This document shows, one piece after another, positions 1 through 27,299 of a DNA stretch of 27,299 nucleotides. Source of the DNA: Erysipelotrichaceae bacterium (GTDB taxonomy: Bacteria; Bacillota; Negativicutes; Veillonellales; Dialisteraceae); contig CAVJQK010000001.1 in assembly GCA_963651795.1 (NCBI GenBank), forward strand, positions 1 to 27,299. Reading direction: 5' to 3'. Position 1 is the stretch's first letter. Each line of letters starts with the position of its first letter. A program made the translations under genes and the position numbers. The notes under the pieces were generated by a model. The model ran no database searches and had not been told where the DNA came from. It saw nothing but the letters and a program-made list of their open reading frames with translations.

Positions 1-2
1 AT

Positions 3-57
3 ATGCGCGAAGCGCATCCTGAATCGCATCAACGCATCAACGCATCCGCGCATCAAC
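3..57. repeat. GAA-loop hairpin + CCTGAATC box + 4 x 8-bp tandem repeat (GCATCAAC/GCATCCGC); arm of a repeat element cut by the window edge
   Basis: ATGCGC-GAA-GCGCAT at 3-17, CCTGAATC at 18-25, octamers at 26-33, 34-41, 42-49 and 50-57. The same octamers recur at 6412-6435. Confidence 0.85.
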
Positions 58-61
58 ACAC

Positions 62-94
62 AAAAAAGCCCGAAACCTTTCGATTTCGAGCTTT
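62..94 (-). terminator. Intrinsic terminator of the tRNA-Trp/tRNA-Arg transcript
   Basis: Inverted repeat AAAAGCCCGAAA / TTTCGAGCTTTT with a T-run on the minus strand, just past the tRNA-Arg CCA end. Confidence 0.75.
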
Positions 95-99
95 TCTCT

Positions 100-177
100 T
101 GGTGACCCCGAAGGGATTCGAACCCCTGACACCTTGATTCGTAGTCAAGTGCTCTATCCAGACTGAGCTACGGAGCC
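100..177 (-). tRNA. tRNA-Arg (anticodon ACG)
   Basis: The reverse complement folds as a cloverleaf: GGCTCCG acceptor, CTTGA-CTACGAA-TCAAG anticodon arm, TTCGAAT T-loop, encoded CCA. Confidence 0.97.
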
Positions 178-180
178 ACA

Positions 181-256
181 TGGCAGGGGCAGAGGGACTC
201 AAACCCCCAACCAACGGTTTTGGAGACCGCTACTCTATCAATTGAGCTATGCCCCT
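181..256 (-). tRNA. tRNA-Trp (anticodon CCA)
   Basis: Cloverleaf: AGGGGCA/TGCCCCT acceptor, GCGGT-CTCCAAA-ACCGT anticodon arm, G73 discriminator, CCA end. The D-loop AATTGATA and T-loop TTTGAGT are atypical. Confidence 0.95.
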
Positions 257-283
257 AGGCCTACCTTTTCAGGTGACTCGTAT

Positions 284-312
284 ATTCTACCAGAGCATAC
301 CACATTTTGCAA
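284..312 (-). promoter_or_regulatory. Sigma-A-type promoter for the tRNA pair
   Basis: Minus strand TTGCAA (312-307), 17 bp spacer, TAGAAT (289-284), with an extended TG. Confidence 0.7.
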
Positions 313-320
313 GTGAATTT

Positions 321-2033
321 TTATGCTTTTTCTTCGCCCAACTTCTCGGATACCGTTTCCGCCAATTTCTCCACAATAGCGCTTTCTTCGAAAATGATGT
401 GGTCGACGCCGGCGTCTTTCAGAATCGCGGCGTCTTGGAAGAAACGGGTGCGCGCGAAGATGTCGATCTTCGGATTGATGTTCTTGGCCGCCATGGCCGC
501 TTCGGCCGCGGGGCCGGTCGCGGGAATGGTGATAATGAAATATTTCGCCTTTTCAATGCCGGCGGCTTTGAGGACTTCCGTTTTCGTAATATCGCCGTAG
601 ACGGCGGCTTTACCTTCGCGTTCCAGCTCGCCGACGGTGTCGATATTCATTTCGAGAATGACGGAAAGAATGCCCGCTTTTTCGACGCTTTCGGCCGCCG
701 CGCGCCCGGTGGGGCCGTAGCCGGCGATAATGGCAAATTTCTTTTCTTCATCGAGCATACGCGTCGCGGCGGATGTCGTTTCCGAAATTTCCGCCGTTTT
801 CTTTTCGGCGCGGTGATTGAGGAAATGCCAGAGCGCCGGGTGCGATTTGGCGAGCGCGACCATTTTCGGCACGGCTTTCATGCAGAAAGGATTGAGCGCA
901 ATGGAAACGGAGGCGCACACGATGAGGACGCTGTAAATATTATCGGAAATAATGCCGAGCGAGAGCCCCGTCTGCGCGAGGATGAAGGAGAATTCACCGA
1001 TCTGCGAAAGGCCGGCCGCAATAGTGAAAGCCGTTTCCGCCGTGCATCCCAATAAGGAAACGATGCCGACGGCGATGAAAGGTTTCACGCAAAGGACAAT
1101 CATGAGCGAAAGCAGGATGATGAAAGGCTGCTCAATCAGGAAGGACGGGCGGAAAAGCATTCCGACGGAGAGGAAGAACAGGACGGCAAATGCATCGCGG
1201 AGCGGAATGAGCTCGGCGGCCGCCTGATGGCTGACTTTGCTCTTCCCGACGACCATCCCACCGAGGAAGGCGCCCAATGCGAAGGATGCGTCGAAGACGT
1301 AGGCGGCGAAAAGGGCCGTCAGAAACGCGGCGGAAAGGACCGTCAGCGTGAAAAGTTCATGAGAATGCGTGCGAAGAATCCGTTTCAAAAGCCAGGGGAC
1401 GACGCGCCCGCCGACGACCATGACGAGGATCCAGAGCAGGACGAGTTTCACGACGGCCATTCCGACGGCCGTCAGAACGGTCATGGCGGAAATCGCTTCC
1501 CCGGATGCGAGTGCCGGCCCGATGGCGGGAAGGAGCACCAGCATGAGGACGGTGAAAATATCTTCGACGACGAGCCAACCGACGGCGACGGTCCCGGCGT
1601 ATGTTTCCAAACGCCCGCAATCCGTCAAAACACGGAGGAGAACGACGGTACTGGCGACGGAAAGTCCCAGCCCGAGGAAAACGCCTTCGACCAAAGAGTA
1701 GCCGTCCAGCATGGAAACGATAATCCCGAAAGTCGCCGCGCCCACGCTTTGCGCAATGGCGCCCGGTATCGCAATGCCTTTCACGCTCATCAAATCTTCG
1801 GTATTGAAATGGAGCCCGACGCCGAACATCAATAGGATGATGCCCGCTTCGGACAAATTATTCGCAAGTTCCGCATCGGCGACGAATCCCGGCGTCAGGG
1901 GGCCGATGAGGAAACCGGCGGCCAGGTATCCGACGATGACGGACATGTGAAGTCTTTGGGCAATGTAGCCGAATACGAGCGCAATCCCGAATCCGACGGC
2001 CATTGTTTCCAAAAGAACGTAAGTACTGTGCAT
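321..2033 (-). CDS. CPA2-family cation:proton antiporter (YbaL/RosB/Kef-like) with C-terminal TrkA-N (KTN) domain
   Basis: 570 aa with many hydrophobic segments, LMFGVGLHF, ASTVV and LSQIGEFSF motifs and a C-terminal IIAGYGPTG nucleotide-binding fold. AGGAG RBS upstream. Confidence 0.9.
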   Translation of the reverse strand: MHSTYVLLETMAVGFGIALVFGYIAQRLHMSVIVGYLAAGFLIGPLTPGFVADAELANNLSEAGIILLMFGVGLHFNTEDLMSVKGIAIPGAIAQSVGAATFGIIVSMLDGYSLVEGVFLGLGLSVASTVVLLRVLTDCGRLETYAGTVAVGWLVVEDIFTVLMLVLLPAIGPALASGEAISAMTVLTAVGMAVVKLVLLWILVMVVGGRVVPWLLKRILRTHSHELFTLTVLSAAFLTALFAAYVFDASFALGAFLGGMVVGKSKVSHQAAAELIPLRDAFAVLFFLSVGMLFRPSFLIEQPFIILLSLMIVLCVKPFIAVGIVSLLGCTAETAFTIAAGLSQIGEFSFILAQTGLSLGIISDNIYSVLIVCASVSIALNPFCMKAVPKMVALAKSHPALWHFLNHRAEKKTAEISETTSAATRMLDEEKKFAIIAGYGPTGRAAAESVEKAGILSVILEMNIDTVGELEREGKAAVYGDITKTEVLKAAGIEKAKYFIITIPATGPAAEAAMAAKNINPKIDIFARTRFFQDAAILKDAGVDHIIFEESAIVEKLAETVSEKLGEEKA

Positions 2034-2059
2034 GTGTATCTCCTAAAATATGCTCCTTC

Positions 2060-4123
2060 TTATTCGCCCTTGACTTTGCCGGAGAGGCGGTCGAGGAGTT
2101 TGGCGCCGGCTTCTTTGGCGGCGGCTTTGACTTTATCCGTGGCTTCTTTCTTCTTCTTGGCTTCCTCGGCTTTTTTCTTTTCGGCCGCGCGTTTGGCTGC
2201 GGCTGCTTTGGCGGCGGCAATACGACTCGCGGTGGTATCGTTCATTGAAAAGGAGGTGACGGGCATATCGGCAACGGCTTCGCTCATGAAATCGCGCCAA
2301 ATGGTCGCCGGTACAGTGCCGCCGGTGTATCCCGCGTTGCTTCCGGAGTCATCGCCGATCCAGACGGCGGCCACGACATCGGGGGTGTATCCGACGAACC
2401 AGGCATCGTGCTCGTTATCGGTGGTGCCGGTCTTACCCGCCATGGGGCGGCCGATGTACGCACCGCCGCCGGTCCCGGAAAGGACGGCATCCTGCAAAAT
2501 GCTGTTGAGTTCCTGAACGGCTTCCGTTTCCAAAACCCGGCGCCCCGGCTCGGGCGTTTCATGATCTTCCAAAACGGTGCCGTTTCTGTCGAGTACTTTC
2601 ACGACGGCATACGGTTCGACGACTTTTCCGTCATTGGCAAAGACGCCGAATGCTTTCGTCATATCCCAGAGCGTCACGCCGTAGGTGAGGCCGCCGATGG
2701 AGGCGGACAGGTTCACATCGGAGTATTCTCCTTCGGTGACGAGGGTGGAAATACCGCATGCTTTCGCCGTTTCTATAATTTTTCCCATACCGACGTCATT
2801 GGCGAGATTGACGGTCGGAATATTGAGGGAGTGCACGAGCGCGTCGTGGAGTGTCACTTCGTCGCTCGTCGTGCGATCGTAATTGCTGGGGGACCAGCCG
2901 TCGTCAAATTCTTTGGCTTGATTGGAAAGCGGGGTCGCGGAGCTGCGCCCGTTCGCCAGTGCGGTCACATAGGTGAAGGGTTTGAACGAGGAGCCCGGCT
3001 GACGCGTCATCTGGACGGCGCGGTTGAAATGGTCTTCGCCGCGGCCGCCGACCATGGCGAGAATTTTCCCGGTAGACGCTTCCATGGCAAGGAGCGCGCC
3101 CTGCGGCTGCGTGATTCCGTTTCCGTCTTTTACGCCTTCGGGCAAATCATTTTTCACGGCCGCTTCGGCTGCTTTTTGCATGTCGAGATCAAGGGTGGTG
3201 TAGACGCGGAGGCCTTCTTTGTACACCGTTTCCGCGCCGTATTTATCGGCGAGTTGCTGAATGATGTAGGAAGTGAAATACGACGCCGTCGCGCCGGTGC
3301 CGTCCGCACCCGGTTTGGCGAGGCCGAGATCCGCCTCTTTGGCCGCCGCCGCTTCGTCATCGGTGATGAAACCGTATTTGGCCATTTGGTCGAGGACGAT
3401 GCCCTGGCGGTATTTCGCCGCTTCAATGCTGCGGAAAGGCGAATAGTAATTCGGACTGTTCGGGAGACCGGCCAGCATCGCGCATTGTGCGAGATTAAGG
3501 TCTTTCACGTCTTTATCGAAATAAACTTTGGCCGCCGTCTGCACACCGTAGCAGCCCTGGCCGAAATAAATCTGGTTCATGTACATCTGGAGAATTTCAT
3601 CCTTCGTGTACTTGCTCTCGATTTCAAGCGCCAAAATGACTTCGAGCACTTTACGGCGAATGGTCTGCTCCTGCGTGAGGAACGCATTTCGCGCGAGCTG
3701 CTGGGTGATGGTGGAGCCGCCCTGGCCGGTCGCATTGCGATTGACGATATTGCTGAACGCCGCACGCATAATACCACGCGGATCGATACCGTGGTGATCG
3801 TAGAAACGAATGTCCTCGGCGGCAATAAAAGCGTTTTGCAAATTTTTCGGCACGACGGAAATATCGACGGGCAGGCGATCCTGCTCGGCGTGGACCGTCG
3901 TGACGAGGCGCCCTTTGCGATCGAAAATTTGCGAAGAGGCGTCCGGCGTCATCGTCTGGGACACATCGGGCAGTCCGCCCCATGTCGCAAACAGGCATCC
4001 GCCGAAAATGCCGCACAAAATAATCGCAAAAGCCACAAGAAGAATATAAATGAATTTTTTGAATTTGGAAGTCGTTTTCCGCGTCGCTCTCCGCTCCGCA
4101 CGTCCCGAAGACTTTCGTACCAT
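2060..4123 (-). CDS. Class A penicillin-binding protein (PBP1A-like transglycosylase/transpeptidase)
   Basis: 687 aa with an N-terminal TM, GT51 motifs EDIRFYDHHG and GGSTITQQL, transpeptidase motifs SSFK, SLN and KTG, and an Ala/Lys-rich tail. Confidence 0.95.
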   Translation of the reverse strand: MVRKSSGRAERRATRKTTSKFKKFIYILLVAFAIILCGIFGGCLFATWGGLPDVSQTMTPDASSQIFDRKGRLVTTVHAEQDRLPVDISVVPKNLQNAFIAAEDIRFYDHHGIDPRGIMRAAFSNIVNRNATGQGGSTITQQLARNAFLTQEQTIRRKVLEVILALEIESKYTKDEILQMYMNQIYFGQGCYGVQTAAKVYFDKDVKDLNLAQCAMLAGLPNSPNYYSPFRSIEAAKYRQGIVLDQMAKYGFITDDEAAAAKEADLGLAKPGADGTGATASYFTSYIIQQLADKYGAETVYKEGLRVYTTLDLDMQKAAEAAVKNDLPEGVKDGNGITQPQGALLAMEASTGKILAMVGGRGEDHFNRAVQMTRQPGSSFKPFTYVTALANGRSSATPLSNQAKEFDDGWSPSNYDRTTSDEVTLHDALVHSLNIPTVNLANDVGMGKIIETAKACGISTLVTEGEYSDVNLSASIGGLTYGVTLWDMTKAFGVFANDGKVVEPYAVVKVLDRNGTVLEDHETPEPGRRVLETEAVQELNSILQDAVLSGTGGGAYIGRPMAGKTGTTDNEHDAWFVGYTPDVVAAVWIGDDSGSNAGYTGGTVPATIWRDFMSEAVADMPVTSFSMNDTTASRIAAAKAAAAKRAAEKKKAEEAKKKKEATDKVKAAAKEAGAKLLDRLSGKVKGE

Positions 4124-4177
4124 GATACCGGTCCTTTCGTTTCCCCACAGAAACCGAACAAAAGGAATATTCGTATT

Positions 4178-4201
4178 ATTATATCACATATGAGGTGATA
4201 T
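4178..4201 (-). promoter_or_regulatory. Extended -10 promoter of the PBP gene overlapped by a palindromic candidate operator
   Basis: Minus strand TGATATAAT at 4186-4178. Inverted repeat ATATCAC-N7-GTGATAT at 4181-4201. Confidence 0.55.
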
Positions 4202-4228
4202 TTCTTTTTAGGAAACATTGACAAGAAA

Positions 4229-4270
4229 GGCATGCGGCATGAGGCATGGGGCATGAGCTTCAGGTGTCGC
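4229..4270 (+). repeat. 4 x heptamer GGCATGN followed by the conserved GCTTCAGGTGTCGC box
   Basis: Units at 4229, 4236, 4243 and 4250. The 14-mer at 4257-4270 is the exact reverse complement of 6398-6411. Confidence 0.85.
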
Positions 4271-4340
4271 CCGCGGAAAACGGCCGGAAGCTTCTATGGC
4301 GCACCCGGCTAAACTCTAAATTCGGTTTCCCCTAAAAAAA

Positions 4341-4369
4341 TTGACGCGCAAACCTTACATGGGTATAAT
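4341..4369 (+). promoter_or_regulatory. Sigma-A promoter of the DtxR/MntR gene
   Basis: TTGACG, 17 bp spacer, TATAAT. Confidence 0.8.
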
Positions 4370-4415
4370 ATTTCCACGAAAGTATTTCCTTATTCCTATT
4401 CGGCGGAGGTGCGCC

Positions 4416-5063
4416 ATGACATCGGGAAAAGAAGATTATCTGAAAGCGCTGTATTCCTTGGAGGATGACGGGCGCATCGTTTCCAATAAAGATTTGTCGG
4501 ATATGCTGCAGGTCTCGGCGCCGTCCACATCCGAAATGATCGTGAAATTGCAAAAGGAAGGGTACATCGATTACCAAGCGTACAAGGGCTCGCGGCTGAC
4601 GGAAAAAGGCCGCCGGGAAGCGGCGCGCATGATTCGCTACCACTGCCTTTGGGAAGTATTCCTCGTGCGGTGCCTCGGTTTCACGTGGAGCGAGGCGCAT
4701 GCGGAAGCGCATCATTTGGAACATCATGTCTCGGAGGAAACGATTGACCGCCTGGACGATTTCCTGGATCATCCCGCCTATTGTCCGCACGGGACACCGA
4801 TTCCCGCGACCGACGGGACGCACGCGCCGCAGAGCCGCCGCCGTCTCATCGATATGCAGGTGGGCGAGACGTCTTCCATCCGCTACTGCCGCGAAGATGC
4901 CGAGCTCATGGATTATTTGCAGCAGGCGGGGATCGAAATCGGCATGAATGTCTGCGTCACGGCCAAAGAGCCGTACGAAGGCCCGATCCGCTTCACGACG
5001 GAGGGCCGGGAATATTCGCTGAGCTACAAAGCAGCCGGCCAAGTTTTCGTGGACGAAGCATAA
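4416..5063 (+). CDS. DtxR/MntR-family metal-dependent transcriptional regulator with C-terminal FeoA-like domain
   Basis: EDYLKALY, wHTH, LTEKG, H.LWEVFL, EAHHLEH and CPHGTPIP motifs. The ATG at 4416 follows a GGAGGT RBS; the ORF track's TTG start coincides with the -35 box. Confidence 0.93.
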   Translation: MTSGKEDYLKALYSLEDDGRIVSNKDLSDMLQVSAPSTSEMIVKLQKEGYIDYQAYKGSRLTEKGRREAARMIRYHCLWEVFLVRCLGFTWSEAHAEAHHLEHHVSEETIDRLDDFLDHPAYCPHGTPIPATDGTHAPQSRRRLIDMQVGETSSIRYCREDAELMDYLQQAGIEIGMNVCVTAKEPYEGPIRFTTEGREYSLSYKAAGQVFVDEA

Positions 5064-5107
5064 ACAAAAAAAGTCGCATGACGAAATTGTCGTGCGACTT
5101 TTTTGTT
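5063..5107. terminator. Bidirectional intrinsic terminator between the convergent regulator and pilC
   Basis: A7-GTCGCATGAC-GAAATT-GTCGTGCGAC-T6. Confidence 0.88.
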
Positions 5108-5132
5108 GCGTATTTTTAGGAAACGAAAACCG

Positions 5133-6311
5133 TCACATGCTTCTTCCGATGGCGCCGAAGACGGGAAGCATGACGGTGAAAACGACGGCGGCGGTGAGCA
5201 AGCCGACGAAAAGCAAAAGAGCCGGTTCCATGACGGCTTTGAAACGATTCATGCGCTCTTCCGTTTCCTCGGTGAGCATACCGGCGGCTTCTTCCAAAAA
5301 TTCGGGAAGGCGCCCGCTTTCGAGCCCGGCCGCGGTCATGTGCGTCAGAATGGGAAGCGTGAAATCGGCCGCTTCCAGCGCATCGCCGACGGGCATCCCG
5401 CTTTCATGCATGCGCCGTGCGTCTTCGATGCGGCGGACGGCTTCCGTATTTTCGGTGACAAGCGCGGCTTCCGTCAGCGCGTCGGATAAGGGCGCGCCGC
5501 TTTTCAAAAGGGCGGCCGCCGCGGTGCAAAAGCGTATTAAAAGGAGCCGTTTCACAAAACGGGATTTTAAAAGCAGGCGATGAAAAGCCGCACGTCCCGT
5601 TTCCGTCCGTATATAAAAGGAAAGACCCAAAGCGGAGAAAAGGAAAACGAGCAGCAGGTACGGCCCGTAGTTTCTCAAAAAGTTTCCCAAAGTGAGCGCC
5701 GCCCGCGTGACGGCGGGAAGGGGAATCCCCATCGAGTGGAAAAGGAGCGAAAAGGACGGCAGGATGACGGTCAAAATCAAAAGGAAAATCGTCAGTGCGA
5801 AGAGGAGCACAAAGAAGGGATAGGCGAGGGCGGCGGTGAATTTTTGGCGAAACAGACGCTCGCGCTCGTAATGCAGCGCCGCATGCCGCAATTGCTCGGG
5901 AAGGGTGCCGCTCATTTCGCCGATATCGATCATGGCGCAGAGGAATTCGGGAAATTCGCCGCTTTGCCGAAAGACGAGCGAAGTCGACGTGCCGTCGGCA
6001 ATGGCGGAAACGAGCGAAAGGATGATGGGTTTCGTGCGCTTCGTGCCGTGCTCGGCCAAAATCGTAAGTGCTTTGGTGTGCGAAATGCCCGCTTCCAAAA
6101 GGGCGGCCCACTCGCGGCAGAAAATGACGAGGCGCTTGCGATTCCGAAAGGCACCGCGCGTCATCGTGCTTTCTTTTTTCTCTTCCAGGCTGATGATGTG
6201 CAAGTCTTTTTCGCGAAGTTTTTTCACGGCTTCTTCGCGCGAAGCGGCCAGAATCTCGGCCTCGGTCGGCGCGGCGCCGGTGCGGTAGACTTTGTAGTGA
6301 TAAGTGTTCAT
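5133..6311 (-). CDS. pilC: Type IV pilus / T2SS inner-membrane platform protein (PilC/GspF family)
   Basis: FCREWAALLEAGI, GEMSGTL, ALAYP, GLESGRL and MEPALLL motifs. The PilC-like N-terminus MNTYHYK starts at 6311; the longer ORF start at 6404 reads through a repeat array. Confidence 0.88.
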   Translation of the reverse strand: MNTYHYKVYRTGAAPTEAEILAASREEAVKKLREKDLHIISLEEKKESTMTRGAFRNRKRLVIFCREWAALLEAGISHTKALTILAEHGTKRTKPIILSLVSAIADGTSTSLVFRQSGEFPEFLCAMIDIGEMSGTLPEQLRHAALHYERERLFRQKFTAALAYPFFVLLFALTIFLLILTVILPSFSLLFHSMGIPLPAVTRAALTLGNFLRNYGPYLLLVFLFSALGLSFYIRTETGRAAFHRLLLKSRFVKRLLLIRFCTAAAALLKSGAPLSDALTEAALVTENTEAVRRIEDARRMHESGMPVGDALEAADFTLPILTHMTAAGLESGRLPEFLEEAAGMLTEETEERMNRFKAVMEPALLLFVGLLTAAVVFTVMLPVFGAIGRSM

Positions 6312-6322
6312 GGGCGGTGAGA

Positions 6323-6438
6323 GTGCAGGGTGCAAAGTGCAAAGTGCAAAGTGCAAAGTGCAAAGTGCAAAAAGATATGAGTGAAAAGATATGAGAAGCG
6401 ACACCTGAAGCGCATCCGCGCATCAACTCATCAACGCA
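6323..6438. repeat. Composite repeat element between pilT and pilC
   Basis: GTGCAGG plus 6 x GTGCAAA (6323-6371), 2 x AAAAGATATGAG (6370-6381, 6384-6395), GCGACACCTGAAGC box (6398-6411) and 3 octamers (6412-6435). Confidence 0.9.
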
Positions 6439-6444
6439 CAGCTT

Positions 6445-7461
6445 TTATAATCCGAGATCGGCCCTCAGAGCTTCTTCTTCTTCGGCGGAGAGGTGAGCGG
6501 TGCGGGTGTAGGCGTCGGCGGCCTGTCTCATGGTGCGCATGCCGCGGCCCATTTCCATGTATCCGATGAGCTGGGGATCGCGGCCTTCGCGGATGATATG
6601 CGCCGTGGCGGGAATATTGATTAAAATCTCGCGGAGGAGCACCGTTTCTTCCTCCCGATGCCACAACGTCTGCGCGGCGACGGTGCGGAGGACGGCGGCG
6701 AGCGTTTCACGGATTTCCTTTTCTTTTTCGGACGGAAACGCGTGTACAATGCGGCCGATGGCTTCCAATGCGCTGCGATTGTGCATGGTCGCGAGGACGA
6801 GATGCCCCGTCTCGGCGGCCGTGAGCGCGGCTTTCATCGTCTCGGAATCGCGTAGCTCTCCGATAACGATAATATCGGGATCTTCGCGGAGCGCGGCGCG
6901 CACGCCTTCGGCAAAATCGGAGACGTCCGTACCGATTTCACGCTGATGAATGAGCGCTTTTTCGGATGTGAACGCATATTCGGCCGGATCTTCGACGGTG
7001 ACGATATGGCAGGGCTTATTTTGATTGATATCTTCAATGATATGCGCGAGCGTCGTCGTTTTCCCGGAGCCGGTCGGACCCGTCACGAGGACGAGACCGC
7101 TCGGATATTGTTTCACGTGAAACATCCAATCTTCATCCGGATCTTTCGGGAAATTTCCCGTTTCGGGCAGCAGCCGGAATGCGGCGCAACAAGTCCCGCC
7201 CGCGCGATAAATATGCAGGCGGAAACGATGCCCGCCCGCGGAAACGGCGGTATCGGCGGCGCCCGTTTCTTCCCAAATTTCTTTCTTTTCTTCGGAAAGG
7301 AGCGCCAAAGCGGCGGTGGGGAAGTCGGACATTTCCTCTTCCCAAATCCGCAATTTTCCGCAAAGGCGAATACGGACGGGGGCGCCTTCGGTCATGTGAA
7401 TATCGGTCAGGCGCGGGAAGGCGGCCGCGGCGTCGGCCAAAGTTTCCAATACGGTTTTCAT
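6445..7461 (-). CDS. pilT: Type IV pilus retraction ATPase PilT
   Basis: 338 aa with GPTGSGKTTT, TVEDPAEY, IHQREIG, ALREDPDIIVIGELRD, AAETGHLV and an AIRNLIRE-like ATAHIIRE motif. Confidence 0.92.
   Translation of the reverse strand: MKTVLETLADAAAAFPRLTDIHMTEGAPVRIRLCGKLRIWEEEMSDFPTAALALLSEEKKEIWEETGAADTAVSAGGHRFRLHIYRAGGTCCAAFRLLPETGNFPKDPDEDWMFHVKQYPSGLVLVTGPTGSGKTTTLAHIIEDINQNKPCHIVTVEDPAEYAFTSEKALIHQREIGTDVSDFAEGVRAALREDPDIIVIGELRDSETMKAALTAAETGHLVLATMHNRSALEAIGRIVHAFPSEKEKEIRETLAAVLRTVAAQTLWHREEETVLLREILINIPATAHIIREGRDPQLIGYMEMGRGMRTMRQAADAYTRTAHLSAEEEEALRADLGL
7109..7124. promoter_or_regulatory. parS: parS site (ParB/Spo0J loading), inside pilT
   Basis: Perfect palindrome TGTTTCACGTGAAACA. 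Confidence 0.9.
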
Positions 7462-7462
7462 A

Positions 7463-8515
7463 TCAATCTCCTTCGGAAATGCGGGCGGCGTCTTCTTCGG
7501 AAATGAGGCCTTCGGCGGCTTTTTGCCGTGCGGCGGCGGCCATGTCGGGCTGATGCCGGCGTTTCATTTCTTCGATGAAGGAAACGGGCGGCGCTTTTTC
7601 GCGTATTTTTTCACGGACGCGCTCGTCGACGGCCAGCATTTCGAAAATGCCGGTGCGGCCTCCGCCGTCGGACAGGCGGGCGAGGCGCTGGGAAATGAGC
7701 AAAGTGAGGGACGCCGCGAGAAGGTAGGGCGGGATGCCCATGTCAATGAGGCGAAGCGGCGCCTGAATGACGTTATTTGTATGCAAAGTCGAAAGGACGA
7801 GATGACCGGTGAGCGCGGCGTGAACGGCGATTTCGGCCGTTTCGCGGTCGCGGATTTCGCCGATCATGATGCAATCGGGATCCTGACGCACGAGAGCGCG
7901 GAGACCGCCCGCAAAGGTGAGACCGGCTTTTTCGTTCACCTGCACCTGCGTGATGCCACCGATTCTGTATTCGACGGGGTCCTCGATGGAAATGATATTG
8001 ACGGCCGGTGTATTGATGAGTTTCATCGCCGTGTAGAGCGTGGACGTTTTGCCGGAGCCGGTGGGCCCCGTCGTCAAAATCATGCCGCTTTTCCGAAGAA
8101 GCGCCGCACGGAATGTTTCCTCCTGGACGGGGAGCATACCGAGGCGGTTTTCTTCGATGAAGGGAAGATTTCCCGACAAAATACGAATGACAATGGTCTC
8201 GCCCCACATGGAGGGAAGGGCGGAAATGCGAAGATCGTAGCGCTCTTTTCCGTCCGTATGACGGGCGGCGCCGTCCTGCGGAATGCGCATTTCGCCCACA
8301 TTCATTCCGCCGATGACTTTGGCGCGGACGGCGAGATTTTTCACCATATCGGGCGCCAGACGCATAATTTCCGTCATTTCGCCGTCTTTCCGAATGCGGA
8401 CGCGGACGTATGTTTCCTGCGGTTCGATATGAATATCGCTGGCGCCGGCGCGGATGGCACGGGCGCAAATGTCATTTAATGCGGCTTCGGCGGACGCATA
8501 TCGGGTGATGTCCAT
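7463..8515 (-). CDS. pilB: Type IV pilus extension ATPase (PilB/GspE/ComGA family), short form
   Basis: 350 aa from ATG 8515 (GGGAGG RBS) with ASDIHIEP, PQDG, GPTGSGKTST, EDPVEY, RQDPDCIMIGEIRD and TGHLVLSTLH motifs. Confidence 0.9.
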   Translation of the reverse strand: MDITRYASAEAALNDICARAIRAGASDIHIEPQETYVRVRIRKDGEMTEIMRLAPDMVKNLAVRAKVIGGMNVGEMRIPQDGAARHTDGKERYDLRISALPSMWGETIVIRILSGNLPFIEENRLGMLPVQEETFRAALLRKSGMILTTGPTGSGKTSTLYTAMKLINTPAVNIISIEDPVEYRIGGITQVQVNEKAGLTFAGGLRALVRQDPDCIMIGEIRDRETAEIAVHAALTGHLVLSTLHTNNVIQAPLRLIDMGIPPYLLAASLTLLISQRLARLSDGGGRTGIFEMLAVDERVREKIREKAPPVSFIEEMKRRHQPDMAAAARQKAAEGLISEEDAARISEGD

Positions 8516-8533
8516 GCTGTTTCCTCCCGTTTC

Positions 8534-8562
8534 AAAAAAGCCCCGAACGAATCGGAGCTTTT
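8534..8562 (-). terminator. Intrinsic terminator after corA
   Basis: Minus strand AAAAGCTCCGA-TTCGT-TCGGGGC-TTTTTT. Confidence 0.75.
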
Positions 8563-8573
8563 GCAAGGTAAAA

Positions 8574-9524
8574 TCAAAGCATATCTTTTTTCCAGAGCAG
8601 CCAGGCGACGACGATCGTGACGAGGATGCCGAAGAGGACAAGATATAGGAAACCGAAAGGTTGATCGGCGAAAGGCACGGGGACATTGACGCCCCAAAGG
8701 CTGTAGATGAAAGTCGGCACGGCAAGCAAAATCGTCATGGACGTGAGGAATTTCATGATTTGCGCCAATCGATTGGAAATGATATAGGAGAACGAATCCA
8801 TCATGGACATCAAAATCGTCGTGTAAATGCCGACCATTTCCAATGCCTGCTTATTTTCGATGATGACGTCTTCCAGTAAATCTTCGTCTTCTTCATACAT
8901 TTTGAGAAGGCCGGAAAGCGTGCTCGTGCGCAGGCGCAGCAGGCGCTCCATGACATTTTCGTTTGCATGCAGCGCAAAGTTGAAGTACGTCAGAGATTTT
9001 TGCAATTCCAGCATCCGGAACAATTCCTTATTCCGCAGGGATTTGCGCACTTCGTCTTCGATGAGATCCGTCTTTTTATAAATTTGCTGCAGGTAATACA
9101 GGAAGGACGACGATGCCGTCGAAAGAATTTGAAAGAGGAAACGGGTTTTCTTGTACGTATGGAAAGCGATGCCGCTGTTCGTGAGGAATTTCCCGATGAC
9201 AAGCGACTCTTCCAGGCAGACGGTGATGATGAAACGCCGCGTGATAAAAATGCCGACCGGCAATGCGTCGTATTCATCCTGCTCGAGCACGACCGGCGTA
9301 TTGACGACGACGAAAACGTAATCGTCTTCCGTTTCCACGTGCGAACGTTCTTCACGGTCGAGGGCCGATTGAAGCACATCTGTCGGAATCCCGGAAATAT
9401 CGGACAATTTTTCCAATTCTTCTTCCGTCGGCGCCGCGCAATTAATCCAAGATCCTTTTTCCGCCGTTTCCGGAGAAATTTCGCAAAGCACATGATTTTC
9501 GTCATGTTTGTACGCTCGTAGCAT
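8574..9524 (-). CDS. corA: CorA-family Mg2+/divalent cation transporter
   Basis: 316 aa with WIN..PT.EE, LD.EER and LLEDVIIENKQA motifs, and two C-terminal TMs with GVNV (a variant of the GMN motif). AGGAGG RBS. Confidence 0.9.
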   Translation of the reverse strand: MLRAYKHDENHVLCEISPETAEKGSWINCAAPTEEELEKLSDISGIPTDVLQSALDREERSHVETEDDYVFVVVNTPVVLEQDEYDALPVGIFITRRFIITVCLEESLVIGKFLTNSGIAFHTYKKTRFLFQILSTASSSFLYYLQQIYKKTDLIEDEVRKSLRNKELFRMLELQKSLTYFNFALHANENVMERLLRLRTSTLSGLLKMYEEDEDLLEDVIIENKQALEMVGIYTTILMSMMDSFSYIISNRLAQIMKFLTSMTILLAVPTFIYSLWGVNVPVPFADQPFGFLYLVLFGILVTIVVAWLLWKKDML

Positions 9525-9556
9525 GATCCGCCTCCTTTCCCGTAATTTCTTTTTTT

Positions 9557-9585
9557 ATTATATGGCCGTTTCCCGTTTTACGCAA
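9557..9585 (-). promoter_or_regulatory. Sigma-A promoter of corA
   Basis: Minus strand TTGCGT, 17 bp spacer, TATAAT. Confidence 0.7.
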
Positions 9586-9618
9586 GGAAACGAAAGGCGG
9601 CCTTTCCGGAAACGGCCG

Positions 9619-10182
9619 TCACCGTTTGCCGCGAAATCCGCCGTCGAAACGCGCCACAAATTCGATTTGATGGCGGTCAATGTATTGCGTCACCAGAAGA
9701 GCCGTCTGCGAAGGTTGGCGATTCGTCGTATTCACCACCAAATCCGCGCGCGGTTTCCACGATTCCCACTGATTTCTCATGCGGCGCACATACCCGTCCA
9801 CATTCGTATAATCCATCGTGGGGCGCTTACCGATACGTTTGGAAACGCGCTCTGCCAGGCGAAACGGCCGCGCAATCAAAAGGACGACGAGCCCATACTC
9901 GGAAAGCAATTTGAATTTCTCTTCCGTCATGGGGAAATTTCCGCCCATGGCGATGACCGCTTCATGATAATAACGCACGTGATTGATGATATCCATCTCG
10001 GTCGCGGCAAAACGCGCCGGACCGACGCTGTCCCAATACGCGGCGATTTTCTTTCCCGTCAGCCGCTCCATGATTCGATCCGTATCCGCCAGCTGCCACT
10101 CCAGACCGTCCGCCAGAATTTTGGCGGCGCGGGACTTTCCCGTCCCCATCGGCCCGATTAAAACGATATTTCTTTTCCTCAT
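9619..10182 (-). CDS. aroK: Shikimate kinase-like P-loop kinase
   Basis: NIVLIGPMGTGKS, DTD, VIAMGG and RP lid motifs. It overlaps the upstream gene by ATGA. Substrate-binding Arg residues look substituted. Confidence 0.75.
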   Translation of the reverse strand: MRKRNIVLIGPMGTGKSRAAKILADGLEWQLADTDRIMERLTGKKIAAYWDSVGPARFAATEMDIINHVRYYHEAVIAMGGNFPMTEEKFKLLSEYGLVVLLIARPFRLAERVSKRIGKRPTMDYTNVDGYVRRMRNQWESWKPRADLVVNTTNRQPSQTALLVTQYIDRHQIEFVARFDGGFRGKR

Positions 10183-10634
10183 TCGGTACCTCTGCCACGG
10201 TATGCCGTCAAATCCGCCTCAAAGCGAAGGTGATCCCCCTCGCGTACAATGCGGCGAAACTCGACCTGCATCCATCTTTCTTTTCCATGTATTATATCAA
10301 ACATTTCAAGAAGCTGTGCAAAGTGTCCCGTACCGGAAACGGAAAGACGCAAAATCTCGCCGTGCGGCTTTTTCAAAGGCGGCGCCTCCCCGATTTTTTC
10401 GATCCGAATGCCGCGTCTTGTCATATCCGCGGCCGCTTCCGTCAAATCGGAAACCGTCGGATACAGAAACGAAGTCTCGGCGGGCGTTTCTTTGAAATTT
10501 TGAATCACTTCGTTTTCCCGCGCCGTCAAATCCGCCCGCTCGCGCACATCGGCCGCCGCGAAATGAAAATACACCGAGAGAAGAATCGCGGAAACGGAGA
10601 AACCGGCCAAGAGAATTTTTCTTTTATTTTCCAT
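10179..10634 (-). CDS. PilO-like alignment-complex protein
   Basis: 151 aa from ATG 10634 (AAGGAGG RBS). N-terminal TM, then a beta-rich LSVSGTGHFAQLLEMF segment typical of PilO/GspM. It lies directly after the PilN domain. Confidence 0.6.
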   Translation of the reverse strand: MENKRKILLAGFSVSAILLSVYFHFAAADVRERADLTARENEVIQNFKETPAETSFLYPTVSDLTEAAADMTRRGIRIEKIGEAPPLKKPHGEILRLSVSGTGHFAQLLEMFDIIHGKERWMQVEFRRIVREGDHLRFEADLTAYRGRGTE

Positions 10635-11898
10635 GGGACGCCTCCTTTTCCGCGCGGAGCTCAAATTGCAAAATCGGCGCCGCATCCGCCCGTTTCACCG
10701 ATTCCCGCCGCACATTCATCTCCCAGGAAAGAGAGAGCAGCCGCGCCAACTCGCTCACGTCGCCCGCCTTCGAAGCCGTCCCGCGGATTTTAACGGTATC
10801 GCCGCCTTCGATCGCCGAAATCGTGACTCCGGCCGGAATCGTATCCGCCAGCGTCAATAATTTTCGCTGCCACTGCCCGCCCTCTTTAAAAAATTCCGCA
10901 CATTCCCGCGCCTCGGCCACTCGCTCCGTCTCTTTCGCGCGCGCTTTCCGCATGGCCTCACGCTGCGGCGCCAGCGCTTCCCGCTGCGTGAGCGCCCTTC
11001 CCAATTCCATCCGCGCCGCCGCATATTCCGCGCCGAATCCGCACAAAAGGAGCGCCGCGAGCCCGGCCGCGCACACATAGGGCATGCTGTCCTTTCCGAT
11101 TTTCGAAAAGAAATCCTTCGCCGCACCGCCGCGCGCCAAATCCGGCTCCTTTCCGCAAGAAGCGAGCGCCGACGCCGACGAAAAGAATAATTCCTTCTCC
11201 CATGTTTCACGTGAAACATCCGTTTCCGAAGGCCGCAAAAACGCATGCCACGCCGCGCGCGTTTCCGCATCGCAATCGGCTGTGGGAAACCAGGAAATTT
11301 CGGAAACGGTCTCCCGGATTTCTCCGAGCGTTTCCTCATCGCCCAAATCGAGGCGCCGCACCTCGTCCCATACATCGCCTTTTCGAATCAGTACACGCGC
11401 CGCTTTTTTGAAGCAGAGGCAAAAGGCCCCCACCTCTTCCCGCGCCGCACAAAACGCCGGCCGAATATGAGAAATCCGCATCCCCGCGGATTGCGCGGCC
11501 TCTTCCCAACGCGCGCAGACGGCCTCCGGCACCGCCGTCGCCAGCACCCGATACCCTTCCGGCGAATGCGAGACAACCGTGCTTGCCATCCGCGGCCGTT
11601 CCATACGGAAAAGGACATCCGCCTCCCAGGAAAGAGACGATTGCAAATCCTCTTCGGGCATATCGGGAAACGGCGCAAATGTCAGCCGAAATTCCGGCCA
11701 CGTCACCATCACCGTCAAGTTTTCGGCGGAAAATCCCGCGGCACGCGCCGCCGCAAAGACCTCTTCGGGCGCAGCCGCATTCAAAAACGCATGCCGCAAA
11801 AATTTCCCGTCCGACACTTCACCGAAAAACGTAAATTCCCGCGCGGGAATACAGACCGTCACCGACTTGCTTCCGAAATTCCATCGCATCCTTACCAC
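10624..11898 (-). CDS. PilM-like / PilN fusion protein
   Basis: 424 aa: divergent PilM-like N-terminus (PDMPEEDLQSSLSWEA), one TM, a coiled coil and a C-terminal PilN-like LADTIPAGVTISAI...VKIRGTA segment. The start could instead be ATG 11889. Confidence 0.7.
   Translation of the reverse strand: MVRMRWNFGSKSVTVCIPAREFTFFGEVSDGKFLRHAFLNAAAPEEVFAAARAAGFSAENLTVMVTWPEFRLTFAPFPDMPEEDLQSSLSWEADVLFRMERPRMASTVVSHSPEGYRVLATAVPEAVCARWEEAAQSAGMRISHIRPAFCAAREEVGAFCLCFKKAARVLIRKGDVWDEVRRLDLGDEETLGEIRETVSEISWFPTADCDAETRAAWHAFLRPSETDVSRETWEKELFFSSASALASCGKEPDLARGGAAKDFFSKIGKDSMPYVCAAGLAALLLCGFGAEYAAARMELGRALTQREALAPQREAMRKARAKETERVAEARECAEFFKEGGQWQRKLLTLADTIPAGVTISAIEGGDTVKIRGTASKAGDVSELARLLSLSWEMNVRRESVKRADAAPILQFELRAEKEASHGK
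11203..11218. promoter_or_regulatory. parS: parS site, inside the pilM/N gene
   Basis: Perfect palindrome TGTTTCACGTGAAACA. Confidence 0.9.
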
Positions 11899-12305
11899 GT
11901 CTCCCGTTTATTTGTCACCGAACGCACAATGACGCCCGTTTCATCCGTTTCCACCGTCATTTGAATATACCGAAGCGATCCCGTCGACACTTTTTCGCCC
12001 CGCAGATCCGCGACGGGCCCGTCATCCTCATCCGTCCGGAGCACCACGCGGCACGCGGCATCTTCGCCCAAATCAAGCGTCACCGTGAGCGTTTCCTCCG
12101 GAAATCCGTTTCCCTTAATATATTCGAGCGCCCACACCGCGCCGCTTTCCGCCGCATATTGTGCCGTAAGCCCGTTTCGCCGCCCGGCCGCCGTCGCGGG
12201 CCCGACCGCCGCTCCGATGACGAGAGCGGATGCCACGGAAACGAGCGCCGCCATCGTCAAGAGAAGCCACAGCGCCATGAACCCGCGCCTATTCAAAATA
12301 CTCAC
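11892..12305 (-). CDS. Minor pilin, PilX/GspK-like
   Basis: Class III signal RRG|FMALW without Glu5, hydrophobic helix, and a PilX-type AQYAAESG motif. Confidence 0.72.
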   Translation of the reverse strand: MSILNRRGFMALWLLLTMAALVSVASALVIGAAVGPATAAGRRNGLTAQYAAESGAVWALEYIKGNGFPEETLTVTLDLGEDAACRVVLRTDEDDGPVADLRGEKVSTGSLRYIQMTVETDETGVIVRSVTNKRETW

Positions 12306-12819
12306 CCGTTTTCAAAAAATCGTACAGCGGAAGCACCGACGTTTCCGCCGAAAAACTTTCGCCCGATGTATGCGTCATCCGAAAGGAAACGGAAAGAAGC
12401 CCGCCCGGCTGCGTCGTAAAATACGCACTCCGCTCTCCGGGCACCACCCGATATTCCACCGGCGTCCCCGTATCCCCCGTGACGGGCTGCGAGCCGCCTT
12501 CATATACATGGAAACGCAGAATGGCGCCCGATACGGCAAAACGATACGTCTGCACGCCCGCGTTCGTCGATTTCCTTTTGAAAGAATACGAATCGGACGC
12601 CGCGCCTTCCGCCGAATTGCTTCTGTCTCTTGCGAAACGCACCGCCTCCGTCACGTACTCCGCCGCATACGCCGCATCCTCGCGCACACGAATCCGCCGC
12701 GAAAGTCCCGCCGCGATGCCGGCCGTTTCCGTAATCAAAGGAAACGCCGCCGCCGAGACGAGCGCCAGAATGCCGAGCGTCAAAAGCGCTTCCGTCATGA
12801 GAAATCCGCGCCGCTTCAT
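12289..12819 (-). CDS. Minor pilin, PilW/GspJ-like
   Basis: Class III signal KRRG|FLMTE with Glu5 followed by a hydrophobic helix; overlaps its neighbours. Confidence 0.78.
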   Translation of the reverse strand: MKRRGFLMTEALLTLGILALVSAAAFPLITETAGIAAGLSRRIRVREDAAYAAEYVTEAVRFARDRSNSAEGAASDSYSFKRKSTNAGVQTYRFAVSGAILRFHVYEGGSQPVTGDTGTPVEYRVVPGERSAYFTTQPGGLLSVSFRMTHTSGESFSAETSVLPLYDFLKTGEYFE

Positions 12820-13196
12820 TCCGTTTCCTCCGCACTTTCCCGTCCGACGAGGCAGGAAAACGACACGGTGTACCCCGTCCCATCTTCCACCGTGACGCGC
12901 ACTTTTTTCATCGGAATGCCGGACACCGATTCGACAATCGTCTCCGTGCGCACGCGAAAATCGGTCCCGTTTCGGGAAACGGATGTCGGCACGGCGATCG
13001 TTTCCCCGAAACGCGCATTGTATTTCATCGTTTCCAAAGCATCTTCGGCCAAAAGGAGCGCCGTCTCTTCCCGCGCGGCCATGGCGTCATAGCGAAGCGC
13101 CGCACCCACGGCCGTCGCCGCCGCCCCCGCCAAAAGCAGCAGAAGGCAGACCGCGACATTCGCCCAAATCAGAAAAAATCCCCGTCTACCACGCAT
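12816..13196 (-). CDS. Minor pilin, PilV/GspI-like
   Basis: RRG|FFLIW signal, hydrophobic helix, and a PilV/GspI-like ALLLAEDALE segment. Confidence 0.68.
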   Translation of the reverse strand: MRGRRGFFLIWANVAVCLLLLLAGAAATAVGAALRYDAMAAREETALLLAEDALETMKYNARFGETIAVPTSVSRNGTDFRVRTETIVESVSGIPMKKVRVTVEDGTGYTVSFSCLVGRESAEETE

Positions 13197-13680
13197 CTTC
13201 GACCCGAATCCTCCCCGTGTACATCGCCACCGTCACCCGTTTGGCGCGCGATTCATCCTCCGACATGACAATGAATTGATAATTCTTCGTTTCCGAAGGA
13301 AATCCGTTTTCGTCAAATTGCAAAAGAACCGTCTTCGGTGTGATCCGAATTCCCTCCGGAAGCCAACCGTGCGGCTCCGCCGCCTTCGGCCCGACAAAAG
13401 CATCATAACGCACACGCCCGTTTTCCTCGGCAAAAATAATCCGCCGAAATCGCGGCACGCTTCCCTTGCTCTTTTCGCCCGTTCGCGCTTCCGTCTGCGT
13501 GCGGCGAATGATGGAAATGATTTCTGTCGTCCCCGCTTCCATAAGGCGCTCTTTCTGCCAGCGCGAAAATTCGGGCACCGCAAAGGCGACCCCGATTCCC
13601 ACAATAAAAGCGACGATGAGAAGCTCCCACAGCAGCATCCCCGGCCGCCGTTTCAAAAGAAAAGAAGCCAGGCGTCCCAC
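13186..13680 (-). CDS. Minor pilin, FimT/GspH-like
   Basis: RRPG|MLLWE with Glu5, ..FAVPEF, FDENGFP and a C-terminal TGRIRV as in FimT/GspH/ComGD. Confidence 0.75.
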   Translation of the reverse strand: MGRLASFLLKRRPGMLLWELLIVAFIVGIGVAFAVPEFSRWQKERLMEAGTTEIISIIRRTQTEARTGEKSKGSVPRFRRIIFAEENGRVRYDAFVGPKAAEPHGWLPEGIRITPKTVLLQFDENGFPSETKNYQFIVMSEDESRAKRVTVAMYTGRIRVEDAW

Positions 13681-14111
13681 AGCGATTCACCCCAAAAATA
13701 CGACACGCCTCCGGAAAGGCAGAGAAACGGCGCAAAAGGCACGCCGTCCCGCCATTGTTTCACGTGAAACAAAAGAAGAAACATCCCGAAAAGTCCGCCC
13801 ATGATAAAAGAAAGCCAAACGAAAACGGCGGAGGAAACGGGCGAAAGCCAGAGTGCAATCGCACCCGCCAGCCATACATCCCCGCTTCCCATCGCGCCGC
13901 GTACCGCTTTGTATAAAAATACGAAAAACAAAAAAACGATACCCGCGGCCGCAAAGTCTTCCGCGCGGCCCCAAAAAAGCCAACGCAAAACACCGAACGC
14001 CGCCAAAAGCATCGTTTCCCAATCCGAAATCAGGCCTCTCCGAATATCTTCGATTGCCGGCAATGCCAGCAGCATGCAAAAGAAAATTCCGAAGCCGGTT
14101 TCCGCCGTCAT
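13653..14111 (-). CDS. Prepilin peptidase (A24), short form without the N-terminal domain
   Basis: 152 aa hydrophobic protein with catalytic Asp motifs IEDIR and MGSGDV, and a C-terminal VPFAPFL. Confidence 0.88.
   Translation of the reverse strand: MTAETGFGIFFCMLLALPAIEDIRRGLISDWETMLLAAFGVLRWLFWGRAEDFAAAGIVFLFFVFLYKAVRGAMGSGDVWLAGAIALWLSPVSSAVFVWLSFIMGGLFGMFLLLFHVKQWRDGVPFAPFLCLSGGVSYFWGESLWDAWLLFF
13756..13771. promoter_or_regulatory. parS: parS site, inside the prepilin peptidase gene
   Basis: Perfect palindrome TGTTTCACGTGAAACA. Confidence 0.9.
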
Positions 14112-14482
14112 GTATCGTCGGTAGCCGTCCCGTAGGACGAATACGTCACACCTTTAAATGTGCAGGTCCATTCGCCGTCCGCCCCGGGCGTATATGTCAA
14201 ATCATCCTGCGGCGGTTTCGGCACGGATTTCAGGAATCCGTTCGATTTGTCCGCCAATACTTCAAGCGAAGCAGGGTAGCTCCCTTTCTTCACGTAATAC
14301 AGCTCGGCCGCCGCCCCGATGGTCGAAAGATCCGAGCGAATCCGGGCAATTTTCGCCTCATCCGTCGCCGTGATGAAATTCGGTATGGCAACCGCCGCCA
14401 AAATGCCGATAATGGCGACCACAATCATGAGTTCGATAAAAGTGAAGCCGCGACGGCAGCGGCGCATCCATTGTTTCCTCAT
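14108..14482 (-). CDS. Major type IV pilin / pseudopilin (PilA/GspG/ComGC-like)
   Basis: Canonical RRG|FTFIELMIVVAIIGILAAVAIPNF N-terminus and a strong GGAGG RBS; first gene of the locus. Confidence 0.92.
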   Translation of the reverse strand: MRKQWMRRCRRGFTFIELMIVVAIIGILAAVAIPNFITATDEAKIARIRSDLSTIGAAAELYYVKKGSYPASLEVLADKSNGFLKSVPKPPQDDLTYTPGADGEWTCTFKGVTYSSYGTATDDT

Positions 14483-14542
14483 GTGTTTCCCCCCTCCGTA
14501 TCCAATCGGTCCGAACCGTTTCCTTTATTTCTACCTTTTTAT

Positions 14543-14598
14543 TCTATACGAATTCGGGAAACACCGCAAGTCTATACGAATTCGGGAAACACCGCAAG
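14543..14598. repeat. Exact 28-bp tandem duplication containing the pilin-operon promoter
   Basis: TCTATACGAATTCGGGAAACACCGCAAG at 14543-14570 and 14571-14598. The minus strand gives TTGCGG-17-TAGAAT and TTGCGG-17-TAGACT. Confidence 0.9.
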
Positions 14599-14613
14599 CT
14601 ATGAATCCGGATT

Positions 14614-15828
14614 TTATCCTTTCCGGTTCGTCCTCATTTGGCTTTCAATGAGGCTTCTCCGCATGCGAATTACGGATGCTGCCAGGAAGAAGCAGATCGC
14701 CGTCGACCAGAAAACGGACGCGTAGCCGCATTGCATGGCAAGGGCGCCGGAAGCGAAGGGCCCGGCCACGTTTCCCATCAGAGCGAAACTTTGCGCAAAG
14801 CCCAGGACGACGGTACGCCTGTCCGCCGGGACGGCCGCCGCGAGGATTGTATTCGCAATCGGCATGACGAGCCCCAAAGAGCAGCCGACGATGCCGCGCA
14901 TGAGACCCAGAAGCGTCACGGTCGGCATGAGATATTGCAAAATGAAATTCACGCCCGTCACAATCGTCGCCCACATGATGATATTCGTCATGGAAAAACG
15001 TTCGGTGAGACGCGGTACGGTAATCGAAGCGCACACGCTGGTGCCGCCCGCGATGAAAATGACGACGCCCACAATGGAGGCGACGGCCATGGCATCACCG
15101 CCCATCATTTCTTTGATGTAGAGAGGCAAAATCGGGCCGATACCCGTCATGCCGAAATTGCACAAAAATTGCAGCATGACCATGAGGCACACGACCGGGT
15201 TTCTCAAAATGTAGCGCATTTGCGACCATGCGGAATCATGCGTACGCCCGCCTTCCGTTTTCTGATTCGGCAGGCAGACGAAAGCGCCGATGAGGCAGAG
15301 AATCGTCACAATTCCGAAAATCAGAAACGGCATCCGGTAGCCGAAAAGATCGGCAATGACCCCGCCGGCCAAAGGTCCGAACATGACGCCCATGACCATG
15401 GACGCCTGAAAAATGCCGAGCGCCCAAGGAAGTTTTTCCTTCGGCGTCGCATTCATCACAAGCGCCATCCCGACGGCCCCCGCACCGCCCGACACACCTT
15501 GGATAATGCGCAAAATCAAAAGTTCCGTCGGATTCTGCACGAAATACATCCACAGGACGACGAGCGCCAAAATGGCCGTCAAAATCAAAAGAACGGTTTT
15601 ATGTCCGCGCCGATTGGCCTGCACCGCCCAAAACGGCGTCGCAAACGCGACAAAAAAAGGCGTCACGCCGGAAATAATCCCGGACATAAACGCCGCTTCC
15701 CCCGGATCCGATACACCGAGTTCCGACGTCAAAAAGAGCGGGATGAAAGACACCACCCCGATGATGGCAATCCCCGACCCGACCTGGAGAACGGCGATCG
15801 TCCACAAAATTCGTTTCCATACCGGCAT
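14614..15828 (-). CDS. MFS transporter, DHA1/MdtG-like efflux family
   Basis: About 12 hydrophobic segments, motif B LRIIQG and antiporter motif GPLAGG. ATG 15828 follows GAGG; the longer ORF starts overlap the promoter. Confidence 0.88.
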   Translation of the reverse strand: MPVWKRILWTIAVLQVGSGIAIIGVVSFIPLFLTSELGVSDPGEAAFMSGIISGVTPFFVAFATPFWAVQANRRGHKTVLLILTAILALVVLWMYFVQNPTELLILRIIQGVSGGAGAVGMALVMNATPKEKLPWALGIFQASMVMGVMFGPLAGGVIADLFGYRMPFLIFGIVTILCLIGAFVCLPNQKTEGGRTHDSAWSQMRYILRNPVVCLMVMLQFLCNFGMTGIGPILPLYIKEMMGGDAMAVASIVGVVIFIAGGTSVCASITVPRLTERFSMTNIIMWATIVTGVNFILQYLMPTVTLLGLMRGIVGCSLGLVMPIANTILAAAVPADRRTVVLGFAQSFALMGNVAGPFASGALAMQCGYASVFWSTAICFFLAASVIRMRRSLIESQMRTNRKG

Positions 15829-15913
15829 ATATTTCCTCACTTTCGGGCGCGATTTCGTCCGCCCGTTTCCGCTTTCGAAAAAATTCCGACTTCCCCTCGG
15901 AAAGAAGTGTCTC

Positions 15914-15942
15914 ATTGTACTCATATATTTTTCATTTGTCAA
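15914..15942 (-). promoter_or_regulatory. Sigma-A promoter of the MFS gene
   Basis: Minus strand TTGACA, 17 bp spacer, TACAAT. Confidence 0.85.
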
Positions 15943-15979
15943 ATATTTCGGAAACATCGATTTTATGCCCCCGTTTCAT

Positions 15980-16008
15980 TTGACACTTCATGATAATTTT
16001 TGTATGAT
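15980..16008 (+). promoter_or_regulatory. Sigma-A promoter of the oxidoreductase-purB operon
   Basis: TTGACA, 17 bp spacer, TATGAT. Confidence 0.85.
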
Positions 16009-16121
16009 AGTAAGGGAATATTTTCCGGAAACATCGCCCCACCCGAGGCGGTGTTTTTCATGTTTATACGAGATATACCGAAAATCCCCGCATTTCTTTT
16101 TCGGGAAAAGGAGCGGATAAA

Positions 16122-17516
16122 TTGAAGAATTTTGATGTCATCATTATCGGTGCGGGCCCTGCCGGAATTTTCACGGCACTGGAACTGGCCGATACCGGGG
16201 CGGAAATTCTCATTGCGGAAAAAGGACACGATATCGACAAACGCATCGCACTCAATCGGGACCGCACGGCTCCCGCTGCCGATCGCCGCATGAATATCGT
16301 TTGCGGCTGGGGCGGCGCCGGTGCCTTTTCGGACGGAAAGCTCACGCTGACGACCGAGTACGGCGGCAATCTGGACGATTACATGAATAAAGGCGAGCTC
16401 GCCCGCCTCATTTCCTACGTGGATTCCGTCTATTGCCGATACGGCGGAGAAGGACGCAAAATTTACGGCGACGAGCACAAGGACGCGCTCCATGATTTGA
16501 AACGTCGCGCCGCCGCCGCCAATCTGGCATTCATCCCGGCGCGCATCCGCCATTTGGGGACGGACGTCAATTCGGAAATCCTCACGCACATGCGCGAAGC
16601 GCTGCCTTCCAATGTGACCGTTCTCGCCGATTGCCCCGTCGAAGACATCCTGATCGAAGACGGAAAAGCCCTCGGCATATCGGCCGGAGGGAAGACCTAC
16701 CGCGCGAAATACCTCGTGGCGGCTCCCGGACGCGAAGGCGCGGAATGGTTTATGAAACAGGCGGCCAAGATCGGCCTTTCCACCACATCCAATGCCGTGG
16801 ATATCGGCGTTCGCGTCGAAGCGCCGGCCGAAATTTACGAACCCATCACCGATATTTGCTACGAATCGAAACTCGTCTACTACAGCAAAAGTTTCGACGA
16901 TCGCGTACGCACCTTCTGCATGAACCCCTACGGTTTTGTCGTCGCGGAAAATAACGACGGCCTCCAGACGGTGAACGGGCACAGTTTCGCCCATAAAAAG
17001 AGTGCGAATACGAACTTCGCGCTCCTGGTTTCCAAACAATTCACGAAACCTTTCAAAGAGCCGATTGCTTACGGCAAATATATCGCATCCCTGGCGAATA
17101 TGCTGGGCGGCGGCCCCATCGTGCAGCGTCTGGGCGACCTTCTGGCCGGCCGGCGCACGACGGAAGAGCGATTGCGGCGCGGCATGGTCCGGCCCACACT
17201 GCCCTCGGCCACACCGGGCGACCTATCGCTTGTCCTGCCGTACCGATTCCTCGCCAATATCACGGAAATGTTCGAAGCGCTGGATCAAATCGTCCCCGGA
17301 GCGAATTCCCGCCACACCCTCCTCTACGGCGTGGAAGTGAAATTCTACTCCTCGCGCGTCGAATTATCCCAAAAATTAGAAACGAAAATCCCGAATTTCT
17401 TTGCCATCGGCGACGGTGCGGGCATCACGAGAGGCCTGGCGCAGGCTTCGGCCGCCGGCGTCGTCGTGGGCCGGGAAATTTGCGAAAGAGAAGGTAAACC
17501 GAAAGGAGATATTTAA
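16122..17516 (+). CDS. NAD(P)/FAD-dependent oxidoreductase of unknown substrate (COG2509-like)
   Basis: Rossmann motif IIGAGPAG, GWGGAGAFSDGKL, RTFCMNPYG and GDGAG. TTG start after AAGGAG. Confidence 0.88.
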   Translation: MKNFDVIIIGAGPAGIFTALELADTGAEILIAEKGHDIDKRIALNRDRTAPAADRRMNIVCGWGGAGAFSDGKLTLTTEYGGNLDDYMNKGELARLISYVDSVYCRYGGEGRKIYGDEHKDALHDLKRRAAAANLAFIPARIRHLGTDVNSEILTHMREALPSNVTVLADCPVEDILIEDGKALGISAGGKTYRAKYLVAAPGREGAEWFMKQAAKIGLSTTSNAVDIGVRVEAPAEIYEPITDICYESKLVYYSKSFDDRVRTFCMNPYGFVVAENNDGLQTVNGHSFAHKKSANTNFALLVSKQFTKPFKEPIAYGKYIASLANMLGGGPIVQRLGDLLAGRRTTEERLRRGMVRPTLPSATPGDLSLVLPYRFLANITEMFEALDQIVPGANSRHTLLYGVEVKFYSSRVELSQKLETKIPNFFAIGDGAGITRGLAQASAAGVVVGREICEREGKPKGDI

Positions 17517-18809
17517 ATGATTCCGAGATACACACGCCCCGCCATGGAGAAAATTTGGAATGAAAGAAACGAATGGCAGACCATGCTCGATGTGGAAATT
17601 GCCGCCTGCGAAGCGAATGCAGAGCTCGGCCGCATTCCGAAAGAAGCCGTGGATGTCATTAAAGCCAAAGCCGATTTCGATGTGGACCGCATCCATGAAA
17701 TCGACGCCGAAATCAATCACGACATCATTGCGTTTCTCACCTGCGTCGGCGAACATGTGGGCGACGAAGCCAAATACATCCACCTCGGCCTCACATCGAC
17801 CGACGTGAAAGACACGGGCCTCAATGTGCAGATTAAGCAGGCCAGCGCCGTCATTTTGGACGATTTGGAAAAACTCGCCGAAGTGCTGAAACGCCGCGCC
17901 GTCGAATTCAAATACACGCCCACCATCGGGCGCACCCACGGCGTCCACGCCGAACCGACCACCTTCGGTCTCAAAATTCTCCTCTGGTATGCCGCGACCC
18001 TTCGCAATATCGACCGCATGAAACATGCCGCCGAAAATATGTGCGTCGGCAAACTCTCCGGCGCCGTCGGCACCTATGCGGATATCGATCCCTACGTCGA
18101 AGAATACGTCTGCCGCGCCATGGGACTTAAACGCGAAGACATCGCGACCCAAGTCGTCTGCCGCGACCATCACGCCGAATACATCACGACCCTGGGCGTC
18201 ATTGCGGGCACCCTTTCCCAGATTGCCCTCGAAGTCCGGCACCTCCAGCGCACCGAAGTCCGCGAAGCGGAAGAATATTTCTCCCCGAAGCAAAAAGGCT
18301 CCAGCGCCATGCCGCACAAGAGAAACCCGGTCAAATCCGAACGCATTTGCGGCATGGCCCGCCTCATCCAGGGCTACAGCCTGCCGGCCTATGAAGACAT
18401 GCCGCTTTGGCACGAACGCGACATTTCCCACTCCTCCGTCGAGCGCGTCATGATTCCGGACGCCACGACCGCCCTCGACTACATCCTCGATCAGACGACG
18501 AAACTCATCGACAAACTCCTCGTCTATCCGGAAAAAATGAAAGAAGACCTCATGATGACCGGCGGCCTCATTTACAGCCCGCGCATCCTCATCGCCCTCG
18601 TCGAAAAAGGCGCCTATCGCGACACCGCCTATCGATGGGTCCAGAGAAACGCCATGAAGCGCTGGCTCCAAGGCGAAGATTTCTACGAAAACCTCTGCCG
18701 CGACGAAGACATCGCCAAATACATGACACCGGAAGAAATCAAAGCCTGCTTCGACTACCGTCCGATGCTCACCCATGTCGACGAAATTTTCGCCCGTTTC
18801 GGCCTCTGA
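17517..18809 (+). CDS. purB: Adenylosuccinate lyase
   Basis: MIPRY, HLGLTS, GRTHGVHAEPTTFG, signature GSSAMPHKRNP and WHERDISHSSVER. Confidence 0.98.
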   Translation: MIPRYTRPAMEKIWNERNEWQTMLDVEIAACEANAELGRIPKEAVDVIKAKADFDVDRIHEIDAEINHDIIAFLTCVGEHVGDEAKYIHLGLTSTDVKDTGLNVQIKQASAVILDDLEKLAEVLKRRAVEFKYTPTIGRTHGVHAEPTTFGLKILLWYAATLRNIDRMKHAAENMCVGKLSGAVGTYADIDPYVEEYVCRAMGLKREDIATQVVCRDHHAEYITTLGVIAGTLSQIALEVRHLQRTEVREAEEYFSPKQKGSSAMPHKRNPVKSERICGMARLIQGYSLPAYEDMPLWHERDISHSSVERVMIPDATTALDYILDQTTKLIDKLLVYPEKMKEDLMMTGGLIYSPRILIALVEKGAYRDTAYRWVQRNAMKRWLQGEDFYENLCRDEDIAKYMTPEEIKACFDYRPMLTHVDEIFARFGL

Positions 18810-18848
18810 GTAAAAAGGCCGTTTTCGGCCGCTCATTCGTTGAAATTA

Positions 18849-18857
18849 TGCTATAAT
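18849..18857 (+). promoter_or_regulatory. Extended -10 internal promoter for purA
   Basis: TGCTATAAT in the purB-purA spacer; no clear -35. Confidence 0.55.
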
Positions 18858-18901
18858 AGAATGTACCTATTCACGTAAATTATACGGAAGGAAGAAACGA
18901 A

Positions 18902-20185
18902 ATGGCTACAGCAATGGTCATCGGCGCCCAATGGGGCGACGAAGGAAAAGGCAAGATTGTAGATTACCTCGCGGCGAAAGCAGACGTTGTCGTCCGCTCC
19001 CAAGGCGGAAACAACGCGGGTCACACCGTCGTCACCGGCGGCAAAGCCTATCCGCTGCGTCTCATGCCCAGCGGCATCATGTATCCCGGCACCGTCTGCG
19101 TTGTCGGCACCGGCGTCGTCATCGATCCGAAAAGTTTCATCGAAGAAATGAGAAACCTGGAAGCCCAGGGCATCAATGTGGAAAACCTCCAAATTTCCAC
19201 CCGCGCCCACATCGTCTTCCCGTATCACAACCGCCTCGATGAAGCGGAAGAATCCCGCAAAGGCGCCATGAAAATCGGCACGACGAAAAACGGCATCGGG
19301 CCCTGCTACGCCGATAAAATCAACCGCATCGGCATCCGCATCTGCGATCTGATGAATCCCGAAGTCTTCGCCGAAAAACTCAAATACAATGTCGCGCAGA
19401 AAAATATGATTTTAGAGAAACTCTACGGCATGGAAGGTTTCGATTACGAGACCATGCTGAAGGATTATCTCGGATATGCCGAAATCATTCGTCCCTTCGT
19501 CAAAGATACAAATTACACCGTCAATAAACTCATCGGCGAAGGCAAGAACGTCCTCTTCGAAGGCGCCCAGGCCGCCATGCTCGATTGCGACCACGGGACA
19601 TATCCCTACGTCACGAGCTCGCACCCCATCGCCGGCGGTGCCTGCGTCGGTGCCGGCATCGGACCGCGCATGCTCCACAACATTTTCGGCGTCGTAAAAG
19701 CCTACAGCTCCCGCGTCGGCGAAGGCCCCTTCCCGACGGAACTTAAAAACGAAATCGGCGATCACATCCGCGACATCGCCCATGAATTCGGCACCGTGAC
19801 CGGTCGCCCGCGCCGCATCGGCTGGCTCGACGCACGCGCCGTCCGTTACGCCGCCATGCTGAACAGCCTCGATTACATAGCCGTCACGCGCCTCGACATT
19901 CTGGATGACATGGATGAAATCAAAGTCTGCGTCGGCTACGAATACGAAGGAAAAGAACTCGAAGAATATCCGGCGGATCTCTCCCTTCTCGAAAAAGTCA
20001 CCCCGATTTATCGCACATTCCAAGGCTGGAAAACAAAAATCAGCGGCATCCGCAAATATGAAGACCTTCCGGAAAAATGCCGTTTCTACCTGGAACAGAT
20101 TTCCGAACTCATCGGCGTACCGCTCGGCATCGTAAGCGTCGGCCCCTCGCGTGAAGAAACCATCGTCCTGACCGAAGTATTCTGA
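18902..20185 (+). CDS. purA: Adenylosuccinate synthetase
   Basis: GAQWGDEGKGK, GGNNAGHT, GIGPCYADK, EGAQ and EFGTVTGRPRR motifs. Confidence 0.98.
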   Translation: MATAMVIGAQWGDEGKGKIVDYLAAKADVVVRSQGGNNAGHTVVTGGKAYPLRLMPSGIMYPGTVCVVGTGVVIDPKSFIEEMRNLEAQGINVENLQISTRAHIVFPYHNRLDEAEESRKGAMKIGTTKNGIGPCYADKINRIGIRICDLMNPEVFAEKLKYNVAQKNMILEKLYGMEGFDYETMLKDYLGYAEIIRPFVKDTNYTVNKLIGEGKNVLFEGAQAAMLDCDHGTYPYVTSSHPIAGGACVGAGIGPRMLHNIFGVVKAYSSRVGEGPFPTELKNEIGDHIRDIAHEFGTVTGRPRRIGWLDARAVRYAAMLNSLDYIAVTRLDILDDMDEIKVCVGYEYEGKELEEYPADLSLLEKVTPIYRTFQGWKTKISGIRKYEDLPEKCRFYLEQISELIGVPLGIVSVGPSREETIVLTEVF

Positions 20186-20193
20186 GGAAACAC

Positions 20194-20228
20194 AAAAGAG
20201 CATCTCATATGTGAGGTGCTCTTTTTTT
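20194..20228. terminator. Bidirectional terminator between purA and the nitrogenase-like operon
   Basis: AAAA-GAGCATCTCA-TATG-TGAGGTGCTC-T7. Confidence 0.88.
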
Positions 20229-20230
20229 GT

Positions 20231-20276
20231 GCGACATTATCTCATGCCACATGCCCCATGCCCCATGCCTCATGCC
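20231..20276 (-). repeat. 5 x heptamer GGCATGN (minus strand) followed by GATAATGTCGC
   Basis: NCATGCC units at 20242, 20249, 20256, 20263 and 20270; GCGACA at 20231-20236. The outermost unit contains the stop codon of the adjacent gene. Confidence 0.85.
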
Positions 20277-21538
20277 TTTGTTTTTTCTCTCAATTTCGCA
20301 TTCCACAAATTCTCGTACAGATACGCCGCGCCGCGGAGGCCGCATTGAGGGAGATCCGTGAAAGAGACTTCATCGGGTGAGGGAAGGGCGATATGAAAAG
20401 CCGTGTACCGTTTCCCAAGGCGCGAGAGATGGCGCGTTTCATGGCTGCTTGAGAGCACGAGCCCGCCCGTCCAATTTTCGTAATCTTCTTTAATCGCCGC
20501 ATCATCGCGAAGGACGATGCGGAGAATATCGGCCGCCGGCGCCTGCTTTTCACTTGCCGCTTGCAGATGCAATATCATCTTTGCCGTATCGGCCCACTCG
20601 CCGCGCACCGCTTCCGCGATACCGATTGCGTCCGAAGGCGGCGCGGAAATGAAAATTTCATCAAACCAAAGCGATCCCCAGAGCGATTCCAAATTATTTC
20701 CTTTTCGAAGAAGATAAGAAGACAATTTTTCGGCTTCTTCGGAAACGTCACCCAAAGATCCCGCGCCGAGCGTTTCCGAAATGCGCCTAAGCCATGACAG
20801 CGTCCCCTCCGTCCCGTAGGGAAGGCCTGCGGAGATATAGGGAATCCCGAATTCGCGCTCCATTTGCCGCGCGGCCGCAAGCCCCAATTCGTCCCGCACC
20901 ACCACATTCAAAGCGGCGGAAGGCGCCCGCATGATATCATCCCAAGTGCTTCCCGCGCCCGGCATTGAAATAACCGAAATTCCCGCTTTCTCCAAAAGAC
21001 GCCGTATTTCCGCCGCATCTTCGCGGCCTTTTTTATGCACCGTCGAAAGCCCCAGCACATTGACGGAGCCCGGAATCGTTTCCGCCGGTTTCATTTCTTT
21101 GACAACGCGCAAAAATGCCTCGGAATATCCGCCTTCGAAACTACCTTTCAACCCGCCGCCGCCTACCGCATAGACAGGCCACGGCAGATTCATTTCGCTC
21201 GCAATCCCCTCTACGTCGTCGCCCACAAGGCTCACGCTGCAATTGCTCGCGATAAAGACACGCTCCGGATGCGCCGTTTTTAAAATAAAATCAAAACCCG
21301 CACGCAGATCCGCCTCTGTCCCGTAGACGAGCGAATTCGGCCCCACCTGCGTGCACGCGAAGCGCTCCTGCGCCATCGGATTTTCATTATCCACATATTT
21401 CATCGCATAAAAATAGCACCAAAGAGGACCGTTCACCAGCGTGAAACTTCCCGGAATCGAATCGAAAAACGCCGACATTCCCGTCAGTGCGCACGTGCTT
21501 CCGTGATGGCACGCCGCTTCCCATTCACACCGTGACAT
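20270..21538 (-). CDS. Nitrogenase component-1-like subunit 2 (NifK-position homologue)
   Basis: 422 aa from ATG 21538 with TCALTG, NGPLWC, LVYGTE, SNCSVSLVGDD, SVNVLG, APSAALNVV and LPYGTEGT motifs. Confidence 0.88.
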   Translation of the reverse strand: MSRCEWEAACHHGSTCALTGMSAFFDSIPGSFTLVNGPLWCYFYAMKYVDNENPMAQERFACTQVGPNSLVYGTEADLRAGFDFILKTAHPERVFIASNCSVSLVGDDVEGIASEMNLPWPVYAVGGGGLKGSFEGGYSEAFLRVVKEMKPAETIPGSVNVLGLSTVHKKGREDAAEIRRLLEKAGISVISMPGAGSTWDDIMRAPSAALNVVVRDELGLAAARQMEREFGIPYISAGLPYGTEGTLSWLRRISETLGAGSLGDVSEEAEKLSSYLLRKGNNLESLWGSLWFDEIFISAPPSDAIGIAEAVRGEWADTAKMILHLQAASEKQAPAADILRIVLRDDAAIKEDYENWTGGLVLSSSHETRHLSRLGKRYTAFHIALPSPDEVSFTDLPQCGLRGAAYLYENLWNAKLREKTKA

Positions 21539-22820
21539 AGGCCACGCCCCCTTTCTTTCCGTACCGACAAAGCAAACGATACATCGCACGAAGGAACAAA
21601 ATTTCTCCCTCCGTCCCCGCCTGCGGCACCATCGGAATAAAAAGCTGCTTGGCCGGCGTTTCGAAAATTTCATTCGTCGTCAAAAGCACATCCGCCTCAT
21701 CCATGATTTCTTTTCCCGCATCGGCCTCATAAAAAGGCACTTCGGGAAACGCAGCGCATTTTCCGCGGATTTCCGCTTTTTCCGCCTCCGTCAGATTGCC
21801 GTAAAAAACAATGCCCGACACGTTCATTTGCAAAATGGAAACAGATGCCAGCGTCTCGGCCGGATTGTACCATTTCGTGCTCCGCCCCGTCCCGATGACA
21901 AGTTTCTTTCCGCGCGTCACCGGCAAAATTGCCGCCGCGGCCGCCTCGATGCGTTTTGTTTCCGAAGCGATAATCTCCGCGCCTTTTTCCGGCACGCCGA
22001 GAAGTGCGGCCAATGCGGCCACCCAGTGCTTCGTTTCCGAAAATCCGATGGGATACACATCCCCCAATGTCCGGATGCCGTATTCGTCCTCCAATCGTTT
22101 CGCCAGTTTCAAAAGACCCGCCGACCGATCCGCCCCGCCCAATACGACGGAAAATTCGCAAGAGGAAATGTCGCCCCACTCCGCCGCGGGGACGTATCCC
22201 GGAAATTGATACGCCGCCGAAAGTCCGAAACGAGAAAGCAAGCGGCGGACTTCCGCCCCATATTGCCCCTCCGGCCCCATTTGATCGCCCAAGAGCAGCA
22301 CACGTCCCGGCACTTTTTCGCGCTTTTCGAAGAAACGGGAAATGACAAGATTTGCCGTTTCATAATAGCCGTCCCCGTATTCGCCGCCCAAAAATCCGGC
22401 AAAAGGCATCGCGATGACGGGAATCCCGTGCCGCGCCTCGGCCTCTTTCGCCGCTTCTTCCACATCGTCTCCGATGACACCCGCCACGCACGACGTCACG
22501 ACGAAAATGCAACGCGGGCGATACGTTTCCACGACATAAGAAATACAATCTTCCAATCGTCCGATGCCACCGAAAATACCGTCTTTTTCACGAAGATTCG
22601 AGGAAACGAGCGGCGCCGGCGTAAGCGAATCCGCCCCATTATCGGCAATGACGCGGAAACCGGAGCCCAGATCCATCGTCTGCCCCACATGCGCGCAGCC
22701 CAAGGGTCCGTGAAAAATGACGCAGCAGCCCGGACAAAAGGCGAGCGCCCGGTAAACGCCCACCATAGGGCAGCTGGACGATTTTGTTTTTGAAAGCAGC
22801 CATTTCGTCTTAAGTGCCAT
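21525..22820 (-). CDS. Nitrogenase component-1-like subunit 1 (NifD-position homologue)
   Basis: 431 aa from ATG 22820 with [25 protein letters not shown] and [11 protein letters not shown] motifs; overlaps both neighbours. Confidence 0.88.
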
Positions 22821-23622
22821 ACGCTTCCGCCAGCCTTTCCAGCTCCTCAAACGCAAGCGGCGTCGGAATCGAAAGCGCCGTCCCATCCCAAATCTTTTGG
22901 GCAAGACTTCGATACACATCGGCCTGCGGCGCCTCGGGCGCATATTCCAAGACCGTCATTTTCCGATTTTCCGCCACATTCACGATGGGATCGCGCGGAA
23001 TAAAGGAAACGAGATGCGTCCCGAGTCTTTCCGCAAATTCTTCCAACAGCTCTTTTTCACCGGGCACATTTCGACTGTTTCCGATAATCCCGGCCAAACG
23101 CACATCACCGCGCACTGCAAAGCGACGGATGCCTTTCGCGATATTATTGGCCGCATAGAGCGACATCAATTCGCCGGAAGAAACGATATAAATTTCCTTC
23201 GCGTACCCTTCTCGAATCGGCATGGCAAAACCACCGCAGACGACATCGCCCAGCACGTCGTAAATCGTCACATCCGCATCGGGCACGGCTTTTAATTTCT
23301 CCAAAAGTTCCAATGCGACGATAATCCCGCGCCCCGCGCATCCGACCCCGGGCTCAGGGCCTCCCGCTTCCGCGCAGGAAATTCCGTAAAATCCCGTGTG
23401 CACGATATCGGAAACGGAAATATCTTCGATCTCGCGCGTCCGCACCAAATCGAGCACCGTATCCTTGCAAATATGCCCGAGCAAAAGCCGTGTCGAATCG
23501 TTTTTCGGATCACACCCGATCTGGCAAACTTTTTTCCCGGAAAGCGCGAGTGCCGCCGAGACATGCGACGCCGTCGTCGATTTTCCGATCCCGCCCTTGC
23601 CGTAAAACGCAATCTTTTTCAT
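22810..23622 (-). CDS. NifH/BchL/CfbC-family ATP-dependent Fe protein (nitrogenase reductase-like)
   Basis: [33 protein letters not shown] and [14 protein letters not shown] motifs. AAGGAG RBS. Confidence 0.95.
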
Positions 23623-23661
23623 CGTTTTCTCCTTTACTGCTACTATGTTTCTTTTCCTAAT

Positions 23662-23670
23662 ATTATAGCA
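23662..23670 (-). promoter_or_regulatory. Extended -10 promoter of the nitrogenase-like operon
   Basis: Minus strand TGCTATAAT about 40 bp upstream of the ATG. Confidence 0.6.
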
Positions 23671-23701
23671 GAATTAAAAATCGAGCAACATAAAGACAAA
23701 T

Positions 23702-23867
23702 GCTGGGAGCAGGGAGCTAGGAGCTAGGAGCTAGGAGCTTTAAAGGAGCGCTGCGCGGCATTTTTATAATCGGCGCTTCGCGCCTCGCCGGCTTTGCCGG
23801 CATAAAACAGATTTGTCGCCGAAGGCGACACCTTTAAAAGCCGTTACCCGTTAGCCGTCAGCTATTG
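23702..23867. repeat. Complete two-armed repeat element (MITE/REP-like) with inverted end boxes, four triloop hairpins and heptamer arrays on both sides
   Basis: (GCTAGGA)-type x5 at 23702-23736, GCTTTAAAGG at 23737-23746, hairpins at 23749-57, 23772-84, 23787-801 and 23814-30, CCTTTAAAAGC at 23831-23841, and (GCCGTTA)-type x3-4 at 23840-23867. Confidence 0.8.
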
Positions 23868-23881
23868 CACAAATGACACAC

Positions 23882-23922
23882 AAAAAGGCTCGGGCAAAAT
23901 GCAAAAGCGTTTTGCCCGAGCC
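23882..23922 (-). terminator. Intrinsic terminator of ileS
   Basis: 16-bp stem GGCTCGGGCAAAATGC/GCGTTTTGCCCGAGCC with T5 on the minus strand. Confidence 0.88.
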
Positions 23923-23941
23923 CCATTTGCTCTAAATGGAA

Positions 23942-26779
23942 TTATTCTTCTTCAATGCCCTCTTCTTCCAGCACTTTCGCACAGCGGGCGCAGAGATGCG
24001 GATGCTTGGAATCGGATCCGACCGTCGGATCGTGTTTCCAGCAGCGTTCGCATTTTTCGCGTGTGGCGGCCGCGACTGCGACTTTCACGGTACCCGCTTC
24101 ATTGGAAACGGACGTTTCCGGTGCATGTTCCGTCCCGGAAACGAGCGTCACGGTGCTGACGATGCAGAAATCGGGAAGGAAATCTTTCATTTCGGCAAGC
24201 GCCTCGTAATCTTCACCGTCGGCGTAAACGGTGACATCGGCATCCAAAGCGTGCCCGATTTCTTTGGCGACGCGCGCTTCTTCGAGTGCTTTCGTGATGA
24301 CGGAGCGGAGCGCCAGACGCTTATTCCAAGTTTCCTCAAGCGCCGTATCCAGATATTCCGGCTTCGCTTCCGGCCAATCCGCCAGATGGACGCTGGCTTC
24401 GCGATTCGTTGCGGCGGGGAGTGCCTGCCAGACTTCTTCGGCCGTGAAGGAAATGACCGGCGCCATGATGCGGACGAGTGTCGTCAGAATTTCGTACATG
24501 GCCGTCTGCGCGCTGCGGCGGGCGAGGCTGTCGGATTTTTCGGTGTAAAGACGATCTTTCAGGACGTCCAGATAAATGGCGGAGAGATCCACGGTGCAGA
24601 AATTGTGTACCGCATGATACATGACGTGGAATTGATATTCTTCCATCGCCGCGGTGACTTCTTCTTTCACGCGTTCGAGGCGAAGGAGCGCCCAGCGATC
24701 GAATTCCGTCATATCCGCATAGGCGACGGCATCCGTTTCCGGATTAAAATCGTAAAGATTGCCGAGGAGATAGCGGAATGTATTTCTGATTTTCCGATAC
24801 ACTTCGCTCATCGCTTTGATGATTTTATTGCCGAGACGCACGTCGCTCTGGTAATCGACGCTGGAAATCCAGAGGCGCAATACATCGGCGCCGAATTTGT
24901 CGATAATTTCCTGCGGCGCGACGACGTTTCCGACAGATTTGGACATTTTCCGTCCGTTTTCATCCATGGTGAAACCGTGCGTCAAAAGTGCCTGATACGG
25001 TGCGTGCCCATTCACGGCGACGCTCGTCAGAAGGGAGCTGTGGAACCAGCCGCGATGCTGATCGGCGCCTTCCAGATACATTTCGACCGGGTAATCCATA
25101 TCCGGCGCTTGACGGCAAACGCCGTTCCACGTGGAGCCGGAGTCGAACCACACATCCATGATATCCGTTTCTTTTTTGAAATGCGTGCCGCCGCAATGCG
25201 GGCATTTGAAACCTTCGGGCAGAAGCTCTTCGGCCGTATGCGCCCACCAGGCGTCGGTGCTTTCTTTTTCGACCCATTTCATGACGGATTCGACGGATTC
25301 GTCGGTGATAATCGGTTTCCCGCATTCTTCGCAATAGAAGGCCGGAATCGGGACGCCCCAGCTTCTCTGGCGGGAAATGCACCAATCCTGGCGATCGCGA
25401 ATCATATTGTAAAGACGGTCGTGGCCCCAAGCCGGGTAGAATTTCGTATCATCCACGGCTTTCAAAGCCGCTTCGCGGAATTGATTGATGGAGGCGAACC
25501 ACTGGTCCGTCGCGCGGTAAATAATCGGTTCTTTGCAGCGCCAGCAATGCGCATATTGATGGTGGAGCGTCTTTTTGCCGAGGAGCATGCCCGCATGGGC
25601 GAGAGCCGCGATTTCTTTTCCTTCCGCATCCCAGGTGGAGAGGCCGACGAGATTTTCATCTTCGCAGGCGGCCGTCATGTTTCCTTTTTCATCGACGGGG
25701 CAGAGCGGATCCAAATGAAGGAGTCCTTTATTATTGTACGATTGTACGACTTCAAAGTCGTCGACGCCGTGGCCCGGTGCCGTATGAACGCAGCCCGTGC
25801 CGGCTTCCGTCGTGACATGGTTTCCGAGAAGAACATAGGACAGACGGTCGATAAGCGGATGACGGAACGTCGCGAGTTCCCATTCTTCACCCGTCATTTC
25901 GCGGCCGACGAGCTCATAATCTTTTACGCCGCAATCGGCCAGGGACGCTTCGTACAAATCTTTGCACATCAGATAGTACGCATCGGCTTCTTTATCGTGC
26001 ACCCATACATACGTGAATTTCGGATTGACACAAATGGCAAGGTTCGCCGGAATGGTCCATGGCGTCGTCGTCCAAATGACGGCAAACAATTTTTCCTGCG
26101 GCACACCCACAGGTCCCAGACCCTTAATGTCAACGGCCGGGAATTTGACGTAAATAGAAGGAGATTTGCGATCCTTGTATTCAATTTCCGCTTCGGCCAG
26201 AGCCGTCTCGCAATGCGGACACCAATAGACAGCTTTCTTTCCTTTGTAAATATATCCTTTGGATGCCATTTTTCCGAAAACTTCCAGCTCGCACGCTTCC
26301 ACCTTCGGATCGAATGTCACATACGGATGATCCCAATCACCTATGACACCCAGGCGAATAAAATCCTGTTTCTGAATTTCAATCCATTTTTTCGCATATG
26401 CCAAACATTTACGACGAAGTTCCAATGGCGTCATATTGGCGCGATCTTCGCCGGAGCTTTTCAGCACCGCATATTCGATCGGCAGCCCGTGCGTATCCCA
26501 GCCCGGCACATAATTCGCGTATTTGCCGCGCATCGCATGATATTTCACAATAATATCTTTAATCGTTTTATTCAAAGCGTGCCCGATGTGAATCGTGCCG
26601 TTCGCATATGGAGGCCCGTCGTGCAATACAAATTTCGGCGCACCGTTTCTTTTTTCCAAACGTTTATGATACAAATCCAAATCCTGCCAGAATTTCAAAA
26701 ATCCCGGTTCCTTTTGCGGCAAATTACCGCGCATCGGAAAATCCGTCTGCGGCAAATGCAGCGTCTTGCTGTAATCCAT
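23942..26779 (-). CDS. ileS: Isoleucine--tRNA ligase (bacterial type 1)
   Basis: HDGPPYANG, HIGH, WTTTPWT, DWCISRQR, KMSKS and a C-terminal CERCW..CARC Zn finger. GGAGG RBS. Confidence 0.98.
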   Translation of the reverse strand: MDYSKTLHLPQTDFPMRGNLPQKEPGFLKFWQDLDLYHKRLEKRNGAPKFVLHDGPPYANGTIHIGHALNKTIKDIIVKYHAMRGKYANYVPGWDTHGLPIEYAVLKSSGEDRANMTPLELRRKCLAYAKKWIEIQKQDFIRLGVIGDWDHPYVTFDPKVEACELEVFGKMASKGYIYKGKKAVYWCPHCETALAEAEIEYKDRKSPSIYVKFPAVDIKGLGPVGVPQEKLFAVIWTTTPWTIPANLAICVNPKFTYVWVHDKEADAYYLMCKDLYEASLADCGVKDYELVGREMTGEEWELATFRHPLIDRLSYVLLGNHVTTEAGTGCVHTAPGHGVDDFEVVQSYNNKGLLHLDPLCPVDEKGNMTAACEDENLVGLSTWDAEGKEIAALAHAGMLLGKKTLHHQYAHCWRCKEPIIYRATDQWFASINQFREAALKAVDDTKFYPAWGHDRLYNMIRDRQDWCISRQRSWGVPIPAFYCEECGKPIITDESVESVMKWVEKESTDAWWAHTAEELLPEGFKCPHCGGTHFKKETDIMDVWFDSGSTWNGVCRQAPDMDYPVEMYLEGADQHRGWFHSSLLTSVAVNGHAPYQALLTHGFTMDENGRKMSKSVGNVVAPQEIIDKFGADVLRLWISSVDYQSDVRLGNKIIKAMSEVYRKIRNTFRYLLGNLYDFNPETDAVAYADMTEFDRWALLRLERVKEEVTAAMEEYQFHVMYHAVHNFCTVDLSAIYLDVLKDRLYTEKSDSLARRSAQTAMYEILTTLVRIMAPVISFTAEEVWQALPAATNREASVHLADWPEAKPEYLDTALEETWNKRLALRSVITKALEEARVAKEIGHALDADVTVYADGEDYEALAEMKDFLPDFCIVSTVTLVSGTEHAPETSVSNEAGTVKVAVAAATREKCERCWKHDPTVGSDSKHPHLCARCAKVLEEEGIEEE

Positions 26780-26821
26780 GTCCCCAATCCTCCAAAAAAA
26801 TATTTCAAAAAATCATCGGAA

Positions 26822-27035
26822 ACAAAAAAAATCCCGCCCGTAAGGGGCGAGAAACTTTCCCGTGGTACCACCCTCATGACGCAAGCGCCACTCGGTACAG
26901 TTAACGATGTCCCGGCGGGGCATTTCCTCCCCGCATGCTCCGGAGTGATTCATTCGCGCATCCCGTACCCTCTTCCACCGCCCGAGGGCTCTCTATGCCG
27001 GTCCGACACACGAAACGTCTCCATCTCTGCAATAT
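26822..27035 (-). ncRNA. T-box riboswitch leader (Ile specifier) of ileS
   Basis: Minus strand shows AGAGAG and GGTGGAA stem-I motifs, the specifier ATC at 26949-26947, the T-box AGGGTGGTACCACG at 26874-26861, and the terminator TCTCGCCC-CTTAC-GGGCGGGA-T8. Confidence 0.95.
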
Positions 27036-27040
27036 GGAAT

Positions 27041-27069
27041 ATATTATAAGAAATTCAAAGCCGCGTCAA
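27041..27069 (-). promoter_or_regulatory. Promoter of the ileS T-box leader
   Basis: Minus strand TTGACG (27069-27064) with TATAAT at 15 bp or TAATAT at 17 bp spacing. Confidence 0.6.
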
Positions 27070-27108
27070 GTGCCAAAATCACAAAAAGATGAAGAAACGG
27101 AACGTTTA

Positions 27109-27117
27109 TGATATACT
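27109..27117 (+). promoter_or_regulatory. Extended -10 promoter for tRNA-Arg(CCT)
   Basis: TG-A-TATACT about 58 bp upstream of the tRNA. Confidence 0.5.
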
Positions 27118-27174
27118 GTACATGAAAATTTTCCGTTTTTTCCCGATTTTAGAAAACAAAAAAGCGGAAACTTT

Positions 27175-27251
27175 GCGTCCATAGCTCAGCCGGATAGAGC
27201 AGCGGTTTCCTAAACCGCGTGTCGTGTGTTCGAATCACATTGGGCGCACCA
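27175..27251 (+). tRNA. tRNA-Arg (anticodon CCT)
   Basis: GCGTCCA/TGGGCGC acceptor, GCGGT-TTCCTAA-ACCGC anticodon arm, TTCGAAT T-loop, CCA end. Confidence 0.97.
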
Positions 27252-27254
27252 TAC

Positions 27255-27299
27255 AAAGATCGTGAAAACCGTACAGTCATTTTTCACGGTCTTTTTTTT
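27255..27299 (+). terminator. Intrinsic terminator after tRNA-Arg(CCT)
   Basis: GATCGTGAAAA / TTTTCACGGTC stem followed by T8. Confidence 0.8.

Follow-up and report, generated by a model that had tools for sequence, protein, structure and literature searches.

A nitrogenase-like operon, nflHDK, in gut and rumen Negativicutes: six P-cluster-position cysteines and a candidate tetrapyrrole reductase

INTRODUCTION

According to the available sections of PMC13474568, the current view is that a NifB-made carbide cluster is present in most Group IV nitrogenase-like enzymes. The locus described here, in a window of 27,299 nucleotides (the whole stretch of DNA that was analyzed), encodes a full set of P-cluster ligands with neither the ligands of a second cluster nor NifB, and thereby raises the question of what a lone P-cluster-type site does. 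We examine its genes, its cluster ligands, its relatives and their neighborhoods, and propose a substrate class for a family that has been without one.

RESULTS AND DISCUSSION

Operon layout

The operon lies between ileS and purA as three intact, overlapping genes (11 nt shared by nflH and nflD, 14 nt by nflD and nflK, from the ORF listing and the sequence), and the flanking genes purA, purB and ileS all score above their NCBIfam cut-offs. The arrangement given in the original prediction, three overlapping H-D-K genes between purA and ileS, is thus borne out by the ORF listing, by Pfam and by the NCBIfam assignments of the flanks. The features are:

nflH, 23622..22810, minus strand: 270 aa, NifH-like Fe protein with Walker [10 protein letters not shown] and both [4Fe-4S] cysteines
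nflD, 22820..21525, minus strand: 431 aa, alpha-type component-1 subunit
nflK, 21538..20270, minus strand: 422 aa, beta-type component-1 subunit
Putative extended -10, TGcTATAAT, 23670-23662, minus strand: 40 nt 5' of the nflH start, read by eye
Hairpin with U-rich tail, about 20225-20194, minus strand: downstream of nflK, from RNAfold of 20272-20186
Terminator-like hairpin of ileS, 23830-23814, minus strand: from the terminator scan, separating ileS from the nfl promoter

The operon had also been credited with its own extended -10 and its own terminator, and each stands in part. The TGcTATAAT element is there by eye, but the consensus scanner reported no full sigma-70 -35/-10 match 5' of nflH. 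Likewise, RNAfold places a hairpin after nflK, but the terminator scanner output does not include one at 20194..20225; lying between the convergent nflK and purA, this hairpin is likely a shared terminator.

Domain families and cluster ligands

NflH belongs to PF00142 (Pfam, E 4.2e-109), and NflD and NflK both belong to PF00148 (E 3.1e-53 and 1e-52, respectively). A NifH-family ATPase is therefore encoded together with PF00148 subunits, the combination that defines the nitrogenase-like (NFL) superfamily, and nflHDK is an uncharacterized variant of that known superfamily. NflH is 56-58% identical to the annotated NifH of Rahnella and C. butyricum, with cluster cysteines and P-loop aligned, and scores below the NCBIfam cut-offs of both the nifH model TIGR01287 (384.2 bits, cut-off 394.35) and the CfbC model (368 bits, cut-off 402). 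For the component-1 subunits, the nif, vnf and anf models all score far below cut-off (e.g., nifD 80.8 against 653.6), as do those for DPOR, COR and CfbD (BchN 42.8 against 420; BchB 80.7 against 490; methan_mark_13, TIGR03282, for CfbD, 45 bits against 268.4). The nifE model ranks first for NflK and second for NflD, the best solved relative of NflD is MarD (9fmg_A, 93 bits, E 1.5e-25, HMMER), and the best solved relatives of NflK are ChlB (70 bits).

Ligand columns were read from a MAFFT alignment with the annotated NifD and NifK of Rahnella aceris. NflD C17 (SCPMVG), C42 (HGPLGC) and C111 ([11 protein letters not shown]) occupy the columns of NifD C62, C88 and C154, and NflK C16 (TCALTG), C41 (NGPLWC) and C100 (SNCSVSLVGDD) those of NifK C69, C94 and C152. 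NflD and NflK together thus hold the three plus three cysteines at P-cluster positions that characterize nitrogenase, as had been claimed from the motifs in the translations. NflK has a fourth invariant cysteine, C10, and C10, C16, C41 and C100 are all present in 77/77 family members. NflD C42 and C111 also align with the MarD P-cluster ligands Cys91 and Cys158.

The cofactor site is a different matter. The column of NifD C274, the FeMo-cofactor cysteine, holds Gly in NflD, and cysteine occurs in it in none of 26 NflD family sequences and none of the 14 displayed rows of a 69-representative clade; nor does NflD have a His in the NifD H441 column. The by-eye reading of Gly at the NifD Cys275 position with no His442 equivalent therefore agrees with the MAFFT alignment, and proper alignment restored neither ligand. 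In MarD, Cys270 and His429 hold the [Fe8S9C] cluster (ligand residue numbers from PMC12552129); Cys270 of the R. rubrum protein lies opposite NflD D231 (HMMER), and the NflD family alignment has no conserved His matching His429 in the C-terminal region.

Structure models are consistent with a shared interface site. The AlphaFold model of NflD has a pLDDT of 84.8, and in the predicted D+K complex all six cysteines, together with NflK C10, are among the interface residues, the convergence on which the original prediction depended. The complex scored 0.87 against 0.00 for the best of 3 controls, on a scale whose mark was reached by 116/157 solved complexes and 2/215 mismatched pairs; agreement between runs is 88% of contacts or more, and the partners have a pLDDT no lower than 91. 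Since structures of NifDK and MarDK complexes have been solved, the pass may reflect likeness to them only. Foldseek matched the NflD model to NifD, NifE and MarD, all at TM 0.60-0.67 (NifE 0.65-0.67), values that do not discriminate among them.

NifB, phylogeny and the nitrogenase and scaffold readings

In the genome check that the original prediction had proposed, neither NifB nor NifEN was found in the operon's own genome, which is 85% complete, and NifB was found in 0/5 near-complete operon-carrying relatives. The only PF00148 genes of the genome are nflD and nflK, accompanied by one NifH. No cfb genes occur among the neighbors in the window's ORF list or in the related loci, and no bch genes are nearby.

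In a quick-search tree with SH-aLRT support only, the window's NflD falls in a 22-representative clade (SH-aLRT 97) within a 45-representative clade (99). This separates it from NifD/NifE and also from the group with the representative P0223, which is MarD-like by its 616 bits to 9fmg_A, so that in this quick tree NflD does not nest inside a MarDK or NifDK clade; the wider NflD clade adjoins NifD/NifE.

These results bear on two readings. That the operon encodes a working nitrogenase or methylthio-alkane reductase would suit the conserved H-D-K gene order, the identity of NflH to NifH and the retention of all six P-cluster cysteines, but we regard its probability as close to negligible: equivalents of Cys275/His442 and of MarD Cys270 are missing, as are NifB, NifE and NifN, the equivalog models all score far below cut-off, and NflD lies outside both clades, the ligand and NifB tests already contradicting it. 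The claim that the locus does not serve N2 fixation is accordingly upheld by the nif/vnf/anf scores, the empty FeMo-cofactor columns and the missing NifB.

Alternatively, NflDK could be a NifEN-like scaffold or maturase that makes or carries a cluster or cofactor for another enzyme rather than a catalytic reductase. NifEN is similar in size to NflDK, and NifE is a fold match. In favor of a scaffold role, the nifE model takes first or second NCBIfam rank for both subunits, the wider clade stands beside NifD/NifE in the tree, and such a role was raised for nitrogenase-like proteins by Dos Santos et al. (available sections of PMC3464626). Yet NifEN depends on NifB, and there is no NifB here as a source of precursor cluster; at the C274 column, the Cys of the NifE references is replaced by Gly in NflD; NifN references keep only the middle one of the three interface cysteines, whereas NflK keeps three and so shows no NifN-type loss of two; and the genome has no client nitrogenase-type enzyme. 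We consider a scaffold role very improbable.

Comparison with characterized systems

MarHDK (Group IV-C; PDB 9FMG, 9D9U) shares the H-D-K architecture and supplies the best solved relative of NflD, but NflD lacks the Cys270/His429 equivalents, is about 90 residues shorter and falls in a separate clade of the quick tree, and the nfl loci have neither MarB/NifB nor a sulfur-gene context.

A functional analogy may be found in DPOR (BchLNB/ChlLNB), COR (BchXYZ) and CfbCD, for which the principle that we propose here is the same, with a NifH-like dimer feeding electrons, at the cost of ATP, into an Fe-S cluster at the subunit interface that directly reduces a bound tetrapyrrole. None of these systems has a large cofactor or NifB, and the same is proposed for nfl. 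They differ in ligands. As described in the available text of PMC13474568, the interface [4Fe-4S] cluster is held by three Cys from N plus Asp from B in DPOR and by three Cys from Y plus one Cys from Z in COR, and CfbD is a single subunit. NflK, in contrast, keeps all three cysteines plus C10, a distinction drawn from the described ligand rule, with DPOR references outside the alignment, and nfl has two distinct paralogues, NflD and NflK, in place of the CfbD homomer of Group IV-B. The original statement that the locus matches neither the DPOR nor the CfbD ligand pattern agrees with both the cysteine columns and the model scores.

The ligand pattern itself has precedent. Three plus three P-cluster cysteines with no FeMo-cofactor ligands have been known since 2012 for NifE/N-related "yellow" clades (Dos Santos et al., available sections of PMC3464626), and there too an Fe-S cluster at the interface was proposed to supply an active site; those sections do not describe the association with CobN, CbiZ, transporters and a riboswitch that is reported below. 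Elsewhere, Group VI NFL proteins of Elusimicrobia have at most four of the six cysteines and Isr diverges at the P-cluster cysteines (PMC13474568, in part), and the six conserved nfl cysteines fit neither, a comparison made by published description only.

Distribution and selection

Nearly all members of the NflD family come from Dialister, Succiniclasticum or Phascolarctobacterium, and the gut and rumen origin of these relatives fits the earlier suggestion of a host-associated anaerobe. Succinate-utilizing gut and rumen Negativicutes are abundant and B12 dependent, and with the family present in 39/51 sampled genomes of the window's taxonomic family and in 9/11 of its genus, nfl amounts to a near-core gene set of these bacteria; among the Dialister genomes sampled, 30 have the operon and 7 lack it. 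Part of the "pseudo-nif" signal of gut metagenomes is also explained by this family. Compared with locus L005 (91% identical), dN/dS is 0.05-0.15, and the nfl operon is under purifying selection.

Genomic neighborhoods of related loci

The original prediction called the operon an orphan, which is true within the window but not of its relatives, whose loci have a tetrapyrrole/corrinoid neighborhood. In the 62 related loci whose downstream flank is 5 kb or longer, CobN occurs in 35, Peripla_BP_2 and radical SAM/SPASM proteins in 33 each, FecCD in 24, a ChlI-like protein in 10, CbiZ in 8 and CbiK in 4, and a MerR-type regulator adjoins the operon in 23. Many of the CobN-linked loci come from closely related Phascolarctobacterium, and these counts are thus not independent, but no fewer than four different gene orders show CobN linked to transporters, and a D'K' paralogue in three Dialister genomes keeps similar company, its neighbors being a TonB-dependent receptor, a CN-hydrolase, FecCD/ATPase/binding proteins, CbiZ and CobN. 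The transporters are of BtuF/FecCD type. The linked chelatase exceeds the CobN equivalog cut-off (942 bits against 822) and ranks CobN (724 bits) over ChlH (549) and HmuS (396) among solved proteins, whereas for the linked radical SAM gene the top scores come from peptide-maturase rather than tetrapyrrole models. At locus L067, nflH is directly preceded by a cobalamin riboswitch (107.8 bits), on the other side of which is an ABC ATPase gene. It was the only such element in 34 sources scanned, and nhmmer with the element matched only itself; we therefore rejected the riboswitch as a general feature of the operon. The linkage of CobN, ChlI, CbiZ, CbiK and transporters to the relatives' loci is new here, and a search of CC-licensed PMC and bioRxiv found no paper that connects such enzymes of Negativicutes with CobN or corrinoids.

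Set against this linkage, the operon has only housekeeping genes beside it in the window and at L005, L006, L007 and L011, none of the listed neighbors is present in 22/62 loci (including Succiniclasticum and rpoB-linked loci), and no CobN was found in the own genome or in 3/5 other operon-carrying genomes, which rules it out as an obligate partner. The same observations favor an enzyme of the same NifB-independent architecture acting on a small molecule other than a tetrapyrrole, for example an organosulfur compound, as for Mar and Isr, or another unsaturated metabolite, with the corrinoid neighbors coincidental or regulatory; characterized Group IV enzymes use sulfur compounds (PMC13474568, in part). 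However, CobN and transporters recur across gene orders and around D'K', no sulfur-assimilation genes were seen next to the operon in the 81 loci, neither NifB/MarB nor the Mar ligand Cys270 is present, and no MAR activity was shown by those Group IV-A, D, E and F systems that have been assayed, according to the available sections of PMC13753814, whose supplements, as far as available, do not name the genera of the NflD family. We hold this alternative to be a real but doubtful one.

A second alternative keeps the tetrapyrrole and changes its kind: with the CobN-like protein, the enzyme could take part in anaerobic heme de-chelation and porphyrin processing, as in Bacteroidota HmuS loci. The CobN-family protein HmuS takes iron from heme anaerobically (PMC12583661, in part), Peripla_BP_2/FecCD transporter families also import heme (a weak IsdE match was found here), and the adjacent MerR-type regulator would fit as well. 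A heme or protoporphyrin substrate nevertheless seems improbable to us, given a linked chelatase much nearer CobN than HmuS, and CbiZ, the B12 riboswitch and CbiK, which point to corrinoids.

Proposed function

Domain families, ligand columns, the absence of NifB, clade position, neighborhoods and purifying selection were established directly. With the electron-transfer cluster site kept, the nitrogen-reducing cofactor site and maturase missing and corrinoid-type neighbors in relatives, the operon probably serves reduction of a tetrapyrrole and not of nitrogen. Our preferred reading, to which we give about even credence, is that NflHDK is an ATP-driven, NifB-independent reductase whose substrate is a tetrapyrrole, with a corrinoid the likeliest one. 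The NflH dimer would take up a low-potential electron on its [4Fe-4S] cluster, and ATP hydrolysis would drive it to an Fe-S cluster at the NflD-NflK interface, held by six or seven cysteines and presumably either a P-cluster-type [8Fe-7S] cluster or a [4Fe-4S] pair. By analogy with DPOR, COR and CfbCD, this cluster would itself reduce an organic substrate that the protein binds, without FeMo-co or an L-cluster as intermediary, and a corrinoid (ring or cobalt) is favored over a porphyrin as that substrate. In relatives, the enzyme may operate alongside metal insertion or removal by CobN/ChlI and BtuF/FecCD-type uptake. Points against a tetrapyrrole are those noted above: the housekeeping flanks of the operon in the window, the failure to find CobN in the own genome and in 3/5 other carriers, the 22 loci with none of the listed neighbors, the non-independence of the counts, the peptide-maturase affinity of the linked radical SAM gene and the single riboswitch in 34 sources.

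More tentatively still, we raise the possibility that a P-cluster-type [8Fe-7S] cluster, made without NifB and working without a second cofactor, passes very low-potential electrons directly to the cobalt or macrocycle of a bound corrinoid. Gut Dialister, Phascolarctobacterium and Succiniclasticum would thereby be able to insert or exchange metals by way of CobN/ChlI and to salvage foreign corrinoids. If so, nfl would add a fourth branch to the tetrapyrrole enzymes of the nitrogenase superfamily and be the first case of a P-cluster serving as terminal catalytic cluster. Whatever the cluster type, linkage to CobN, CbiZ, BtuF/FecCD-type transport and, at one locus, a B12 riboswitch provides a testable substrate class.

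A requirement for the enzyme in de novo corrin synthesis can be set aside. We rejected the idea that NflDK stands in for CbiJ, the ring reductase of the anaerobic B12 pathway, with CbiJ present in 5/5 genomes with the operon and 5/5 without, and since HemB and CbiJ are still present in same-family genomes without the operon, NflHDK is unnecessary for making the corrin ring. In favor of the tetrapyrrole link, the organism carries elsewhere in its own genome three methylmalonyl-CoA-mutase-family genes, CbiD, a CbiK with a signal peptide, and a cluster of MerR, FecCD, ATPase and binding-protein genes.

A nitrogenase-like operon between ileS and purA

The source of the window is a metagenome-assembled genome (1.50 Mb in 260 contigs, 85% complete), from which the 27.3-kb contig was taken whole. 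On its minus strand lie nflH, encoding a NifH-like Fe protein, and nflD and nflK, encoding two component-1 proteins (hereafter H, D and K), with overlaps of 11 nt (nflH/nflD) and 14 nt (nflD/nflK).

Features of the nflHDK operon
23830-23814, minus strand: ileS terminator hairpin, between ileS and the TGcTATAAT element
23670-23662, minus strand: TGcTATAAT element, read by eye, downstream of the ileS terminator hairpin
23622-22810, minus strand: nflH, 270 aa (open reading frame; Pfam PF00142, E 4.2e-109)
22820-21525, minus strand: nflD, 431 aa (open reading frame; Pfam PF00148, E 3.1e-53)
21538-20270, minus strand: nflK, 422 aa (open reading frame; Pfam PF00148, E 1e-52)
About 20225-20194, minus strand: hairpin 3' of nflK

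The flanking genes, ileS upstream and purA and purB convergent with nflK, all exceed their NCBIfam cut-offs, and together with the coordinates and Pfam matches they bear out the original observation of three overlapping H-D-K genes between ileS and purA. Of the promoter and terminator first noted for the operon, the hairpin 3' of nflK is present; the extended -10 upstream of nflH is a by-eye reading only, as a promoter scanner gave no full match there. None of the three proteins reached the cut-off of a curated NCBIfam model. Scores for nflH were 384.2 for nifH (cut-off 394.35) and 368 for CfbC (402); nflD scored highest for N2-ase-Ialpha (98 versus 486), nifE (96 versus 505) and nifD (81 versus 654), and lower for methan_mark_13 (45 versus 268) and BchN (43 versus 420), while the top models for nflK were nifE (86) and BchB (81 versus 490).

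A 1037-aa open frame (23936-27049, plus strand) runs antisense to ileS (23942-26779, minus strand) and exceeds it in length; this frame is spurious and typical of the local composition. Tandem arrays of 7 bp stand on both sides of the operon: the one at its 3' end, CATGCCC x4.9 (20243-20276), overlaps the stop codon of nflK, and the one upstream of the putative nflH promoter is GCTAGGA x5.4 (23702-23739). These heptamers are not specific to the operon, since Tandem Repeats Finder (TRF) counted 400 period-7 arrays with varied units across the 1.5-Mb genome, a heptamer load unusually dense for a small genome; arrays of period 14 and period 21 numbered 108 and 38.

P-cluster-type cysteines, probably without a second metallocluster

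We aligned D and K with 115 other rows and with annotated references taken from plasmids of Rahnella aceris (NifH/D/K/E/N) and Clostridium butyricum (NifH/D/K/E). D C17/C42/C111 and K C16/C41/C100 occupy the columns of NifD C62/C88/C154, which are shared by NifK C69/C94/C152 and of which NifN retains only the middle Cys, confirming three P-cluster-type cysteines per subunit. All 22 representatives of the core clade have C42 and C111, and 18 of them have C17, the other four showing gaps at that position; in a HMMER alignment to Rhodospirillum rubrum MarD, C42 and C111 stand opposite residues 91 and 158, both named as P-cluster ligands (PMC12552129). K C10, C16, C41 and C100 each occur in 77/77 K sequences from related loci, and C10 therefore brings the conserved Cys of the nfl family near the interface to seven.

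The cofactor columns differ. Where NifD, NifE and Mar-type proteins have Cys (NifD C274), D has Gly, and His in the H441 column is confined to the two annotated NifD references, in agreement with the Gly and the missing His442 equivalent originally read by eye. D231 lies opposite MarD Cys270 (HMMER alignment), and none of the 26 sequences in the nflD family alignment has a Cys in this stretch. NflH retains its P-loop and both cluster Cys, at 56-58% identity to the two NifH references.

The window's own genome (85% complete) encodes no PF00148 genes beyond nflD and nflK, one strong NifH match to PF00142 with a second of 27 bits on another contig, and no NifB that we could find. NifB was likewise found in 0/5 carriers (genomes with the operon) of the window's family, each 99-100% complete. 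A carbide-containing cluster is considered probable in most Group IV enzymes (North and Shafaat 2026, PMC13474568).

An AlphaFold2 model of D (mean pLDDT 84.8) matched NifD, NifE and MarD in Foldseek all at TM 0.60-0.67, and so did not discriminate among them. The D+K complex model scored 0.87, whereas the highest score among three controls was 0.00; 0.87 is a mark attained by 116/157 solved complexes and 2/215 mismatched pairs, with contact agreement between runs of at least 88% and partner pLDDT of at least 91. Because NifDK and MarDK complexes have already been solved, this pass indicates likeness rather than binding. The confident interface (D 12-17, 39-48 and 110-112; K 4-10, 13-18, 38-41 and 99-101) takes in all six Cys and K C10, so that the refuting condition first set, six Cys failing to converge at the modelled interface, did not arise.

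We conclude that NflHDK is very probably a NifB-independent nitrogenase-like reductase with a predicted Cys-rich cluster at the D-K interface, lacking a second metallocluster. It belongs with neither the nitrogenases nor the Mar enzymes; the early judgement against N2 fixation stands on the FeMo-cofactor columns without Cys or His, the lack of NifB and the low nifD score. The superfamily is known, and NflHDK is an uncharacterised variant of it. Among its groups, Nfa (IV-A), CfbCD (IV-B), Mar (IV-C) and Isr (IV-F) have been assigned, and Groups IV-D/E and VI are listed as unassigned (PMC13474568). The ligand pattern itself was already known, as 3+3 P-cluster Cys without FeMoco ligands were described for NifE/N-like clades (Dos Santos et al. 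2012, PMC3464626); added here are host range, NifB independence, the seventh Cys and corrinoid context.

A family of gut and rumen Negativicutes

A word-indexed search returned 162 relatives at E <= 0.001, the full-length ones mostly 430-432 aa and the few named ones annotated as Dialister 'nitrogenase component 1'. Scanning one genome per species yielded 131 relatives (80 kept), sampled from the human gut, the rumen and comparable habitats. Apart from a few oddly labelled bins, nearly all go under the names Dialister, Veillonellaceae, Acidaminococcaceae, Succiniclasticum or Phascolarctobacterium. Matches at E <= 1e-60 occurred in 47/151 sampled genomes of the window's order, 39/51 of its family and 9/11 of its genus, and in 0/36 genomes of each of two other large genera of the order. 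'nifD' reads in gut metagenomes have been traced to Phascolarctobacterium faecium (Mise et al. 2021), and MAR activity is reported as confined to IV-C in a 2026 mBio paper (PMC13753814), the available portions of whose supplements do not name Dialister, Phascolarctobacterium or Succiniclasticum.

Searching 1.84 billion representatives with the D profile gave 2388 matches at E <= 0.001 (126 at E <= 1e-30) in tiers: a core family above 275 bits, a second tier at 170-236 and all else at or below 155. Of the best 150 representatives, the 96 that come from P0144 onward and reach 380 aa were run against NCBIfam, and one NifEN fusion alone passed a cut-off. A quick IQ-TREE phylogeny (LG+G4, SH-aLRT only) of 126 rows, made up of the profile's best matches and the annotated references, holds nothing labelled as CfbD, DPOR, COR, Isr, Nfa or Group VI and has weakly supported deep branches. 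D falls in the 22-representative clade (SH-aLRT 97), nested in one of 45 (99) that is sister to a 24-representative clade with NifH-D fusions (96); the joint 69-representative clade (99) adjoins the NifD/NifE references (94). Proteins of ~490 aa form another clade, one of which, P0223, reaches 616 bits against MarD 9fmg_A. In this tree D thus lies outside the MarD-like clade and apart from the NifD/NifE references, in line with the original expectation.

Thirteen NifH-NflD fusions of 680-765 aa were present among the best 150 representatives (P0187, P0188, P0202, P0203, P0221, P0233, P0240, P0246, P0253, P0258, P0260, P0261 and P0265) and make up most of the sister clade; in the two of these rows that were inspected, the Cys275-column Cys is absent. 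Dos Santos et al. 2012 (PMC3464626) mention fusions of this kind but give no data for them.

Compared with L005, the closest locus (91% identical), the dN/dS values of H, D and K were 0.05, 0.15 and 0.09, respectively (dS 0.34-0.43). The nflH frame of L005 (~7200-8000) appears broken or incomplete (ORF of 95 aa; tblastn 160/270 aa); a frameshift, masked sequence or misassembly could account for this. An nflD match in a complete Dialister genome (G042:C1:990088-991371) has one in-frame TAG, perhaps through pseudogenisation or sequencing error.

Corrinoid-type neighbourhoods

Across 80 related loci and the window (ORF overlaps settled by conservation, proteins clustered by BLASTP), H-D-K is the sole common unit, with D/K in 81/81 and H in 75. 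Sixty-two loci extend 5 kb or more beyond K; 40 of these have at least one of CobN, binding protein, FecCD, ChlI, CbiZ or CbiK, and 22 have none.

Neighbouring genes in the 62 loci
CobN: 35/62 (942 bits versus the CobN equivalog cut-off of 822)
Peripla_BP_2 binding protein: 33/62
Radical SAM/SPASM protein: 33/62
FecCD permease: 24/62
MerR-type regulator: 23/62
ChlI/BchI-like ATPase: 10/62
CbiZ: 8/62
Signal-peptide CbiK: 4/62

Gene order varies by lineage: in Phascolarctobacterium a divergent MerR gene precedes H, D, K, binding protein, FecCD, CobN and radical SAM; the Dialister succinatiphilus group has H, D, K, CobN, radical SAM and ChlI; and in another Dialister group H, D, K face away from genes for a binding protein and CbiK, which are transcribed divergently. 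None of the listed neighbours occurs at the Succiniclasticum loci, at three rpoB-linked loci, in one Veillonellales group or in the group to which the window belongs. Against solved proteins, the linked chelatase scored 724 bits to CobN, above ChlH (549) and the haem de-chelatase HmuS (396).

CobN as an obligate partner was ruled out, since none was found in the window's own genome (85% complete) and, among five other carriers, it is absent from three and lies away from the operon in two. Replacement of the ring reductase CbiJ was also ruled out, as CbiJ is present in 5/5 carriers and 5/5 non-carriers. The window's own genome makes and uses corrinoids, as it encodes CbiD and three methylmalonyl-CoA-mutase-family genes; HemB was not found there, yet occurs in 46/51 family genomes. 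Elsewhere it holds a cluster of MerR-like, FecCD, ATPase and binding-protein genes, a signal-peptide CbiK (73% identity to a Dialister one) and a distant radical SAM/SPASM relative, each on a separate contig. Among CC-licensed PMC articles and bioRxiv, we found no paper tying nfl enzymes to CobN or corrinoid genes in Negativicutes.

Rfam gathering thresholds, applied to the window and 33 loci, returned one cobalamin riboswitch (107.8 bits), at locus L067, in the gap separating an ABC ATPase gene that ends at 6901 from the nflH start at 7187. Three Dialister genomes also carry a second-tier component-1 pair without adjacent H (D'K'; L094 in G042, L095 in G090 and L096 in G084; 208-238 bits to the D profile). 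Since corrinoid-type neighbourhoods recur, though not universally, around both the nfl family and D'K', we propose, at roughly even odds, that the NflHDK substrate is a tetrapyrrole, with a corrinoid our best guess. The D'K' pairs, which presumably use NflH of the HDK operon, are flanked by TonB-dependent receptor, CN-hydrolase, FecCD, ABC ATPase, binding-protein, CbiZ and CobN genes, with transport of the BtuFCD type.
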